Below, piece after piece: positions 1 to 64,000 of a DNA stretch of 64,000 nucleotides. A program made the position numbers and the translations under genes. This DNA is from Candidatus Omnitrophota bacterium. Its GTDB lineage: Bacteria; Omnitrophota; Gorgyraeia; Gygaellales; Profunditerraquicolaceae. Numbering within the stretch: the first letter of the stretch is position 1; every line of letters begins with the position of its first letter. The DNA lies in assembly GCA_026387335.1 (NCBI GenBank), contig JAPLLX010000003.1, forward strand, positions 138,230-202,229, read 5' to 3'. The notes below the pieces were generated by a model. That model was not told the DNA's origin, ran no database searches, and was given only the letters and a program-made list of their open reading frames with translations.

Positions 1-941
1 GCGTAATTAGCAATATGCGCGGCTTCCAGCTTGCTTGCTCCGGAACATAACCCCAGGGTAAAAGTTGAAATCACCGTATCCCCGGCTCCGGATACATCAA
101 AAACCTCTTGGGCTACGGTGGGAATATGCGTTATTTTTTTTCCTTTCTGGAACAATTTCATCCCCTGTTCGCCCAGAGTGACCAATAGCGAGTCCAGCCC
201 TAAATATTCCAAAATCTGGCTTCCGGCGGCGTCAATATCCTTATCGGTAAATAATTTATCGCTATCCAGCTTTAATTTATTCTTATTATCCCGGATTTTT
301 AAATTCCTCACCGCGTTCTCCAGTTCCTTACGGTTAGGAGTAATAGAAGTGACCTGGCGATAGTATTGAAAATGGTCCTCTTTCGGGTCAACTGTCACAA
401 TCTTCTTATGCGCCTGAGCCAGTAAGATCACGCCTTCCAATAGCTGCGCGTTGATCACGCCCTTCCCGTAATCTTCAATGATTATAGCGTCAAAATCCTT
501 AATATTGCTTTTGATGAAGTTAAAGATTTTACGCGTTACGCCTTGAGGCAACGGTTCAATGTGTTCCCAGTCCACCCTGACCACCTGCTGATGCCCGGCG
601 ACTATCCGGGTTTTGACTGTTGTATACCTATTCGGCTCTACGAATATACCTTGGGTATTTATTTTATTCTTCTTTAACTGCGCAAGGAGCATGGCGGCAT
701 TCGCGTCGTTTCCGATGACCCCGGCTAAATATACATCCGCCTCATATGAACGTATATTGTTGGCCACATTCGCCGCCCCTCCCGGCACATGCGTGCGCTT
801 ATTTGCCCAGACTACCGGAACAGGCGCCTCAGGCGAAATCCTCTCCACCTTTCCCCAGATATATTCATCCAGGATAAGATCGCCGATAACCAATATCTTA
901 GGTCTATTCAACCTGTGGATTATATCTTTTAGGTTTTTCAT
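1..941 (-). CDS. hldE: D-glycero-beta-D-manno-heptose-7-phosphate kinase (RfaE/HldE domain I, PfkB carbohydrate kinase); C-terminus runs off the window edge
   Basis: Reverse-strand translation from the ATG at 941 reads MKNLKDIIHRLNRPKILVIGDLILDEYIWGKVERISPEAPVPVV...DVSGAGDTVISTF, with the ribokinase-family GAGD motif. The start overlaps the stop of the upstream gene as ATGA. This ORF is absent from the supplied track because it is open at position 1. Confidence 0.7.
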   Translation of the reverse strand, partial: MKNLKDIIHRLNRPKILVIGDLILDEYIWGKVERISPEAPVPVVWANKRTHVPGGAANVANNIRSYEADVYLAGVIGNDANAAMLLAQLKKNKINTQGIFVEPNRYTTVKTRIVAGHQQVVRVDWEHIEPLPQGVTRKIFNFIKSNIKDFDAIIIEDYGKGVINAQLLEGVILLAQAHKKIVTVDPKEDHFQYYRQVTSITPNRKELENAVRNLKIRDNKNKLKLDSDKLFTDKDIDAAGSQILEYLGLDSLLVTLGEQGMKLFQKGKKITHIPTVAQEVFDVSGAGDTVISTFTLGLCSGASKLEAAHIANY

Positions 942-1867
942 AAATTCTCGATGACTGCCTGGGCTAAAAGCGGCAGCATTATTTCATGATGCCCGATTAT
1001 ATAATAACCTTTACCGGCTGACGCCGTCGGCCGCGTGACTACGTTCTGCGCTGCGCGATATTGGTAAATCATATCAAAATTAGCCGTAGTAAAACCTCTG
1101 ACATTATTGCCTAAATTACGGGCTAAATTCAGGGCCTTTAAGAATACCTCCGGCAGCATTACCGCTGAACCAAAATTTAAAACCACGCCCCCGTTATTTA
1201 AGGCGCGGATATTTTCAGCCAAGGTGTAAAAATCCGCTTGCGACCCCCTGCCGGTCAAACCGGCGTCAAACGAAGGATGCTGGTGGATTATATCTGTCCC
1301 GATACCGACAAAAACGCAAACCGGGACTTTGTATTTATAGGCATTAAATAACAGGCTTAGATTTTTATAGCGTAGCTGGGAATCAGCGATTTTGCGAGCG
1401 ACAGAATTCCCCAGGCCCAGGCCACTCTCAACGCCCTCAGCTACCGCGCAATTTATAAACTCGGCGGTCTCTTTACCCATCCCGAATTTGCCGGTTTTAA
1501 GATTGGCGGCGACATCTTCGGAGGTTTTGCCCTGAAAAGCGATCTCAAAATCATGGATTATGCCTGCGCCGTTTAAGGCTATACAGGTAATAACCTTATT
1601 TTTAATCAACTCAATTACTACCGGATTAAGCCCGCATTTAATCACATGCGCGCCAGCCATAAATATGACTGCTTTTCCCTTTTTACGGGCGCTGACCAGG
1701 TCTTTAACCAGGCAACGTAAATCCTTCGCCCTTAAGATATTAGGCAAAGAAGCATAAAAGGCCCGAAAGCCCTTATTTTTAGCCGGTGCCTGGGCAAAAT
1801 CCGCGGAATTCACCTTGCTCAAGCGCGACTTAACCGAATATGTCTTAACCTTGTTTATATTTATCAT
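938..1867 (-). CDS. conserved hypothetical protein, deoxyhypusine-synthase-like fold (tentative)
   Basis: A 309-aa ORF. The segment VIFMAGAHVIKCGLNPVVIELIKNKVITCIALNGAGIIHDFEI matches the pattern of the DHS segment [43 protein letters not shown]. It is translationally coupled to the heptose kinase. Confidence 0.4.
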   Translation of the reverse strand: MININKVKTYSVKSRLSKVNSADFAQAPAKNKGFRAFYASLPNILRAKDLRCLVKDLVSARKKGKAVIFMAGAHVIKCGLNPVVIELIKNKVITCIALNGAGIIHDFEIAFQGKTSEDVAANLKTGKFGMGKETAEFINCAVAEGVESGLGLGNSVARKIADSQLRYKNLSLLFNAYKYKVPVCVFVGIGTDIIHQHPSFDAGLTGRGSQADFYTLAENIRALNNGGVVLNFGSAVMLPEVFLKALNLARNLGNNVRGFTTANFDMIYQYRAAQNVVTRPTASAGKGYYIIGHHEIMLPLLAQAVIENL

Positions 1868-1923
1868 AATGAACTAATAATTTTAGCATAATCCAGCGCT
1901 AAATCAACTAAAAACTGCCAGTA

Positions 1924-3948
1924 TCATTTCAAAATTACATCCGCAGCAGCTACAACGTCTTCCACACTTATCGCCTTAAGACAGGCGAATTCTTTTTTAC
2001 AATTATGCGCCAGGCACTCAATACAGCCGGATTCCTTATGTAAAACCTTATCTTTTTTACCCAGCGGCCCCCAGCGCTTGGGGCTTAGGCCTGCCTGTTT
2101 TCTTCCGAATATAGAAATCACCGGCGTGCCCACGGCTGAGGCGATATGCACCGGCCCGGAATCATTGGAAATAAACAACCTGCATCTTTTTAATAAACTC
2201 GCTAATTGCGTTACGGAAGTCTTACCGGCCAGGTTTATTGGCGAAGAGCGCATATGTTTAACTAAATTATCGGCGAGCGTAAGGTCTTTGGGCCCGGCGA
2301 CGACTAAGACTTTAAACCCGTATTTCTGCGCAAGCTTTCCAGCGACCTCGGCAAAACGTTGCAGCGGCCAGATCTTAGAAGGACAGCTTGCCGCAGGATG
2401 AATAGCCAACAATTTATCCGTATCGCTTATCCCCTCTTGCGCAAAGATCTCGGCGACCCATTCCTCGGATTCCTTTTTTATAGGCATGAATAAATTTTTA
2501 TCCCGCGCTGCGATCCCTAGATACCTTAATAAATCTAAATTGTATTCTAATTCGTGTTTTTCGCCGAACTGTTTAGTATGTTTGACCCTGTCCGTAAGCA
2601 GGAATCCCAATTTCCGGTCATAACCGACTCTTCTAGGTATGCCGCTAAGAAAAGTTATCAGGTGCACGCGGTTAGTCGGATGTAAGATCAAACTCAAGTC
2701 AAATCTGTTTTTCTTTAATTCCTGTATAAATTTAGCTGAATGTAACCAACCCTTGTGTTCTAGTTCCTTATCTAAAATAACCACCTTATCCAGATAAGGA
2801 TTACCTTCAACAATATCTTTGGCATATCTAGAGACCATCATGGCGATATAGGCGCTGGGGTACTTATCTCTTAAGGCCTTGATCACCGGAGTAGATAAAA
2901 GCACATCGCCGATCCTATCTGTGCGCACGATAAGGATACGTTTAAAATCATCCTCTTTCCTGGTTATTCTTTCCTGGTTACCGGCGATCAATACAGCCTT
3001 GGCTGCCCTGAACACATCGTCTACTTTGACCAAAGATAAACATTCTAAAGTCCCGGATCCGCAGAGCGCCTTAGAGCAGGGCCGGCAATATATATCCTTT
3101 TTTACTACCAAAGAACCTTCTGACCAGGGAGCGTATTTTTCATCATCAGTTATCCCGAATATAGCTACGACCGGAATATCCATATAACTGGCGATATGTA
3201 AAGACGCGCTGTCATTACTGATTAAAAGGCTAGCTCTTTTTAATAGAAGAGCCAACTCATTCAAGGTAGTCTTTCCGCTTAAATCTAATATTGGAATTTT
3301 AGCGTGTTCCGCTATATACCGGTTTACCTGCGCATCTTCCTTATCTCCCGCCAAAATTATCCTTACCGGAAATTCCTTGGCCAGTTTTGAAATTAACTCC
3401 CCAAATTTTTCTTTATCCCAACGCTTGGTCTGGCTACGGGCTCCGGGGGCAATAACGATTAACTTATCGTTTTCTTTTATATTATTTTCTTGGAATAACC
3501 CAGCAACCCTCTTTTTATCCTCGGGGCTAAAATAAATTGACTTATCCGCGGTGTTGAGTTTAGCGCTTTTAAGAAATTTCCTGATTTTATACAGGTGCCT
3601 ATCTTTCATATGCCTTAGGCGCTTAGGAATTTTCAAGAATGGCGAAGTTTTACATTTTGCCTTAAGCAGCGCGCCAAAAAGGCTATTGCGTAAATCTACT
3701 ATAAGATCAAACTTTTCTTTCCTTAAAATATTAAATAACTTTAGCTTTTCCCGAAGCTTCATACGCTTATTGAAAGGAATAAATTTACTTATATAAGGAT
3801 TGCCTGCAAATATCCCGCTGGCCCTTTCTCCGGCGATTACCGTGATCTGCGCGCCGCTAAAATTATCACGCAAAGCATCCAGCGCCGGAAGGGTCAGGAT
3901 AACATCGCCGATATTACTTAAAGTAATGAAAAGGATTTTAGGCGCCAT
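1924..3948 (-). CDS. tandem two-domain glycosyltransferase family 9 protein (ADP-heptose:LPS heptosyltransferase-like x2)
   Basis: Two GT9 N-terminal signatures are present: ILFITLSNIGDVILTLPALDAL and ILIVRTDRIGDVLLSTPVIKAL. Each half ends in a Cys-rich tail. Confidence 0.8.
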   Translation of the reverse strand: MAPKILFITLSNIGDVILTLPALDALRDNFSGAQITVIAGERASGIFAGNPYISKFIPFNKRMKLREKLKLFNILRKEKFDLIVDLRNSLFGALLKAKCKTSPFLKIPKRLRHMKDRHLYKIRKFLKSAKLNTADKSIYFSPEDKKRVAGLFQENNIKENDKLIVIAPGARSQTKRWDKEKFGELISKLAKEFPVRIILAGDKEDAQVNRYIAEHAKIPILDLSGKTTLNELALLLKRASLLISNDSASLHIASYMDIPVVAIFGITDDEKYAPWSEGSLVVKKDIYCRPCSKALCGSGTLECLSLVKVDDVFRAAKAVLIAGNQERITRKEDDFKRILIVRTDRIGDVLLSTPVIKALRDKYPSAYIAMMVSRYAKDIVEGNPYLDKVVILDKELEHKGWLHSAKFIQELKKNRFDLSLILHPTNRVHLITFLSGIPRRVGYDRKLGFLLTDRVKHTKQFGEKHELEYNLDLLRYLGIAARDKNLFMPIKKESEEWVAEIFAQEGISDTDKLLAIHPAASCPSKIWPLQRFAEVAGKLAQKYGFKVLVVAGPKDLTLADNLVKHMRSSPINLAGKTSVTQLASLLKRCRLFISNDSGPVHIASAVGTPVISIFGRKQAGLSPKRWGPLGKKDKVLHKESGCIECLAHNCKKEFACLKAISVEDVVAAADVILK

Positions 3949-3949
3949 A

Positions 3950-4969
3950 TTATTTTTTTATTTCCTTGAGCACATCATTCGGGGTAATGGCCTTCATGCA
4001 GCGGTTGTCTTTACAATTGACCTGGTAACAGGAAATTTTACAACCGACGTCTTTACGCAGGATGATTACGTTTTTTAACGGGTAGGGCCCGGTTACTTCC
4101 GGAGAGGTAGGGCCAAAAAGCGCGATTATTTTCTTGGCCCCCACGCTATTGGCAATGTGCATCGGCCCGGTATCGGCAGTAATGAAGAGGCTGACGATTT
4201 TGCTCAAGGCCCCCAGCTGTTTTATATTAAATACTCCGCAACCTATTATAGGCTTATGGATCATTTTATCCTGGATATGCGTAGCTAACGCTAAATCATT
4301 GGTTGAGCCGGAAATAATCACCTTGGCCCCGAAATCTTCTATCAGTTTATCCGCCAATTGCGCCCAATAATCTTTTGGCCAGCGTTTAGGCAGCCAGTTT
4401 CCTCCGGGGTTTATGATCACCATAAAATCTTCTTCGGCAACCGAATGCTTCTTTAAGAAAGCTTTTGCGAATTCTAAATCTTCATCGCTCACGAAGAATT
4501 CCGTATACCTGTCTTCTATCCTTAAGCCGGACTTTTCAATAATATCCAGGTAATAATCTATGCGATGCAGCGAATCTCTTTTCGGCGGGATAATTTTCTG
4601 GGTAAGCAGAAAAGCCCTTTTCTTGGTGTAATGACCTATTCTTTCGGGTATGCCGCTTAAGCGGCAGATCAAAGCCCGGCTAAACGACCTGTGTAACAGG
4701 AAAGCCACATCAAATTTTTTGGCCTTAAGGGTGCGCACAAAATCCAGCACCTTAAAAATACCCTTATGTCTGTCTTTTTCATCAAAGATGATTATCTCAT
4801 CCAGATGGGGATTGCCTTTTAAAACCGGATAGCAGCGGCTGGGGATAATACAGGCTATAAAACTCTGCGGGAAATTACGCCGCACATTCCTGATCAGGGC
4901 GGTAGAAAATAACACATCCCCCAGCCAGTTAACATTAAAAATAAGTATTCTCTTGTATTCCTGTTTCAT
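3950..4969 (-). CDS. GT9 heptosyltransferase (WaaC/WaaF-like)
   Basis: RILIFNVNWLGDVLFSTALIRNV is a GT9 N-terminal motif. The C-terminal CKISCYQVNCKDNRCM tail is shared with the other GT9 domains in this locus. Confidence 0.8.
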   Translation of the reverse strand: MKQEYKRILIFNVNWLGDVLFSTALIRNVRRNFPQSFIACIIPSRCYPVLKGNPHLDEIIIFDEKDRHKGIFKVLDFVRTLKAKKFDVAFLLHRSFSRALICRLSGIPERIGHYTKKRAFLLTQKIIPPKRDSLHRIDYYLDIIEKSGLRIEDRYTEFFVSDEDLEFAKAFLKKHSVAEEDFMVIINPGGNWLPKRWPKDYWAQLADKLIEDFGAKVIISGSTNDLALATHIQDKMIHKPIIGCGVFNIKQLGALSKIVSLFITADTGPMHIANSVGAKKIIALFGPTSPEVTGPYPLKNVIILRKDVGCKISCYQVNCKDNRCMKAITPNDVLKEIKK

Positions 4970-5760
4970 TATTTCTTCCGGTTTTCCCTTATAAGATTAT
5001 AATAGCCGCTGGTTTCTATCCAGAATATAAACAAATTAGCGCAATTTTGAGAGATCCTTAAGCGTTTAAGAGCGAATACATCATCATCGGGAATCTCTTT
5101 ACCCGGGTTAGTCGCTACTGCGATTTTATAACCGCTATCAATGACTATCTGCCTTATCTCTTTATTGAATCTTCCTGCCGGATAACAGAAAACATCTACC
5201 TTCCTGCCTAACTTAACCTCCAATACCTTTTTGGAATCCTGGATCTCCCTTCTGATATCCTCCCGCGAAGTTAAATCAATCAGATAGGGATGCCTAAAGG
5301 TATGGCTGCCGACGGTAACCAGACCCGATGCCTGCATAGCGTATATATCATCCCAGGAGACCATATCGCCTTCAGGCCGGCCTACTTCATCAATAATAAT
5401 AAACAGGGTCGCCGGGAATCCGTATTTCTTTAGTATAGGAAAAACATAGGTATAATTATCTTTGTAACCGTCATCAAAAGTTAAAACTATTGTATTAGCC
5501 GGGGCCTTCTTTTTATTCTTAATAATATCAGCCGCTTTTTCCAGAGTGATAACATTGTAATTATGTTCTTTTAAGAAACGCATCTGCCTGGCAAAGGCCT
5601 GCGGGGTTATCGCCAGGCGGTTATCTTTTTGAACATTAGGATTAATTGAGTGGTACATCGCGATAGGAATAACATATTTAGGCTGGATAAAATTAATAAA
5701 AGAGAATATTAAAACGCTTACAAAAACAACAGCAATGATTAATCTTTTACGCTTAAACAA
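4969..5760 (-). CDS. polysaccharide deacetylase (CE4/NodB-homology) with N-terminal membrane anchor
   Basis: LTFDDGYKDNYTYVFPILKKYGFPATLF is the NodB motif 1 context (TFDDG). The N-terminus is hydrophobic. Confidence 0.7.
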   Translation of the reverse strand: MFKRKRLIIAVVFVSVLIFSFINFIQPKYVIPIAMYHSINPNVQKDNRLAITPQAFARQMRFLKEHNYNVITLEKAADIIKNKKKAPANTIVLTFDDGYKDNYTYVFPILKKYGFPATLFIIIDEVGRPEGDMVSWDDIYAMQASGLVTVGSHTFRHPYLIDLTSREDIRREIQDSKKVLEVKLGRKVDVFCYPAGRFNKEIRQIVIDSGYKIAVATNPGKEIPDDDVFALKRLRISQNCANLFIFWIETSGYYNLIRENRKK

Positions 5761-6842
5761 TTTAAGTACTCCTTTTCGGTTTCTAGAACCATCTTTTCTT
5801 GAGAAAAGTTATTTTGGATAAAATCCTGAGCCTCTTTTCCCAATTCCAGCCTCTTAGCCGGATCATTTAACAAAGTTAAAATTGCCTGCGCTAAAGCAGG
5901 GCTATCAGCAGGCTCAACCAACAATCCGTTGCGGCCGTCCTGGATTAAAGTTTTAATGCCCCCGACATTTGAGCCGATGACGGCCTTACCCGCAGCCATC
6001 GCCTCCATAAGGGCAAGTCCCAATCCTTCCTGAAGCGAAGGCATGACAAAAATATCCGTGACCGCTAAGGCGTCGGTGGTATCCGGGATCTCCGGGACAA
6101 AAAATACGCTTCTCTTGATCCCCAGATTATCAGTTAACCCGCTTAAATCTTTCTCGGTCTTACCGGTGCCCACAATAAGAAGGCTGGAGTCCGGGTATTC
6201 CCTTAAAACTATTTTCATCGCCTCGATGAGATATTTATGGCCTTTTACATCCGAAAGCCTGGCGATAATACTTATAACCGCTCCCGTATTTAACCCGAAT
6301 TTCTTCTTTATCTCTGCTTTCGGCTTAGAGGTTACCCTTTTAAACCGGTCAATATCTATCCCGTTATTGACCACGGCAATGACTTCTGCGGGAAGCTTAA
6401 AATCATCGATCAGATGCTCTTTTACCTGCTGGCTTATGGCAATGATCCCATCTCCCCAACAGGGAAAAATCCTGCGCAAAAATCTTCGCTTAAAAAAACC
6501 GTGGCAGGTAAAAATGTTTTTTACGCCGGTAAACTTTTTTAACCAACAGCCTAAAACCTGGGTGGTCCGGCTATGCGAATGTATAATATCGATCTTCTTT
6601 TCTCTTATTATAGCGGATAATTTAAATAAACTAAAAATTATCTTCGGGCTGATCTCTTTTTTAGTTTTTAGGGGAACGGGGATACTTATTATCCCGGCTT
6701 CCTTAAATTTAGAGCTAAGTTCTCCGCCGGAAGAAGCGATATATATATTATGCCCTCTTTTCTTTAACCCGCAAGCAAGAGTAAATACGTAACTGGTTAT
6801 GCCTCCGACATTAAGATGGTTGGTTATAAATAGGATATTCAT
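5739..6842 (-). CDS. glycosyltransferase family 4
   Basis: The N-terminal FITNHLNVGGITSYV and C-terminal EGLGLALMEAMAAGKAVIGSNVGGIKTLIQDGRNGLLVEP form the GT4 EX7E region. Confidence 0.8.
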   Translation of the reverse strand: MNILFITNHLNVGGITSYVFTLACGLKKRGHNIYIASSGGELSSKFKEAGIISIPVPLKTKKEISPKIIFSLFKLSAIIREKKIDIIHSHSRTTQVLGCWLKKFTGVKNIFTCHGFFKRRFLRRIFPCWGDGIIAISQQVKEHLIDDFKLPAEVIAVVNNGIDIDRFKRVTSKPKAEIKKKFGLNTGAVISIIARLSDVKGHKYLIEAMKIVLREYPDSSLLIVGTGKTEKDLSGLTDNLGIKRSVFFVPEIPDTTDALAVTDIFVMPSLQEGLGLALMEAMAAGKAVIGSNVGGIKTLIQDGRNGLLVEPADSPALAQAILTLLNDPAKRLELGKEAQDFIQNNFSQEKMVLETEKEYLNCLSVKD

Positions 6843-6843
6843 A

Positions 6844-8931
6844 TTACTTAAGTAATTTATCTATCGCTTCCAGCACTTCTTCAACTGTAATCAAATCCAT
6901 GCATTTCTTATGCCTGCATTTAGGCTTATAGCAGGGGCTGCAAGGCAGGTCTCTTTTAATGATCAGGTAATCCTTGGCCGGAGGCATATGCCTGGCCGGG
7001 TCAGTCGGACCAAAGAATGCGATCACCGGGGTATTTACAGCCGCCGCAATATGTAACGGCGAAGAGTCCGCTGAAATATACAATGAGCAGCGCCGAATAA
7101 GGCAGCTCAACTGATTAACGGTAGTCTTGCCGCAGGCATTGATGATTTTAGTATTCTTCACCATTAAAACTAAGGCATTGGCGCTAGACGCATCCGGTTC
7201 TGTTCCGGTAATCACTACGCGTATATTTCTTACCCCCAGCTCATCGCATAACCGGGCGATGCGGACTGTAGGCCAACACTTAGTAAGCCATTTTTTGCTG
7301 GCGTTAATATTTATTCCGATGATTTTCTGGTCAGCGCTTAACCACTCCCCGCTCAGCAAGTTTTCGATGTATTCTTCATCATCCTTGCTTGGCCACATCT
7401 CCAAACGATTATCCCGTAAATCTATCCCCAGCATTTTAAGCATCCGGAATTGATGGGTCACCGGGTCAATAGCGGGTTTCTCGTCTTTGATCCGGTGATT
7501 AAGGAGAAAACTGAATTTCTTATTGGCGTAGCCGTAACGCTGGACACTTAAAGAAAGAAAAGAAAGCAGGTGGCTTGAGCGGTTATTCTGCATATCAATG
7601 ACCAGGTCAAAATTCTTTTTTCTTAAAACCCGGGCCACGCCAAGCAAACCCCTTAGACCCTTATCTTTGTTCTTAAGGTCAACGACCAAGAGTTCGTCAA
7701 TATAAGGACACCTCAGCAAGACATCTTTAGATTCTTCTCCGACTAAGAAACTGATTTTATGATGCGGGAACCTCTCTCTTATTGCCCTTAAAGAAGGAGT
7801 AGATAAAATCACGTCTCCCAACGAACTTAACTTGATGATTAAAAGTTTAAAATTAGTCAGGGCGTCTTTATAGACATTCAACGTATTATTCACCATTAAC
7901 TCAACATTATATTTTTCTTTGACCTTCGTATACGCTGCCTCGGCCAGGCTGCGCGCCAGACTGGGGTCCTTAAATATTTTAATAACCGCTTCGGCCATAC
8001 TCTGGGGATCGCTGGGTGGAACCATCAACCCGGTGCGGCCATCTTCAATAATATCCACTACCCCTCCGACTTCGGTAGCGACTACCGGCACCCCGGCGGC
8101 CTGCGCCTCTATGATCACTCTTCCAAACGCTTCATGAGTCGTAGTCGCCAGAACAACCAAGTCCAAATTGGATAATATCTCCGGGATATTCCTTTGCGTG
8201 CCTAAAAACTCGGTGCAATGATTAAGCCCCAGCCTCCTGACTAAAACCTGTATTTGCTCTTTATAAGCCTGGCGGGAACTCGGCGCGTCGCCGACTATCC
8301 AGATTTTTATTGACGGCACTACCCTGGCCACCTTAGCCATAGCTTTAATAAAAAACAGGTGGCCCTTAAGCGGAGTGATCCTGCCGATAATGCCGATATT
8401 AAATTCTTTTCCCCGTTTTTTATCGGGGCTGGAATATTTAAATCTTTCCAAATCCACGCTGCGCGGAATGAGCCTTATACGCTCGTGGGGAACAGCGAAA
8501 TCTTCAATCATGTGCCGGGCGATTACGTTGCTTAAAACAATCACCCGTTTTGCCCAACCCATCACATAACTGAATAAATGTTTTTTGTAATAACCGTGGC
8601 AGGTAGTGATAAATACGGTTTTCGTCGAGCGGCAGGCAAAAAAAGCGATCCAGGCAGGCACCCGCGACCGGGCGTGCACAATATCTATCTCTTCTTTCTT
8701 GATGATTTCAACCAGTAAAGGAACGGTTTTGACCATAGAGAGAAGATTCTTTTTATGCACGGGGAGTTGATAATGTAGGCCGCCTAAGGCCTCTATGTCC
8801 TTGACCAGCGAGCCGCCGGCAGAGACCACAACCGCCTTATGCCCTAAGCGGACTAAATACTTGGCCAGATCCAGCGTCCCTGTCTCCACGCCGCCGACAT
8901 TAAGTTCAGGTAATATCTGGAGTATTTTCAT
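6844..8931 (-). CDS. GT4-GT9 fusion glycosyltransferase
   Basis: The N-terminal half is GT4 (EAFGRVIIEAQAAGVPVVATEVGGVVDIIEDGRTG). The C-terminal half is GT9 (LLIIKLSSLGDVILSTPSLRAIRERFP ... CSPCYKPKCRHKKCM). Confidence 0.8.
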   Translation of the reverse strand: MKILQILPELNVGGVETGTLDLAKYLVRLGHKAVVVSAGGSLVKDIEALGGLHYQLPVHKKNLLSMVKTVPLLVEIIKKEEIDIVHARSRVPAWIAFFACRSTKTVFITTCHGYYKKHLFSYVMGWAKRVIVLSNVIARHMIEDFAVPHERIRLIPRSVDLERFKYSSPDKKRGKEFNIGIIGRITPLKGHLFFIKAMAKVARVVPSIKIWIVGDAPSSRQAYKEQIQVLVRRLGLNHCTEFLGTQRNIPEILSNLDLVVLATTTHEAFGRVIIEAQAAGVPVVATEVGGVVDIIEDGRTGLMVPPSDPQSMAEAVIKIFKDPSLARSLAEAAYTKVKEKYNVELMVNNTLNVYKDALTNFKLLIIKLSSLGDVILSTPSLRAIRERFPHHKISFLVGEESKDVLLRCPYIDELLVVDLKNKDKGLRGLLGVARVLRKKNFDLVIDMQNNRSSHLLSFLSLSVQRYGYANKKFSFLLNHRIKDEKPAIDPVTHQFRMLKMLGIDLRDNRLEMWPSKDDEEYIENLLSGEWLSADQKIIGININASKKWLTKCWPTVRIARLCDELGVRNIRVVITGTEPDASSANALVLMVKNTKIINACGKTTVNQLSCLIRRCSLYISADSSPLHIAAAVNTPVIAFFGPTDPARHMPPAKDYLIIKRDLPCSPCYKPKCRHKKCMDLITVEEVLEAIDKLLK

Positions 8932-10871
8932 AGAATTTTACCCACCGCTTCGCTGATTAAAGAGTTATCTTTTAAGATATTGACAGCGGGGTTAGCGCGC
9001 CATATATCTTCTATTCTTACGCTCAATTCCTTAACCTCGCTTAAATATATATGATTATTGCCGGCTAAATTCCTAAGAAAATAGCGGTGTTTCGCGCTTA
9101 AACCCCCGGCCTTAAAAACAACTACAAATTTAGCGCTATTGGCTGCCTCCGAGACCATGGATATACTTTCCGGAGAACTAACGACTACTTTGCTTAAACC
9201 TAATATTCCGCCTACGGCTTCCGGAATGTTTTTTTCGTTGGCGATAAGCATAAGTTTGCAACGTTTAAAACCATCAAATTCCTGTTTTAATAACTGGGCA
9301 ACCTTGGCGGAAGTCCGCCGCGATGTAGTCAGGAGAATATCGGCGTTAATTTTATCCGCCGCGCGTTTAACCTCGCTTATGACTCCCCGCATAATATCAT
9401 TATCCAGGGTAAATTTCTTGCTATCCCCCCCGATTAATAACCCGATATAATCCGAACACGGATTTAGGTTACAGGAGCGGATTAATTTAGCGCCTTCTTC
9501 TTCCAGGTATTGCGGGCTCACCAGGTTAGGCGCCCCCATAGTCACCACTATGTTTTTTTTCTTTTTGGGCTTATCGTGCCTGGGAAGAATGACCAGGTCA
9601 AATTTCTTGGCACTTAAAAATTGGGGCCGCATAATCTGAACGGACTTGCTCAGGTTTTCCCGCGAAATTATAAAATTAATAGCGCTTAAGCCCGAACCGC
9701 AGGAGATAACAATATCCGGTCTAAACGAGCTAAGCGTTTTATAGGCGTTTGTATCAATAAATTTCCTTAAGCATCCCAGGCATCCCTGACAGTTATATTT
9801 GCCTGATAAAAGACTGCTTAAACTTAAAGCTGTTTTTAAAAATTTATTTTTAAACTTTACCTCGGTTATTTCCAGCCCTACCTTTATCCCCTTATTCTTC
9901 AATCTTTCGCTGATTATATTAGCGACAGCCTCTGACTGGCGCAGGTGTCCGGTCTTGCCATCGCTTAATATCAGTAGGCTGCGCTGGTTTGAATATTTCC
10001 AGATCTTATAAGTCCAAAGGTATTCTTTGGGATATTCCCGGATATATTCTTCAAATACCTGGACGGCTCTCCTTAAATTATCTTTTACATCCTTCTCTAA
10101 ATCCCCGGCTCTGCTTAACTCTATCTCCTTACCCACTAAAACTTTTATCTTTGGTCCGCTCTTTCTGGTAAAATATACCGGGACAACGCTGGAACCGTAT
10201 TTTAAGGCTAACTTGATCCCTCCGGTAGACATAGAAGCGGTACGGCCAAAAAATTCCACTAAATCCCCTCCTTTACCCCCCTGATCAAGGGTTATCCCGA
10301 CCGTAGCGTTATTTTTGAGCGCGTCAATTAATTGTTTCAAGCCCCCTTCTTTGGTGATTATCGAGCAGCCTTTTTGGCGACGGTAATTATTCAGTAGTTC
10401 ATTCAAACGGGGGAAACTCTGGCCCTTTACAAAAAGATAGAATGGAAAACCCAGGTTGGCGCAGATAATATTGGAAAGCTCCCAACTTCCTGCGTGAACG
10501 GCAAGAAGAATAACGCCCTTGCCTTTTTTTAAGCCCGCGTAAATATTTTCTAATCCCTCTATTTCTATATATTTTTTCATGTAGGCCTGGCCTACTTTAG
10601 GGATAAGGAATATCTCGATCAGGCTTTGGCCAAATGACTCATAAAATTCTTTCGTAATTTTAGTGATAGCTTTTGGGGAAAGTTTACTGCCAAAAGCCGC
10701 CTTAATATTGGCATAGCTCCTGGCCCTATGCTTAAAATCAAAATAGTAAAAACAATTCCCCAACAGCTGCCCTAAGAAAAGGCTAGCCTCAACCGGGATA
10801 AACCTAAGAACGGCTCCCAGTACCTTAAATAGAATACAGGCCAAGTAATCCAGTAACGAGTTGTTCTTCAT
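8928..10871 (-). CDS. lipid A biosynthesis (Kdo2-lipid IVA) acyltransferase LpxL/HtrB-like domain fused to an ELM1/DUF1022-family putative glycosyltransferase domain
   Basis: The N-terminal ~300 aa have LpxL-family features (HAGSWELSN; GITLDQGG). The C-terminal ~340 aa begin LLILSDGKTGHLRQSEA, resembling the ELM1-family signature vLsDGkaGhenQ. Confidence 0.65.
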   Translation of the reverse strand: MKNNSLLDYLACILFKVLGAVLRFIPVEASLFLGQLLGNCFYYFDFKHRARSYANIKAAFGSKLSPKAITKITKEFYESFGQSLIEIFLIPKVGQAYMKKYIEIEGLENIYAGLKKGKGVILLAVHAGSWELSNIICANLGFPFYLFVKGQSFPRLNELLNNYRRQKGCSIITKEGGLKQLIDALKNNATVGITLDQGGKGGDLVEFFGRTASMSTGGIKLALKYGSSVVPVYFTRKSGPKIKVLVGKEIELSRAGDLEKDVKDNLRRAVQVFEEYIREYPKEYLWTYKIWKYSNQRSLLILSDGKTGHLRQSEAVANIISERLKNKGIKVGLEITEVKFKNKFLKTALSLSSLLSGKYNCQGCLGCLRKFIDTNAYKTLSSFRPDIVISCGSGLSAINFIISRENLSKSVQIMRPQFLSAKKFDLVILPRHDKPKKKKNIVVTMGAPNLVSPQYLEEEGAKLIRSCNLNPCSDYIGLLIGGDSKKFTLDNDIMRGVISEVKRAADKINADILLTTSRRTSAKVAQLLKQEFDGFKRCKLMLIANEKNIPEAVGGILGLSKVVVSSPESISMVSEAANSAKFVVVFKAGGLSAKHRYFLRNLAGNNHIYLSEVKELSVRIEDIWRANPAVNILKDNSLISEAVGKIL

Positions 10872-11871
10872 TTTTTGTGATTTTTAAGGCGATGCGTAAA
10901 ACTAATACCGGATACCCTTTAAATATCTTTAGCTTACTTTCAGATAATCTGGCAGCGTCTTTTTCGGTGGTAATGATCACCTGAAGTTTCTTTTCCCGGC
11001 ATCTGGAAATGATCCCGGACAAATCTTCCGGGCTATAATTATAGTGGTCCGCAAATCTTAGATCCAGGCCTACCTTTATTCCTAAACTGCTGATCAATTT
11101 GGTAAACGAATACGGGTCGCCGATCCCGGAAAATAAAGCCGCGCTTTTGTCTTTAAGCTGGCTTAAACTCAATGATTTATCCGGGTGATTGATTTCATAA
11201 AATCCGGCTGCTTCATGGACTGATTCTATGACCGGAATAGCCGCGTTAATTTTATTTAAACAACTTTTAATATTTTCTAAATCGTTGGTCAGGTTGGTCT
11301 TGGTCAAAACAAAGAGATCCGCGGCCTTAAGCGCAGAAAGCGGCTCGCGCAATATTCCCCGCGGCAGCATATGCCGGTTGCCGAATCCCTGGGGAGCGCT
11401 GACCGCTACAACCTCTAAATCTTTAATTATGCGCCATTGCTGCATACCGTCATCCAGAATAACTGTGTCGGCGCCATACTCCTGGACCGCTCTTCTAGCG
11501 GCCCTGGCCCTGTCTTTATCCACAATTACCGGAATGCCTCCTAAGTTCTTAAGCAGCATAGCCGGCTCATCGCCAAGAGAATCTTTGAGTTTCTTATATC
11601 CCCGGCTTAAAACCGCGACCTTATGGCCTTTGGCTTTAAGGAAACGGGCGACAAACTCTACCAGCGAAGTCTTGCCTGTGCCGCCAACAGTAATATTACC
11701 GATACTGATGACTTTACAATTTAGTTTAAGCGGCCTGAATGAATAAAACAAGATCAGCCCTCTTATTATAGCGCCATAGACAAAAGAGAGTAAAAGCAGG
11801 GGAATTTTTAACAATAAAGCCAGGGGCCCCTGATACCTATCGGTTGCCAGGTTATAAAGATGCTCTTTCAT
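10825..11871 (-). CDS. lpxK: tetraacyldisaccharide 4'-kinase
   Basis: ISIGNITVGGTGKTSLVEFVARFLKAKGHKVAVLSRGY is a P-loop in LpxK context. Confidence 0.8.
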   Translation of the reverse strand: MKEHLYNLATDRYQGPLALLLKIPLLLLSFVYGAIIRGLILFYSFRPLKLNCKVISIGNITVGGTGKTSLVEFVARFLKAKGHKVAVLSRGYKKLKDSLGDEPAMLLKNLGGIPVIVDKDRARAARRAVQEYGADTVILDDGMQQWRIIKDLEVVAVSAPQGFGNRHMLPRGILREPLSALKAADLFVLTKTNLTNDLENIKSCLNKINAAIPVIESVHEAAGFYEINHPDKSLSLSQLKDKSAALFSGIGDPYSFTKLISSLGIKVGLDLRFADHYNYSPEDLSGIISRCREKKLQVIITTEKDAARLSESKLKIFKGYPVLVLRIALKITKNEEQLVTGLLGLYSI

Positions 11872-11960
11872 ATTAGTTTATTATGATAGCACAGCCAAAA
11901 TCAAGAATCAACAGCTTTATCAGGCAAAAAAGCCTATAAAGGACAAAGAGATAGGAGAAA

Positions 11961-12617
11961 TTACGGCTTAATCAAACTTGGGATTTCCTGCAATTTATTA
12001 ATAATAAGGTCGGCTTTCTTTAGGTATTCTTTAGGCAGGCTGGTAGTAATTGCGACGCAAGACATGCCTGCTCTTTTAGCGGATTCTATGCCCAGGGGCG
12101 CGTTTTCTATCACCAGGCAGGAACTCGGGCTTAGGCCAAAAAGGCCGGCAGCTCTTAGATACGGCTCAGGATCAGGCTTACCTTTCTTTACCTGGTCTCC
12201 GGCTACAATGACTTTAAATAAAGAGATAACCTTAAGGGGCAGGATTGAATTTACCTCATTTTTAGGGGTACCGGTAACTAAGCCTAAGGCATAACCTTGC
12301 CCTTTGAGAGACGCTAAAAGCTTCTCTACCCCGCTAAAAACAAAACGTTTAAAAAGTTTCTTAAATATCTTCTGGCGCTTGATAAACACCTCTCTTAAAA
12401 GCTTAGGCACGGGCTTTATGCCTGACTGGATAAACAAATCCTTAAGCGTATCGTTCCACTTCTCGCCTTCTTTAGAATACACGTCAAAACAGCTCACCCG
12501 CACGCCATAGGGCCTGAGGGCCTCATACCAAGCCAGAAAATGATACGGCATAGAATCAATGATCACGCCATCCATATCAAAAATTATTGCTGCGGGTTTG
12601 ATTTTCAGTTTGGGCAT
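11961..12617 (-). CDS. HAD-IA family hydrolase (beta-phosphoglucomutase-like phosphatase)
   Basis: IIFDMDGVIIDS is HAD motif I, and the length is 218 aa. Confidence 0.7.
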   Translation of the reverse strand: MPKLKIKPAAIIFDMDGVIIDSMPYHFLAWYEALRPYGVRVSCFDVYSKEGEKWNDTLKDLFIQSGIKPVPKLLREVFIKRQKIFKKLFKRFVFSGVEKLLASLKGQGYALGLVTGTPKNEVNSILPLKVISLFKVIVAGDQVKKGKPDPEPYLRAAGLFGLSPSSCLVIENAPLGIESAKRAGMSCVAITTSLPKEYLKKADLIINKLQEIPSLIKP

Positions 12618-12625
12618 TTTCTTAT

Positions 12626-13345
12626 CTATTCCGGCGAGATTAAAGAAAGGTTGCGCTCAATAAATTCCACCAGCTCCTGTTGCGTATTTAACGGCAGGTT
12701 GACGAATTCTATCCCCATCCCGGGATAAGAATGCGGCTGGACCTGTTTATCCGGGATCCAGACTACCTTGCCTTCCAGTTCCAGCTCTTTAGACTTAGGA
12801 GGAAGCTTGATCTTAAGAGTCACTTCATCCCCCAGCCTGAACTTATCGCAACCAAATATAAAAGCGCCTACGCCGCTTAAATTCAGAAGATCCAGTTTTA
12901 AGCAAATGGGGGGCCGCTCATGTTTAGATTTCAATTCTACTTTTATATCGATCGGCAGGCGTTTAAAACGCCGGCGCAGCTGCATCTTTTTTATATCTTC
13001 AATGATCTTATCTTCTTTAAAACTGTTCAGGGCCTGCTCTTCGTTGGCGTACATTTCAATCACCCTGTCTAATCCGGCGATGCAAAAAATATTCTTGATC
13101 GCTACCGGCACATTACAGAATTTCATCCTTCCCTGGTTATTCACTATCTCCTTGTAGGCGATAACAATCACGGATGTGCCCATATAATCAATGAAGTCCA
13201 CCTCTTCCAGATTACAGAGAATATCTTTATACCCGTCATGGACGCACTGGCCGACTACTTCCACTAAATTGGCCGAGTCCACATCAATACGCTCGGATAG
13301 GTCCAAAACAATGACGCCGTTAATCTGCCTGATTTTAATTTCCAT
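12626..13345 (-). CDS. STAS (anti-sigma-factor antagonist-like) domain fused to a PilZ c-di-GMP-binding domain
   Basis: The N-terminal ~110 aa have SpoIIAA-like STAS topology. The C-terminus carries RRRFKR (RxxxR) and, ~25 aa later, NLSGVG (D/NxSxxG) plus GMGIEF. The start overlaps the end of kdtA. Confidence 0.65.
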   Translation of the reverse strand: MEIKIRQINGVIVLDLSERIDVDSANLVEVVGQCVHDGYKDILCNLEEVDFIDYMGTSVIVIAYKEIVNNQGRMKFCNVPVAIKNIFCIAGLDRVIEMYANEEQALNSFKEDKIIEDIKKMQLRRRFKRLPIDIKVELKSKHERPPICLKLDLLNLSGVGAFIFGCDKFRLGDEVTLKIKLPPKSKELELEGKVVWIPDKQVQPHSYPGMGIEFVNLPLNTQQELVEFIERNLSLISPE

Positions 13346-14603
13346 CGGATAACCCTATAAATTTAATTGCGTCCATATTTCTTAAGGTCGCGCCCTGATT
13401 TCCGGCGATCACTTCCTTGGCGTTAGCCGCCAGCTGGGTTGCCCGGGAATCGCTTTTTAATATTTCTTCCAGGGCCAAGGCCAGATCCGCTTCGGTCTTG
13501 ACCATTATCGCGGCATTATTCTTCAGGAACATCCCGGATATATCCCGGAAATTAAACATGTGCGGCCCGAAAATTACCGGCTTGCCAAAATTAGCCGGCT
13601 CCAGAATATTGTGCCCGCCTCTTTTAATCAGACTTCCGCCCACGAATACGATGTCCGCGGCCGAATAGAAATTCACTAATTCTCCGACGGTATCCAGAAT
13701 AAAGACAGGATTATCTTTAGAACTGACATTAACCGAGTTTAACCTAGAGATCTCCAAACCCTTAAACCCATAAGCAGCTGTTATTTTTAAGAGGTCTCTT
13801 GCTCTTTGCGGATGCCTGGGCGCGATTAAAAGCTTAAGGCCGGGGAATTTATTTAAAAGCCCCGCATAGGCCCTTAAAATTATCTCTTCTTCTCCCGGGT
13901 GGGTTGAACCGGCGATCAATAATTTATCGCTAAAACTTAAACCCAGTTTTTCCCTGTATCCCTGCGCCTGAGCCAGGCCTAACTGGTCAAATTTCATATT
14001 TCCGGTCACTTTTACTTTATCCGGGATAGCCCCTAACCGCCTAAGTCTGTGCGCGTCGGATTCTGTCTGCGCGCAAAATAAATTTATTTTATTTAAGATA
14101 GGTTTGATTAAAAACCTGACCGCTAAATACCCTTTAAAAGAGGCATCGGATATCCGGGCGTTTACAGTGACAATGGGTATATTTTTTTTATGCAGATAGG
14201 TTATCAGGTTCGGCCATAGCTCAGTTTCAGCGATAATAAAAATACCCGGATTGATCCTGTTGATCACCTTTCTGACCGTAAAACTAAAATCCAAAGGCAG
14301 ATAAGTGACCAGGTCCCTATCTTTAGCTATAGTCTTAGCGATTTTATTCCCGGCGGGAGTAACCGTAGAGATAACGAATTTCTTATCCGGATAAACCTTG
14401 CGCAACTCTTCCACCAAGCCGCGGATAGATATGGCCTCGCCTAAACTTACGGCGTGGATCCAAATCGGCCTAGCTAATGATAGATCCTTAAAAGGCGCTC
14501 CTAAACGCGCTAAAAACCCGCGATGGAACTTACCTTTAAACAAATACGCCGGCAGGCAAACTAAAGTAAATACCAGAAATATTAAATCATATAATATAAA
14601 CAT
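13335..14603 (-). CDS. waaA: 3-deoxy-D-manno-octulosonic acid (Kdo) transferase
   Basis: ARLGAPFKDL...IWIHAVSLGEAISIRGLVEEL matches GT30 KdtA. Confidence 0.85.
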   Translation of the reverse strand: MFILYDLIFLVFTLVCLPAYLFKGKFHRGFLARLGAPFKDLSLARPIWIHAVSLGEAISIRGLVEELRKVYPDKKFVISTVTPAGNKIAKTIAKDRDLVTYLPLDFSFTVRKVINRINPGIFIIAETELWPNLITYLHKKNIPIVTVNARISDASFKGYLAVRFLIKPILNKINLFCAQTESDAHRLRRLGAIPDKVKVTGNMKFDQLGLAQAQGYREKLGLSFSDKLLIAGSTHPGEEEIILRAYAGLLNKFPGLKLLIAPRHPQRARDLLKITAAYGFKGLEISRLNSVNVSSKDNPVFILDTVGELVNFYSAADIVFVGGSLIKRGGHNILEPANFGKPVIFGPHMFNFRDISGMFLKNNAAIMVKTEADLALALEEILKSDSRATQLAANAKEVIAGNQGATLRNMDAIKFIGLSDGN

Positions 14604-14611
14604 ATTTTTCC

Positions 14612-15484
14612 TCAGGCATGCGGATGGGCCTTATCGTAAACGCTCTTTAGCCTATCGGTTGTTAAATGCGTGTAAATCTGCGTAGAGGACAGGTTCGCGT
14701 GCCCCAACAACTCTTGTACTGTACGCAAATCCGCTCCCCTGTTCAATAAGTGCGTGGCAAAAGAATGCCGGAAGGTATGGGGAGAGACTCCCCGGGCAAT
14801 GCCGGCGCCCTTTAAATACTTCTCCACTATATTGCGTACGCCTCTGGTAGAGATCCGTTTACCGTTCTTATTCAAAAATAAAGCGGTACTTTGCTTTTTT
14901 CTTTTATCCAGATACTTTCTGATGGCGTTTAAAGCCGCGTCGCCTATGGGCACGACCCTTTCTTTTTTTCCTTTTCCAAAAGCCTTAACTACGCCGGATA
15001 TAAAATCTACATCCTCAATACTTAAAGAGACCAGCTCCGATATCCTTAAACCGCTGGAATAAAAAGTTTCCAGTATCGCCCGGTCGCGTAAACCAAATTC
15101 ATCCTTTTCATTTTTGGCAAAAGCGGACTCGATCAATCTTGCTACTTCTTCTTCGGTCATAAAAGAAGGTAGATGCTTATCCAACTTGGGGCTAGAGAGC
15201 ATAAGAATAGGATTGGTTTTAATATACCCTTCGCGGCTAAGGAACCTAAAAAAACTGCGTAGCGCGGATAAGTGCCGGCCAACGCTTCTATTCCCCAAGC
15301 TCTTCTCTTTTAAAACCGCCAGGTATTTTCTTAGAAGCAGGTAATCTATTTTATCCAGGCTAAGCTCGCCGCAGAATTTGCTGAAATCCTTTAAATCCAC
15401 CTTATAATTTATTAAGGTGTGCTGCGAATAATTCTTCTCGATCTCCATATAACGCATGAATCTTTCAATGTATTTATCCATCAT
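14612..15484 (-). CDS. tyrosine recombinase XerC/XerD
   Basis: The C-terminal HTFRHSFATHLLNRGADLRTVQELLGHANLSSTQIYTH contains the catalytic R, H and Y. Confidence 0.85.
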   Translation of the reverse strand: MMDKYIERFMRYMEIEKNYSQHTLINYKVDLKDFSKFCGELSLDKIDYLLLRKYLAVLKEKSLGNRSVGRHLSALRSFFRFLSREGYIKTNPILMLSSPKLDKHLPSFMTEEEVARLIESAFAKNEKDEFGLRDRAILETFYSSGLRISELVSLSIEDVDFISGVVKAFGKGKKERVVPIGDAALNAIRKYLDKRKKQSTALFLNKNGKRISTRGVRNIVEKYLKGAGIARGVSPHTFRHSFATHLLNRGADLRTVQELLGHANLSSTQIYTHLTTDRLKSVYDKAHPHA

Positions 15485-15487
15485 ATA

Positions 15488-17464
15488 CTATTCTTTATCC
15501 TCCGGAAGAGCGCGCGAGGTAAAAGTACACTTGGGGAAATTAGAACAACCGTAGAAGAATCCACGCACAGAGCGGCGCTCGATCAATTCTCCGCCGCAAC
15601 CCTCCTGCGGGCACTTTACGCCGCTAGTGATAGATTTAGAGTTTTTACAGGTCGGGAAATCCGAACAACTTAAAAATTTTCCTCTCCTGCCCCACTTAAC
15701 GATCATGGGTTTGCCGCACTGAGCGCAAACCTGATCCGTAGTGATGACTTCCTTTTTAATATTTCCTTGAGCAAACTCCAGGCTCACCTTAAAAGGAGCG
15801 TAAAAGTCTTCTAAGACCTTAAGCCGCTTAAGTGTGCCCTCTTCAATCTGGTCCAGCTCTTCCTCCATGGCGGCGGTAAACTTTACATCAATGATCTTAG
15901 GAAAATATTCAACTAATAGATCACTCACCTTAAAACCTAACTCCGTAGGATTCAGGTAACCTTTAATCCGGCGGGTGTAATCGCGCAATATCAGGGTATA
16001 AATTATCGGCGCATAGGTCGAGGGCCGGCCAATACCATCTTCTTCCAGCGCTTTGATCAAGGAGCTATCCGAATAGCGGGCAGGCGGCTTGGTAAAATGC
16101 TGCGAAGGTAAAAGCTTTAATAACTCTAATAATTCGCCCTCTGCTAAAACCGGTAGCACATTCTTTTTTTCCTTTTCTTGCTCCTCAGCGTTCTCCTCAT
16201 CGATCTTAGCGTAGGCCGCCATAAACCCGCTAAAAATAAGCGTGCTTCCTGAAGCGTTAAATTGATATTTACCCGCTTCTATGGCCACCGAAGTAACGGC
16301 GTATATAGCCGGTTTCATTTGGCTGGCTACAAACCGGTTATAAATTAACTCATACAATTTAATCTGATCTGGAGTTAAGAAATTTTTCAGGCCCTGCGGG
16401 TGACGCGAAACAAAAGTCGGGCGGATCGCCTCATGCGCTTCCTGAGCCAACTTCTTAACCTTATAGTAATTCGGCGCCTCCGGAAGATGCTCTTTACCAA
16501 AACTTCTGGCGATATAATCGCGCACTTCAGAAATAGCTTCAGGCGCGACCCGCGGAGAATCCGTACGCATATAAGTGATTAAGCCGACCGGGTTATCCGT
16601 ACCTATATCAATACCTTCATAAAGCTGTTGGGCTATAGACATTGTCCGGTTGGCGTTAAACCTTAAACGGTTAAAGGCATCCTGCTGCAGAGTGCTGGTA
16701 ATGAAAGGCGCGTCCGGGTAACGCTTCTTTTCGCTCTTTTTTACCTGGGCGACCCGGAATTGTTGCGTTTGAATATCGGCGCATAATCTATCCGCTTCTT
16801 CCTTATTCTTGATCTCGGCTTTCTGGGAATCTATTTTATCCAGCTTAGCGCTAAATTCGCTATCGGCCTTGGCCAATTGCGCCTCAATCTCCCAGTATTC
16901 CCGCGCAACAAATTTCTGGATCTCTCTCTCCCTTTCGATAATCAATCGCAGGGCCACTGACTGGACGCGCCCGGCGCTTAAGCCCCGGGCGATTTTTTTC
17001 CAGAGCAAAGGACTTAAAAAATAACCCATTATTCTGTCTAATATGCGCCTGCCTATCTGAGCCTCTACCATATTTAAGTCAAATTCCCGCGGGTGTTTGA
17101 ACGCCTCTTTAACCGCGCTGGGGGTAATTTCATGGAAAGTAACGCGCAGAATATTTGCTTTATTTAAAATTCTCTCTTTAATCTGCCAGCCGATGGCCTC
17201 GCCTTCCCGGTCAGGATCGGTAGCGATATACACGGTTTCTTTGCCTTTAGCTTCTTTTTTAAGTTCAGTTACGACCTTTTGCCTGCCGGTTAAAGTCACG
17301 TATTCCGGTTCAAATTTATTTTCTATATCCACCCCGAGTTTTTTTTGCGGCAGGTCGATAATATGCCCCATAGAAGATACGACGCTGAAACTTTCCCCTA
17401 AGATCTTACCTATGGTTTTAGCCTTAGTCGGAGATTCAACAATAACCAAACCTTTTTTCTTCAT
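15488..17464 (-). CDS. topA: DNA topoisomerase I
   Basis: A Toprim/TopA core is followed by C-terminal Cys4 zinc ribbons (CAQCGKPM...C..C; CPQEGCGG...C..C). Confidence 0.9.
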   Translation of the reverse strand: MKKKGLVIVESPTKAKTIGKILGESFSVVSSMGHIIDLPQKKLGVDIENKFEPEYVTLTGRQKVVTELKKEAKGKETVYIATDPDREGEAIGWQIKERILNKANILRVTFHEITPSAVKEAFKHPREFDLNMVEAQIGRRILDRIMGYFLSPLLWKKIARGLSAGRVQSVALRLIIEREREIQKFVAREYWEIEAQLAKADSEFSAKLDKIDSQKAEIKNKEEADRLCADIQTQQFRVAQVKKSEKKRYPDAPFITSTLQQDAFNRLRFNANRTMSIAQQLYEGIDIGTDNPVGLITYMRTDSPRVAPEAISEVRDYIARSFGKEHLPEAPNYYKVKKLAQEAHEAIRPTFVSRHPQGLKNFLTPDQIKLYELIYNRFVASQMKPAIYAVTSVAIEAGKYQFNASGSTLIFSGFMAAYAKIDEENAEEQEKEKKNVLPVLAEGELLELLKLLPSQHFTKPPARYSDSSLIKALEEDGIGRPSTYAPIIYTLILRDYTRRIKGYLNPTELGFKVSDLLVEYFPKIIDVKFTAAMEEELDQIEEGTLKRLKVLEDFYAPFKVSLEFAQGNIKKEVITTDQVCAQCGKPMIVKWGRRGKFLSCSDFPTCKNSKSITSGVKCPQEGCGGELIERRSVRGFFYGCSNFPKCTFTSRALPEDKE

Positions 17465-18552
17465 TAAGAATTCCTCACAAATTGTTTACCCGGAAGTTGT
17501 TTAATTAATTTCCTGAACTGCAGATTTAAAAGGATGCCGGAAATTTCAGAAACATCCATATTCGCTTTCTCGATCAAATCATCCAGGGTTACTGCTTGCG
17601 GCGTTATTAATTCATAAAGCCTATTTTCTTTTTCATTGCCGGAATTGCGCCTTAAATTCCTATTCTCTTTCGGCACAGGGGCGGCAGTAAAACTAAATTC
17701 TTCCAATATATCCGTAACCTGGGTAACTAATTTCGCTCCCTGCTTAAGCAATTCATTGGTGCCAAAAGAAGATGCTGAATCAATTTTCCCGGGTAGGGCG
17801 AATACCTCTCTTCCCTGTTCCAGCGCGAAATCCGCGGTAATCAGGGCCCCGCTGTTCTTAGCCGCTTCGGCGACCAAGACTCCCAGGCTTAAACCGCTGA
17901 TAACCCGGTTACGCCGGGGGAAATTCTCCTTCAACGGCTTTTCGTTTAACGGAAATTCGGAGATTACCGCTCCCGAGCGCGAGATCTCCTCGGAAAATTC
18001 TTTATTCTCCGGAGGATAAATATTATTAAACCCGCTACCCATGACGGCTATAGTCCGGCCGCCTGCCTTTAACGCGGCCCGATGAGCAGAAGTATCTATT
18101 CCGCGGGCCATCCCCGAAACAATCGTAAATCCAGCGGCTGCCAATTCAGAGGCGAATTTGCCAGCCGCGCTTAATCCGTAGAAACTGGCCTGCCGCGAAC
18201 CGACAATACCTATGGATAGAGAATCTTGCGGCTTGATATCGCCTTTTACATAAAGCACGATAGGCAAACCCGGAATATTTTTTAAATTTTCCGGGTAAGC
18301 CGCATCTTCAAAGGTAATAATCTTTAAGGAAAGCTTACGGCAGAGGTCTAATTCTTTGGCTAAATCTTCTTTTTTAAAAGAATTTATCCGGCTGGCTAAA
18401 TTTTCACCGATCCCGGATACCGCGACCAGTTTTTCTACTGTCGCTTCGAATATTTCCTGCGGCGAGCCAAAATTTTCCAGCAGGTTTTTTAGCCGAACGC
18501 TGCCTATACTACCTGCCATGTTTAAAGCAACCAATGCCTCTAATCTTGTCAT
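17464..18552 (-). CDS. dprA: DNA processing protein DprA/Smf
   Basis: GIVGSRQASFYGLSAAGKFASELAAAGFTIVSGMARGIDTSAHRAAL is the DprA Rossmann signature. Confidence 0.85.
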   Translation of the reverse strand: MTRLEALVALNMAGSIGSVRLKNLLENFGSPQEIFEATVEKLVAVSGIGENLASRINSFKKEDLAKELDLCRKLSLKIITFEDAAYPENLKNIPGLPIVLYVKGDIKPQDSLSIGIVGSRQASFYGLSAAGKFASELAAAGFTIVSGMARGIDTSAHRAALKAGGRTIAVMGSGFNNIYPPENKEFSEEISRSGAVISEFPLNEKPLKENFPRRNRVISGLSLGVLVAEAAKNSGALITADFALEQGREVFALPGKIDSASSFGTNELLKQGAKLVTQVTDILEEFSFTAAPVPKENRNLRRNSGNEKENRLYELITPQAVTLDDLIEKANMDVSEISGILLNLQFRKLIKQLPGKQFVRNS

Positions 18553-18568
18553 ATATTTAACGCGCCGC

Positions 18569-19081
18569 TTATTGTTTATTCCCCGGTAATAATTTTAAGA
18601 TTTTAGCAACTACTTCCTTTACCGAAAACTTGGATGTATCTATTGTTTTATCGGCTAAAGCGTAATAAGGCGAGCGCAGCTTAAGCAGCAACCCTATTCT
18701 TTCTTTAGGGTTCTTAACATTAAGCAGCGGCCTGTGCGTTGAGCCGGAGACCCTTTTCAATATTACCGCGGGCTCTGCGCTCAAGCAGATGACTATACCG
18801 CTCTTTTTCATAATCTTAATATTTCTTTCATCAATGACTATTCCTCCGCCACAGCCGACCACAAAGTTCTTTTCTTTGGCTACTTCTTTTAACACCTTAC
18901 TTTCTACGCGCCTGAAATACGGTTCGCCAGCCTGAGCGAAGATATCCGGAATACTCCTTCTCTCTTTTAACTCAATTAGTTCATCCAGGTCAACAAACCG
19001 CCATTTCTTATTTTTGGCCAGTTCGCTTCCTACGGCGCTTTTGCCTGTGCCCATAAATCCGACTAAATAAATATTCTTCAT
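18569..19081 (-). CDS. aroK: shikimate kinase
   Basis: MKNIYLVGFMGTGKSAVG is a P-loop, and the length is 170 aa. Confidence 0.8.
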   Translation of the reverse strand: MKNIYLVGFMGTGKSAVGSELAKNKKWRFVDLDELIELKERRSIPDIFAQAGEPYFRRVESKVLKEVAKEKNFVVGCGGGIVIDERNIKIMKKSGIVICLSAEPAVILKRVSGSTHRPLLNVKNPKERIGLLLKLRSPYYALADKTIDTSKFSVKEVVAKILKLLPGNKQ

Positions 19082-19088
19082 TTTAATT

Positions 19089-19165
19089 TAGGGACGGTTC
19101 TCAAGACAATCTTAAACTGTCCCCTAATCAGGGACACTTTTCCTTTGAGTTGAGAACCGTCCCTA
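19089..19165. other. nested perfect inverted-repeat hairpin element between aroK and spoVG
   Basis: tagggacggttctcaa (19089-19104) is the exact reverse complement of ttgagaaccgtcccta (19150-19165). An inner 6-bp hairpin tgtccc/gggaca lies at 19118-19136. Confidence 0.6.
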
Positions 19166-19168
19166 CTG

Positions 19169-19432
19169 TTATTCCTTATACGCTGTTAAAACCGCTGCGC
19201 TTAGTTGCTCCTTAAGCTCTTTAGTGGCAGGATAAACCGTGTTATACCACTTTCCGTCTTTACCCTGATGCCGCGGCATACTCACAAACAATCCCTTGCT
19301 GCCGTTAACCACGCTAAAACCCTTAACGATTACCCCCGCCAAAGATACATCGGCGAAGGCCTTGAGCTTGGATTCGCCGTCGACCCGGTAGATCCGGCTG
19401 ACCTGAATCGTATTATCATCCATAAGAATCAC
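19169..19432 (-). CDS. spoVG: septation protein SpoVG
   Basis: An 87-aa ORF. KAFADVSLAGVIVKGFSVVNGSKGLFVSMP follows the SpoVG pattern. Confidence 0.85.
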   Translation of the reverse strand: MILMDDNTIQVSRIYRVDGESKLKAFADVSLAGVIVKGFSVVNGSKGLFVSMPRHQGKDGKWYNTVYPATKELKEQLSAAVLTAYKE

Positions 19433-19493
19433 CCCCCTTCTATCTAAATAGACGTAAGGGGAATGATTTTCTAACGCTAAAATTATCTAAAGA

Positions 19494-19781
19494 TCAGTAG
19501 GCGCTTTCCAGGTATATTTCATAACGCTTTATATCCTTGGCTGTACTATCATATTTTAGGTCTTCCACGATTTTTTCAAAACCCTTGGTTGCCCCGGCGT
19601 TAAGCCCATTGATTAAAATAATAACATTGGCTATAGCGATATTCTTGACAAAAATAATCATCCTTAGGGCTATGGCGGCATAGCTTTTAACGGTCTTATT
19701 GCTGACCTCGCCTCTTATGATAATATCGCCTGTTTCTTTGGACCGCTCAAAGCTTATATTGTAGTATTCTAAATTAATCAT
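19494..19781 (-). CDS. hypothetical small protein
   Basis: A 95-aa ORF whose start overlaps the aroC stop. No recognisable motif. Confidence 0.35.
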   Translation of the reverse strand: MINLEYYNISFERSKETGDIIIRGEVSNKTVKSYAAIALRMIIFVKNIAIANVIILINGLNAGATKGFEKIVEDLKYDSTAKDIKRYEIYLESAY

Positions 19782-20821
19782 GCGGATATACGCTTAATAT
19801 AGCCTGAGTAAGCTTGTTTTATATCCTTTAAATTATCGCATCCGAATTTCTCCAGGAACGCCTCAGCCAATACAAACGCGCAGGCCCCCTCGGCCACAAC
19901 AGCGGCAGCCTCCACTACAGAAGTATCCGAACGTTCAGTAGCTGCTTTAGAAATATGCTTGGTATTTATATTGACCGAATCCAAAGGTTTCATTAAGGTG
20001 CATATGGGTTTCATGCAGGCGCGCAAAATTATATCCTCGCCGTTAGAAATCCCGCCTTCAACGCCTCCGGCATTATTTGTTTTACGGAAATACCCTTTTG
20101 CCTTAGAGTAAAAAATTTCATCATGCACTTCCGAGCCAAAACTGACCGCGTAGCCTAACCCTAGGCCAAACTCTACAGCCTTAATCCCGGGGATAGCTAT
20201 TATTGCCTGGGCTAATTTTCCATCTAGGCGCCTGTCCGGCTGGACATAGCTGCCTAAACCTGACGGAGCGCCTTTGATTACTACTTCCAATATTCCTCCG
20301 ATAGTATCCTTCTTCTTCATAGCTTCGCTTATCTTCGCTTTCATATTTACGGCAGTATATTCACCGCCTACAGATAAGACCCGGCTACTGATATTTACCT
20401 TAAATTCATTTAAAAAAATCTTGCATAATCCGCCTATCCCTACGGTCGCGGCTGTGCTCCGGGCTGAGGCCCGCTCCAACACTTCCCTTATATCCGTAAA
20501 ACCGTATTTTAAGAGCCCGGATAAATCCGCGTGTCCCGGCCGCGGACATAAAACCTTATGCAGATTATCAATACCGCAATCTTTGTTCTGGATAAGCAGC
20601 GTGATCGGGCTGCCCAGAGTAGTATTATTCTTTAACCCTGATAATAACTGAGCCCGGTCATTTTCAATCTGCATCCTTTTACCGCGGCCAAAACCGGATT
20701 GCCTGCGCTTTAACTCTTTATTGATCGACTCCAGGTTTACTTTAAGGCCTGCCGGCATACCCTCAAGGATAGCCACAATCGCCTTGCCATGTGATTCACC
20801 CGCGCTTAATTGACGTAACAT
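19778..20821 (-). CDS. aroC: chorismate synthase
   Basis: MLRQLSAGESHGKAIVAILEGMPAGL is the AroC N-terminus. Confidence 0.9.
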   Translation of the reverse strand: MLRQLSAGESHGKAIVAILEGMPAGLKVNLESINKELKRRQSGFGRGKRMQIENDRAQLLSGLKNNTTLGSPITLLIQNKDCGIDNLHKVLCPRPGHADLSGLLKYGFTDIREVLERASARSTAATVGIGGLCKIFLNEFKVNISSRVLSVGGEYTAVNMKAKISEAMKKKDTIGGILEVVIKGAPSGLGSYVQPDRRLDGKLAQAIIAIPGIKAVEFGLGLGYAVSFGSEVHDEIFYSKAKGYFRKTNNAGGVEGGISNGEDIILRACMKPICTLMKPLDSVNINTKHISKAATERSDTSVVEAAAVVAEGACAFVLAEAFLEKFGCDNLKDIKQAYSGYIKRISA

Positions 20822-20839
20822 AATTACCTCCCTTATATT

Positions 20840-21406
20840 TTATTTCCATAATCCGCGTTTATTCTGACGGGCCTGCTGGTATAACTTAAGAAATAAATCC
20901 GCGTATTTTACGTTCGGCGGATAAGTCATTAATGACGCGTAACCCTCTTCTACGATCTTAGCGTTTACGAATGTCCCGTCTTTTAAATAAACATACGCCA
21001 ACAGCCTTTTATACCGGTCGTATCTCTCTACATCAAATTCCAGGCTCACCCGTTTCCCCTCAACCAGGTTTTTGGTAAATTCATACGAGCGCCGGCCTAA
21101 TTTCTGGATCGTGGTCACATCCTGTTTGGTGCGTTGAGCGTCCCGGTAAAGCTTATTGGATTCATGGAGCTCCGGCGTATCAATACCGATGAGCCTGACC
21201 CTCTCCCCGCTTTCCAGAAGAAGGGTATCTCCGTCAACTGCCCGGGTCACCAGGACATCCGCGTAATTATAATTCCTGCCAAAAGGCATAACGAATTTCG
21301 CTTTTGAAGAATCAAAAGAGAGCTGCGAGTCTTCATTACAGCCGACCAAACTAAATAATATAACCAATCCGCTCAACAAATAAATTTTATTTTTGCTATG
21401 TTTCAT
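20840..21406 (-). CDS. thermonuclease (SNase-like) lipoprotein
   Basis: VTRAVDGDTLLLESGERVRLIGIDTPE is the SNase motif. The start is chosen at MKHSKNKIYLLSGLVILFSLVGC (lipobox LVGC). The track ORF extends to 21460. Confidence 0.7.
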   Translation of the reverse strand: MKHSKNKIYLLSGLVILFSLVGCNEDSQLSFDSSKAKFVMPFGRNYNYADVLVTRAVDGDTLLLESGERVRLIGIDTPELHESNKLYRDAQRTKQDVTTIQKLGRRSYEFTKNLVEGKRVSLEFDVERYDRYKRLLAYVYLKDGTFVNAKIVEEGYASLMTYPPNVKYADLFLKLYQQARQNKRGLWK

Positions 21407-21422
21407 TTTTTCTCCCCCTTTT

Positions 21423-21974
21423 TTAGAGGCTGCTTCCGATAATCCCGGCCAAGACCACAATATCTTCGGTGCAAAATATACCGGTTATACTGGAATCAAA
21501 ATACATATTCGCGTCAGGGCCGAACTCCGTATCAGCCTTCCAAAGCTTAACCAAGACCGGGACCCCGGCAAAAGCCTGAATAACAATCCCAAAATCTCCG
21601 CCGCCGGACTGCTCAGCCGGCAGCCTTTCTAACGCGGTTTTAATCGCTTCGGGGTTTTGGCCGTACTTTCTTATAATCGGCTCGATTGCCCGTTTACGGT
21701 AAGCGTCAAAATACCCTTCAACTCCGGAAAATTCCCTGAAGGTAAGCCAATTCCCGGTGACCCCGGGCAACCCTTTTATCTTTTGAACAAGATAATGCAG
21801 GATAAGAATGCTTGTAAAATCTTTCGCCTGGGTATTGCACGAAAGCGATAAGACCCTCTTGGCTTCTAAATCCAGGCTATATTCATCGGCTAAGAATTTA
21901 ACTGATAACTCCTTCGCCGGCTTTAACTTAGCTAAATCTTCCCAGGCCTTCTTAACGGCTACCTCATATCCCAC
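21423..21974 (-). CDS. hypothetical protein
   Basis: A 183-aa ORF divergent from the helicase gene. No confident family assignment. Confidence 0.4.
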   Translation of the reverse strand: MGYEVAVKKAWEDLAKLKPAKELSVKFLADEYSLDLEAKRVLSLSCNTQAKDFTSILILHYLVQKIKGLPGVTGNWLTFREFSGVEGYFDAYRKRAIEPIIRKYGQNPEAIKTALERLPAEQSGGGDFGIVIQAFAGVPVLVKLWKADTEFGPDANMYFDSSITGIFCTEDIVVLAGIIGSSL

Positions 21975-21996
21975 AAATTCATTTTACTATTTATTA

Positions 21997-22026
21997 TTAG
22001 ATAAATCAATGATTTTAGATTATAAT
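21997..22026 (+). promoter_or_regulatory. candidate promoter for a leaderless helicase transcript
   Basis: TATAAT lies at 22021-22026, 6 nt before the ATG at 22033. A weak -35-like ttagat sits 18 nt upstream. Confidence 0.3.
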
Positions 22027-22032
22027 ATTTGT

Positions 22033-23913
22033 ATGATCTACGACCGGTTCCAACAGGAAGCGATTGACCACATAAATAACGGCCATTCGGTAATCGTCTC
22101 CGCTCCGACCGGAGCGGGAAAGACCGCCATTGCCGAACATATCATAACCACATGCATTGAAAAGAATATAGGCGTAATCTACACCGCTCCTATCAAAGCC
22201 CTCTCTAACCAGAAGTTCCGCGATTTTCAGGCTCAATACGGAGATAAGATCGGGCTATTGACCGGGGACGTTTCCTTAAACGCTTCCGCTCCGATTTTAA
22301 TCATGACTACCGAGATCTTCCGCAATAAAATCCTGGATGAGCCCAAAAGCCTGGAACAATACTCCTGGATCATATTTGACGAAATTCATTATATTGATAA
22401 CCCCGAGCGCGGCACTGTCTGGGAAGAATCCCTGATTTTTCTGCCCCGGCATATGAATATTCTGGGGTTATCCGCGACTATCCCGAACATAAAACAATTC
22501 GCCTCCTGGATCGAATCAATCCATAATAAACCGGTCCAGACCGTAATTGAAGAAAAACGGCCCGTGCCTTTGCATTTCTTCTTTCAGGTCGGCAACGAAA
22601 TCAGCGATAAGCTTGACCACTTTAAAAGGATGCGTTTCCATAAACCTAATAAATTATTCGGCCTGATAAATTATCTGCGTTCCAAGGAAGGGCTGCCCTG
22701 TATATATTTTGTCTTCGGCCGGCGCCGGGCGGAAGAATTAGCGTCGGATCTAGCCTCTTCTAATTTCCTGAACGCGGAAGAAAAAACAAAAATCCTGCGG
22801 ATGTATAGCGAACTCTGCGAGCGTTTTGACTTAAAAGGCGACCGCACTGCCCAAAATTTATACCAGCTTGTGCAAAACGGCATCGCCTACCACCACGCCG
22901 GAATGCTCCCTACCTTAAAAGAAGTGATTGAAAGGCTCTTTACGAGCAGGCTCTTAAAAGTCATCTTTACCACTGAGACATTTGCCTTAGGGATAAATAT
23001 GCCCAGCCGCACGGTTATATTTGATGAACTGCGTAAATTCTACGGCCGTTACGTGCGGGCCTTAAAGACGCGGGATTTCTACCAGATGGCTGGACGCGCG
23101 GGCAGGCGGGGGATTGATACCGAAGGCTCGGTCTATTGCCGGATCAACCTGCAGAGGATCCGCCTGGAGGAAGTCAAACGCGTAATTTACGGTAAGCCCG
23201 AAGAAGTAAAAAGCCAGCTGAACACTTCTTACGCCACTATTCTTAATCTTTATGAAAAATATAAAGAAGATTTATTTAAGATCTACCCTCTTTCATTGCA
23301 TTTCTTCCAGTCGCGCAAAAACGAGCAAAAAGAGGCCCTCAGGCTTATCGAGGCTAAATTAAATTTATTGAAAGGCTTAAACTACATAGCTGACGGCGCT
23401 TTGACCGAAAAAGGACAATTCGCCAAAAATGTCTACGGTTATGAATTGATCTTAAGCGAGCTCTACGACCAGCATATCTTAGAGCAGTTGGATGAATTCG
23501 GTTTGGGAGTAATAGCGGTTTCCGCTGTATTTGAGCCGCGTAAAAACCAACGCCTCCCCTCTAACCTTTCTAAAAGTACCCGGCAGATCAAAAAGCTCTG
23601 CGAGGATATCTACGACGGGATCAAACATAAAGAAGAAAAATTGCGGATCTATCCTTTCAGCAAACTCCCCTATTTTCACATGAGTACCGCAATGGAGGCT
23701 TGGCTGCGCGGAACAAATTTTGATAAGACCTTGAGGTTCGGGGATACCGATGAAGGCGAAGTAGTGCGCTATTTCCGGATGAGTGTGCAGGTTCTACGCG
23801 AAATCAAAGACGCCAAAATTTCTTCTTATGTATTAAAAGATAAAATCAAAGAGACGATACGCGTAATTAACCGCGATGTAGTGGACGCGGAGAAACAACT
23901 TAGGGAAGGCTAA
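22033..23913 (+). CDS. Ski2/Mtr4/HelY-like DExH-box RNA helicase
   Basis: Motif I is APTGAGKT. Motif II is IIFDEIHYIDNPERGTVWEE, very close to the Mtr4 FDEVHY..ERGVVWEE. A C-terminal DSHCT-like region is present. The start is trimmed to MIYDRF. Confidence 0.75.
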   Translation: MIYDRFQQEAIDHINNGHSVIVSAPTGAGKTAIAEHIITTCIEKNIGVIYTAPIKALSNQKFRDFQAQYGDKIGLLTGDVSLNASAPILIMTTEIFRNKILDEPKSLEQYSWIIFDEIHYIDNPERGTVWEESLIFLPRHMNILGLSATIPNIKQFASWIESIHNKPVQTVIEEKRPVPLHFFFQVGNEISDKLDHFKRMRFHKPNKLFGLINYLRSKEGLPCIYFVFGRRRAEELASDLASSNFLNAEEKTKILRMYSELCERFDLKGDRTAQNLYQLVQNGIAYHHAGMLPTLKEVIERLFTSRLLKVIFTTETFALGINMPSRTVIFDELRKFYGRYVRALKTRDFYQMAGRAGRRGIDTEGSVYCRINLQRIRLEEVKRVIYGKPEEVKSQLNTSYATILNLYEKYKEDLFKIYPLSLHFFQSRKNEQKEALRLIEAKLNLLKGLNYIADGALTEKGQFAKNVYGYELILSELYDQHILEQLDEFGLGVIAVSAVFEPRKNQRLPSNLSKSTRQIKKLCEDIYDGIKHKEEKLRIYPFSKLPYFHMSTAMEAWLRGTNFDKTLRFGDTDEGEVVRYFRMSVQVLREIKDAKISSYVLKDKIKETIRVINRDVVDAEKQLREG

Positions 23914-24193
23914 ACTCTACTTTATCTCCTACCTGTAGCTTATACTTATCGCAAAATCCGGCATTCACTTCCAGCGCATAAAGGGCGGCAGCTAAAGGAG
24001 CCAGAGCCCGGTTTTCTTGATCATTAGGAGGCTCGGGCTGGAAATACTTTACCATGCCGACAATTTTTTTATGCGCATCCAGCCAGAGGATATCCAGGGG
24101 GAAATTCATATTTTTCATATAGAAAAACTGCCGTTCCAGCCGCTCAAAGATAAAAAGCATCCCTTGACCTTGGGCTAAACTCTTCCTGAACAT
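23900..24193 (-). CDS. DUF192 (COG1430) family protein
   Basis: GMLFIFERLERQFFYMKNMNFPLDILWLD...ALEVNAGF is the DUF192 signature. An in-frame upstream signal-peptide/lipobox segment extends to ~24340 without a canonical start codon. Confidence 0.55.
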   Translation of the reverse strand: MFRKSLAQGQGMLFIFERLERQFFYMKNMNFPLDILWLDAHKKIVGMVKYFQPEPPNDQENRALAPLAAALYALEVNAGFCDKYKLQVGDKVEFSLP

Positions 24194-24333
24194 TAAGCCC
24201 TTTTGTCTGTCGCTATCAGTATCTACGACTTCGGCGCTGATACATATATTCTTAAAGCAGACTTTTTTATTTTTGGAATTTGGCAGGCAACCCGAGGTAA
24301 AAATCAGGATAAGAACCAGCAGGAAAAGCTTAT

Positions 24334-25281
24334 TTAAGATGACTCTCCTCTTTCTTTATATTCCAGATAATCCCGAAGTATTTTTTTATGGTCAAAAGCC
24401 AGATCCAGCAAAACAGCTTCCTTAGGCTGAACTATTTTTAATGCCGCCGCGTCATCGCCGGCTTTGGGCTTACCTTTGGCGCAGGCAATAAAAATAGTCC
24501 CTATAGTGTGGAAGCGCGGGTCGCGCTTAGGGTCAGAGTAAATATGGAATTGTTTTACGCGAGTTATATCCAGTCCGGTCTCTTCTTTTGCTTCTCTGAC
24601 AACAGCGTCTTCCAGGCTCTCGCCATAATCCACGAATCCTCCCGGCAGGGCCCAACCAAAAGGAGGGTTGCTCCGCTGGATCAGGACTATACCGCCGTCT
24701 ATTTCAATTATGGCATCAACCGTAGGAAACGGACCATTCTGCAATTTATAAACAATATGCTCTAAGTATTTGATCACCCCTTGATCAAAGATAGTGTAAG
24801 CCTCCTGGTCGTAGAGGCTAAAAGATATTTCTTTAAGCTGGGAATCCTCTTCCCTTAAATAACGCCAAACTTCCTGGGCCATAATTTTAGCCGAAGCCAA
24901 TAAAGGAAACTTGCCCACTCCGCAGCCTAACGCCGGGAAGACGATAGACTTTACCCCTAACTCATCCGCTATCCTTAAAGAATTCCTGCAGGAATTCCGG
25001 ATCTTTATTTCATCGGTTTTAAAATCCGGGCCCATGACCGCGGCATGAATTATATATTTTGCCTTTAAGTCTCCGGCGGTAGTAAAAACTGCTTCGCCTA
25101 TATTTATCGGGCATTTTTTTAGCGCTTCTTCCTCAATAATTTTGCCGCCCTTGTTTTTTATAGCCGCGGCCACCCCCCCGCCCATAATTCCTTGATTATT
25201 TGCCGCGTTGACAATGGCCTCGGCTGCCAGCTCGGTAATATCCGCCTGAACAATTTTTATTTCGCACTTGTTGATTTTCAT
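24334..25281 (-). CDS. macro domain (ADP-ribose binding/processing) fused to NUDIX hydrolase
   Basis: The N-terminus ([18 protein letters not shown]...IHAAVMGP) is a macro domain. The C-terminal Nudix box is [24 protein letters not shown]. Confidence 0.7.
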
Positions 25282-25295
25282 GCTTAACCCTCTCG

Positions 25296-25991
25296 CTATA
25301 GCTTTTCCAGTATCAACTTCTTATTTTTCTGGTCAACCTTAAAGTTAAACCTCTTTAAGAACGACATCCCCAGCAACCCGTCGCCAAAACCGGACTTTCC
25401 TGTATCATCCAGTAAAACCGCTGCCTCCACGTTTCTGGCCTCCACCCCCTGGACCTCTACCCTGTCAATAAAGGCGCGCTTGGCTTTAATTTCGTGGCCG
25501 CCGACAACCTGGGCTTTCATATCCAGAGAGCTGCCGGTTAAATCAATCTTTAATTTATCCGCGATATTCTTAGTGATGATCATAACCGAAGCGCCGGTAT
25601 CTAAAACCATTTTGGCTTCCACTTTATTATTCAGGATGACCTTTACCGTGATACCCTGCTGGTCGGAAGAGAACTTTACGGAGCTGGGAGCGCCCTCTTC
25701 TTCAAGTTTTTGTTTAGCCGCTTTTTCCTCTGACTCAATTTTATTCTCCTGCCATTTACGGCGCAAAGCCAAAGAATTATCAGAAGAGCCTTTGACGATA
25801 TTTTCTATTTCGCTTTTAAGAAAACTTACCTGGCAAGCTTCGCCTACTTCCAATTCTACGGTTTTAGCGTTGTCGTTTTTTACAATGCCTACTACGCTGC
25901 GGCCGTTTTTAAGGTAGATGATATCGGCAGAGGAATACAGGGGAAAAACAAAGAAGATAAACAGACTGATGAGAACCTTCGGAATGACCAT
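25296..25991 (-). CDS. secreted retropepsin-like (clan AA) aspartic protease
   Basis: An N-terminal signal peptide is followed by [12 protein letters not shown], the D-T-G-A aspartyl protease motif. Confidence 0.6.
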
Positions 25992-27394
25992 TAGCCTCTT
26001 TTAAATTTAGCGGGTTTGGGGAAATTTTTAATTGCTTCCAGCGACTTCTTTAAGTCTTCTTCGGGGAGGTAATAATCGGATAATCCTCCGCTTAAGAATT
26101 TAGCGTAACCCGCTAAATCCATAAGGCCGTGCCCGCTGTAATTAAAAAGAATGACCTTCTTTTTCCCTTCCTTCTTGGCCTTAAGCGCTTCGTCAATCGC
26201 GCAGGCGATGGCGTGAGTCGTCTCCGGAGCAGGAAGAGTGCCTTCGGTTTTCAGCCAAAGCATGGCTGATGCGTAACATTTTAGCTGGTCATAAGCCCTA
26301 GGCTCGACCAGGCCATCCATAATTGCCTGGCTCACTAGCGGCGCCATACCGTGATAACGCAGGCCTCCGGCGTGAATCGGTTCGGGGATAAAGCCGTGGC
26401 CCAAGGTAAACATCGGAAGAAGCGGCGTCATCCCGGCGGTATCGCCGAAATCATAAGCAAAGGGCCCCCGCGTCAGCGTCGGACAGGCTGTGGGTTCAAC
26501 CGGTATGATCTTGATCTTGGCGCCGTGGATCTTATCGTATAAAAACGGAAAGGCCAGCCCCGCGAAATTACTTCCTCCGCCGACGCAACCGATAATGACA
26601 TCCGGTTTCTTAACTCCTACCATGGCCAATTGCTTCTTCGCTTCTAAACCGATTATAGTCTGGTGTAATAATACGTGATTCAACACGCTCCCTAAAGAAT
26701 AGCGGGTCGCGCCGCTTTTATCCGCAACAGCCTCTTCTATCGCCTCGCTTATAGCTATGCCTAAAGACCCCGGGGTATCCGGCATCTTGCTTAAAATTTC
26801 CCGGCCGGCGTTAGTTTCATTGCTGGGGCTGGCAACGCACTTGGCGTTCCAGACCTGCATCATAATTTTACGCAATGGCTTCTGGTCAAAGCTGATGCGC
26901 ACCATATACACCTTGCATTCCAGGCCTATTAAATTACAGGCAAAGGCTAAAGCGCAACCCCATTGCCCGGCCCCGGTCTCGGTGGTCAACTTCTTTATCC
27001 CGAATTTTTTATTATACCAGGCCTGAGCCACTGCGGTATTGGGCTTATGGCTTCCCGCCGGACTGACACTTTCATCTTTATAATAAATGCGCGCCGGCGT
27101 TTTTAAGTGCTGCTCCAGATACACTGCCCGCCGCAAAGGCGCTGGCCGCCAACGGTAAAGGATCTCTAAAATCTCCTCCGGAATATCTATCCAGCGTTTA
27201 GTAGACATCTCCTGCTCGATTAAGTTCTTCGGAAAGACCTTTTCCAGCATCTTAGGCTCTAAAGGGCTTCCATCGGGGCCTAGCGCTGGCAATAACGGAG
27301 TCGGTAAATCCGCGGCCAGGTTATACCATTTCTTAGGTATATCTTTCTCGTCTAACAATATCTTCTTACAAACCATATACTTATCTTTCCTCAC
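25991..27394 (-). CDS. trpB: tryptophan synthase beta chain, TrpB2-type
   Basis: A 467-aa [19 protein letters not shown] is the PLP-binding lysine context. The long N-terminal extension is typical of TrpB2. Confidence 0.8.
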
Positions 27395-27405
27395 GCTTAG
27401 AAAAA

Positions 27406-28392
27406 TTACATTATGATATCCAGGCGGAATTCACTATAGAAACCATTATCCAACGCGACCTTGCCTAAATTGTTCTCTTTGTATTTGATCGACCGGTCAA
27501 ATACGCTACCGCAAGCAAGAGAGGCTTTAATATTTTTATTTATCGCGCATCTTAAGCCCGCGCCTAAGCGTATTTCATTATAATTAAGCACTAAATTCTT
27601 AAGGTCGCCCTGTTTTACTTTGTATTCGTCGGAGAGATAGTCTCCCTGGGCAAAAACCGTCCACCTTTTGCTAAAATCGTAAGCGATTTCCGGGTTACTG
27701 GGCGTTATGTTAAAGGTAAGCCGGTCATTGGGCCTATAGATAAACCCTACGATCGGATCAAGCGCAGGCCGAAAACCCGGAGAGTATTCTACCCCGGCGA
27801 TAAGGGTCAATTTTTCATTGGGCTGATAAATCATAAAATAACGCTGGATAAGAGAGAACGTTGAAGAATTAAAATTCCAGTTATCTGAAAAAAATGAAGG
27901 CGCCAGGCCGATAGTAAGATAAGTCTTATCCAGGTTAAAAAACGGCAGCGTAGTCTCCATACCGAAAGAAGCCGCAGTCAGTTTCGCCGGAAGCTGAACG
28001 GCTGTAGAATTATGTATTCCTATATACTTGCTGATCACGGCGAATTGAATAGGTAATTGGTCAAAAGCCTTAATATTATAATTATATTCTGAAGCCGCGG
28101 TCACTAATCCGACTTTCCCTGACTGGCACTTGGCTCCTGTATTAGGCATGAAACGCACGTAACTATCCAGCTCCTGGCGAAAAAATTCTTCTTCCACCAC
28201 AATAGGCTTACCCAATTTCTGGCGGTAATCAAGAGCAGAGGGATCATCGGACTCCTGGGCTGCCTGAATTGCCTGTTCCTGCGCCCGCTCCCTGCCTTCA
28301 TCCGCATAAACATCCAATAAAAGCAGCGAAAAAATAAAAACGCCTAACAACAAGAATAATGCTCCCCGCTTTCCGGTTACTTTTATTAACAT
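27406..28392 (-). CDS. hypothetical secreted/outer-membrane protein
   Basis: A signal peptide is followed by beta-rich alternating hydrophobic segments. Confidence 0.4.
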
Positions 28393-28428
28393 GGACTCTC
28401 CTTTGTTTTTTTAATTATAGCATAAATG

Positions 28429-30861
28429 TTAAATTCTCTTCAGAAAAGTATCGGCCAGGCTCTTAATAATATCGGTTACCGCCGCCTGAAATCTATATTT
28501 CGGCTCCTTAAGCGTTCCGCTGATTTTAATCTCCGCGAACTTCCCGGACTGGCCGATTATGGCGGTAGCCACATCTTTAAATGTCCCGGTTAGAGGGACA
28601 AATTCATCAAGGATATTAACATTCAGCTTAGCCAATATGGAACCATCAAACCCTATTTTCACCGGGCCGGACAGATTCACCATGTTGCTTTTTAATTCCA
28701 GTTTATCGCTAAATATAGATTTATCCTGTATATTGAACGCGCAGGAACCTTCGTTAAATGTAACATTGGCTAAATCCTGCGAAAATAATAATTTACCCAT
28801 TCCTTTAAACAAATCCAATTCCCAGAGCTTGCCTTTAGTGATAGCTATCGTTCCGGACCCTTGAGAACCGGCGAGGTCTCCTAAGAGCCCGCTGGCCTTA
28901 ACCTCTCCCTGGATGATCCCGGAGATGTCCTTGGCCTTGGCCGGAGTATCCAGCTTGAGCTCTTCAATCCGGACATCCTGAATATTGGCGTTAAGCAAAT
29001 AAGGATAATTGCCGGATTTTAAATTTGTCCTGAAAAAAGCGTTCAATGACCCGCTGTATAAAGAGAGGCGCAGAGATGAAATACTGGCTATACCTGCCTC
29101 CTGAATGTAATTTATAAACAGGTTTTGGCCTTTTAAGCCATACAGAGAAACAGCGTCTGCGGCAACCTCGACATTAATGGCGCAACCCGCCAAATCATTA
29201 GCCTGGCCGGTTAAATTAAATTTAGCGTTAAGCTTCCCCTCAGGATTAGCCTTATCCAACTGCTCCCTGAACTTACGCAAAGGAACTTTTAAATCCTTTA
29301 AATCAATAAGCAGCTCTCCTGCCAGGTCAACTTGCGGACCGGAATCATCCGCGCTATCAATATTACCGGAAACTTGAAACTCTGAATTTAAATAACTTCC
29401 CGAACACTGAAGAACTTTGAGTAATTTATTATTAAAATTTAGGTCAGAGGCGAGCGAAATTTCGCTGGATTTTAAGTCAACGCCAAGAAGTAAAGCCGGA
29501 CTGAGTTTGTCTTTTGAAAACGACACCTTTCCGTTAATCCCTTGTATTGGATAATTTATATTCTTTAAATTCAGCCCCGCGTCAATAAATTCAATATAAC
29601 CGCTTGTCTCTAAATCACCTGCTGCGGAAAGCCTGCCCTTAGCCGCAAAATACAAATTCCCTTTTCCGTCAATAGTCCCGGGGAAATCAAATTTAAATTT
29701 ATCTTTTAAGAGCCCCTGTAAAGAAGCCAGGTTTAAGCCGGAAACAACATTTACATCTACATAAGGATCGCTAAAATTATCCAAGGTAGCCTGGCCTTTA
29801 AATGGCAGGCCCAGAACAACGGCAGACAGATCCTGCGTTTTTAGCCCGGAGTTGTTAAAAGTTACTGTCGCATTAACAGCGCTGATCTTATCAATAAATT
29901 CCACTCCGGAAATTTCTGTGCCCTTGATCTGGCAGCTCCCGGAATATTTCAGGGTTTTAGCGCCCAGGTCATACTCCAAAACAGCCCTTAATTCCGGGCT
30001 GGTTTTAATGCCGATATTATTTAGCCGGATATTTAAATCATTCCCTTGCGCCTGTAAGTCGGCAGAAAGCAGGTTCTCCTTAACTCTTAAATCAACCAGC
30101 GCGTTTATGAGCCCTGTAGGAATTTTTAACCCTGAGCCCTGATAATAAACGGATAATTCATCAGGAGAGAAATTCAGGATATTTAATTTAGCGCTTAATT
30201 CCCGCTGCGGGATTTTAAATTCCCCGGAAGCCCGGATTTTTATTGGCTGGACAGCCGGGACAATAGCGGAAAGATTGAATTTTACCGCTGCCGGCAATGA
30301 TAAATAAGCCGTCAAATTCAGATTCTTTACGTTTTTAATAAAAGGCTTATCTAATGTAGAATCCCGGAAAATAATTTCACTATTGGATAGGTTCACCCGG
30401 TAAACATAAAAGCTGAATCCTTTTGACGGATGCGCCGGAGCTTTAGGCGAAGCTGTACTTACAGAGGAAGTTGCGGGAGGGGTTTGGGGAGAAAACAGGC
30501 TGGCTAAATTAAAGGTATTGTCCTTTCGCCTCTCAAGAAATACTCGCGCGGATTTAATGCTTATATTGGGGATAATGATCTGCTTACGCAGGAACGCGAA
30601 AGGTAAAACAATACAGGAAGCTTCTTTTACCTCTATCAACGGGTTTTCTTCCTGATAAATATTCAGGTCGGTCAAAACCAGCCCTTTAAATATATTTACC
30701 TTGATAGCCCCTAGAGTGGCCCTTGAGCCGGTGTTTTCTTCAATACCCTTAATAATCAGAGAATGGATTGTTTTAGGCAGATATACATTATTTAAATAAA
30801 CTATGGCTAGGGTGAATAAAACAACTAAAACAATCAGGCTTATAATTATGATCTTCTTCAT
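28429..30861 (-). CDS. AsmA-family (TamB-like) outer-membrane biogenesis protein
   Basis: An N-terminal TM anchor begins an 810-aa repetitive beta-rich protein starting MKKIIIISLIVLVVLFTLAIVYLNNVYLPK, as in AsmA. Confidence 0.65.
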   Translation of the reverse strand: MKKIIIISLIVLVVLFTLAIVYLNNVYLPKTIHSLIIKGIEENTGSRATLGAIKVNIFKGLVLTDLNIYQEENPLIEVKEASCIVLPFAFLRKQIIIPNISIKSARVFLERRKDNTFNLASLFSPQTPPATSSVSTASPKAPAHPSKGFSFYVYRVNLSNSEIIFRDSTLDKPFIKNVKNLNLTAYLSLPAAVKFNLSAIVPAVQPIKIRASGEFKIPQRELSAKLNILNFSPDELSVYYQGSGLKIPTGLINALVDLRVKENLLSADLQAQGNDLNIRLNNIGIKTSPELRAVLEYDLGAKTLKYSGSCQIKGTEISGVEFIDKISAVNATVTFNNSGLKTQDLSAVVLGLPFKGQATLDNFSDPYVDVNVVSGLNLASLQGLLKDKFKFDFPGTIDGKGNLYFAAKGRLSAAGDLETSGYIEFIDAGLNLKNINYPIQGINGKVSFSKDKLSPALLLGVDLKSSEISLASDLNFNNKLLKVLQCSGSYLNSEFQVSGNIDSADDSGPQVDLAGELLIDLKDLKVPLRKFREQLDKANPEGKLNAKFNLTGQANDLAGCAINVEVAADAVSLYGLKGQNLFINYIQEAGIASISSLRLSLYSGSLNAFFRTNLKSGNYPYLLNANIQDVRIEELKLDTPAKAKDISGIIQGEVKASGLLGDLAGSQGSGTIAITKGKLWELDLFKGMGKLLFSQDLANVTFNEGSCAFNIQDKSIFSDKLELKSNMVNLSGPVKIGFDGSILAKLNVNILDEFVPLTGTFKDVATAIIGQSGKFAEIKISGTLKEPKYRFQAAVTDIIKSLADTFLKRI

Positions 30862-32303
30862 CTGGCCTTACTTTTTATAAACTTAGACGCCGCCTTAAGG
30901 GCCTCTTCCTTGCTTTTTATTTTACCGATCGCCTGCAACTCTTCCAGTTCGGATAAGATCTTACCGATTAACTTGGAAGGGCTCAATTTAAATTTCCTCA
31001 TTATATCATTACCGTTAACCAACCGCTTCTTTTTCTTTTCCTTGCCCTTCTTTAAATATTCTTTGATTAAAAGCCCGACCACCCGCTCATGCTGCTTACG
31101 GGCATTATTAGTAGTCAAGGGCCCTTTAGTCGCTCTCTGGTCAGCTAACGATAATAATAATACGGATAATGCCTCGAGCCCCGCGTCCCGAAAATAGCGG
31201 AATTTCGCCCGCTCAGTCGGATGCTCGCTATCCGCCAGATATCCCGGCCTAAGGTGCCAAAGGACCATTTTATGCAAAGAATGCAGCTCTTCGTTAGAAA
31301 GTTTCAGCCTTTTTCCGATTTGCGCGCTTAAAAACAAACCTTCTCTTTCATGGCCATGAAAAGTGGTCCGGCCTTTTTCCCGGCGCATAGTCGCGGGCTT
31401 TCCGATATCATGCAGGAATAGACCCAATCTTAATAACTGCCGGCGGCTTCTTTGAGCGGAAATAATTTCATCCAGATACTCCTGGATTTCTTTTTCCTTT
31501 ATATCTTTTAACAAATGATCCAACTGCCGGATAGATTCTAAGGTATGCTGCCAGACATCCAGATGATGATACGGGCCCTGGCCGATGCCGCGCATCTTTT
31601 TTATTTCCGGGAAAATAATCTCTAAAATTTTTAATTCATCCAAGACCTGAAAACAGGCGAATGTTTTTTCTGTATCAAAAATTTTAAACAACTCATCGCG
31701 TATACGCTCAAACGAAACAACCGCTAATTTTTTCTTCTCTTTTTTGGCTAGGGCTAACGTTTCTTTATCAATTTCAAAACCCAATATGCAAGCAAAGCTA
31801 AAGGCGCGTAAAATACGCAAAGGGTCTTCGCTAAAAGATTGCTTATTCACTATCCGGATAAACTTTTTCTTTAAATCCTCCCTGGCACCGTAAGGATCAA
31901 CCAAAAATCCACTCAGATCTTTTGGGTCAAAGGCATCATCCAGATTTAAGGCCATTGAATTTATGGTAAAATCGCGATGTTTTAAATCTTCCTGCAGGTC
32001 TTTACCGCGAAAATCCGAAAAATCAAAGGTATAAATCTGGCTGCCTGTCTTTTTTACTACGCGGCAGGCGCCATGCTCTTTATCCAAAACCACAAAACCC
32101 GCTCGCATCTTCTGGGCCAGGCTCCTGCCAAAACTTATTGAGCGCGATTTAATGGCAAAATCAAAATCCGGATTTGCTTTTTCTCTTTCCAAAATAAGGT
32201 CGCGCAGCGCTCCCCCCACCAAATACAGCTTCACCCGCCTGCATTTGGCGAAGCTATGAACTTCTTTAAGAATATTTTTATCTTTTAATGTAAATCTAAG
32301 CAT
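30858..32303 (-). CDS. cca: CCA-adding tRNA nucleotidyltransferase with HD domain
   Basis: YLVGGALRDLIL is the pol-beta nucleotidyltransferase head. FLHDIGKP...HGHEREG is the HD domain. Confidence 0.8.
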   Translation of the reverse strand: MLRFTLKDKNILKEVHSFAKCRRVKLYLVGGALRDLILEREKANPDFDFAIKSRSISFGRSLAQKMRAGFVVLDKEHGACRVVKKTGSQIYTFDFSDFRGKDLQEDLKHRDFTINSMALNLDDAFDPKDLSGFLVDPYGAREDLKKKFIRIVNKQSFSEDPLRILRAFSFACILGFEIDKETLALAKKEKKKLAVVSFERIRDELFKIFDTEKTFACFQVLDELKILEIIFPEIKKMRGIGQGPYHHLDVWQHTLESIRQLDHLLKDIKEKEIQEYLDEIISAQRSRRQLLRLGLFLHDIGKPATMRREKGRTTFHGHEREGLFLSAQIGKRLKLSNEELHSLHKMVLWHLRPGYLADSEHPTERAKFRYFRDAGLEALSVLLLSLADQRATKGPLTTNNARKQHERVVGLLIKEYLKKGKEKKKKRLVNGNDIMRKFKLSPSKLIGKILSELEELQAIGKIKSKEEALKAASKFIKSKAR

Positions 32304-32512
32304 AATATTTATTATCTTATAGATATTTTGCTTGAGGGTATTGTTAAGCGTGCAATTAGAAATTTTTCGGCAATTGTGTGCAAGGCTTTACGGCGAGTGT
32401 AGACAATACCCTTAAAGCGTGAGGAACCTTGCGCTGCCGGAGCGAGCCGTAAACCGTAGCACACGGCGAAAAATTTCGCACGCGGACAATACCCGAAAAG
32501 CAAAATATCATA
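32304..32512 (-). ncRNA. structured intergenic region (candidate 5' leader / small RNA) upstream of cca
   Basis: One 9-mer gggtattgt (32336) is complementary to two copies of acaataccc (about 32416 and 32484). The additional hairpin gcgaaa/tttcgc supports alternative pairings. Confidence 0.3.
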
Positions 32513-32923
32513 TTATTTATCTTGATTGAATGTCGCTGACTGCTTGATGATCTCATCAGCGACAAATATAGGCGCGTGCGCCCTTACTGCCAGCGCTACG
32601 CTATCAGACGGCCGGGCATCAATGATCTTTTCAACTCCGGATGCGGTCTTTAAGACTACTTTAGCGTGAAAGGTATTCTCTTCCAGTTTATCAATGATGA
32701 TCCTTTCAATGGTCGCGTCCAGATAACCTATTGTGTTATGCAATAAATCGTGAGTCAGGGGGCGCGGAGGCTGGAACCCGCTTAATTTTAACTTTATCGC
32801 CGAGGCCTCGGCCAAACCTATAACAATGGGTAAGACCCGCTCTCCGTTTTTTTCCCTTAAAACAATAAGCTGGTCATGCCTCTTTTCATCAATGACAATT
32901 TTATTTAATTCCATCTCGATCAT
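32513..32923 (-). CDS. bifunctional nuclease (DUF151/BFN) family protein
   Basis: LPIVIGLAEASAIKLKLSGFQPPRPLTHDL is the DUF151 signature. Confidence 0.7.
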   Translation of the reverse strand: MIEMELNKIVIDEKRHDQLIVLREKNGERVLPIVIGLAEASAIKLKLSGFQPPRPLTHDLLHNTIGYLDATIERIIIDKLEENTFHAKVVLKTASGVEKIIDARPSDSVALAVRAHAPIFVADEIIKQSATFNQDK

Positions 32924-32936
32924 AATAATCCCTTTT

Positions 32937-33428
32937 TTATTTAAGCTTCTTGCCCGGTTTAACTAAACGGGGTTTTTCTTTCCCTAAAATATCCCGCAAT
33001 TCCAGCATAAACTGTCCCACATCCTTGAATTGCCGGTAAACCGAGGCAAAGCGCACGTAAGCGACATCATCTAAAAGTTTTAATTTCTCCATCACCAGCT
33101 CGCCTATACGGCTGGATAAAACTTCCCGGTCAGATTTCTTCTGGATCGAACGCTCAACCCAAGTTATAATTTCTTCCATCTTTTCCATGCTCACCGGCCT
33201 TTTTTCGCAGGCGCGGATGATCCCGGCGAGGATTTTTTTGCGGTCAAATGGCTCCCGGCGGCCGTCTTTTTTTATCACCATAAGCGAAACTTCTTCAATG
33301 TATTCATAGGTAGTAAAACGTTTGCCGCATTTAAGGCACTCTCTGCGCCGCCTGACCGCGGATTCTTCCGCCGTAGAGCGCGAATCAACTACTTTATCTT
33401 CTTTATATCCGCAAAACGGGCATTTCAT
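32937..33428 (-). CDS. nrdR: transcriptional repressor NrdR
   Basis: [17 protein letters not shown]...[12 protein letters not shown] is a zinc ribbon followed by an ATP-cone. Confidence 0.9.
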
Positions 33429-33889
33429 TTTATTTTTTTTATTTTTATTTTTGCTTCTTTCAGGAAATCCAGCGCCATCTTATCAGGGTAGCCCTCGGCA
33501 ATGACAATTTCTTTGATCCCGGCATTAATAATCATTTTAACGCATATGATGCAGGGCTGGCAGGTCGCGTACATCGTACTCCCCTTAACGCTTATTCCGT
33601 ATAAAGAAGCCTGGATTAACGCGTTTTGCTCCGCGTGTAACGCCCGGCAGAGCTCATGTCGCTCTCCCGAAGGAATTTTTAATTTCTGGCGCATACAACC
33701 TACATCCGCGCAATGTTTTAATCCCGAAGGCGCGCCGTTATAACCCGTGGCCAGAATCCTCTTATCTTTTACCAGGACCGCACCTACTGAGCGGCGCAAA
33801 CACGTTGCCCGCTTGGCCACAAGTTTAGCCACATCTAAAAAATACTCATCCCAGGTTGGGCGCTTATGGGTACTAATCTTTTTGCTCAT
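33425..33889 (-). CDS. dCMP deaminase (ComEB-like cytidine/deoxycytidylate deaminase)
   Basis: HAEQNAL...[11 protein letters not shown] contains the HxE and PCxxC zinc ligands. Confidence 0.8.
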
Positions 33890-35139
33890 TTTATTTTAGT
33901 TAGCTCCGGGTATAATGGAAATCTCTTAGTTAAATTTAGAACCTCTTGCCTGATGGCTTGGATAACCTTAGGATCGTCGCTCGCCTCGATCGCGTCATTT
34001 ATAAATTGGCTGATCTTACGCATATGAAATTCTTTTAAACCGCGGGTGGTTACCGCGGGAGTCCCGATGCGTATACCGCTAGTAACCCCTGCTCCCTTTT
34101 TATCAAAAGGTATAAGATTTTTATTGACCGTTATATTGACCTGCCCCAGGATATTGGAGGCATCTTTTCCGGTGACTCCTTTTTCATTTAAATCCGCCAA
34201 TAATAGGTGCGTATCTGTGCCTGCGGAAACTATGCGGAATCCTTTTTGAGCTAAATCCTTAGCCAGCTCTTTGCAATTTTTGACCACCTGCCTCTGATAT
34301 CTTTTAAATTTGGGGCTCATTGCTTCCTTAAAGGCCACGGCTTTAGCCGCAATCACATGCATCAGCGGGCCGCCCTGGATTCCGGGAAAAATCTGGGCAT
34401 CAATTTTTTTGCCGAACTCTTTGCGGCAAAGAATAAATCCGCCGCGGGGGCCGCGCAGGGTTTTATGTGTCGTAGAGCTAACGAATTCCGCGTAAGGCAC
34501 AGGCGAGGTATGGACGCCGGCAGCGACCAGCCCGGCAATATGGGCCATATCCACGAATAAATACGCGCCGACCTTATCACAAATTTTTCTAAAAGCCTTA
34601 AAATCTAATTTTCTTGGGTAAGCTGAAGCTCCGGCAAGGATCATCTTGGGCTTATGTTTTTTGGCTAAATTCATAATCACATCGTAATCCAGCATTTCGG
34701 TTTTACGGTCCACGCCATAACCGACCATCTTAAAAAACCTGCCGGAAAAATTATGCGGATGGCCATGGGTCAGATGTCCGCCGGCAGCCAGATCCATCGC
34801 TAAAACCGTATCCCCGGGCTCTAATGCCGCAAAATAAATCGCCATATTCGCCTGTGAACCCGAATGCGCCTGCACATTGGCGTATTCAGCGCCGAATATT
34901 TTTTTGGCCCGCTCAATCGCCAGGCGTTCTACCGCATCCATATTCTCGCATCCGCCATACCAGCGATGCTCGGGGTAACCTTCGGCATATTTATTGGTCA
35001 GGACCGACCCCTGGGCCTCAAGCACAGCCAATGAGGTAAAATTCTCCGAGGCAATCAGCTCTAAATTCTCTTCCTGCCTTTTGATCTCTTCTTTAATACA
35101 CGCGTAAATTTCCGGATCCACTGCTTTCAAGTGTTTCAC
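33886..35139 (-). CDS. glyA: serine hydroxymethyltransferase
   Basis: [16 protein letters not shown] and [11 protein letters not shown] are present, and the protein is full length. Confidence 0.95.
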
Positions 35140-35594
35140 TTTCTGCTCCTTATCTTTTTCTCGATTTCTTTTAGCTGATTAAGCCTGCGCTTATGCCGGC
35201 CGCCTTGAAATTTTGTATTTAGCCAAACGTCGACTATTTTCTTGGCCAATCCGGGTTTGACGAATAACGCGCCAAAAACCAGGATATTACTATCATTGTG
35301 TTCGCGGGATAACCGCGCTACTTTTACATTAGCGCATAACGCCGCGCGCGCTCCGGGGACGCGGTTAGCGACCATAGAATTACCTATGCCGCTTTTACAG
35401 ATTAAAATCCCTCTTTTAAATTTGCCCTCTCCGATTTTACTGGCCAGGTTATAGGCAAACTCCGGGTAATCGCATCTTTTTTCGCTAAAAGCCCCCAGGT
35501 CCTTGACTACCAACCCTTTATTTTTTAGATACGGTTTTAAGCTCTCTTTTAAAGCAAATCCGCCGTGATCGCAAGCTATAAGAATAGTTTTCAT
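35136..35594 (-). CDS. rpiB: ribose-5-phosphate isomerase B
   Basis: [19 protein letters not shown] is the RpiB/LacAB N-terminus. Confidence 0.85.
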
Positions 35595-36652
35595 ATAAGT
35601 TTACTCACCCTTTCCAAAGCCTCTTTTATGGAAATAAATATCTGTTCGTAATTATCCTGGGGCCTACCCACCGGGTCGGAAATATCCAGATTATTTTCAT
35701 CTATTTTAGCAAATTCTTTTAACAAAAACACCCTATTTTTTACATCGGGAGCCAACTTTATTATAGCGCCTTCATGCATCTTCTCCATAACCAGGATAAG
35801 GTCTGAACTCCTGACCAACTCTTTAGTTACTTCCTGCGAAATATGCCCGGACACATCTATTCCTTCCCTGGCTAAAACCTCCCGCGCGCCCATAGACGGG
35901 CCTATCCCGGAAAGCGTCGTTACTCCGGCTGAAAACACCTCCACATCCTCCCTGTGTTGCTCCCGCAGCATTTTCTTAAAGAGGGCTTCAGCGATTACCG
36001 AACGGCAGGTATTACCGGTGCAGACAAAAAGAATGTTTTTCTTCTGGATAACCTTAGTTATATCATCCTGGCTTATCGCGCCTATTCTTAAAACCTGCGG
36101 CGGCTCAACCGTAAAATCAACAATGGAAGATTCCAGCCCCAGTTTTACCGGCCCGGCGTCAATGGCCAGCTCGACCAGACCTCCTAAATCCCGGATCGCT
36201 TCTGCAAAATTCAGCGGCGCGGCTTTTCCGGAAAGGTTTGCCGACGGAAGCGCTAGCGGATAACCTACTGCGGCGATAACCTTGAGGGCAATCGCGTTAT
36301 CCGGCATACGCAGGCCCACGCTAGACTGGTTAATCCCTTTTAAGATTAAAGTCAGCGGCCCCGGCCAAAATTTATGCATCAGTTTATAAGCAGCCGGCGG
36401 GATATCTTGAGCCAGCTCTTCTACCCTCTCTTTTTTTTCAATAGCTATTGAGAAAGGCTTACTTCTAGGCCGTTTCTTGATTTCAAATAATCTATCTAAC
36501 GCCTTATTGTCCAACATACTCGCGGCTAAGCCATAGACTGTCTCGGTGGGAATTATGACTAAACCGCCGGACTTTAAAACATCGGCAGCCTCGCGGATAT
36601 ATTCTTCCTGAATCTTTAAAGGGTCAATTTTGATTATTTTGGCAGGACTCAT
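35591..36652 (-). CDS. L-threonylcarbamoyladenylate synthase (YrdC/TsaC domain) fused to a low-molecular-weight protein (Tyr/Arg) phosphatase domain
   Basis: The N-terminal VIIPTETVYGLAASMLDNKALDRLFEIKKRP is a YrdC fold. The C-terminal ILFVCTGNTCRSVIAEALF is the LMW-PTP CX5R P-loop. Confidence 0.75.
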   Translation of the reverse strand: MSPAKIIKIDPLKIQEEYIREAADVLKSGGLVIIPTETVYGLAASMLDNKALDRLFEIKKRPRSKPFSIAIEKKERVEELAQDIPPAAYKLMHKFWPGPLTLILKGINQSSVGLRMPDNAIALKVIAAVGYPLALPSANLSGKAAPLNFAEAIRDLGGLVELAIDAGPVKLGLESSIVDFTVEPPQVLRIGAISQDDITKVIQKKNILFVCTGNTCRSVIAEALFKKMLREQHREDVEVFSAGVTTLSGIGPSMGAREVLAREGIDVSGHISQEVTKELVRSSDLILVMEKMHEGAIIKLAPDVKNRVFLLKEFAKIDENNLDISDPVGRPQDNYEQIFISIKEALERVSKLI

Positions 36653-37131
36653 AATTTAATTTTTGTCTTGGTTACTTTAAGCCGCATATCTTTTCTATGC
36701 TTGGCTAATTTTACGGCTATTTTCTTATCGCTAATAGCTAAAATTTCTAAAGCGAATATCCCTGCGTTCCTGGCTCCGGATTTGCCTATAGCCATAGTCG
36801 CGACCGGAACTCCCGTAGGCATCTGCACTGTGGAAAGCAAAGAATCCAGTCCTTTTAAGGCTTTTGTCTCTATCGGAATACCGATTACGGGTAAATTTGT
36901 ATTACTGGCGATTACTCCAGCTAAGGCCGCGGCGCCTCCGGCAGCGGCAATAAAAACTTTTATGCCTTTTTTATGAGCCTCTTCCACATAACTGCGCAGA
37001 TTATCCGGCGCCCGGTGCGCGGATAAAACCCTGATATCAAAACCGACTTTAAATTTCTTCAAGACATTGATTGCCTCATTTACTGTCCCTAAATCCGATT
37101 CGCTGCCCATAACTATGCTTATTTTATTCAT
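36649..37131 (-). CDS. purE: N5-carboxyaminoimidazole ribonucleotide mutase
   Basis: ISIVMGSESD...AGGAAALAGV matches PurE. Confidence 0.9.
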   Translation of the reverse strand: MNKISIVMGSESDLGTVNEAINVLKKFKVGFDIRVLSAHRAPDNLRSYVEEAHKKGIKVFIAAAGGAAALAGVIASNTNLPVIGIPIETKALKGLDSLLSTVQMPTGVPVATMAIGKSGARNAGIFALEILAISDKKIAVKLAKHRKDMRLKVTKTKIKL

Positions 37132-37145
37132 CTCGCCTCCTTTAT

Positions 37146-38441
37146 CTAGCTAGCTTTTGCTCCTATATCCTTCCTATAATGCATCCCTTCAAAACTAATT
37201 TCCTTAACTGCCGCATAAGTATTATTAATTGCTTCTTTTATAGTTTTACCTAAGCCAGTTACTCCCAGGACCCTTCCGCCGCTAGTTAAATATTCTGTTT
37301 CCTGCTTCTGTCCCACATCATTTACTATCCGAGACTTAGTCCCGGCATGAAAAACTACCACATCTTTCATCTTAGCCACTTCATCCAATCCAAAAATTTC
37401 TTTATTCTTTTCATAATTTCCCGGATATCCGCCGGCGGCAGCTACAACGCAGACGCAGACGCGGCTATCCCATTCCAAATTCCTTACGCGGTTTAATTTC
37501 TGCTCAGTTGTTGCCAACATTATTTCCAGCAGATCCGATTTTAACCTGGGTAAAATCGCCTGGGTTTCCGGGTCGCCGAAACGCACATTAAACTCTAAAG
37601 TCTTTGGACCATCTTTAGTCAACATTATCCCGGCGTATAAGACTCCCCGGTAATCTATACCCTCTTTGACTAAACCGTCAATCGTGCGATAAATAACTTT
37701 ATCCAGGATTTCTTTAAATAATTCTTCTGTGACTATTGGCGCAGGTGAATATACGCCCATACCGCCGGTATTTGGGCCCTGGTCATTATCAAAAACTCTC
37801 TTATGATCCTGGGCTGAGGCTAAGGCAATTACTTCTTTGGAATCGGTGATTACTAAAATAGAGGCTTCCTGGCCCTGAAGGCACTCCTCAATTATAACTT
37901 TGTTGCCGGCAGCGCCAAAAACTTTATCCTGCATTATTGACTCAACCGCTTTTTTGGCTTCATCAACTGTTTTAGCTACCACTACACCTTTACCCGCAGC
38001 TAAACCATCGGCTTTAACTACGCAAGGGCTGCCAATCTTCTCTATATATTTCTTGGCCGCATCGGGATTATCAAAAACTTTAAATTCGGCAGTCGGCACT
38101 TTATATTTAGCCATCAGCTCTTTGGAAAAAACTTTGCTTGCTTCCATACGCGCCGCGGATTTATTCGGGCCGAATATCTTTAATTTATATTTAGCGAATT
38201 CATCAACAATTCCTAATGAAAGCGGGACTTCCGGCCCCACAACCGTTAAATCTATTTTTTCTTTTCTGGCAAAATCCAATAGTCCCGGAATATCATCAGC
38301 CTTAATATTAACGCATTCGGCGATTTGCGCGATTCCGGCATTGCCCGGCGCGCAAAATAACTTATCGCAGAGCTTGGACTGCGCAATCTTCCAGACTAGC
38401 GCATGTTCCCTGCCTCCAGATCCAATCACTAATATTTTCAT
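37146..38441 (-). CDS. purD: phosphoribosylamine--glycine ligase
   Basis: MKILVIGSGGREHAL is an ATP-grasp domain in PurD context. Confidence 0.9.
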   Translation of the reverse strand: MKILVIGSGGREHALVWKIAQSKLCDKLFCAPGNAGIAQIAECVNIKADDIPGLLDFARKEKIDLTVVGPEVPLSLGIVDEFAKYKLKIFGPNKSAARMEASKVFSKELMAKYKVPTAEFKVFDNPDAAKKYIEKIGSPCVVKADGLAAGKGVVVAKTVDEAKKAVESIMQDKVFGAAGNKVIIEECLQGQEASILVITDSKEVIALASAQDHKRVFDNDQGPNTGGMGVYSPAPIVTEELFKEILDKVIYRTIDGLVKEGIDYRGVLYAGIMLTKDGPKTLEFNVRFGDPETQAILPRLKSDLLEIMLATTEQKLNRVRNLEWDSRVCVCVVAAAGGYPGNYEKNKEIFGLDEVAKMKDVVVFHAGTKSRIVNDVGQKQETEYLTSGGRVLGVTGLGKTIKEAINNTYAAVKEISFEGMHYRKDIGAKAS

Positions 38442-38449
38442 ATTTAAAA

Positions 38450-38486
38450 GTCATTGCGAGTCCGCCATAGGCGGACGAAGCAATCC
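38450..38486. repeat. small palindromic hairpin element (copy a), immediately downstream of the cupin gene stop
   Basis: gtcattgcgag-TCCGCC-ata-GGCGGA-cgaagcaatcc. An inverted copy with compensatory stem changes lies at 40624-40659. Confidence 0.55.
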
Positions 38487-38491
38487 CTGAT

Positions 38492-38806
38492 TTAAGCCTT
38501 TATCATTACTAAAAGCATCTTAAAACGCTCTACAGCTTTTAAAGAATGCGTCTTATTCGCCGGCATAATAATTACTTCACCTGCTTTTAGGTTATGCTGC
38601 TTTCCGGCAATAGTAATTTCTGCCTTGCCGTCAAAGATATATACTAACGCGTCAAATGGCGCGGTATGTTCACTCAACCCCTGTCCCTTATCAAAGGCAA
38701 ACAAGGTCACCGTGCCCTTATCTTTCCTGATGACTTCTTTGCTGACAACAGAACCACCCTGATAATCCACCAAACTCACCAAGCTCTTCGCTTCTTCAAT
38801 ATTCAT
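38492..38806 (-). CDS. cupin-domain protein
   Basis: A 104-aa ORF with two beta-motifs (G(X)5HxH-like: GLSEHTAPFDALVYIFDGKAEI; GEVIIMPANKTHSL). Confidence 0.6.
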   Translation of the reverse strand: MNIEEAKSLVSLVDYQGGSVVSKEVIRKDKGTVTLFAFDKGQGLSEHTAPFDALVYIFDGKAEITIAGKQHNLKAGEVIIMPANKTHSLKAVERFKMLLVMIKA

Positions 38807-38842
38807 ATCTTACCTTACGCGGGGTCTGTCGAGCACACTCTT

Positions 38843-38961
38843 CGCAGGGACGCGTGATTTTTCCCAGCGTGAAAAATCACGCTCGGCTACTCGACTGCGC
38901 TCTTGCTAGTTCCTTTATAGGTGGCAAACCTTGCCCGCTCCGCCTGCGTTACGCCCTGCTC
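38843..38961. repeat. 119-bp inverted repeat, arm A of an IR pair bounding a two-gene cassette
   Basis: The reverse complement aligns to 40452-40570 at ~80% identity, including an identical 30-mer gagcagggcgtaacgcaggcggagcgggca. Compensatory substitutions preserve the inner hairpin (gtgattttt/aaaaatcac versus gcgattttcc/ggaaaatcg). Confidence 0.6.
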
Positions 38962-39007
38962 AAAGTGTGTCTCGCCACCCGCTAAAGGACAACTAAGTAT
39001 TATGTCC

Positions 39008-39724
39008 CTACAAGTCCAGTCCTCTGGAACTATTTGTTAGAAATTTATTTTTTATATCTCGAATAACGATATCATTACCTTGCATTTGTTGTGGTGATAT
39101 TTCGAATTCAAATCTTGTATCGCCATTGACAATAACAAAAGCTTTACCGCTTATTACTTGACTATTTTCAGGAATCTTTACAAACCTTACTTGAATTATA
39201 TCAGATTCTTGAAGTATTTCGATTGGTTTACCTACAGCTGAATAATTGGATTGCATGCGAAAAACTCCTATATAAATAACTTCACCTTTTCCGTTTTGTT
39301 TAGCATCTGATTGCGTATCTGACATTAACAATAGCGGTTGTCTATTTTTCACGAAACAAAGCAACCCGCCAACATCCATATATCGAGTAGATACTTTTTC
39401 GTCAGATTTTATGGTAACTTCAACTTGAGCTTCCGCAGATGCTATTGATTTCTTGAGGGGATTTTCTAGTTCTTGAATTCTTTCGGCTAGTTTTTGTAAC
39501 CTCTCCTGTTCTGAACCTGTGTATTTTTCCAAAGCAATTGTTTTGAATGGTGTTAATTGGGTTTCTAATCGTTGAATTTCGGCTATTTTATCTGAATTTT
39601 CTTTTTCCAATTTCTTAATTACCCCAAGATTTATAATTATTTGGATAATAGCTATTATTAATAAAAATACTCCTGTTACTATTGCAGTTTGAACCGAAGC
39701 CTTTTGATACCATTTCTGAGCCAT
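39008..39724 (-). CDS. hypothetical membrane-anchored coiled-coil protein (AT-rich cassette gene 1)
   Basis: A 238-aa ORF with an N-terminal TM helix, a coiled-coil and a C-terminal beta-rich domain. It has no recognisable motif, and its GC is well below the flanking genes. Confidence 0.5.
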   Translation of the reverse strand: MAQKWYQKASVQTAIVTGVFLLIIAIIQIIINLGVIKKLEKENSDKIAEIQRLETQLTPFKTIALEKYTGSEQERLQKLAERIQELENPLKKSIASAEAQVEVTIKSDEKVSTRYMDVGGLLCFVKNRQPLLLMSDTQSDAKQNGKGEVIYIGVFRMQSNYSAVGKPIEILQESDIIQVRFVKIPENSQVISGKAFVIVNGDTRFEFEISPQQMQGNDIVIRDIKNKFLTNSSRGLDL

Positions 39725-39779
39725 AGTTATTTTATTTTTTCATCGTTCTAGGACTGCTTACTTCTAACTTATAAAAACT

Positions 39780-40415
39780 TCAGTTCCTTTTTACTTTAGT
39801 GCTTTTTTCTATCCTATCAAAAGTTATAGTGTTTTCTTTGCCGTCCTTAAGAAATTTCTGTTTGTAGTTATCTTTATCATAATCCTTTTTAATATCGAGT
39901 TTTTTTCCATTGAAATAATAATGAAATCTTTTCTTAATGTGGAATGGGGCTAAAATTCCAGAACCTCTATAAGAATACTCTAAACAATAACTTTTTGGCA
40001 GCAAATCGATATACGAAGCTGGAAAAACATCACCTACCTTGTCTTTATCTAATCTACCGGTTTCTACAGTTACGGTAGCATTAGCAAAAGGAGGGAAATT
40101 ACTTGTTCCCAGCCTTACCCCGCTACTATAAAAACCACTAAGATCTTCAGAGCACTTGTGTATTTCAATAACTACATTATGAAGAGAAGTATCACTGACC
40201 TCTGAAATAAATAAATCTTTATCAATCCTAGCACCTAAAGCAACATTGTATATATCGCGACTGCCATCGTTTCTAAGAATAAAGGTAAAAGAGTTATTTT
40301 TTAAGTTTTGTTCTATCTTAAGAAAAATCCGAGGGTAAAATATCAAATCAAAAATTATACTAAGTAATATAAGTATAGAAACGCCTGCAATCATAGAAAT
40401 TAAAAAAGGCTTCAT
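39780..40415 (-). CDS. hypothetical membrane-anchored protein (AT-rich cassette gene 2)
   Basis: A 211-aa ORF with an N-terminal TM helix, no recognisable motif and low GC. Confidence 0.5.
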   Translation of the reverse strand: MKPFLISMIAGVSILILLSIIFDLIFYPRIFLKIEQNLKNNSFTFILRNDGSRDIYNVALGARIDKDLFISEVSDTSLHNVVIEIHKCSEDLSGFYSSGVRLGTSNFPPFANATVTVETGRLDKDKVGDVFPASYIDLLPKSYCLEYSYRGSGILAPFHIKKRFHYYFNGKKLDIKKDYDKDNYKQKFLKDGKENTITFDRIEKSTKVKRN

Positions 40416-40451
40416 CTTATCCTCTCTTGTGGATGGCTTGGCTTAGTTTCG

Positions 40452-40570
40452 GAGCAGGGCGTAACGCAGGCGGAGCGGGCACGGTTCGCCCGCTATTTAA
40501 TAATTAGCGAGAGCGAAGCCGAGTAGCCGAGCGCGATTTTCCACGCTGGGGAAAATCGTGCGGCCCTGCG
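40452..40570. repeat. 119-bp inverted repeat, arm B (reverse complement of arm A)
   Basis: See arm A at 38843-38961. Confidence 0.6.
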
Positions 40571-40623
40571 AGAAACAAGACAAGGCAGACACAATTGATA
40601 TCTATATTTTCAAATGAGCAAGA

Positions 40624-40659
40624 GATTGCTTCGGCTGCCTATGGCAGCCTCGCAATGAC
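40624..40659. repeat. small palindromic hairpin element (copy b, inverted), immediately downstream of the SPFH gene stop
   Basis: The reverse complement gtcattgcgag-GCTGCC-ata-GGCAGC-cgaagcaatc matches copy a, with compensatory stem changes. Confidence 0.55.
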
Positions 40660-40660
40660 G

Positions 40661-41548
40661 TTATTTAGCTGGTTTTTCTTCCTTCTTCTTCAAGGGTAAA
40701 AAACCGGCCATTTCACCGATTACATTGACTAATTCCGTATTCGCCGGAACGACAATTTTTGCGTTATTCTGCAATGATTTTTCAACAGCTTCTAATTTCC
40801 GCAGCACCTGAGCATTCCCCACAAAATATTCTTCCGCTGCTTCATTGACTAGTTTAATCGCCGTTGCTTCGCCTTCAGCTTCTAAGATTCTTGCCTGCTT
40901 TATACCTTCAGCCTTTTTAATCTCGGCGCGTTTCTGTCCATCAGCAGCAGTTTCGGTGGCGGTAGCAAAATCAATTGCCGCTATTTTTTCATTCTCGGCC
41001 TTGACCACCTTATTCATTGTCTCCTGGACATCTTTAGGAGGATCGATTTCTTTTAATTCGGTCCTGACTATCTCTAAACCCCAGGTTCCGGTTTCACTGC
41101 AAAGAGTATTATGCAACTCCGCGTTAATTTTGCCTCTCTCGCTGTTCGCGGATTTTAGAGTAAGTGTACCGATAATATTTCTTAGGGTTGTGCGGGCGAG
41201 ATTTACAATCTGCCACTGGTAATTATTCACGCTATATTGCGAACTTTTTACACTTTGCTCGTCTGCCTTGACCTTAAAATAAACCTGCGCGTCAACTTTG
41301 GCATTCAGATTATCATTAGTGATGATCTCCTGCGGCTCAGCATCCACCATTTGCTCAGTTGTATTAACCTGATAAATAACTTCGATAAAAGGGAAAATCC
41401 AGTTAAACCCGGGGTTAGCAAAACGGTTATACTTCCCAAATCTTTCCACTAGGCCGCGGTGCGTAGGCCGGACAATCCTGATACCCATAAAGAAAAATAA
41501 AACTACGCCAATAATTATTGCGACTGTAACATCCATACCCACCTCCAT
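40661..41548 (-). CDS. SPFH/band-7 (stomatin/prohibitin-like) membrane protein
   Basis: An N-terminal TM segment is followed by IVRPTHRGLVERFGKY, an SPFH domain. Confidence 0.8.
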   Translation of the reverse strand: MEVGMDVTVAIIIGVVLFFFMGIRIVRPTHRGLVERFGKYNRFANPGFNWIFPFIEVIYQVNTTEQMVDAEPQEIITNDNLNAKVDAQVYFKVKADEQSVKSSQYSVNNYQWQIVNLARTTLRNIIGTLTLKSANSERGKINAELHNTLCSETGTWGLEIVRTELKEIDPPKDVQETMNKVVKAENEKIAAIDFATATETAADGQKRAEIKKAEGIKQARILEAEGEATAIKLVNEAAEEYFVGNAQVLRKLEAVEKSLQNNAKIVVPANTELVNVIGEMAGFLPLKKKEEKPAK

Positions 41549-41572
41549 TTTTACTTACTTACGGGACAGTCC

Positions 41573-42571
41573 CTAAGCTATGCGCACTTTTTTATTGCCT
41601 TTAACAACTTCTCCGATAATCCAGGATTTTAACTTCTGGCTTTGTAGTTTTAAGATTATAGAATTTACCGACGCAGGCGTAACAATTAAAACCATGCCTA
41701 TGCCCATATTCAAGGTATGATACATTTCGCGTTCGGGTACATTACCCTTATTTTGAATAAGGCGGAATATTTTCGGCACATTCCAGGAATTTTTGTCAAT
41801 CTTAACATCCACATTACCGGGGAGGATCCTGGCGATCTTATCGTAAAAAGCTCCTCCGGTAATATGCGCGATTCCTTTGATAAATTTACTCGGTAATAAA
41901 CTTAAAACCTGTTTTACATAAATGCGCGTGGGCGTAAGCAACTCTTTACTCATCCGCTTAAGTTCGCTGGTAGAAAAAACTTTTCTCACCAATGAATAAC
42001 CGTTGGAATGAATTCCACTTGATTCTAAGCCAATAACCACATCGCCTGCCTGAATGCGGCTTCCGTCAATAATTTTATCCCGCTCAACCACTCCTACGCA
42101 AAACCCGGCAATATCATATTCTCCTGGCCTGTACATCCCGGGCATCTGCGCGGTCTCTCCGCCAATCAGAGAACAACCGGACTGAATACAGCCGTCGTTA
42201 ATGCCTTTTACGACGTCTATTAATACTTCTTCCTTAACTGTGCTGTGAGCGATGTAGTCCAGGAAAAATAACGGCTCAGCGCCCGCGCAGAGAATATCAT
42301 TCACATTCATCGCCACGGCGTCAATGCCTACGCTATCGTGCTTATTCACTAATCCCGCTATTTTTAATTTTGTGCCTACGCCGTCGCTTGAGGAGACCAG
42401 AACCGGATTTTTATATTTATTCTTATCCAGCTTAAAGAAACTACCAAACCCGCCGATATCTTTTAAAACTTCTGCCCGAAAAGATTTTCTAACCAATGGC
42501 TGGAGTTTAGATTTAAACGCGCTTGCGCTGTCTATATCCACCCCTGACTTCTTATAAGTTACTCTTTTCAT
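41573..42571 (-). CDS. purM: phosphoribosylformylglycinamidine cyclo-ligase (AIR synthetase)
   Basis: MKRVTYKKSGVDIDSA...DGVGTK...GGETAQMPG matches PurM. The start is trimmed so that it overlaps the purF stop as ATGA. The track ORF extends to 42673. Confidence 0.9.
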   Translation of the reverse strand: MKRVTYKKSGVDIDSASAFKSKLQPLVRKSFRAEVLKDIGGFGSFFKLDKNKYKNPVLVSSSDGVGTKLKIAGLVNKHDSVGIDAVAMNVNDILCAGAEPLFFLDYIAHSTVKEEVLIDVVKGINDGCIQSGCSLIGGETAQMPGMYRPGEYDIAGFCVGVVERDKIIDGSRIQAGDVVIGLESSGIHSNGYSLVRKVFSTSELKRMSKELLTPTRIYVKQVLSLLPSKFIKGIAHITGGAFYDKIARILPGNVDVKIDKNSWNVPKIFRLIQNKGNVPEREMYHTLNMGIGMVLIVTPASVNSIILKLQSQKLKSWIIGEVVKGNKKVRIA

Positions 42572-44013
42572 TTTATAATTTCTCCTTGGCCACAACAATG
42601 CGTCTCCAGCGAAAATTTTCCCTGCCTCTTCTCTGCCCTTACCGGATATTTTCCGGTCCAACAGGCAGCGCAATTCCCGATTCCGGAATTTTTAAAACAA
42701 CCCAGCATCCCCCCGAGGCTTAAATACCCCAGGCTATCCACTTCCATATACTGCCGGATTTTATCTAGCGATTCGTATTTATTGGCGATTAATTCGCTGG
42801 TTTTATGGAAATCAATCCCGTAAAAGCAGGGAAAGCGGTGCGGCGGACAAGATATCCTTAAATGCACTTCTTTAACTCCCGCTTTACGCAAATTGCGCAC
42901 GCGAATCTTGGAAGTTGTTCCGCGCACGATAGAATCATCAACCACGATGATCCGTTTTCCTTTTAGAACATCCCTGAGCAGGTTAAATTTAACCCGCACT
43001 CCTAAATCCCGCGTATCCTGCATCGGCTGGATAAATGTCCTGCCGACATAATGGTTACGGATGATCCCCAATTCTAACGGGATCCCCGATTCCTGAGAAT
43101 AACCCATGGCCGCTGAAAATCCTGAATCCGGAACAGGAACAACAAAATCCGCGTCCACCGGATGCTCCTGCGCAAGTTGGCTGCCTAATTTCCGCCTGAC
43201 TGAATGCACGGTCTCTCCGAAAACAACTGAATCCGGACGGGAAAAATAAACGTGCTCAAAGGTGCAGAAGGCGTGTTTATTGGAATGTAATTCTTTAGGT
43301 TTAATTGACCTTAAACCCGTGTCATTAATGATAACGATTTCGCCGGGTTCAATATCGCGGATATATTTAGCGCCGACTAAATCAAAGGCGCAGGTCTCTG
43401 AAGCTAAGACCCAGGAATTACCCAGCTTGCCTAAAGATAAGGGCCGAAAACCATACGGGTCCCTTATGCCGATAAGGCTGTTATCCGCGATCATAACTAA
43501 AGAATAAGCGCCTTTAATCCTTCTTAAGGCGTAAATAAGGCTATCTTCCAGATTGCGCAATTTGGCCCGGGCCATAAGATGAATAATTATTTCGGAATCG
43601 GTTGTAGTCTGAAAAATTGAACCGGTCTTTTCCAAATACTGGCGCAGTTCCAGAGAATTCACCAGGTTGCCATTATGCGCGATGCAAACCGAACCCTTGG
43701 CATAATCAATTAAAAGCGGCTGGGAATTTTTTAAGACGCTTGAGCCGGTGGTAGAATAACGCACATGGCCCACAGCCATATTTCCCTTGAGCCGGGCTAA
43801 GACCGCCTCATTAAAAACATCGCTGACTAAACCCATTTCTTTATGTATGGATAAAACGCCTTTGTTATTGGCGACAATTCCGCAGGCTTCCTGGCCCCTA
43901 TGCTGTAACGCGTAGAGCCCAAGATAAGTAAGCCAACTGGCGTGTTTATTATTATTTATCCCGAATAAACCGCAATACTCCTTAGGTTCATCGTTATTAT
44001 TTTCTTTTGGCAT
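42568..44013 (-). CDS. purF: amidophosphoribosyltransferase (propeptide plus Cys1 Ntn glutaminase, PRTase, C-terminal Fe-S cysteines)
   Basis: A propeptide MPKENNNDEPKEY precedes CGLFGI...LQHRGQEA. The PRPP loop is VVDDSIVRGTTS. The C-terminal cysteines are CFKNSGIGNCAACW. Confidence 0.9.
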   Translation of the reverse strand: MPKENNNDEPKEYCGLFGINNNKHASWLTYLGLYALQHRGQEACGIVANNKGVLSIHKEMGLVSDVFNEAVLARLKGNMAVGHVRYSTTGSSVLKNSQPLLIDYAKGSVCIAHNGNLVNSLELRQYLEKTGSIFQTTTDSEIIIHLMARAKLRNLEDSLIYALRRIKGAYSLVMIADNSLIGIRDPYGFRPLSLGKLGNSWVLASETCAFDLVGAKYIRDIEPGEIVIINDTGLRSIKPKELHSNKHAFCTFEHVYFSRPDSVVFGETVHSVRRKLGSQLAQEHPVDADFVVPVPDSGFSAAMGYSQESGIPLELGIIRNHYVGRTFIQPMQDTRDLGVRVKFNLLRDVLKGKRIIVVDDSIVRGTTSKIRVRNLRKAGVKEVHLRISCPPHRFPCFYGIDFHKTSELIANKYESLDKIRQYMEVDSLGYLSLGGMLGCFKNSGIGNCAACWTGKYPVRAEKRQGKFSLETHCCGQGEIIK

Positions 44014-45421
44014 TTTTTACTCCGTTTTTTGGCTCTTTACCTAACCAACAGTATAAGCAAAGTTTATTTTCCGGCAGGCCTATCGCCGCGATCATATCCT
44101 TTAACTTCTGGTATTTTAAAGTAGTCGCTCCCAAATCTTTGTTAATCCATTCTACCATTTTTTTATGTTCGCCAGAATTTTCATTCAGGTATTTGGATAA
44201 ATTCTTGGTATCGCTTCCCGTAAGGGCCTTGATGGCTTTACGCGCCGCCAGTTCGTGGATGCTGCGGGTGGAATAATTGTATTTACAGGGAAACATTAAT
44301 GGCGGACAGGCTATCCTTAAATGCACTTCCTTGGCCCCGTTTTCTTTAAGCTTACGTATCGTATAATTTTTTAGCTGTGTGCCGCGCACAATGGAATCAT
44401 CGCAAAAAACCAGGCGTCGGCCTTTAATGATCTCCAGAATGGGGATTAATTTCATCTTGGCGATTAAATCGCGCTGCTCCTGGGTAACCGGCGTATAGCT
44501 GCGGTCATACCCGGGAGTATATTTTATTAACGGCCGGCGCAGCGGTATCCCGGATTCCATACTATAGCCTATGGCGTGGGCTGTCCCTGAATCCGGAATG
44601 CCGGCGACCATATCGGCGTCTATAGTGTCGGATTTTGCCAACATGCAGCCGCAGCGTTCCCTGGACATCTCCACATTTATATTCTCATAACAAGAAGCCG
44701 GAAATCCCGTATAAATCCATAAGAAAGAGCAGATCTGGTTAGTCTTGGCGCCTTTACGTTTTAGCTTAATCCCGGACTCATCAAGCAAAACTATTTCGCC
44801 CGGCTCAAGATACTTCACAATTTTATAACCTAAGTTTAAAAAGGCGGAGGTTTCGGTGGTCACTGCCCAATCCTTGCCTTTCTTACCGACGATTAACGGC
44901 GTTAATCCGAACCTGTCCCGGGCAGCGTAGATCCCGTCCTTATTTAATAATAATAACGAGCATGACCCTTCAATTTTAAGGAACATTTTTTCAATACCGC
45001 TGACAATATTTTTTCCGCGGATAAGCATTTTAGCGATCAGCTCGGTAAAGTTTACCCGGCCGGAGGTGACTTCGCTAAAAGACTTCCCCTCCTTAAACAG
45101 CTCTTTGGCTAACTTCTCGGCATTATCAATATACCCATTGGTAATAATGGCGAACGGCCCGAATTTGGAATTTATCACCACCGGCTGTTCGTCTCTGGCG
45201 CTGATGGCGCCTATGCCTTTAGCCCCTTCCATATTTTTATAGTCTTCGTGAAATTTAGCCTTAAACTGGCTGCCCCTGATATCGTGGATTTTGCGCTGTA
45301 ATCCTTTTCCGAATACGGCTAACCCGGCAAATTGCGTGCCCAGGTGCGAATGATAATCCGTGCCATAATATAAATCCTCAAGGCAGTGTTTCTTGGAAAT
45401 TACCCCAAATATACCGCTCAT
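43997..45421 (-). CDS. PurF paralog lacking the Ntn catalytic cysteine (glutaminase-dead amidophosphoribosyltransferase-like)
   Basis: The protein begins MSGIFGV (Ser where Cys1 is expected), and the oxyanion Arg is replaced (YHSHLGTQFAGL versus LQHRGQEA). The PRTase motif VFCDDSIVRGTQ and the C-terminal Cys cluster are retained. A strong SD (GAGGAG) and an in-frame stop sit directly upstream of the ATG. Confidence 0.7.
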   Translation of the reverse strand: MSGIFGVISKKHCLEDLYYGTDYHSHLGTQFAGLAVFGKGLQRKIHDIRGSQFKAKFHEDYKNMEGAKGIGAISARDEQPVVINSKFGPFAIITNGYIDNAEKLAKELFKEGKSFSEVTSGRVNFTELIAKMLIRGKNIVSGIEKMFLKIEGSCSLLLLNKDGIYAARDRFGLTPLIVGKKGKDWAVTTETSAFLNLGYKIVKYLEPGEIVLLDESGIKLKRKGAKTNQICSFLWIYTGFPASCYENINVEMSRERCGCMLAKSDTIDADMVAGIPDSGTAHAIGYSMESGIPLRRPLIKYTPGYDRSYTPVTQEQRDLIAKMKLIPILEIIKGRRLVFCDDSIVRGTQLKNYTIRKLKENGAKEVHLRIACPPLMFPCKYNYSTRSIHELAARKAIKALTGSDTKNLSKYLNENSGEHKKMVEWINKDLGATTLKYQKLKDMIAAIGLPENKLCLYCWLGKEPKNGVKNAKRK

Positions 45422-45432
45422 TTATCTTCTCC

Positions 45433-46212
45433 TCACAGATGCTTCCTGCAATATGCTACCCCGTTTTTAAAAATACCTAACCCGTCTCCCTGTTTTTTAT
45501 TCTTCAAACTGAACCAGCGCGGATGCTGATGAATTTCAATGTGCCTTTCCGGATGCGGCATAAGCCCTAAAATCCTGCCTGTCGCATCAGTAATACCGGC
45601 GATATCTTCCAGCGAGCCATTGGGGTTATCCGGATAGCTACCAGGCTTTCCCCGCGCGTCGCAATATTTAAAAATAATCTGGCTGTTTTTTTTAAGCTTA
45701 TTCAAAATAGAATTATCTTTTACAATAAATTTACCTTCGCCGTGGGCAACCGGCAAATAAATAATCTGCGGGATATTCTTGGTCCAAATACATTTACCGC
45801 TACTTTTTAGATACACCCAGCGGTCTTCAAATTTTCCTGAATCATTAATAATAAGGCTTGTGTCCTGTTCAGAATTCGCATTCCCAGGGAGTAAACCGCT
45901 CTTAACTAAAATCTGAAAACCATTACAAATTCCGATAATTAATTTACCTTCGTTAACAAATTGCCTTAGCTCTTCTCCTAACTTACACTTTAACTCATTG
46001 GCAAAGACCTTACCTGAGGCAATATCATCCCCGTAACTAAACCCTCCGGAGAAAGCCAGGATTTGATAATCCGCCAGGCTCTTCTTTTCCCCAATAAGAT
46101 CATTTATATGGACGAACTCGCTCTCTGCCCCGGCTTTAGCGAAAGCAAAAGCAGTCTCTTTATCGCAATTGGTCCCGGCTGTCCTGATTACACAAACTTT
46201 AACCTTGCGCAT
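45433..46212 (-). CDS. purQ: phosphoribosylformylglycinamidine synthase, glutaminase subunit
   Basis: MRKVKVCVIRTAGTNCD...GICNGFQIL matches a class I GATase PurQ. Confidence 0.85.
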   Translation of the reverse strand: MRKVKVCVIRTAGTNCDKETAFAFAKAGAESEFVHINDLIGEKKSLADYQILAFSGGFSYGDDIASGKVFANELKCKLGEELRQFVNEGKLIIGICNGFQILVKSGLLPGNANSEQDTSLIINDSGKFEDRWVYLKSSGKCIWTKNIPQIIYLPVAHGEGKFIVKDNSILNKLKKNSQIIFKYCDARGKPGSYPDNPNGSLEDIAGITDATGRILGLMPHPERHIEIHQHPRWFSLKNKKQGDGLGIFKNGVAYCRKHL

Positions 46213-46888
46213 AGAATTTCTTGATTGCCGCGACTACTTCCTTGGGTTTGTCAACTACCGTAAAAATATCCAAATCCGATTTACTGATATTCCCATTAGC
46301 CAGTACAGCTTCTTTCAACCAATCCAACAGCCCGTTCCAATAAACGCTTCCGAACAATATAACGGGAAATTTATTTATCCTCTCGGTCTGAATAAGGTTG
46401 ATCGCCTCAAAAAATTCATCCAGCGTGCCGTAACCTCCCGGCAAAATCACAAACGCCTTGGCGTATTTAACGAACATAACCTTCCTGACAAAAAAATAAC
46501 GAAAATCCAATAGAGTATCCACGTACTCATTTGGTTTTTGTTCGCAAGGAATATGGATGTTTAAACCGACGGAATGTCCCCCTGCCCGGCGCGTTCCCTT
46601 ATTTGCCGCTTCCATCATCCCGGGCCCGCTTCCGGTAATTACGGCGTAGCCTGCCTTGGCCACATGATAAGCGACTTCTTCACCCAATTTATAATATTCT
46701 GTGCCGCGCGTTGTCCGGGCTGAACCGAATATCGAAACAGCCTTACCGATTTTAGAAAGGACCTCAAAGCCTTCCACAAACTCAGACATAATCCGGAATA
46801 CGCGCCAGGGGTCTTCCCGCGTAAAATCGTTAACTAAATCTACCCTACGGATACAAGATTTTTTTACCATTTTAACGGCTCCTTCCAT
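46199..46888 (-). CDS. LOG-family (TIGR00730) nucleotide 5'-monophosphate phosphoribohydrolase
   Basis: VSIFGSARTT...ITGSGPGMMEAANKG...VILPGGYGTLDEFFE contains the PGGxGTxxE LOG motif. Confidence 0.75.
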   Translation of the reverse strand: MEGAVKMVKKSCIRRVDLVNDFTREDPWRVFRIMSEFVEGFEVLSKIGKAVSIFGSARTTRGTEYYKLGEEVAYHVAKAGYAVITGSGPGMMEAANKGTRRAGGHSVGLNIHIPCEQKPNEYVDTLLDFRYFFVRKVMFVKYAKAFVILPGGYGTLDEFFEAINLIQTERINKFPVILFGSVYWNGLLDWLKEAVLANGNISKSDLDIFTVVDKPKEVVAAIKKFYAQG

Positions 46889-49752
46889 ACTTTTTTTAAT
46901 TTATCAATTCCGGCGTTAACGCAGATTTTATTATCTAAGCCATAGACCTTAAATTCTTTCTTTTTGCTTACGCAGCCGATTAATCCGAAGGATTTGCCTT
47001 TTAAGCTTTGCTCAAAAGCTTTCTGATTTTTCTTTTCAACTTCCACGATAAACCGAGAGTTGGATTCGGAGAATAAAACGAAATCATTGCGTTTTTCTCC
47101 CACGTAAGGAACGCTGGATAAAAATATATCCATACCTAACCCGCCGGAAAAAGCCATTTCAGCTAAAGCTACTGCCAGCCCTCCTTCAGAGCAATCATGC
47201 ATTGAACGGATCAACCTTCTACTTGAAGCCCGGCTTAAAGAATCAAAAAGCGCTTTGGCTTTCTTTACCTTAACCTTAGGCACACTATTGCCGATAGCTC
47301 CGGATAAATCGTAATAATGCGAACCGCCCAATTCTTGATATGTTTGACCAACCACATAAACCAGGTTACCCGCGTCTTTAGCGTACATTGATATTGCTTT
47401 GCTCGCGTCTTCCATCACTGAAATTGCCGAAATTAAAAGCGTTCCGGGGATAGCCAGGGATTTACCGTGTTCGCTGTATTCGTTATACAGGCTGTCCTTT
47501 CCGGAAATAAACGGCGCGCCAAAACCAACTGCCGCGTCATAACAACCGTAAGCGCAGCGCACTAAACTTCCCAGCCTATCCGGCTTATCCGGATTGCCCC
47601 AGCAAAAATTATCTAAAATCGCGACTTCCTTTAATGAGCCGCCGCAGCTGATAATCTGGCGCAAGGCCTCGTCAATACAAGAAGCAGCCATCCAGTAAGG
47701 ATCAATAAATCCGTATCTAAAATTTATTCCGTTGGAGACAATTACGGCCTTAGAAGAGCTTAAAACCGGCCTGACGATACTGGCATCCGATGGCCCATCG
47801 TTATCTATACCAGTCAAAGGCTTCATCACTGAACCGCCTTGCACCTCGTGATCATACCTGCGGATTACCGATTCTTTAGAACAGATATCGTAATGCGCCA
47901 GCAGCTTTTCTAAAACCGGGGTCAAATCTTTGGCGGGATTTATTTTCGGCTCCCGGTGCTTAGCCGGAGCGTACACCGCCTCTTTGACAATTTTAGGCTG
48001 GCCCTTGTGAAGAAACTCCATGCCCAGCGAGCAAACCAGGTTATCCTTATAATAAAGTTCAAGTTTTTTTGTAGCGGTAAACTCGCCGATTACCGTAGCT
48101 TCCACATTCTCGTTTGTAAAAACTCCCAGTAAATCCTCAATTTTTTCTGGCGGGACGGATAAAACCATCCTCTCCTGCGATTCGGATATCCAGATCTCCA
48201 TATAAGATAACCCGTCATACTTCAAGGGCACTTTATCCAACTCCACCCGGGCGCCTAATTCCGCGGCCATCTCTCCAACCGCGCTGGATAATCCGCCTGC
48301 GCCGCAATCAGTAATCGCGCTGTATAAATTTTTGTCGCGGGCCTGTAAAATCGTATCCAGCATCTTTTTTTCCTGAATGGGATTACCGATCTGGACCGCG
48401 CCGCTGGAAATAGTTTCAGACTCATGCGTCAGCTCGCCGGATGAAAAAGTCGCGCCGTGAATACCGTCTCGACCGGTCCTGCCGCCGACAACTACCACTA
48501 AATCCCCGCTATTTGTTTTCTTAAAAGATTTCTCCCGCGGCATAATCCCGGCTGTGCCGCAATAGACCAGCGGATTGCCGGTAAATTTTTCATGGAAGAG
48601 TATGGCCCCGTTTACAGTAGGAATCCCCATTTTGTTCCCGTAATCGCGCACGCCGCTGACTACACCCTTCATCACCCGCTTAGGATGGAGCGCGCCAACA
48701 GGCAACTTACTAAACGGATAATCCGGCAGGCCAAAACAAAAAATATCGGTATTTAAAAATGGCTTAGCGCCTAATCCTGTCCCCAGCGGATCGCGGATTA
48801 CGCCTCCTATACCGGTATTCGCTCCGCCGAAAGGCTCTAATGCCGAAGGATGGTTGTGCGTTTCAACCTTAAAACAAATATTGTATAAATCGTCAAAACG
48901 GATTATGCCGGCGTTATCCTTAAATACCGAAACGCACCAGGGCTTGTTTAATTCTTGGGTTACTTTCATTATTGTCGCCTTAAGCAGGCCGTCAATTAAT
49001 TTTGTCTTTGTCGCCTTAATTTTCTCGGTATATTTAATCTTACCCCGGAATGTTTTATGCGAGCAATGTTCGGACCAGGTCTGGGCAATGGTCTCAAGCT
49101 CACAATCAGTAGGATTACGCTTTAAACTCTTAAAATAATTTTTTATTGAGCGCATCTCAGACAGGTTCAGGAATAACTGGCCCCTCTTGCTTATCTCCAG
49201 CAATCTCTCGTCTGAAGCGCCTAATAAGTCTACGTTAACCAGGTTAAACTGGTACCTTGAACTCAATCGGGGGCTGTCCCCGGAAGGGACTGTCCCCGAT
49301 TTTACAATGTGCTGGATTAATTTATTATAAAGGAGTTTTTCGCAGATAGTTTTTAGCTGGGTAGCGGAGAGTTTTCCCTGGATTATATATTTTTTCGCCG
49401 TCTTAACAGATTCAGCTCCGGATATGCCCAAATCGCGCACACCTTTTAAGGTGGATTCCTCAACCGGGTCCATAACTCCCGGATTATAAGCGACCTCAAC
49501 GATAAATTTATCTTTCTGATTTCTTTCCGCGGCAGGATTAACAGAATAACACTGATAAACTTTATCGGTAAGTAGTTCAGCGCAAATTTTTGTTATCTCT
49601 TCAACGCTAAGTTCGCCTTCAATAGTATAAACCTGGATAAACCTGACCTCTTTGACTGTCTTTATCCCGAAATCAAGGATATCGCTCTTGACGCCGGCTA
49701 CCGCAGCGTCAAAAATACCGCTTCTTTCTCTTACTTCAATTTTGTAAAGCAT
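46864..49752 (-). CDS. purL: phosphoribosylformylglycinamidine synthase II with N-terminal PurS domain(s) (PurS-PurL fusion)
   Basis: The N-terminal ~160 aa are PurS-like (MLYKIEVRERSGIFDAAVAGV...). The PurL AIRS domains follow (GIGGVIRDPLG). Confidence 0.9.
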   Translation of the reverse strand: MLYKIEVRERSGIFDAAVAGVKSDILDFGIKTVKEVRFIQVYTIEGELSVEEITKICAELLTDKVYQCYSVNPAAERNQKDKFIVEVAYNPGVMDPVEESTLKGVRDLGISGAESVKTAKKYIIQGKLSATQLKTICEKLLYNKLIQHIVKSGTVPSGDSPRLSSRYQFNLVNVDLLGASDERLLEISKRGQLFLNLSEMRSIKNYFKSLKRNPTDCELETIAQTWSEHCSHKTFRGKIKYTEKIKATKTKLIDGLLKATIMKVTQELNKPWCVSVFKDNAGIIRFDDLYNICFKVETHNHPSALEPFGGANTGIGGVIRDPLGTGLGAKPFLNTDIFCFGLPDYPFSKLPVGALHPKRVMKGVVSGVRDYGNKMGIPTVNGAILFHEKFTGNPLVYCGTAGIMPREKSFKKTNSGDLVVVVGGRTGRDGIHGATFSSGELTHESETISSGAVQIGNPIQEKKMLDTILQARDKNLYSAITDCGAGGLSSAVGEMAAELGARVELDKVPLKYDGLSYMEIWISESQERMVLSVPPEKIEDLLGVFTNENVEATVIGEFTATKKLELYYKDNLVCSLGMEFLHKGQPKIVKEAVYAPAKHREPKINPAKDLTPVLEKLLAHYDICSKESVIRRYDHEVQGGSVMKPLTGIDNDGPSDASIVRPVLSSSKAVIVSNGINFRYGFIDPYWMAASCIDEALRQIISCGGSLKEVAILDNFCWGNPDKPDRLGSLVRCAYGCYDAAVGFGAPFISGKDSLYNEYSEHGKSLAIPGTLLISAISVMEDASKAISMYAKDAGNLVYVVGQTYQELGGSHYYDLSGAIGNSVPKVKVKKAKALFDSLSRASSRRLIRSMHDCSEGGLAVALAEMAFSGGLGMDIFLSSVPYVGEKRNDFVLFSESNSRFIVEVEKKNQKAFEQSLKGKSFGLIGCVSKKKEFKVYGLDNKICVNAGIDKLKKVWKEPLKW

Positions 49753-49772
49753 GGTTATAAATTACGGGGTTA

Positions 49773-50057
49773 CTGAGTCTCCGGCAAATAATGGGCATAT
49801 TGGAAGCCCGGATTTAGGACGTATGCAAGGCGCGACGACGAAGGCGTAGTCGTAGCACTACGCCGAGGAGAAGCAACGCCGCAGACGGCCGAAAGGCGGG
49901 CTTCCCTCTTACTCCTATATATATGGGCTGGCTGATTTTGGGCTGCGACTGCGTCACTCGTCCTTGGCGTAGCGCTTTGGCTACGCCGGTGTCCTCGTTC
50001 CTTGTCTCGCTCCAAAATCAGATCAGCCAATGTGTCCATTATTTGCCGGAGACTCAG
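49773..50057. mobile_element. MITE-like element: ~35-bp terminal inverted repeats flanked by a TA dinucleotide duplication
   Basis: The left end ctgagtctccggcaaataatgg (49773...) is the reverse complement of the right end ccattatttgccggagactcag (...50057). TA lies at 49771-49772 and 50058-50059. Internal 8-bp hairpins include ggcgtagt/actacgcc and ggcgtagc/gctacgcc. The element is GC-rich and has no coding capacity. Confidence 0.6.
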
Positions 50058-50072
50058 TAGGTGGGTAAATAT

Positions 50073-51365
50073 TTATAAACCGACTCTCTTGAATATTTTA
50101 TTTACGTTGCGCAGATAATAATTTAAATCAAATATATTATCCAGTTCCTTTTCGCTTAAAATCTCCGCCACTTTCGTATCCAGCAAAAGGCTGTCTCTAA
50201 AATCTACTCCCTCTTTCCAGGTATACATGGCACAGCGTTGCACTAAATCATAAGCCTTGGGTCTGGCTAAACCCTTATCCATCAGCGCCAAAAGCACGCG
50301 CTGGGAAAAAATCAGTCCGCGGGTCTTGATAATATTGGCCATCATATGTTCAGGATAGACATTCAGGCCTTCCATAACCTGAATAAATTTATTCAGCATA
50401 TAATCCAGGGCTAAAGTGGAATCCGGCATAATTATTCGCTCAACCGAGGAATGCGAAATATCCCGTTCATGCCAGAGCGCTATATTCTCCATTGCGGCGA
50501 CAGAATTGCCGCGTAAGAGGCGGGCTAATCCGCATATACGCTCGCAGATCACCGGATTGCGCTTGTGCGGCATGGCGCTGGAACCCTTTTGGCCCTTGCC
50601 AAACGGCTCTTCTGCCTCTAAAACTTCAGTGCGCTGCAGATGGCGTATTTCGGTAGCAAATTTTTCTAAACTTGAGCCGATAATCGCTAATCTGGCCATA
50701 AACACAGCATAAATATCCCGCTGGATTATCTGAGTAGAGATTTTGGCCGGTTTTAATCCCAGCTTTTTACAGACATAAGTTTCAACCTGCGGGTCAATAT
50801 TAGAATAGGTGCCGACTGCTCCGGAAAGCTTACCTACCGAGACTTCTTCTTTGGCTAACCTTAAACGCTCCAGGTTACGTTGCATTTCATCATACCAGAG
50901 GGCTAATTTTAAACCAAAAGTTGTAGGCTCCGCGTGTACACCATGGGTACGGCCTATACAAGCTGTATCCTTATAATTTAAAGCTTTTTTAGCCAGGACT
51001 TTTAGCAGCCTGTTGACATCATCAACGAGGATATCTGCCGCTGCTTGCAGCTGGACCCCGAGGGTAGTATCTAAAACATCCGATGAGGTAAGGCCCAAGT
51101 GCAGGTATTGGGCGTCTTTCCCAATATATTGTGATACATTGGAGACAAACGCCACTACATCATGTTGTGTCTTCTCTTCGATCTTCTTGATTTGGGCTAA
51201 ATTAAATCTGGCTTTTTGTTTGATTCTTCTGACTGCGGCTGGCGGGACTTTTTTCTGCTTGGCTAAGGCTTCCAGGCTGAGGATCTCAATGGCAAGCATG
51301 GTTTTAAACTTAAACTCTTCCTGCCAGATATTATTCATTTTGGGAAGGCTGTAACGTTCAATCAT
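50073..51365 (-). CDS. purB: adenylosuccinate lyase
   Basis: MIERYSLPKMNNIW...SSAMPHKRNP is the fumarase/ASL family signature. Confidence 0.9.
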   Translation of the reverse strand: MIERYSLPKMNNIWQEEFKFKTMLAIEILSLEALAKQKKVPPAAVRRIKQKARFNLAQIKKIEEKTQHDVVAFVSNVSQYIGKDAQYLHLGLTSSDVLDTTLGVQLQAAADILVDDVNRLLKVLAKKALNYKDTACIGRTHGVHAEPTTFGLKLALWYDEMQRNLERLRLAKEEVSVGKLSGAVGTYSNIDPQVETYVCKKLGLKPAKISTQIIQRDIYAVFMARLAIIGSSLEKFATEIRHLQRTEVLEAEEPFGKGQKGSSAMPHKRNPVICERICGLARLLRGNSVAAMENIALWHERDISHSSVERIIMPDSTLALDYMLNKFIQVMEGLNVYPEHMMANIIKTRGLIFSQRVLLALMDKGLARPKAYDLVQRCAMYTWKEGVDFRDSLLLDTKVAEILSEKELDNIFDLNYYLRNVNKIFKRVGL

Positions 51366-51455
51366 GTACGCTCCGTTTCTTATATTAGAGAGTGTATTAT
51401 AGCAAAAAAACGCCGTTTAGCAAATAAAAAAGATAGCCAAATATGCCGGTGAATA

Positions 51456-54074
51456 TCAGCCTAAAACGATGCTTACAAGATTGAGGGAGGATTTTTGTAG
51501 GGATTTGCGGTTAATGAGGATGCGCTGAGAATCGGTTAGTGGCAAAGGCCGGGAGTTTAAAGAGGCTTTTAATATCCTGTACTGGCCATAATCCAGCTTC
51601 TTAGGATTAGAAATATTAACCTGCAGCTTTGAGCCGGCAAAGGGCCGGTTCACGCTGATTGTTGGATTCAGCTTGAATTGTTCAGCCGTTAATTTTGGTT
51701 CAATCAATAAATCACCGTTCTCCCCCCGGACGCCAAAGGCTTGCGTCACTAAAGTCAGGATAAACCAACTGGCTGAGCCGGTAAGATACGCGTACATTCC
51801 CCGGCCTTCGGCATTAAAATACTCCGGAAGACAGGGATAAATCTTGCTCTTTTTTGTATCAACGGCTAATTTATAAAGCGAACTCAAGGCCTTCCACCCT
51901 TCCTTGGCCAAACCGCGGCTGTAAAGGCTATAAGCATACATTACAACCATGTGACTAAAAATCGCGCCGTTCTCCTTATCGCCGTAAGAGAATGAAAATG
52001 CCCGGCCCAGGTTATGCTGCTCAACTTTAAAATCAGTATTCAAATGATAACCTTTTAGTTCTTTATCTAAAAGATATCTGTTTACGCTCTGGATAATCTT
52101 ATCTACCTGTTTACTATCGGCAACCCCGGACATGATCGGAAAAACCTGCGCGGCCAGGCACATCCTTAGTAAACCATTTACTTTTCCTTCTACCCGCCTC
52201 TTCTTATTATCATAATAGCCGTTAAAGAATCCCTGCTTTAACCATTCGCTTTTACGGATATGCCCTGTCAGCCACAAGGATTTTATTTTTAAGTTACGCG
52301 CCAGCGCCTCCACCTTCACTTCTTTTTTCCTCCCTGAAAGAGAGAGCGCGGCTTTAGCAAAATAAGCGTCGAGAATCTTACGTTTTTCGTTTTTGTTATT
52401 ATAATCAAAATCTTTAAGCAAGATCAGCATCTCTTCGGCGAGCCGGATTTTCTTTTTCCCGGTTTTTAATAAAAGTTCGGCGAGGCGTTTTAAATTTTGA
52501 GCGTACATCGCGCTAAAAGCTACGCTTTCGCCATACTCTTTCGCCATATCCAAACCGTCATTCCAGTCCGCGCCCTCTAGGCGAATATAGTTATGCGGCC
52601 CGACATTAAAAAACTGGCTCAGGTTCTGGATCAAAAGATGCTCATAAAGCGGGCCTTTGCCGATTTTACGCTTATTCCAATCCCGGTCAATTTTTGTGGA
52701 GCGCCAGGTATGCTGGTCGCAGAAATACGCCACTTCTGCAAACAAAATAGCTAAATCCCCGCTTTCGTTTATATAAAAATCAGTAGTTATTAACGGCCAG
52801 ACTCCGTGGTCCATCCAGACGCGGGGAATATCGTTACGGTCGGCGATAAATTCGCCCGGCTTCTTTCCTACGATCGTAGCGTTAGAACCATCAGTCCTCA
52901 CCCCCCGAAAATTATTCAGCAAGAGTGAGCGGACTTGTTTGGGGTCGCTTAAAAGTAACCCTAAACAATCCTGCCACAGGTCGCGCCAGCCGCGGCCGCC
53001 TTTGCCGTAATCAAAATCCGGTAAGAACGAACACCCGAATATTTTTCTTAAAACCGGCTGGATATTCACCCAGTTAAGCCAATTGTCAAAATCGCCATCC
53101 GCGCTCGCTGTTTTAATCGCGCGGGATTTCTCCAGCCAAAATAACTTTGTTTTCTTAAGCGCTGCCTCAATTTTGGCGTTGGTGTTAAATTTATTTAAAA
53201 GGCGGTTGATTTCCCCAGAGCTTTCAGTAATGCCCATCAGGATAATATAAGAACAACTGCTTCCGGGACGAAGGGTGATCTCCCTAAAACGCAAAGCTCC
53301 CATCGGCTCTTTACCCTGAATGTTCCTCTTATCAGGTAAAAGATCATTTAAAATTGCCTGCGGCGCCTCTAAATCCCCTCCTTCACCGCAAAACATCTCC
53401 TGTGTCGGATAAATATATTGCGGAGCACAGGCCTTACCATCAACGCCTAAAACAAAATAATTCTCTTTATTCGGTTTATGCCCTGCCTCGTCAAAAGAAA
53501 GCGTGGGTTTGGAGATGACGCCGTATTTATTTAAGGTCAGGCGCTGCAGCAAGGAAGTTACCTGGCGGTGGTCACGGATGTTATTGGCGCCTCTGGCATA
53601 AAGAGGAATAGCTGCGGTAGGAATGAATTTTATTTTCTTAGAGCTAATGTTGATAAGCTTAACCTGCATTAACTCTAGCGGCTCTTCCAGCGGAATAAAA
53701 GAAAGGGTCTCTGCCCTTAAGCCTATTTTCTTGTTTTCTCTGGTAACCTTCTGCCAGAGTAGCCCGGCTTTTAGATCAACGCGATCCTCTTTAATCAGCC
53801 TTAAATCCTTGGATACGCCGGTAGCTGACCAGGTTTTATGCGGATCAATATAAATCCAAAAGTTTCTTGAGGCCCGGGAAGTGGTCAGGTTTAGGCGTGA
53901 AACAGGTTCTAAAAGAAAGGAACTCTGTCCGGCCTTAATATCTCCGTGCAGGTCAGGGGATACCGACGACATAAGGACTGCGTTACCCAGCGGAAAATAA
54001 AGGCTTTTGTTTTTATCAGCCGAAGGAAATTCAAATGTGCCTGAATTATCAATAAAATTCCAGATTCTTTCCAT
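51456..54074 (-). CDS. GH94/GH65-superfamily glycoside phosphorylase-like protein (cellobiose-phosphorylase-like)
   Basis: An 872-aa ORF. GKGGRGWRDLWQDCLG resembles the GH94 GRGMGFRDSNQD catalytic loop. The N-terminal YFPLGN resembles the GH94 N-terminal domain. Confidence 0.5.
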   Translation of the reverse strand: MERIWNFIDNSGTFEFPSADKNKSLYFPLGNAVLMSSVSPDLHGDIKAGQSSFLLEPVSRLNLTTSRASRNFWIYIDPHKTWSATGVSKDLRLIKEDRVDLKAGLLWQKVTRENKKIGLRAETLSFIPLEEPLELMQVKLINISSKKIKFIPTAAIPLYARGANNIRDHRQVTSLLQRLTLNKYGVISKPTLSFDEAGHKPNKENYFVLGVDGKACAPQYIYPTQEMFCGEGGDLEAPQAILNDLLPDKRNIQGKEPMGALRFREITLRPGSSCSYIILMGITESSGEINRLLNKFNTNAKIEAALKKTKLFWLEKSRAIKTASADGDFDNWLNWVNIQPVLRKIFGCSFLPDFDYGKGGRGWRDLWQDCLGLLLSDPKQVRSLLLNNFRGVRTDGSNATIVGKKPGEFIADRNDIPRVWMDHGVWPLITTDFYINESGDLAILFAEVAYFCDQHTWRSTKIDRDWNKRKIGKGPLYEHLLIQNLSQFFNVGPHNYIRLEGADWNDGLDMAKEYGESVAFSAMYAQNLKRLAELLLKTGKKKIRLAEEMLILLKDFDYNNKNEKRKILDAYFAKAALSLSGRKKEVKVEALARNLKIKSLWLTGHIRKSEWLKQGFFNGYYDNKKRRVEGKVNGLLRMCLAAQVFPIMSGVADSKQVDKIIQSVNRYLLDKELKGYHLNTDFKVEQHNLGRAFSFSYGDKENGAIFSHMVVMYAYSLYSRGLAKEGWKALSSLYKLAVDTKKSKIYPCLPEYFNAEGRGMYAYLTGSASWFILTLVTQAFGVRGENGDLLIEPKLTAEQFKLNPTISVNRPFAGSKLQVNISNPKKLDYGQYRILKASLNSRPLPLTDSQRILINRKSLQKSSLNLVSIVLG

Positions 54075-54595
54075 TAAGCTGCCGGTCTCATCTTTATTTC
54101 CTGCAATGCTTGGATGACCTGGAACAATAATTGTTCGCCTTTTTTAACTAAAGGCGCCCTTTCTTTATCCATGATCGTCGGGTCATCTTTTTCCAGCGCC
54201 TCTATCGCCTTGTTATACGCCGCGATGTCGTTATCCAGCACCTCTAAGAACATCTTGCTTATAGCGCTATATTTCTCTATAGGCACGCTGGCTAAATATG
54301 CGGTCTTTACATCTTCCAGCAATTTTTTCTCAGCTGAATAATAATTGACGGCGACCGCATTGCCAAAAGCGTCTTTCTTCGGGACAAAAGTTACTACTTT
54401 GTTACGGCAAATGAGCTTGCCGCTGGTTATGTTTTTTACCCTGTCTGCCAGGCTCAACATCGTGTTTACATAAACAGCTTTCGACAGCGGCTTGGGCGCT
54501 GTAGTTACTTTCTTCTGATGAGTAAACTTTAGACCAAAGAAAACTAAACCCAAAAACACAACAACTACCACCCCGAATATCCCGATTCTCTTCAT
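54074..54595 (-). CDS. hypothetical membrane-anchored protein
   Basis: A 173-aa ORF with an N-terminal TM helix. Its stop overlaps the downstream gene start. Confidence 0.4.
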   Translation of the reverse strand: MKRIGIFGVVVVVFLGLVFFGLKFTHQKKVTTAPKPLSKAVYVNTMLSLADRVKNITSGKLICRNKVVTFVPKKDAFGNAVAVNYYSAEKKLLEDVKTAYLASVPIEKYSAISKMFLEVLDNDIAAYNKAIEALEKDDPTIMDKERAPLVKKGEQLLFQVIQALQEIKMRPAA

Positions 54596-54626
54596 ATTAT
54601 CGTCCCCTTTTCTTATTGAACCAGCC

Positions 54627-54914
54627 TTAAGAAACCTTGGGCGTATTCATAAACTCTACGCCGATTTCATACCTATCATCTTTAGTATCTTCCCTGACCC
54701 ATACAACTCTGGCAAAACCATCATAGGAGAACTCCGTTAAAGAAAACCTTATCTTTAAAATAGTCTCTTTAGGAATAAATTCATGCGTAAAGAAACTTAC
54801 CCCTCCCTGGCTGATATTCCGGGTAAGAAAAAACTGCGTTTTCGGGTTGTTGGAGATTTCGTATGCTATATTCAGGGATTGCGGTATCCGGACAAATTTC
54901 CTTCGGTCTATCAT
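54627..54914 (-). CDS. PilZ domain protein (c-di-GMP receptor)
   Basis: RRKFVRI (RxxxR) and NISQGG (NxSxxG) are present, and the length is 95 aa. Confidence 0.6.
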   Translation of the reverse strand: MIDRRKFVRIPQSLNIAYEISNNPKTQFFLTRNISQGGVSFFTHEFIPKETILKIRFSLTEFSYDGFARVVWVREDTKDDRYEIGVEFMNTPKVS

Positions 54915-54929
54915 GATATAAGTATTCTT

Positions 54930-55346
54930 TTACTCGCCTATTATCTTTATTAAAACCCGTTTCTTACGCTGGCCGTCAAATTCTCCATAGAATATCTGCT
55001 CCCACGGCCCAAAGTCCAGCTTGCCGCCGGTAATAGCCGCGACAATCTCTCTACCCATTACTGTTCTTTTAAGATGAGCGTCTGCGTTATCCTCTCCGGA
55101 TAGATTATGTTTATATTTCTCTTTTCCGTAAGGAGCAAGCTTTTCTAACCAACCGCTAAAATCATCATGCAGGCCTGTCTCATCATCATTAATAAAGATC
55201 GAACTGGTTATGTGCATCGCGTTAACTAGACACAGCCCTTCTTTAACCGCGCTTTTATTAACCGCCTCTTGGACCAGCGGGGTAATATTTATAAACTCCT
55301 GCCTCTTTTTAGTGTTAAACCATAAATATTGAGTATGGGATTTCAT
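54930..55346 (-). CDS. YjbQ/UPF0047 family protein (secondary thiamine-phosphate synthase-like)
   Basis: [18 protein letters not shown]...HLKRTVMG is the UPF0047 signature. Confidence 0.7.
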
Positions 55347-55383
55347 TGATTTTATTATACCCCAAACAAAACTCTAAAACAAC

Positions 55384-55417
55384 AAAAAACCCGCCGGATT
55401 TCTCCAGCGGGTTTTTT
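55384..55417. terminator. bidirectional rho-independent terminator
   Basis: aaaaaacccgc-cggatttctcca-gcgggtttttt has an 11-bp stem flanked by an A-run and a T-run. It lies downstream of the minus-strand operon ending at 55573. Confidence 0.6.
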
Positions 55418-55572
55418 ACTGATTGGCCATGTTGGTATAGGTAATAATTATATCTCTTAATACTAATAAACTAATTATATAGAAAAATTATCACCTATCT
55501 TGAGGGTAACATATCCAAAAGAAAGCTATCTTCTGTGCGGCTACCTTAATGTCGTAAAGCTGAAGCAGATAT

Positions 55573-57252
55573 CTACTCTTGACTCCAACCAGAACAAATT
55601 CCTTTTGTAAAATACAGGTTTATTTTCTGGTTACCAATTTTATAGGTAGCAGTAATGACTTCTTGTGTCTTATGATTCTTCAATAAATTAACTGGTTTAT
55701 CAAAAAGGATGCTTGCTTCTTCAAAAGTTATTTGCTTTATTACATCTAGAGCATCTATTTTACCAACATACCTTTTTATTAATTCTTCTCTATTCTCTGA
55801 CGAAGGACCTGATGATTTACTCGCTTTAGAATACTGCATTATATTCTTAATGAATGTACTTACTAAACTTTCCCTTTTCTCGGTCTTCTCGTCTGGCTTG
55901 ACAAACCCTGACAAGGAAGATTCTGAATCTGTCGAAACTCTATACTGCAATATTCGTTGAAATATAATATTATCTTTGTCTTTTTGGATATCAACATCAA
56001 ACTCATATTTCAATTTATCTGCTATCCCATCATTTGACAGTTGTGAATTTCGGCCATTAATAAATCCGATACTAATCTTATGCTTTCCTGGTGGAATAAA
56101 TAGTGGATAAATAATAACATGTTCGGGTAGCAGGCTCCAATATCTTATGTCTGCTTTTGGATTTGTTATCCCACTCATAATAGCTGCCCCACCTGAGAAT
56201 AAAGCAGAAATTCCTGCTGCTGCAGCCAATGCGGCCTTTGAATACTGATCGGACGTCTGGTTAGCTTGATTCAAAAGTTGTTGAGAAAGACCAATCGCTG
56301 CTACAGAAGTATTTGCTGCGTTAGTTTTAAATTGAGCTTTCCCCTTTAGTATCGCATCCATCTTCCTTCCGCCTCTTGTGCTTGCCTGAAAATATATATC
56401 TGTATTAGAATATACTTGATTTTCTGCACTTACTTTGCCATCAATCTTTATATTCCAACCACTAATATCGTACCGATTCCCATTTATCACTGCTAATTCA
56501 CCGTATCGGCCCCTTCTTGACTTAAATGGCCCTTCGCCGAATTCAATAACTAATAAAATATTATTTTTTAGATCAAGTATTTTATTTATAAATTCATCAC
56601 TGAAACCAAGGCTAGAATAATCAGGATTATTTTCTAGTTCCTTAACTACGTTATAATAATCACTGCTTAATGATTCTTCTCCTAATTTATTAGAAATGCG
56701 CGAAACAAGCAAATAAAGTATCGCGATATCGCTTTTATATGCTTCCCCCTTTGAATCAGAATCTGCTAATATTCCATTTTTTAAGGCAGCTTTCGCATTT
56801 TCTAAGTCTCCTTTATTGTAAAGCAATAATCCTACATACAGCGAATTCATCGCTTTTTCGTATGGATCGCCTTTATAGGCCTTACTATCCTCAGAACCTG
56901 TTAAGGAAACTGCCCCGCGCTCTAGTTCTTTAAATGCAGGAATATTATTCATCAGATAATGCGCTTTTAAAAACGCGTCGAGCGCTTTATCATAATCTCC
57001 TTGGGCTAAATATATTGAACCTAATTGATTATCCCATAAGGCATAATTCCTATCCCTTAGCTTAGATGCCTCTTCATATGTTTCTGTTGCAGTCTTAAAG
57101 TTGCCAGATTGAATTTGGTAATTGTAATCACCAATTTTTTCAAAAGAATACTTGTCTACATGCGCGCAGGAAGCCAGAAGCACACTGCAGCAAATCAATG
57201 GTAAGACTTTAACTGCTTGGATAATCTTTTTGTTTTGTGGGATTAGTTTCAT
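55573..57252 (-). CDS. TPR-repeat lipoprotein
   Basis: A signal peptide with lipobox LLASC is followed by TPR-like repeats (LGSIYLAQGDYDKALDAFLKAHYL). The gene is AT-rich. Confidence 0.5.
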   Translation of the reverse strand: MKLIPQNKKIIQAVKVLPLICCSVLLASCAHVDKYSFEKIGDYNYQIQSGNFKTATETYEEASKLRDRNYALWDNQLGSIYLAQGDYDKALDAFLKAHYLMNNIPAFKELERGAVSLTGSEDSKAYKGDPYEKAMNSLYVGLLLYNKGDLENAKAALKNGILADSDSKGEAYKSDIAILYLLVSRISNKLGEESLSSDYYNVVKELENNPDYSSLGFSDEFINKILDLKNNILLVIEFGEGPFKSRRGRYGELAVINGNRYDISGWNIKIDGKVSAENQVYSNTDIYFQASTRGGRKMDAILKGKAQFKTNAANTSVAAIGLSQQLLNQANQTSDQYSKAALAAAAGISALFSGGAAIMSGITNPKADIRYWSLLPEHVIIYPLFIPPGKHKISIGFINGRNSQLSNDGIADKLKYEFDVDIQKDKDNIIFQRILQYRVSTDSESSLSGFVKPDEKTEKRESLVSTFIKNIMQYSKASKSSGPSSENREELIKRYVGKIDALDVIKQITFEEASILFDKPVNLLKNHKTQEVITATYKIGNQKINLYFTKGICSGWSQE

Positions 57253-57295
57253 TTTTAATTAAGGGAAGCGTGCTAGATCTAAACTAGGATGTGCC

Positions 57296-58294
57296 TTATC
57301 TTTCTGAAGTATTATTTCCGTAGATTCGATTCCAAAGGTTAGTTTCGGTATTCTTTTTAAGAATAACTCTCTTCGCCGAGACAATATCTCCTTCTTTAAT
57401 TAGAACTTTTATGTCCAAAGATTTAGCTAAAGATAAGCTCTTTTCTAAAACATCTACAACCTTGATCTTAGCAATCTCTGTTTGCTTATAACCAAGAACC
57501 TGGCCAGTAGTTTGATCTTTAATTGAATCTTCTAAGCGAATTACAGCAAAAACATCATTTTTTTCAATTTTATCATCAAACCCAGCATTTATATATACAC
57601 CTTTATCATCTAAACGCACCACACGACAAGTCCAAGGGTTGCCTTCTAAATCATCCGATAAAGCATGAACTGCACGTGCTAATGCCTTTTGCAAATAATC
57701 CCTCTGCCCTGTTCCGGTTGAGATTACAGCTCCTGTATTAACATCTACTAAACGCAATGTTATTGTATATTGGGTAGAGCTAAACTGTTCACCGCCATAA
57801 TTAGGTAAAATTTCTCCGAGCAAAATATATTGCACCCCATAAATATTCCCTAGCTCATTAGCGGGATCTTTTTTCACCCAATCTGATTTTTCAAATTTAA
57901 TTTCCCGAATCAATTGGTTTACCTCTTGCCGCTCCACAACTTCAAACTTATCGGTCTTTTGAAGAAGGTCGGATAACATTCCTACAACTGAGTTAACTTG
58001 CGGTACTCCGGGTTTTTCAAGATTTGGCGTAGAAATGTTAATATTATACGTTTGAGACCTGCTATCCTCTTTTTCGGCGGTTTTATTAAACGGACTCCCG
58101 GGAATATCGACTGATTCACCAAAGCTACCAATCGCTACTTTATATTTTATATTTTTTTCTTTAACCCGATTTAATTTTTCCTGAGAATATTTAAATTCTT
58201 TCTTTTCTCCTTCTCCCGCCTGAACAACCCCCCGAGTCAAAAATCCAAATACAAAAAATAAAGTAAATAAACTAAAAAACAACTTTTTTTTCAT
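57296..58294 (-). CDS. CsgG-family (curli-secretion-channel-like) protein
   Basis: A signal peptide is followed by MLSDLLQKTDKFEVVERQEVNQLIREIKF, which matches the CsgG core AMLVTALKDSRWFIPLERQGLQNLLNERK. YILLGEI matches IMVEGSI. Confidence 0.55.
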   Translation of the reverse strand: MKKKLFFSLFTLFFVFGFLTRGVVQAGEGEKKEFKYSQEKLNRVKEKNIKYKVAIGSFGESVDIPGSPFNKTAEKEDSRSQTYNINISTPNLEKPGVPQVNSVVGMLSDLLQKTDKFEVVERQEVNQLIREIKFEKSDWVKKDPANELGNIYGVQYILLGEILPNYGGEQFSSTQYTITLRLVDVNTGAVISTGTGQRDYLQKALARAVHALSDDLEGNPWTCRVVRLDDKGVYINAGFDDKIEKNDVFAVIRLEDSIKDQTTGQVLGYKQTEIAKIKVVDVLEKSLSLAKSLDIKVLIKEGDIVSAKRVILKKNTETNLWNRIYGNNTSER

Positions 58295-58313
58295 CGTTTA
58301 CTCCTTATGTTCT

Positions 58314-58742
58314 TTACTGGGCTTTACGAATACGAATCGTGTAATCCTTGGCCTTAGAATTAAAAGCAGTTGTTTTATATGCGTACGTAGAATACTGAGG
58401 AATCAAGATAAGCTCCCAATTAGTATCGTCACCTATCTGAAAACCTTTGTCGTCGCGAAAAATAGTTTGAACTTGCAATCTTAATAACTCTTTTTTCATA
58501 TTGCGTATCTCGCAATATACTTTTAGCCGATTATCATCGGTTAAGTCAGTTTTCTGAGCTAAAATGACAACTCGCTTTTGAGAAAACTGATTGTCCAGAT
58601 CCTTATCGAGAATAACTACTTTCAGATTCCGTTCCTTATCCTGATTAACACTATAGGGAATAGTATGATAAGGACCAGCGGCGCAACCATTTAGAATAAA
58701 AATTCCAACTGCTATAAAAAATATAGAAGAAAGTTTTGACAT
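58314..58742 (-). CDS. small lipoprotein (possibly DUF4810-like partner of CsgG-family proteins)
   Basis: A signal peptide with lipobox LNGC begins a 142-aa ORF. The family assignment is by operon context only. Confidence 0.4.
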   Translation of the reverse strand: MSKLSSIFFIAVGIFILNGCAAGPYHTIPYSVNQDKERNLKVVILDKDLDNQFSQKRVVILAQKTDLTDDNRLKVYCEIRNMKKELLRLQVQTIFRDDKGFQIGDDTNWELILIPQYSTYAYKTTAFNSKAKDYTIRIRKAQ

Positions 58743-58765
58743 ATTTATCTCCTTATCGTTTAAGT

Positions 58766-59362
58766 TTATTGATAGGCAACCCCTGATTCACCAACTCGTT
58801 TTATCTCATAAGAATCTTCCCAAATAATATCGCTAGTTTCCGCATCAATTAATTGAAAAGCCATTAAGACATAATCTGACCGGTTGTTGCTAACTGCCTT
58901 TGATAATCCAGTTAATTCTCCAGTCAAATAAAAATCAACTCCGTAAAGATCGCCCTCCTTACTAGCTGTTACTAAATTCTTTCTTTTAGCTTCACGTTCC
59001 TTAAGGATATCATCTATTCGGTCGCGGGCAAGAAATCGTACCTTTCCGGTAGCATTTTTATTAAGTTCCATTCGAATCTTTTGAGTAAAAATATCTTTAT
59101 TAATTATAAATCGTGTACTGTTCTTAACCGGTAGAAGGGCGATTCGAGGAGTTCCTTGAGCATTCATAATCTCGGGAACCTCTAAGATAGAAATGGCCAT
59201 CTTCCGGGCAACCGTTAGTAAGTCTGTCGATTCAATACCAGTCCCACCTAAATTATCATCATTATCAGGGAGGATCACATTTGAGTGCGAAACCGGAACA
59301 CTAGCACATGATGATAATGTTATTGTAAATAAAATCAATACTAACAATTTAAAATGTTTCAT
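58766..59362 (-). CDS. lipoprotein (possibly DUF799-like partner of CsgG-family proteins)
   Basis: MKHFKLLVLILFTITLSSC has the lipobox LSSC. The protein is ~200 aa, and the family assignment is by context only. The track ORF extends to 59398. Confidence 0.4.
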   Translation of the reverse strand: MKHFKLLVLILFTITLSSCASVPVSHSNVILPDNDDNLGGTGIESTDLLTVARKMAISILEVPEIMNAQGTPRIALLPVKNSTRFIINKDIFTQKIRMELNKNATGKVRFLARDRIDDILKEREAKRKNLVTASKEGDLYGVDFYLTGELTGLSKAVSNNRSDYVLMAFQLIDAETSDIIWEDSYEIKRVGESGVAYQ

Positions 59363-59425
59363 TTCTCTCCCCTTTCGTCTCAAGATGACTTTTAACATAG
59401 ATTTATCTATTTTTGGAACAAAAAA

Positions 59426-59449
59426 ACAATTCCCTCTATAGAGAATTGT
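59426..59449. promoter_or_regulatory. 24-bp near-perfect palindrome (candidate operator) upstream of the lipoprotein operon promoter
   Basis: ACAATTC-cc-TCTATAGA-GAATTGT matches its reverse complement at 22 of 24 positions. It lies ~30 bp upstream of a sigma70-like -35/-10 (TTGTTC-16-TATGTT) and the SD AAAGGGGAGAG. Confidence 0.35.
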
Positions 59450-59549
59450 CTATAAAATTACATATCTAATTCTATTGCCACTTCCTTGTGACATAGATTG
59501 ATTATACACTCCATAGGCTTATATTCAACATTTATTCCCTATTTTGCGT

Positions 59550-59577
59550 ACCGCCGGATTTCTAAAAGCGGTTTTTT
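59550..59577. repeat. terminator-like hairpin sharing a 13-nt core (ccgccggatttct) with the terminator at 55384-55417
   Basis: accgc-cggatttctaaaa-gcggtttttt. A direct repeat of the loop core and G/C stem lies at 55391-55403. Confidence 0.45.
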
Positions 59578-59610
59578 AATTATGGAAAATAATTATCCAA
59601 CTTGTTACAG

Positions 59611-60375
59611 CTATTTCTTATATCGCAAAGAGCCTATTTGAGAAAAGAATTTTCCTGCATCAATTTTATTTATATTTAAATATACAGAATGATCTGGATA
59701 GTAATTTCTTATTGGGGTAATATGGCTTGGCACGAATTCACTAAGCATTCTCTTAAGCTGGATTATGCCTTTTCTATTAACGGACCTAACCCTAATCATG
59801 CCCCTAGCATTAAAACAAGCCTCATCATCAAAAAACGCCTTAATCCAATTCTTTTTTACTTCTTTTTTTGCTTTCATAATTTTTGGAGAAATAAACCATT
59901 CCCTGGATTTGCCACCTCCCAGATCCTTCATTAACCGCCACACATCCTTTGATTTAACTGTTACGCAGTTATTTCTAAAATATGGTTTTAATCCGAAGGT
60001 CGACTTTGAATCTCTTATAAATTCCCTGATTAAACGTTGATTAAAATTGGTATATTGCACTCCAAATCTAAAACGATAACTGTTAGGTTTATAGATTCCC
60101 ATGTAACCATATGCGTCTTTTTCTCGTCTCTGGAATAAATTACCGTCTCCGCAAACGTGCGCATGCACCCTTGCTAATGCAGAAGTAATCTTTCGCGGTA
60201 TTTTAATTTTGGGGAGGGATCTGTTTCTTTTAAACTTCTTTGATAGGTGCTGATTTACAGAACCAGGAGTTCTAGCTAAAATTTTACAAATCTTCAATAT
60301 TGAAAGCTTCTTATCAAAATAAAGATTTTTTAACCTTTTATCTTCTTTTTTGCTCCATTTTTTAATATTTCGCAT
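59611..60375 (-). CDS. Myb/SANT-like HTH plus LAGLIDADG-like double-motif protein (putative homing-endonuclease-family DNA-binding protein)
   Basis: The N-terminal WSKKEDKRLKNLY...ILARTPGSVNQHL is Myb/SANT-like. LARVHAHVCGDGNLF and IKAFFDDEACF resemble the two LAGLIDADG motifs. The gene is AT-rich and lies immediately upstream of tRNA-fMet. Confidence 0.4.
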   Translation of the reverse strand: MRNIKKWSKKEDKRLKNLYFDKKLSILKICKILARTPGSVNQHLSKKFKRNRSLPKIKIPRKITSALARVHAHVCGDGNLFQRREKDAYGYMGIYKPNSYRFRFGVQYTNFNQRLIREFIRDSKSTFGLKPYFRNNCVTVKSKDVWRLMKDLGGGKSREWFISPKIMKAKKEVKKNWIKAFFDDEACFNARGMIRVRSVNRKGIIQLKRMLSEFVPSHITPIRNYYPDHSVYLNINKIDAGKFFSQIGSLRYKK

Positions 60376-60396
60376 AATCTATTGAAATATAAAAAA

Positions 60397-60470
60397 TTGC
60401 GGGGGACCGATTTGGACGGTCGACCTCAAGGTTATGAGCCTTGCGAGCTACCAGGCTGCTCCACCCCGCG
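60397..60470 (-). tRNA. tRNA-Met (CAT), initiator type; no encoded CCA
   Basis: The reverse complement is CGCGGGGTGGAGCAGCCTGGTAGCTCGCAAGGCTCATAACCTTGAGGTCGACCGTCCAAATCGGTCCCCCGCAA. Its D-arm is identical to E. coli tRNA-fMet. C1:A72 is mismatched and the anticodon is CAT. Confidence 0.85.
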
Positions 60471-60527
60471 AAACTTTTTAAAGAACAATTATATTATAAC
60501 ACAATAAGATGCGTGAATAGCCGATAT

Positions 60528-60809
60528 CTATTTTTTCTTCTGCGGGACGATCTTAATGGGGATCTCGCCCTTCCTGACTATCCCCATCTTTTCCCGGGCA
60601 ACCCTTTCCTGATAAACCGGGTCGCTGGCTACCTTCTTCATCTCTTCTTCCAAAAGAGCGTTTTCTATATTTAAACGCCGGATTTTATCTAATAAATCCC
60701 GGTTTTTTTCCCGCAGATCCTGAAGCTTGCTAAACCCGGGTAAGAATAAAATCAAAAAAATTATTATTAAACCAAAACCCCAAAAAGCCTTTTTTAATGT
60801 GGCTAACAT
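60528..60809 (-). CDS. ftsB: septum formation initiator FtsB/DivIC-like
   Basis: A 93-aa ORF with an N-terminal TM helix and a coiled-coil (LQDLREKNRDLLDKIRRLNIENALLEEEMKK). It lies directly downstream of eno. Confidence 0.55.
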   Translation of the reverse strand: MLATLKKAFWGFGLIIIFLILFLPGFSKLQDLREKNRDLLDKIRRLNIENALLEEEMKKVASDPVYQERVAREKMGIVRKGEIPIKIVPQKKK

Positions 60810-62075
60810 TTATTTCTTGATAAGCGTGCCCGCGTAAACCGCTTTTGAGCCCAGCTCCTCTTCGATCCTTAAAAGCTCGTTATATTTGCAAATCCTGTCA
60901 GTGCGCGATAGCGAGCCGGTTTTAATCTGGCCGCAAGAACAGGCAACGCTTAAGTGGGCGATTGTCGTATCTTCAGTTTCGCCGCTGCGATGGGATATAA
61001 TCGCCTTATATTTATTTTTCTTGGCGATATTTATCGCTTCAATCGTCTCAGAGAGCGAACCGATCTGATTTAACTTTATCAGTATAGCATTACCTATTCT
61101 TTGCGCAATGCCTTTTTTAAATATCTTGGGGTTAGTGACAAATATATCATCGCCGACCAGCTGAAGCCGCGAACCCAGCTTTTTGGTCATCTCCTGCCAC
61201 CCGAGCCAATCATGCTCGCCTAAGCCATCCTCAATGGATAGAATAGGGTAATTATTTAACCACTCCTCGTAAATCTGGATTAAGTCGCCGGAAGTTTTCT
61301 GGGAATTTTCGAAAAGGTACTTACCGTCTTTACAGAATGAACTGGCGGCGCAATCCAAGGCTAAGGAAACATCCTTACCGGGCTTATACCCGGCTTTCCC
61401 AATCGCCTGGATAATTAAATCCAGGGCTTCGCGGTTAGAAGTTAAATTCGGGGCAAACCCTCCTTCGTCTCCAACTGAAGTAGAGAGCTTCTTGGACTTA
61501 AGGAGCGACTTCAAATTATGGAATACCTCGGTGGCCATACGCAGGGCTTCGCTAAAACGCTGTGTGCCTATAGGCATAATCATAAACTCCTGAATATCCA
61601 GATTGTTATCCGCGTGCATTCCGCCGTTTAAGATATTCATTAAAGGTATCGGTAAAAGTTTTGCCTTTTCTCCGCCTAAAAATCTATATAAAGGCTGTTT
61701 CTTGGATAACGCCGCGGCTTTAGCCACGGCTATAGATACCCCTAGAATCGCGTTGGCGCCTAAATTTGCCTTGTTCTCTGTCCCGTCTAACTTGATTAAT
61801 AAGGCGTCTACCTTATTAAAATCAGGAGTTAAACCCTTTATTTTGGAAGCAATTATGGTATTTACGTTATTCACTGCTTTTAATACGCCCTTACCTAAGT
61901 ACCTCTTCCTATCCCCATCTCTTAATTCCAGGGCTTCTTTTTCACCCGTGGATGCTCCGGAGGGGACCGCTGCCCTGCCTAAAATACCGTTATCCAGAAT
62001 AACATCCACCTCTATCGTGGGATTTCCGCGGGAATCCAGGATTTCCCGGGCCAAAACTTTCTTGATTTTTGCCAT
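60810..62075 (-). CDS. eno: enolase
   Basis: [25 protein letters not shown]...SHRSGETED matches enolase. The start is trimmed from the track ORF. Confidence 0.95.
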
Positions 62076-62222
62076 CTTCATTTCTCCTTGCACAGAAGTG
62101 CACACCGGCCTATCCAATAAGGCCGGGTGTTATATTTTTTTGAATATAGCGGGTTTAACTGTGGAATTCCTATTATACATAGCTAACACAAGCAGTCAAG
62201 GAAAATTGATGTTTCAAATAAA

Positions 62223-62251
62223 TTGACATATAATCAAAGTTATGCTATTTT
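62223..62251 (+). promoter_or_regulatory. sigma70-like promoter for the ftsH-like gene
   Basis: TTGACA (62223-62228), a 17-nt spacer and tatttt (62246-62251) are followed by the SD aaggaaagg, 6 nt before the ATG at 62279. Confidence 0.4.
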
Positions 62252-62278
62252 AGTTAAAATCCATAAGGAAAGGCCAAA

Positions 62279-63976
62279 ATGAATAAACGCAAATTAAAAC
62301 TATTTTTCAAAATGCACTGGATAGCCCTCAGTGTAATCTTGTTATGCGCGGTAATCGCCATATCTTTTGTCTTCTTCCTGAATAGCGCCATTAACGCCTG
62401 GATCACCTCCGAATCTTATTTTAAAAAATCCGCCCTGGCCCAATACGGGCTCTTCTTCTATATATTCCTGGTCTTAAACCTTATCAGCCTTCCTTTAAGC
62501 GGCGCGCTCTGGTTATGGATGATGCAGGGCGGCCATATGAAATTCACCCAGATCGGCAAGAAAGCGGTGGAAGGCAAAGATATCCGCATCCACTGGAAAG
62601 ATGTTATCGGGATGGAAGAAGCCAAAGAAGAGGCTATGGAAGTAGTGAGCTTAATGACTGACCGCGTGCAGTTGCAGCTCATTGGAGGTAAAATCCTGAA
62701 AGGGATTTTAATGATGGGGCCTCCGGGTTGCGGAAAAACTTACCTGGCTAAAGCCATAGCCACCGAAGCGAATATGCCTTTTATCGCTATGTCCGGTTCG
62801 GAATTCATTGAGATGTTCGTCGGCGTAGGCGCCAGCCGTATACGCAAGCTTTTTAAACAGGCGCAACAATTAGCCTATGTTGAAGGCGGATGCATAATCT
62901 TTATTGATGAACTTGACGCGGTCGGAGCCCAGCGCTCGGTTGACCGCGGTTTTGGCGGCCAGACTGAAAGCAACACTACCCTAAACCAACTCCTCATTGA
63001 GATGGACGGGTTAAAAGATAAAGAGCATAATGTTGTGATAATCGGCGCCACCAATGCCCCGGAATCATTCCTGGATCCCGCCCTGCTGCGTCCGGGAAGA
63101 TTTGACCGTAAAATTTACCTGGAATTACCCAACCTGGAAGAACGCCAGAAACTCTTTGAATATTATTTAAAAGGTGTAAAGTGCGACGCATCCATTGACC
63201 TCCTGCGCCTAGCCAGATTAACCGTCTCTAACAGCCCCGCGGATGTCTCTAACCTTATCAGGGAAGCAGCGCTCATCGCGATACGCAACAAAAAAGAAGA
63301 AATATCAATGAGGGAAATATCCGAGGCTTATGACCGGGTGGAGATGGGCGTAAAACATAAAGTTGTCTCCACGCAGGAAGAACGCAAGAAAATCGCTTAT
63401 CATGAAGCAGGGCATGCCATTGCTATGTATTTTCTCGCTCCCCACTCCGACGTATTCAAGGCCACGATCCTGGCCCGGGGAGGCGCGCTGGGTTTTGTTA
63501 TGCCCCAGGCCCGTGAAGAAATCCACGTGCGCACTAAAGAGCAATACTTAGGAGATATAAAAGTAAACTTGGGCTCTTATGTCTCCGAAAAACTTAAATT
63601 AAAAACTACCACCTCAGGCGTATCTCAGGATTTTAATAACGCCACGTGGTTCGCGCATAATATGGTCTGGAAGTGGGGTATGGGCGGCTCCGGATTAATC
63701 GGTAATTACAACCTTCTGGAAAACATGCGCGAAGATTACGGATCCTTTAGGGGAGAAAAATCCTCTTTCCTGTCGGAGAAATTAAAGGAACAACTAAATA
63801 ACGACGTTCAAAAGATCCTGAATGACTGCTTAAAAGAAGTTGAGGTCCTGCTTACGCGTGAAGACGCTATACTTGAGCGTTTCGCGCAGGAACTTCTGGA
63901 TAAAGATGAACTCAATTATGATGAAATTGAAGCTATATTTAAAGACTTTGGCAAGGCCCGCCCTTTTACTGCTTAG
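62279..63976 (+). CDS. ftsH: FtsH-like ATP-dependent zinc metalloprotease (short, divergent N-terminus)
   Basis: Two N-terminal TM helices are followed by the AAA+ Walker A GPPGCGKT and Walker B IIFIDELD, then the zinc motif HEAGHAI. No large periplasmic domain is present. Confidence 0.75.
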
Positions 63977-64000
63977 CGCCTTCTCCATCCTTTTATCCGG

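Follow-up and report, generated by a model that had tools for sequence, protein, structure and literature searches.

A small mobile repeat family of Omnitrophota at operon junctions, with a proposed relay of translation

An insertion between purB and purL

The stretch of Omnitrophota DNA analysed here (the window, 64 kb) carries an element bounded by inverted repeats between two genes of purine synthesis, raising the questions of what this element is and how an operon accommodates it. Both flanking genes were read from the minus strand, with purB (adenylosuccinate lyase; 50073..51365) upstream and a purS-purL fusion of 962 aa (46864..49752) downstream; the sequence-only reading had placed the element correctly between them, having missed the orientation of both. 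The element itself (CTGAG...CTCAG) comprised 285 bp at 49773-50057 and was bordered by TA dinucleotides at 49771-49772 and 50058-50059, giving 289 nt in total (49771..50059), with the minus strand as its sense strand, as in purB and purL. These bounds, including the TA at each end, agreed exactly with those first drawn from the letters. With a family profile (nhmmer), the minus strand of the element scored 339 bits and the plus strand 133 bits. The gap from the purB stop to the element was 13 nt (50060-50072), and 18 nt separated its terminal TA from the purS-purL ATG.

The terminal inverted repeat (TIR) was perfect over 23-24 nt and imperfect only as far as ~31 nt, so the initial estimate of ~35 bp was right about the inverted repeat and slightly generous about its length. 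In the sense direction, the 5' repeat (TA-CTGAGTCTCCGGCAAATAATGGACACATTGG; 50029..50059, minus strand) formed the 5' strand of a terminal stem and the 3' repeat (...CCATTATTTGCCGGAGACTCAG-TA; 49771..49801, minus strand) formed its 3' strand; termini across the family were TA-CTGAG... and TA-TTGATGTTCGC.... The window contained the 23-mer ACTGAGTCTCCGGCAAATAATGG at just two places, 49772-49794 (plus) and 50036-50058 (minus), with 0 matches expected in shuffles. Taken whole, the element was an imperfect palindrome with arms of 124 nt that were 72% complementary. Its GC content was ~0.53 against 0.39-0.45 in the flanks, and it was the sole inverted repeat of such size and kind in the 64 kb. The internal structures anticipated for it were also located, namely two perfect 8-bp hairpins, at 49843-49864 and at 49966-49987, together with nested inverted repeats in which 49802-49826 mirrors 49881-49905 and 49929-49941 mirrors 50012-50029.

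Comparison with relatives demonstrated that the element is an insertion, occupying a site in some genomes or strains that is vacant in close relatives. An empty site in a relative had been named beforehand as a test, and one was found in L007, whose PurB is 98% identical and whose purB-purL spacer was 35 nt, against 320 nt in the window. The element was likewise missing from this junction in relatives with PurB 91% and 90% identical. The murF-mraY junction was polymorphic within a single species, being filled in L025 and empty in L026 and L027, between which the MraY protein was identical and the DNA 99.2% identical. In the window's own genome, contigs with identical MraY were either filled at murF-mraY or broken at the element.

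Copies were flanked by TA at 6 of 8 5' ends and 9 of 11 3' ends, and a divergent subfamily (L028) was also TA-flanked despite its unrelated TIR. As TA is self-complementary, it extends the inverted repeat. The empty site of L007 (ACCCACC-CAACA-CCCCG) contained no TA. Removal of the element plus TA from L025 left an intact murF end (EVFI*-ATG), one codon different from the empty allele (EVFKI*), and both filled/empty pairs reduced to a single TA only if an extra small flank difference was assumed. The flanks are compatible with a TA target duplication for the family.

Further copies and the conserved fold

Additional copies had been proposed as a second test, and 12 other Omnitrophota sites carried the same TIR-bounded element. 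With the window site included, 13 independent insertion sites were obtained from Omnitrophota metagenome-assembled genomes (MAGs) and metagenomes, of which 8 were located via called open reading frames (ORFs). Given as upstream–downstream gene, sites 1 to 13 were purB–purSL, ?–ftsW, ?–DHH, cbiQ-like–ABC ATPase, rnfA/E-like–rnfB-like, ?–54-aa gene, murF–mraY (twice), lptC-like–?, hydrogenase small–large subunit, atpG–atpD, ?–acpS and GGDEF–ROK. Element copies also accounted for 138 called-ORF clusters, or 18 clusters at 50% identity. TIRs were present in all full copies, with a different 31-nt TIR in the divergent L028 subfamily. Density was low (one copy in the 64-kb window), contigs ended inside or at element copies, and no tandem copies were seen, the element being a single 289-bp unit. 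A family-profile search (nhmmer) of ~270 kb detected no copies, diverged or other, beyond the known ones.

[quoted passage not shown] The only ORF of the window element was an 89-codon frame that is a mosaic of frames and had no Pfam match. An exact 20-mer TIR scan of 185,579 species genomes and the JGI metagenomes returned MITE-like copies and a chance match, L004. This match, the fourth from the metagenomes, was rejected as a copy, as the 20-mer lay by chance in a gene that, from its sequence, resembles the pseudopilin type. No autonomous insertion sequence with matching TIRs was recovered in these exact-match scans, which a diverged partner would escape, and no transposase Pfam family occurred within 10 kb of any copy. 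No IS630-family element was retrieved either, and the descent from Tc1/mariner/IS630 elements first suggested for the repeat is conjectural. A blastn search of plasmid and phage collections gave no match, nor did the best-conserved 23-mer of the core when viral contigs were scanned for it. No report was found in the literature on Omnitrophica MITEs. The copies constitute a small mobile repeat family of Omnitrophota that is undescribed so far.

The conserved fold was a Y shape composed of the terminal stem and two hairpin domains. The first domain in the sense direction, D2 (49929..50029, minus strand), contained helices 2-5, which showed compensatory changes, with the base TGGCTGAT(C)TGATTTTGG / CCAAAATCAGCCA and the tip hairpin GGCGTAGC-loop-GCTACGCC at 49966-49987. 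The second, D1 (49802..49905, minus strand), contained helices 6-7, with the base GGAAGCCCG / CGGGCTTCC and the tip hairpin GGCGTAGT-loop-ACTACGCC at 49843-49864. Between them lay an AT-rich junction (49906..49928, minus strand) that was variable in sequence and whose length steps preserved frame (variants of +18 nt, or +6 codons). D2 approximated the reverse complement of D1, so that the element consists of two hairpin-bearing units in inverted arrangement, and this hairpin core was kept between subfamilies having unrelated terminal repeats.

Covariation showed that compensatory changes maintain the Y-shaped fold. Across 97 pairs, 98.2% of cells were paired, and 15 pairs showed double changes, where shuffles gave 6.6 +/- 1.5 and slid controls 0-2. 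The long single hairpin that is the minimum-free-energy fold of the window copy was rejected as the conserved fold, as the D1 and D2 tips varied independently and covaried only within their own domains. The fold energy was ~-145 kcal/mol, with z about -10 to -11 on either strand. Neither folding energy nor counts of G-U versus A-C cells gave a consistent strand preference; two invariant columns accounted for 15 of the 25 sense-strand G-U cells. Because pairing was equal on both strands, RNA and DNA structure are indistinguishable here, and the fold could matter in DNA. No family matched the whole window at the Rfam 15 gathering score, and a permissive Rfam scan of the element region returned only sub-threshold eukaryotic miRNA, snoRNA and lncRNA noise.

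Orientation, junctions and the relay frame

All 13 sites were oriented in sense with the downstream gene, for which the random expectation is 2^-13, and the upstream gene was co-directional at all 10 sites where it was known. The sequence-only reading had passed over this orientation lock, as well as the stop-free through-frame and outward-facing GGAG described below. Copies separated genes for subunits of a complex (atpG/atpD, hydrogenase small/large, rnf, cbiQ/cbiO). Among the 12 copies with DNA, 9 ended 0-5 nt ahead of the downstream ATG (9 of 11 in the main subfamily), and 6 of the 11 main-subfamily copies with DNA had CTCAG-TA-ATG or a one-base variant (TGATG, CAATG) at the 3' junction. 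The 3' repeat of the main subfamily placed a GGAG, included in the terminal helix, 8 nt (8-10 nt) before the abutting ATG; in the window this outward-facing motif lay at 49779-49782 on the minus strand. Comparison at atpG-atpD indicated that the native Shine-Dalgarno (SD) sequence remains 5' of the element and is replaced by the GGAG of the repeat. The motif was not universal, as the 3' end was ...ATG.CAG rather than ...GAG.CAG in about a quarter of called ORFs.

Only the gene-sense strand carried a stop-free frame of ~89 codons, which ran from the ATG of AAATAATGG in the 5' repeat to a terminal CAG-TA(A/G). In the window this frame, which we refer to as the relay frame, comprised 89 codons plus TAA without internal stops (49770..50039, minus strand), starting at the ATG at 50037-50039 and ending with CAG+TAA in the 3' repeat, with the stop codon at 49770-49772. 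Its start lay 33 nt past the purB stop and its end 17 nt short of the purL ATG, distances that are long for termination-reinitiation. In the 8 main-subfamily copies with a known 5' flank, the upstream stop was -17 to +33 nt from the relay ATG, and in the divergent L028 it was ~40 nt away. Some upstream genes terminated inside the 5' repeat, such as that of L005 (TTC TAC TGA); those of L012 and L016 stopped at the TAA of AAATAATGG, and those of L003 and L015 had a TAA 3 nt ahead of the relay ATG. The insert extended the murF C-terminus by 6 codons in L012 and by a net 9 in L025. At the other end, the relay stop ranged from a 14-nt overlap with the downstream ATG to 17 nt before it in 10 of 11 main-subfamily copies with DNA; it was 26 nt away in L019 and 87 nt before the next gene in the divergent L028. 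The relay ATG of the main subfamily had no SD of its own and lay within the terminal stem, so initiation there must depend on the upstream ribosome.

Called ORFs led to 8 of the 13 sites, and frame openness was therefore ascertained at those sites. The relay frame was also open in all five full copies found without ORFs, through a DNA pattern or a neighbouring protein (the window, L002, L003, L005 and L025), and in the partial copy L006, so that copies unbiased for openness number 5-6 and are of shared ancestry. The corresponding frame of the opposite strand was closed in every copy. Indels within the relay frame summed to 0 mod 3 (-1/+1, -1/+1, +3/-3 and +18). By a rough neutral estimate, a copy would stay stop-free with a chance of 0.4-0.5, to be multiplied by 1/3 for each lineage that has indels. 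Stops were scarce in two of the three sense frames, which makes openness partly compositional. Among called ORFs, 91 of 120 reached the terminal CAG; four frame paths (40, 30, 13 and 5 copies) converged on the same final frame, and unrestored paths were divided among at least 6 classes, each with 1-5 copies. The degenerate L025 copy had lost hairpin pairing and kept its length and frame.

Explanations and comparison with known systems

We lean towards the explanation that the elements form a non-autonomous, MITE-like Omnitrophota family that is tolerated between operon genes because translation is relayed across the insert. As read from the arrangement of stops, starts and repeats, ribosomes of the upstream gene would terminate in or just ahead of the 5' repeat, which would meet each of the three frames with a stop and present an ATG embedded in TAATG. 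By restarting on the ~89-codon stop-free frame, present on the gene-sense strand only, they would melt the very stable fold that otherwise hides the next ribosome-binding site. They would then terminate at the last bases of the element (CAG-TAA or CAG-TAG), adjoining or overlapping the downstream ATG, and the translated insert would escape Rho-type polarity. The element would most likely be moved by a putative trans-supplied, TA-targeting DDE transposase. Further to this relay, the element could act as a mobile "translational coupler" homing to operon stop-start junctions, with the Y core as a functional RNA or DNA module, although we regard this extension as unlikely. The Y core would then make the downstream cistron strictly dependent on upstream translation or, alternatively, be recognised by translation- or strand-coupled insertion machinery.

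That the family consists of ordinary selfish MITEs or palindromic repeats that play no part in translation seems rather unlikely. Orientation would then arise from strand-specific insertion combined with gene-strand bias, for example by an HUH/Y1 enzyme (IS200/IS605- or RAYT-type) acting on hairpins of single-stranded DNA at the fork, and the open frame would be a by-product of composition and of the gene caller's choice of copies. The REPIN-like inverted doublet, the hairpins that covary and pair equally well on both strands, the two stop-poor sense frames of three and the lack of a DDE transposase within 10 kb of any copy agree with such an origin, as does a core kept while TIRs differ, the reverse of the usual outcome with a TIR-recognising transposase. 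However, the 13/13 orientation would demand extreme gene-strand bias, and selfish insertion leaves unexplained the ends placed exactly at start codons, the lack of copies in non-operonic spacers, the frame-restoring indels (ORF-independent copies included) and L025, which has frame and length without hairpin pairing. Elements of the IS200/IS605 type have no TIR and insert beside a fixed 4-5-nt target, whereas a long TIR is present here and no fixed flanking tetranucleotide occurs across copies. Spread and retention as an intercistronic RNA structure that benefits the host is quite improbable. Its terminal helix of ~30 bp would serve as an RNase III site or an mRNA-stability element that uncouples or stabilises cistrons or, alternatively, the buried downstream SD would impose strict coupling. 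The very stable, conserved fold (~-145 kcal/mol, z ~-10), the GGAG inside the terminal helix, the copies between complex-subunit genes (atpG/atpD, hydrogenase, rnf, cbiQ/cbiO) and the precedents of Correia/NEMIS, ERIC and REP/BIME (PMC3049150, PMC10969869) would suit this role. At essential operons, however, close relatives differ in whether they carry the element, which speaks against a function that the host needs; a symmetric RNase III helix would be orientation-neutral, yet a single orientation was seen, and the maintained frame is not accounted for.

The element lies directly 5' of purL, which has no SD, an arrangement that could point to a purL-specific leader, riboswitch or promoter donor. 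We find this very improbable, as the element also stands ahead of 12 or more unrelated genes, is absent at purB-purL of relatives (PurB 98%, 91% and 90% identical) and matches no Rfam family at threshold. The promoter role first suggested for it was not borne out, as a consensus scan of the element revealed no sigma-70-like promoter or terminator pattern, and the idea that the insertion had cost purL its SD failed as well: the empty site of L007 also has no SD, so the SD-less start of purL is native. A genuine gene for an 89-aa arginine-rich protein between inverted repeats is hardly credible, even though ORFs of 88-90 aa are called in ~100 metagenomic copies. The called ORFs are mosaics of alternative frames of the same DNA (SQSATPRTSDAVAAQNQPAH vs SLALRQGRVTQSQPKISQP, EGEARLLAVCGVASPRRS vs EGKPAFRPSAALLLLGVVLK), for which reason the protein was rejected; they have no Pfam domain, and base-pairing rather than codons governs their substitutions.

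If translation is indeed relayed across the element, the family would add to mycobacterial interspersed repetitive units (MIRUs) a second case, independent and different in structure, of a translatable, operon-resident mobile repeat. It would persist in essential operons (ATP synthase, the dcw cell-wall cluster, hydrogenase, rnf and purine synthesis), with the stop, start and SD signals all provided by its terminal repeats. As filled and empty alleles of one junction exist, the relay would also offer a natural test bed for termination-reinitiation versus coupling by RNA unfolding. Should the coupler extension hold, an uncultivated phylum would have yielded a new class of mobile elements that reside in operons. 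For annotation, copies appear as hypothetical proteins of 88-90 aa in metagenomes, break Omnitrophota MAG assemblies and shift predicted gene ends and starts, such as the murF C-terminus and the start of the hydrogenase large subunit.

Several known repeats share part of this arrangement. Correia/NEMIS elements of Neisseria are likewise short, have TIRs and TA ends, lie directly 5' of genes and form long hairpins, and Correia elements are co-transcribed with their neighbours (PMC10969869, PMC3049150). Correia elements measure 100-160 bp, occur in both orientations and exert their effects by promoters that face outwards, by IHF sites and by RNase III cleavage, whereas the Omnitrophota element has no promoter pattern, a fixed orientation and a through-frame that is kept. 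[quoted passage not shown] 2008; PMC10969869, PMC3184786). Rickettsia palindromic elements (RPEs) are palindromic mobile repeats that stay translatable, so that their insertion spares reading frames (PMC10969869). They lie inside genes as part of the protein, whereas the present element lies between genes as a separate small frame that adds at most a few codons to the upstream C-terminus.

REPINs and REP-BIME are mobilised by RAYT (Y1) transposases, and no RAYT gene was seen in the neighbourhoods of the copies. Their inverted doublets of a hairpin unit, which form one long or two local hairpins, and their extragenic positions, often within operons, resemble the present element (PMC3184786). 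They differ from it in their length of ~70-120 bp and in having no TA-flanked TIR, tie to start codons or maintained frame. A buried downstream ribosome-binding site that is freed by upstream ribosomes is found in MS2 coat-lysis, f1 genes VII-IX and rpmI-rplT (PMC12548453). There the structure lies within resident genes, whereas here a mobile insert would bring it.

MIRUs are reported to insert at start codons and to have a coupled internal ORF (PMC12548453, PMC3184786). Similar to the present element, they are intergenic repeats in operons, co-oriented with the flanking genes (PMC12548453, PMC3184786), with a small ORF that overlaps or adjoins the stop codon of one neighbour and the start codon of the other, and are thought to be mobile and tolerated through translational coupling (Supply et al. 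1997, as summarised in PMC12548453 and PMC3184786). MIRUs are 40-100 bp, often tandem (VNTR), occur in Mycobacterium and have at most imperfect terminal repeats, whereas here a single 289-bp unit has a TIR of 24-31 bp, TA flanks and a covarying Y fold, in another phylum and with a junction of -1 nt (TAATG) compared with -4 nt in MIRUs. By likeness of description rather than of sequence, the Omnitrophota element would work as MIRUs do, yet it stands outside the MIRU family.

Structure of the element and its empty sites

The element in the window was as the sequence-only reading had described it, a core running from CTGAG to CTCAG at 49773-50057 with TA on both sides (49771-49772 and 50058-50059). 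That reading had not seen the gene orientation: purB (50073-51365) and the PurS-PurL fusion gene (46864-49752) both lie on the minus strand, with the element 13 nt past the purB stop and 18 nt ahead of the purL ATG. The terminal-repeat 23-mer ACTGAGTCTCCGGCAAATAATGG had exactly two matches in the window, one per strand and at the element's two ends, where 0 were expected from shuffled sequence, and an imperfect extension carried the repeat to ~31 nt. The entire element formed an imperfect palindrome (124-nt arms, 72% complementary), within which lay two nested inverted repeats and a pair of perfect 8-bp tip hairpins. Its GC content was ~0.53, compared to 0.39-0.45 in the surroundings, and both strands folded far more stably than shuffled controls (z about -10 to -11). 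Pfam matches in the purL gene placed two PurS stretches within the first ~150 aa, preceding the FGAR-AT linker and AIRS domains, a fusion architecture shared by relatives (961-976 aa). Elsewhere in the window, a 77-bp hairpin at 19089-19165 with perfect 16-nt terminal arms (TAGGGACGGTTCTCAA / TTGAGAACCGTCCCTA) lies in a 412-nt gap, 7 nt 5' of the start codon of ORF 18569-19081 (minus strand). It shows no sequence relationship to the 289-bp element and may represent a further small palindromic repeat or an operator.

The source organism, judged by PurB, was a Candidatus Omnitrophica/Omnitrophota MAG. In a relative with a 98% identical PurB (L007), the purB-purL spacer was 35 nt and held no element, reading ...ACCCACC-CAACA-CCCCGTAATTTATAACCATG vs. 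...ACCCACC-TA[CTGAG...CTCAG]TA-A-CCCCGTAATTTATAACCATG at the filled junction of the window; relatives with PurB identities of 91% and 90% were also empty there. Polymorphism was found within a species between murF and mraY, where contig L025 carried a 289-nt copy at 1707-1995, while L026 and L027 were empty at ~1990-2000, with murF directly abutting mraY, an identical MraY protein, and 99.2% identical DNA. The insertion altered the MurF C-terminus from ...EVFKI-stop to ...EVFTETPANNGHIG-stop. A different species (L012) held an independent copy between the same genes, its MurF ending ...EVFKITETPGK-stop.

Exact-match scans with a 20-mer of the terminal repeat located copies in three metagenome contigs and in two further MAGs, several of them truncated by contig ends. 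An exact 20-nt match at 644-663 of L004 (Ga0272443_10147336) had no similarity beyond it and was rejected as chance; read from its sequence, it sits within an apparent pseudopilin-type gene. Further copies were harvested from the protein database with a profile built on translations of the element's spurious-looking ORF, which yielded 138 called "proteins", most of them 88-90 aa long and all lacking a name and a Pfam domain; these fell into 18 clusters at 50% identity (full HMMER search). Retrieval of the DNA of some of these entries and their neighbours brought the independent insertion sites to 13. The proposal of a MITE-like insertion with more copies and an empty site was therefore confirmed, and the empty sites refuted the alternative of a structured leader conserved in all relatives. 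Copy density was low, as no copy was found in the plasmid, phage, and viral collections and no further one in 270 kb of Omnitrophota DNA. Protein hits P0121-P0240 and P0361-P0367 were non-coding copies deposited as ~88-90-aa "hypothetical proteins" in JGI, ENA, and NCBI metagenome annotations, and a few longer entries (115-202 aa) resembled fusions of the element frame with a neighbouring gene.

In the L012 genome, other contigs ended inside the element or precisely at its edge. Because short-read assemblies break at these points, Omnitrophota MAGs are fragmented by the element, and assemblies probably under-represent it. The element stood at contig ends in L001, L002, and L006; L022 and L023 started 47 nt inside it, and L024 started exactly at TAGATG.

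Conserved fold and placement at gene junctions

Eight copies were aligned (311 columns, mean identity 86%). Among eight full copies, six measured 289 nt from TA to TA and the remaining two 290 and 307 nt. RNAalifold gave a Y structure of 97 pairs, in which the two repeats pair as a terminal stem that carries hairpin D2, an AT-rich junction, and hairpin D1, and 98.2% of alignment cells were paired. Compensatory double changes occurred at 15 pairs, compared to 6.6 +/- 1.5 in shuffles (0 of 500 reached 15) and 0-2 in slid-partner controls. The terminal stem also covaried (for example, CTGAG/CTCAG vs. CCGAG/CTCGG), with changes on both arms (TCTCCGGC vs. TCATCCAT). Variation in the D1 tip hairpin was independent of that in the D2 tip hairpin, which indicated that the Y is the conserved fold and that the long single hairpin, the minimum-energy fold of the window copy, is not. 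Neither folding energy nor G-U/A-C counts gave a consistent strand preference, and the fold may act either as RNA or as single-stranded DNA.

Orientation matched that of the downstream gene at 13/13 sites, a probability of 2^-13 if random, and the upstream gene was co-directional at all 10 sites where it was known. The orientation call was unambiguous, since the profile scored ~340 bits in sense and ~125 bits in antisense. Copies lay between purB and purSL (window), cbiQ-like and ABC ATPase genes, rnfA/E-like and rnfB-like genes, murF and mraY in two species at different positions, an lptC-like gene and the next gene, the small and large subunit genes of a [NiFe] hydrogenase, atpG and atpD, and GGDEF and ROK genes, as well as ahead of ftsW, a DHH phosphoesterase gene, a 54-aa Cys-rich gene, and acpS.

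At the 3' junction, CTCAG-TA was followed directly by ATG (TAATG) in L001, L015, L016, and L019, with the variants TGATG in L002 and CAATG in L005; the downstream ATG lay 1-5 nt past the element in L012, L003, and L025, and 10 nt past it in L006. The upstream gene often terminated within the 5' repeat, which also holds the ATG of an internal frame (the relay ATG). In L005 the gene ended ...TTC TAC TGA, its stop rebuilt from TA and the repeat's CTGA; in L012 and L016 it stopped at the TAA of AAATAATGG, in L003 and L015 at a TAA 3 nt ahead of the relay ATG, and in L025 17 nt beyond that ATG, and in L019 the gene's own TAA immediately preceded TA. As these ends indicate, the 5' repeat supplies a stop in every frame within ~11 codons, except in the window variant (CGG CAA), where one frame continues into the relay frame. 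At L016 10258-10290, the gene caller put the [NiFe] hydrogenase large-subunit start 30 nt inside the element. The ATG directly after CTCGG-TA is more likely the true start and yields MSKNIKVNVEYLTRVEGHG, with RVEGHG, the usual N-terminal motif.

A maintained reading frame

On the gene-sense strand, a stop-free frame began at the 5'-repeat ATG (AAATAATGG) and extended to the element's last bases (CAG-TAA or CAG-TAG), covering 89 codons at 49770-50039 (minus strand) in the window. A conserved protein was ruled out, as copies read segments in different frames: frame-shifting indels fall in the hairpin loops and junction, and whole segments are consequently translated differently (SQSATPRTSDAVAAQNQPAH vs. 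SLALRQGRVTQSQPKISQP; EGEARLLAVCGVASPRRS vs. EGKPAFRPSAALLLLGVVLK). Each time, however, the frame was recovered. It was open in the copies found independently of ORF calling (window, L002, L003, L005, L025, and partial L006), whose indels total 0 mod 3 (-1/+1, -1/+1, +3/-3), and the analogous opposite-strand frame was closed in every copy. In L025 both tip hairpins were damaged, yet the 289-nt length and the frame were intact. A rough neutral simulation with substitutions alone gave a 0.4-0.5 chance per copy of avoiding a stop; multiplied by 1/3 per indel-bearing lineage, this reached the order of 10^-3, a figure that assumes independence, an assumption weakened by shared ancestry. Among 120 called ORFs, 91 ended at the terminal CAG; four distinct frame paths (40, 30, 13, and 5 copies) rejoined the same final frame, and non-returning paths formed at least six classes of 1-5 copies each. 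This comparison is little biased by ORF calling, since none of the three frames is closed in the last segment. The pattern suggests that frame-intact variants are those that spread or persist.

Mode of movement and a proposed translational relay

TA flanked the copies at 6/8 of 5' sides and 9/11 of 3' sides. A divergent subfamily was represented by the L028 copy (NCBI GCA_040960315.1, JBFOMO010004657.1, 3967-4257), which has a hairpin core homologous to that of the main subfamily (155 bits) and an unrelated 31-nt terminal repeat (TTGATGTTCGCATAAGTTATAGGAGTTTTGG), and is likewise flanked by TA. The retention of TA across subfamilies with different repeats favours a TA-targeting mechanism. However, TA is self-complementary, and the window's empty counterpart reads CAACA, with no TA. 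Removing the element and one TA from L025 left GAG GTT TTT ATA TAG ATG, an intact murF end (EVFI-stop) abutting the mraY ATG and differing by one codon from the observed empty allele (EVFKI-stop), which is compatible with TA duplication in a variant allele. The target duplication claimed by the sequence-only reading is thus plausible but unproven, as neither filled/empty pair is clean. Descent from IS630/Tc1/mariner elements is kept as a hypothesis, because no transposase gene lay within 10 kb of any copy and no autonomous element bearing these termini turned up in the exact-match scans. Movement by an HUH/Y1 (REPIN-like) mechanism is alive as a rival, given a core better conserved than the termini and the build of the element, a hairpin unit doubled in inverted orientation. 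Such a mechanism could also produce orientation bias, but the maintained frame and the adjacency to start codons would stay unexplained.

The 3' repeat of the window's subfamily is GCCGGAGACTCAG-TA, and its GGAG sits 8-10 nt ahead of an abutting ATG, the standard Shine-Dalgarno spacing. At the copy between atpG and atpD, the atpG stop and native SD (AAAGG) were left on the upstream side, and the repeat's GGAG would take over the SD role; an empty homologue reads GGATAA-AATT-ATG. The terminal repeat would be a donor of SD and stop/start signals. In the predicted transcript fold, GGAG pairs with CTCC of the 5' repeat in a ~30-bp helix, so free ribosomes should not reach it. We infer that the arrangement fits a translational relay. 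The upstream gene would stop in or near the 5' repeat, the relay ATG in its TAATG context would be the restart point of a frame without stops in one orientation only, and the relay stop would lie at or overlap the next ATG. A ribosome from the upstream gene could then start anew on the internal frame, melt the fold while translating, and terminate beside the downstream start; translating the insert would also avoid Rho-type polarity. The relay has several caveats. There is no dedicated SD for its ATG, and the window copy has rather long gaps on both sides of the frame, 33 nt from the purB stop to the relay ATG and 17 nt from the relay stop to the purL ATG. The GAG codon needed for GGAG is missing from about a quarter of the ORFs called, and the L028 copy ends 87 nt ahead of a gene with its own SD. 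The 5' repeat of L028 holds an SD-like AGGAG upstream of the internal frame. The absence of an SD for purL was correctly noted earlier, but the element is not its cause; the empty site also lacks one, so this start is natively SD-less. A role as promoter or UTR donor was not borne out, as no promoter or terminator pattern was found in the element.

No Rfam family and no entry in the annotated collections searched matched the element, and a literature search found no paper on Omnitrophica MITEs. The general kinds, MITEs and MIRU-type coupled repeats, are already known. The combination appears undescribed: a 289-bp element, bounded by terminal inverted repeats and sharing a covarying Y fold, that lies strictly at operon junctions in fixed orientation, with compensating indels that keep a frame open and with stop, start, and SD signals encoded by the terminal repeats. 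The coupling proposed for the element would be of the same type as the RNA-unfolding coupling of MS2, f1, and rpmI-rplT (PMC12548453).

Follow-up and report, generated by a model that had tools for sequence, protein, structure and literature searches.

An AT-rich block beside the initiator tRNA gene of an Omnitrophota genome: probable composite of a tRNA-linked LAGLIDADG gene and a later-inserted lipoprotein cassette

The question raised by this locus is whether an AT-rich block of about 5 kb next to the initiator tRNA-Met gene of an Omnitrophota genome entered as a single island or assembles elements of separate origin. In the window, i.e. the whole 64,000-nt stretch of DNA that was analysed, the segment 55420-60396 has a GC content of 0.347, compared with 0.440 in the rest, and it is the GC-poorest 5 kb, about 3.5 SD under the mean of sliding 5-kb windows. 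The sharp GC drop described in an earlier note on this DNA is therefore real, and it extends to the codon level, with third-position GC of 0.27-0.31 in the five genes of the block versus 0.44-0.53 in flanking genes; individually, these five genes have a GC of 0.33-0.37. They are all carried by the minus strand and, like the initiator tRNA, were located by ORF analysis, ARAGORN and Rfam where that note had placed them (Table 1). On its lower-coordinate side the block is bounded by a symmetrical terminator hairpin (~55377-55424; inverted repeat I5). Our results indicate that the block probably combines two independent elements, a LAGLIDADG gene linked to the tRNA throughout the phylum and a lipoprotein cassette, inserted later, that does not include a CsgG-type pore.

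Table 1. Features of the AT-rich block and its borders, in window coordinates.
Feature	Position	Strand	Basis
Terminator hairpin copy, intact with T-run, then yjbQ promoter	55384-55423	.	I5, D2, alignment with L092
Inserted 4.1-kb cassette (promoter, leader, four genes, dispersed-repeat remnant)	55424-59550	-	No counterpart in L010 or L092
Truncated copy of ~210-nt dispersed repeat found after the cassettes of other genomes	55424-55487	-	nhmmer; only window copy
TPR lipoprotein, 559 aa, large uncharacterised C-terminal part	55573-57252	-	Lipobox LASC
Secreted two-domain protein, CsgG/LpoB/TolB-N-like plus FlgT_C-like beta domain, 332 aa	57296-58294	-	Pfam, Foldseek, hhalign
DUF1425/YcfL-family small lipoprotein, 142 aa	58314-58742	-	PF07233 31.3 bits (gathering cutoff 28.3); lipobox-like LNGC N-terminal
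LpoB-family outer-membrane lipoprotein, 198 aa from second ATG	58766-59362	-	Pfam PF13036 72 bits, full profile
Terminator-like hairpin and U-run within operon 5' leader, candidate attenuator	59414-59451	-	Terminator scan
Sigma-70-like promoter of the cassette	59501-59528	-	TTGAAT-16-TATAAT, 10/12 matches; conserved in L001, L007
Terminator hairpin copy at LAGLIDADG/cassette junction, T-run lost	59551-59583	.	Direct repeat D2
Free-standing LAGLIDADG homing-endonuclease-like gene, N-terminal helix-turn-helix, 254 aa	59611-60375	-	Motifs, profiles, synteny
Initiator tRNA-Met(CAT) gene, intron-less here	60396-60471	-	ARAGORN; Rfam tRNA 53.7 bits
Sigma-70-like promoter directly upstream of tRNA	60488-60517	-	TTCACG-18-TATAAT, 10/12 consensus matches

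The LAGLIDADG gene is ancestral at the tRNA-fMet locus. In 16 of 16 related loci with a full-length homolog, including those of cassette-free genomes, the gene lies directly 3' of tRNA-fMet, and the gene order FtsH-enolase-DivIC-tRNA-LAGLIDADG is kept in L010, L011, L095 and L096; the short contig of L092 shows the enolase-DivIC-tRNA-LAGLIDADG portion of it. The divergence of the gene parallels that of its flanking genes, with a dN/dS of about 0.11-0.13. Moreover, since it is AT-rich in every host (GC 0.32-0.35 versus 0.40-0.44 in the flanks), its low GC appears to be intrinsic to the gene and gives no sign of recent arrival. Many homologs are found on contigs of ~1 kb, suggesting that populations vary in the surroundings of the gene. 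The tRNA itself shows a C1/A72 mismatch, as expected for an initiator, its 3' end points toward the block, and the 20 nt separating it from the LAGLIDADG ORF contain neither a terminator nor a promoter consensus; the promoter upstream of the tRNA is likely to drive a co-transcript of both genes. In 8-9 relatives the homologous tRNA is interrupted by a group I intron, with Rfam matches of 52-84 bits in L010, L012, L014, L016, L017, L018, L044 and L095 (gathering cutoff, 50 bits). The gene has stayed on the 3' side of tRNA-fMet while the Omnitrophota and some CPR-labelled genomes diversified, and it is under purifying selection.

The cassette has another history. Within the interval from the LAGLIDADG gene to yjbQ it is the sole part unmatched in L010 or L092, and homology between the window and its relatives is broken only at 55390-59620. 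In the closest relative, L092 (90% at the amino acid level), the cassette is absent and one hairpin separates the LAGLIDADG gene from the yjbQ promoter; a three-way alignment places both window junctions on this single hairpin, of which ~27 nt are present at either end of the cassette (direct repeat D2, 79% identity over 33 nt, 13 nt of which form an exact core). Other relatives differ at this slot, which is taken by a 1413-aa ORF in L010 and by a cellulase gene in L011; in L095 ADSL comes directly next. A separate 575-nt piece (54072-54646) is also missing from L010. The 4.1-kb cassette would thus have inserted into the hairpin that separates the endonuclease gene from yjbQ, duplicating about 27 nt, a duplication atypical of known transposition. 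Neither Pfam nor further searches found a recombinase, transposase or phage vehicle for it.

The four-gene operon is conserved over much of the Omnitrophota. Our cassette shares 86-88% nucleotide identity with copies in L001, L006, L007 and L009 whose flanks are unrelated. Indeed, unrelated genes surround it in six other genomes, at a different locus in each except for a gltX/tRNA-Gln position common to L001 and L004; as these two are distant from each other, that location looks older. Its GC stays at 0.345-0.374 across hosts whose flanks range from 0.37 to 0.48. The dispersed repeat that follows it was detected by nhmmer in four copies in L004, two in L001, two in L009 and one partial copy in the window, and in none in L010 or L011. 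In the one genome pair compared for this purpose, window and L007, cassette dS is 0.41-0.64 whereas housekeeping genes have a dS of 1.9 up to saturation, a contrast smaller than the raw figures because AT-rich genes show lower apparent dS than GC-normal genes of the same pair (window versus L092: LAGLIDADG gene 0.37, enolase 0.97). Flanking genes reach 0.9-1.55 between the window and the syntenic L010, and an AT-rich control gene has a dS of 0.92 in that closer pair, above the cassette values against L007. Given the empty site in L092, the other content of the slot in relatives, the differing loci and a dS below that of housekeeping genes, these comparisons support insertion of the four-gene operon at this locus and its horizontal exchange among Omnitrophota lineages.

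The earlier note had viewed the whole 5-kb block as one classic island acquired horizontally at the tRNA-fMet 3' end, which would make the LAGLIDADG gene part of the cargo. The block does adjoin this 3' end and is AT-rich in all five genes, and the cassette copies of L001, L004 and L006 likewise lie just after tRNA-Gln or tRNA-Phe genes. However, the LAGLIDADG gene holds its position in every related locus, is retained at the empty site of L092 and falls outside the break in homology. Moreover, the duplicated sequence is the terminator hairpin, ~850 nt from the tRNA, rather than the tRNA, and neither an integrase (Pfam scan) nor a second copy of the tRNA-fMet 3' end (repeat search) was found. 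We therefore consider a single island extremely improbable: the neighbourhood comparison leaves horizontal acquisition standing for the four-gene operon and withdraws it for the LAGLIDADG gene. It has also to be considered that the cassette might be ancestral at the slot: L092 would have lost it, for example by hairpin recombination, other content would have taken its place in L010 and L011, and selection rather than transfer would account for its AT-richness and high conservation. Recombination between the hairpin copies could have removed the cassette in the L092 lineage, as deletion between the 27-nt direct repeats would recreate its single-hairpin site exactly, and the generally depressed dS of AT-rich genes and the wide conservation of the operon fit such a history. 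Nevertheless, the presence of the hairpin at both junctions indicates that an insertion took place at some point, the repeat whose remnant ends the cassette occurs neither elsewhere in these 64 kb nor in L010 or L011, and cassette dS against L007 is well under that of the AT-rich control gene against the closer L010; with the unrelated flanks elsewhere and the older-looking gltX/tRNA-Gln position, this makes an ancestral cassette unlikely, and later insertion is the reading that we prefer.

The nature of two of the proteins has to be weighed in the same way. Judged by its sequence, the 254-aa product is a genuine two-motif LAGLIDADG protein with an N-terminal helix-turn-helix; the earlier note had described it as Myb/SANT-like plus LAGLIDADG-like. 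Among 25 aligned homologs, the motifs LARVHAHVCGDG and AFFDDEA vary little or not at all, Pfam LAGLIDADG_3 matches 18 of these 25 family members, and the family profile matches intein endonuclease domains (7qsu, E 5e-5; PI-PfuI, E 1e-3). It may nonetheless have been domesticated, being no longer a homing endonuclease but a vertically inherited host factor such as a DNA-binding regulator or an RNA maturase for the tRNA-fMet locus. Lasting synteny under purifying selection and the additional helix-turn-helix are in agreement with this, as is the retention of the gene in seven intron-less genomes, where the insertion-site sequence is the exon junction of intron-bearing relatives. In opposition, the acidic residues of both motifs are conserved (D77 in at least 90% of homologs, D184/E185 in 25/25), the possible variation around the gene in populations speaks against it, and the tRNA intron comes and goes among close relatives (absent in the window and L092, present in L010), as expected of ongoing mobility; domestication is thus conceivable but rather doubtful. 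The 332-aa protein had been taken for a CsgG-family secretion pore. Family membership is upheld by Pfam CsgG PF03783 (47.7 bits, gathering cutoff 20.8), which matches 15/15 family members, by CsgG chains among the Foldseek matches (E ~4e-5) and by hhalign against E. coli CsgG (80% probability, query 101-242 to CsgG 77-250). Yet the Pfam match extends only over positions 39-156 of the 210 in the profile, which correspond to the periplasmic alpha/beta core, and is accompanied by an LpoB match; the protein has no lipobox cysteine, falls ~30 residues short of CsgG within the aligned region, where the hhalign gaps coincide with the TM1 and TM2 hairpins, and has a TM2-equivalent segment predicted to be helical. 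No CsgE, CsgF or curlin gene was found by Pfam scan, and Foldseek recovers the same fold in the non-pore proteins LpoB, TolB-N, PelC and FlgT. FlgT is the first Foldseek match (E ~5e-10) and the best across both domains, over ~310 columns, with FlgT_C matching 8/15 and FlgT_M 6/15 family members; since the structure model has low confidence (pLDDT 56.6, TM-scores ~0.25), sequence profiles are the main basis for this FlgT-like architecture. A true oligomeric outer-membrane CsgG channel served by accessory lipoproteins is therefore very unlikely, and we favor a non-pore protein that shares with CsgG the core fold and PF03783 and differs in its extra FlgT_C-like domain. Like FlgT of the Vibrio flagellar H-ring, it is secreted and not lipidated, but neither flagellar nor Pel genes lie near the cassette, which sets it apart from FlgT and from periplasmic ring proteins of the PelC type.

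Comparison with known systems places both elements in context. The homing endonuclease I-Ssp6803I belongs to an enzyme family different from the LAGLIDADG type. A cyanobacterial tRNA-fMet group I intron encodes it (Bonocora & Shub 2001, cited in PMC3984707); this system resembles the Omnitrophota relatives in associating a homing endonuclease with a group I intron in the initiator tRNA anticodon loop, but its endonuclease is coded within the intron, whereas the ORF of our locus lies outside the tRNA gene, which has no intron in the window. The phage system used for comparison is set in phages and ours in cellular bacteria, where the target gene would be tRNA-fMet and the enzyme of LAGLIDADG type; persistence of the endonuclease gene in intron-less genomes with an unaltered insertion site is not predicted by the simple model of that system.

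Concerning the cassette, its leader hairpin is conserved in five loci and shows a compensatory pair in L003; the leader has a folding z of -3.5 and no match to an Rfam family. The LpoB-like ORF runs from 58766 to 59398, but 59362 is likely the true start, giving the 198-aa length of the homologs; the protein has the lipobox LSSC and reaches 67 bits with the NCBIfam LpoB equivalog, under its cutoff of 110.55. DUF4810 and DUF799, which had been suggested, were not found by Pfam, the partners being LpoB-like and YcfL-like instead. The 559-aa product is a lipoprotein with TPR matches as described, although Pfam limits these to residues 47-103. The 332-aa protein carries a signal peptide and lacks a lipidation site, so the operon comprises three outer-membrane lipoproteins and one soluble periplasmic protein. 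The family of the 559-aa protein is widespread, with LpoB and DUF1425 genes as neighbours in other phyla (LpoB-TPR-DUF1425 in a Planctomycetes MAG, LpoB-TPR in Magnetospirillum). Cj0090 of Campylobacter jejuni is presumably a DUF1425 member as well. It belongs to the lipoprotein operon cj0089-cj0090-cj0091, and the Campylobacter and Helicobacter proteins have been linked to envelope maintenance and adherence (PMC3100323, PMC11394524); Helicobacter HP0018/HP1457 are reported to show an envelope phenotype and to have MltD/AmiA as interaction partners (PMC11394524). These systems appear analogous to the cassette in pairing, within an outer-membrane lipoprotein operon, an LpoB-family protein and a lipoprotein of ~420-560 aa with N-terminal TPR. 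In contrast to them, the Omnitrophota version adds a fourth gene for the CsgG/FlgT-fold secreted protein, fused in some lineages to an HtrA-like protease (orthologs at 40-67% identity have this domain), and, equipped with a promoter of its own and rich in AT, behaves as a mobile cassette.

To conclude, family membership and gene neighbourhood suggest, by analogy, that the cassette would be an Omnitrophota elaboration of a widespread LpoB, YcfL and TPR-lipoprotein module. Its four products would form an outer-membrane-anchored periplasmic complex for envelope or peptidoglycan maintenance, in which the FlgT/CsgG-fold subunit would serve as a periplasmic scaffold or ring rather than as a transmembrane pore and, in more distant orthologs, would tether an HtrA-type protease.

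The AT-rich block of about 5 kb that an earlier note had placed beside the initiator tRNA-Met (55420-60396) is confirmed by its composition: its GC content is 0.347 vs 0.440 in the rest of the window, the lowest of any 5-kb stretch there and about 3.5 SD under the mean of sliding 5-kb windows, and GC at the third codon position is 0.27-0.31 in its five genes and 0.44-0.53 in the neighbouring ones. The block is bordered on the left by a symmetrical terminator hairpin and on the right by a tRNA-Met(CAT) (Rfam 53.7 bits), whose C1/A72 mismatch is of the initiator type. All five genes lie on the minus strand, and among the closest database proteins, which come from Candidatus Omnitrophica/Omnitrophota MAGs, one is 100% identical. 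A gathering-threshold Rfam scan of the whole window (1-64000) gave zero matches and missed even the tRNA found by ARAGORN, so that whole-window Rfam negatives call for caution; a scan of the sub-region recovered the tRNA and no further family. A second, weaker GC dip was seen at 38001-40000 (0.383 over 2 kb).

The block had been read as one horizontally acquired tRNA island. This holds for a 4.1-kb, four-gene cassette encoding LpoB-like, DUF1425, CsgG/FlgT-like and TPR proteins, which is inserted and travels horizontally, but not for the LAGLIDADG gene between it and the tRNA, which has long accompanied the initiator tRNA. Indeed, comparison of the tRNA-fMet neighbourhood in close relatives (L092, L010) showed that the cassette is absent from this site, whereas the LAGLIDADG gene occupies the same position. 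Neither an integrase or transposase domain (Pfam, PHROGs) nor a tRNA-derived direct repeat or att-like repeat of the tRNA end was found in the block, and the PHROGs search gave no informative match.

In L010, the gene order is FtsH-enolase-DivIC-tRNA-LAGLIDADG-[1413-aa ORF]-yjbQ-PilZ-GH94-ADSL, with a LAGLIDADG protein 83% identical to that of the window, and the window order is the same save for the content of the slot between the LAGLIDADG gene and yjbQ and for a 173-aa ORF, found in the window only, between PilZ and GH94. This slot holds a cellulase gene in the relative L011, and in L095 the LAGLIDADG gene is followed directly by ADSL. In the closest relative, L092 (90% aa identity; 87% nt identity over 2.1 kb), one terminator hairpin alone separates the LAGLIDADG stop codon from the yjbQ promoter. 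The window has two copies of this hairpin, each retaining the flank of its own side. Because a single copy in L092 faces two such copies in the window, we conclude that the cassette was inserted into the terminator hairpin, with duplication of about 27 nt. This pair of empty and filled sites provides a concrete handle on the insertion mechanism of a cassette without recombinase. The stretch containing the 173-aa ORF, which has a hydrophobic segment at its N-terminus and matches nothing in Pfam, is missing from the otherwise collinear L010 and represents a second small insertion/deletion difference near the block.

The four-gene operon is a horizontally travelling mobile cassette that brings its own promoter but lacks a recombinase. 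The same four genes were found in L001, L003, L006, L007 and L009, and in rearranged form in L004, with unrelated flanks in each of these genomes. Cassette GC is 0.345-0.374 in all hosts and that of the host flanks 0.37-0.48. The window cassette shares 86-88% nt identity with those of L001, L006, L007 and L009 over 55584-59545, which covers promoter, leader and genes. Between the window and L007, cassette dS is 0.41-0.64 and that of the housekeeping genes rpiB, SHMT, dCMP deaminase and NrdR ranges from 1.9 to saturation, values to be read in the light of AT-rich genes scoring lower dS than GC-normal genes within one genome pair. The window and L010 are collinear around the block, and dS between their flanking genes is 0.9-1.55; the LAGLIDADG gene, itself AT-rich, reaches 0.92 in this comparison, above the cassette dS against the more distant L007. 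A phage vehicle for the cassette is unsupported, since the cassette protein and the LAGLIDADG protein are both absent from the viral collections, in which no viral contig carried the cassette.

The distal end of the window cassette carries a truncated copy of a dispersed repeat of about 210 nt, which is common in L001, L004 and L009 but has no other copy in the window and none in L010 or L011; this remnant fits an import from a genome of the L001/L004/L009 type. The repeat is an intergenic element of some Omnitrophota genomes and includes a GTGACA-type hairpin and a promoter-like core (TTGATA-17-TATAAT), after which comes a transcribed stretch that is conserved. In most cases a gene begins 100-200 nt downstream of the repeat, and in L009 it stands on both sides of the cassette, in place of the cassette's own promoter. 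In three other genomes, a tRNA gene precedes the cassette region: tRNA-Gln in L001 and tRNA-Phe in L006, each no more than about 170 nt away, and tRNA-Gln in L004 at a distance of about 850 nt. In L004, the TPR gene is located ahead of the operon and a gene for a YajG-like lipoprotein after it. The gltX/tRNA-Gln position, common to L001 and L004, may be the older location of the cassette. The left end of the window cassette (AGGGAATAAATG) bears a faint likeness to the 3' end and spacer of the L001 tRNA-Gln. The 5' leader of the operon contains an intrinsic-terminator-like hairpin with a U-run, and the ribosome-binding site follows some 45 nt later. This hairpin is kept in five loci, with one compensatory change (L003) and a leader folding z of -3.5; the leader matched no Rfam family, and its hairpin is a candidate attenuator or riboregulator.

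Coordinates of the features discussed, in the window and in loci of other genomes (L handles)
Feature	Locus	Coordinates
tRNA-fMet, tRNA-Met(CAT)	window	60396-60471 (-)
LAGLIDADG gene, 254 aa	window	59611-60375 (-)
Four-gene cassette	window	55424-59550 (-)
Terminator hairpin copy	window	59551-59583
Terminator hairpin copy	window	55391-55423
Operon 5' leader	window	59363-59496 (-)
173-aa ORF	window	54074-54595
Stretch missing from L010	window	54072-54646
tRNA-Gln upstream of cassette region	L001	8687-8760
tRNA-Gln upstream of cassette region	L004	5836-5909
tRNA-Phe upstream of cassette region	L006	8709-8780
HtrA-fused ortholog of 332-aa protein	L004	10001-11602
~210-nt dispersed repeat (truncated)	window	55424-55487
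~210-nt dispersed repeat	L001	12719-12924
~210-nt dispersed repeat	L001	20761-20893
~210-nt dispersed repeat	L004	8392-8607
~210-nt dispersed repeat	L004	13706-13912
~210-nt dispersed repeat	L004	14969-15129
~210-nt dispersed repeat	L004	17792-17898
~210-nt dispersed repeat	L009	8658-8880
~210-nt dispersed repeat	L009	12718-12928
tRNA-fMet group I intron	L010	9707-9901
tRNA-fMet group I intron	L012	9686-9896
tRNA-fMet group I intron	L014	7717-7919
tRNA-fMet group I intron	L016	7646-7841
tRNA-fMet group I intron	L017	1725-1913
tRNA-fMet group I intron	L018	7741-7927
tRNA-fMet group I intron	L044	3927-4120
tRNA-fMet group I intron	L095	7636-7854
Archaeal LAGLIDADG relative	L047	3906-4570
Archaeal LAGLIDADG relative	L049	474-1139
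Archaeal LAGLIDADG relative	L028	7827-8489
Archaeal LAGLIDADG relative	L032	7648-8648
Archaeal LAGLIDADG relative	L021	2983-3682

The LAGLIDADG gene is ancestral at the locus and linked to the tRNA. Sixteen loci have a full-length homolog whose upstream region can be seen, and in each of them tRNA-fMet immediately precedes the gene; in the window and the relatives nearest to it, about 20-25 nt separate the gene from the tRNA 3' end. The description of its product as a Myb/SANT-like plus LAGLIDADG-like protein was borne out by weak N-terminal helix-turn-helix/Myb matches and by two motifs, HAHVCGDG and AFFDDEA, invariant or nearly so across 25 aligned homologs, as in the two-motif single-chain type with its conserved acidic residues. 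The window protein itself scores 19.4 bits against the Pfam LAGLIDADG model (cutoff 22.5); 18 of the 25 family members match LAGLIDADG_3 at E <= 0.1 (best 3.4e-13), and the family profile matched intein endonuclease domains of the PDB with the LAGLIDADG motifs aligned. The dN/dS of the gene is about 0.11-0.13, which indicates that the protein is still functional. In archaea, relatives of the LAGLIDADG domain alone (26-40% identity, no N-terminal helix-turn-helix) are common, and a tRNA gene (Met, Pro or Tyr) is often their immediate neighbour; the association of the domain with tRNA genes may therefore predate Omnitrophota and extend beyond this phylum.

A group I intron splits tRNA-fMet in 8 of the 16 loci by Rfam (52-84 bits), and L015 looks alike by eye; the tRNA is intron-less in the remaining seven, including L092 and the window, where ARAGORN and Rfam found no group I intron in tRNA-fMet. 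These introns occur in the anticodon loop in Omnitrophota and CPR-labelled MAGs, their presence and absence alternating among close relatives, and inspection suggests two insertion sites, one at U33/C34 (Omnitrophota type) and one after the anticodon (two CPR-labelled loci). Since the intron is too short for an ORF and the LAGLIDADG ORF begins past the tRNA 3' end, the endonuclease gene is a free-standing one. This arrangement resembles the collaborative or trans homing described for phages (PMC3984707), which involves an ORF-less intron in the adjacent target gene; such an intron is present in some relatives and absent from the window tRNA. Moreover, the insertion-site sequence of the intron-less window tRNA is exactly the spliced-exon junction of L010, which argues indirectly against cleavage of the intron-less site by the putative endonuclease; an intron-less tRNA with an unchanged insertion site is not explained by the simple collaborative-homing model. 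We consider it rather improbable that the LAGLIDADG gene and the intron form a collaborative/trans homing pair, or that the gene is an intron-less homing element targeting the tRNA-fMet 3' flank, with the downstream slot becoming a recombination hot spot that captures cargo. If so, the cellular bacteria in which the pair is active would span Omnitrophota and CPR lineages, relatives of the endonuclease also lying near archaeal tRNA genes; through recurrent double-strand breaks and repair at tRNA-fMet, the adjoining downstream slot would become a hot spot, which might have taken different cargo in each lineage, including the recombinase-less envelope cassette.

The earlier note had also proposed that the cassette, with two small lipoproteins, a CsgG-family protein and a 559-aa TPR lipoprotein, encodes a putative secretion or assembly channel. 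The gene content stands, with lipoboxes in the 198-, 142- and 559-aa proteins and a Pfam CsgG match in the 332-aa protein; the channel role is not supported. The match to PF03783 exceeds the gathering score (47.7 bits, cutoff 20.8) and is present in 15/15 members of the family, though it covers only profile positions 39-156 of 210 and overlaps an LpoB match. The N-terminus (MKKKLFFSLFTLFFVFGFLTRGVVQA ahead of GEGE) is a signal peptide without Cys, and a lipobox is absent from this protein and its close 330-332-aa orthologs, several more distant orthologs having a Cys close to where their signal sequence ends. With hhalign against an E. coli CsgG sequence that agrees with the CsgG fragments from the PDB profile search, residues 101-242 align with CsgG 77-250; the query lacks about 30 residues, in gaps that correspond to the TM1/TM2 membrane hairpins. 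The PDB profile search, run on a trimmed alignment as the version that included protease-fused orthologs was dominated by HtrA matches, aligned CsgG in two short blocks only. The neighbours are LpoB-like, DUF1425 and TPR proteins, with no CsgE, CsgF or curlin partner among them. Because of the hairpin gaps, the missing lipobox and the missing curli partners, a CsgG-type barrel is unlikely and a CsgG-type secretion channel unsupported.

The AF2 model of the 332-aa protein is of low confidence (pLDDT 56.6); its secondary structure suggests a beta-alpha-beta core of the kind found in CsgG, FlgT, LpoB, PelC and TolB-N and, after this core, a domain rich in beta strands, with a short hairpin and a helix in the TM1/TM2-equivalent regions. 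Foldseek placed FlgT first (E ~5e-10, ~310 columns), then CsgG (4e-5) and then TolB, PelC and LpoB, which serves as ranking evidence only given the poor model. The C-terminal one of the protein's two domains matches FlgT_C in 8/15 members and is also like the FlgT-like domains of TsaP. Thus, the Pfam 'CsgG' match denotes here a periplasmic fold common to LpoB, FlgT and PelC and not a secretion pore, which corrects a tempting annotation. The family has 61 database matches, nearly all from Omnitrophota-type MAGs or metagenomes. In orthologs of 40-67% identity, which measure about 533 aa, the C-terminal part is an HtrA-like serine-protease domain, which has been lost in the window's lineage; in the more distant orthologs (in L004, and proteins P0027-P0058) this domain is without PDZ domains.

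The 198-aa protein matches LpoB over the full profile (PF13036, 72.4 bits, 1-147 of 147; lipobox LSSC) and scores 67.1 bits against the NCBIfam equivalog TIGR02722, under the cutoff of 110.55; it is an LpoB family member, functional equivalence not being supported by that cutoff. The 142-aa protein matches DUF1425/YcfL (PF07233, 31.3 bits, cutoff 28.3); sequence search of the PDB detected no solved homolog of it and gave nothing useful for either small lipoprotein. DUF4810 and DUF799, which the earlier note had proposed to look for, are absent from the block by Pfam and NCBIfam, the partners being LpoB and DUF1425. In the 559-aa protein, TPR repeats are confined to residues 47-103; its family has 753 cluster representatives at E <= 1e-30, mostly of 400-470 aa, with cluster names that are uninformative as to a link with Cj0089/HP0018. 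In a Planctomycetes MAG, the TPR-family gene has LpoB and DUF1425 genes on its flanks, and in a Magnetospirillum MAG an LpoB gene precedes it, and so the pairing of LpoB with a TPR lipoprotein recurs in at least three phyla, with DUF1425 added in Omnitrophota and in the Planctomycetes MAG. This pairing resembles the published Campylobacter lipoprotein operon cj0089-cj0091 (PMC3100323) and the Helicobacter HP0018/HP1457 pair, for which a role in envelope maintenance and contacts with peptidoglycan hydrolases have been reported (PMC11394524). Judged by the families and neighbourhoods of its genes, the cassette most likely encodes an envelope complex in the periplasm, anchored to the outer membrane.

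A literature search of partial coverage found no paper describing the four-gene operon, nor one joining Omnitrophota tRNA-fMet introns with a neighbouring LAGLIDADG gene. The tRNA-fMet/LAGLIDADG locus offers a natural system for the co-evolution of a free-standing endonuclease with an intron, or for its domestication, in cellular genomes as opposed to phages and organelles. Moreover, the poorly understood module of LpoB, YcfL and a TPR lipoprotein is present in an uncultured phylum in an expanded form, with a fourth subunit that is protease-linked in some cases.
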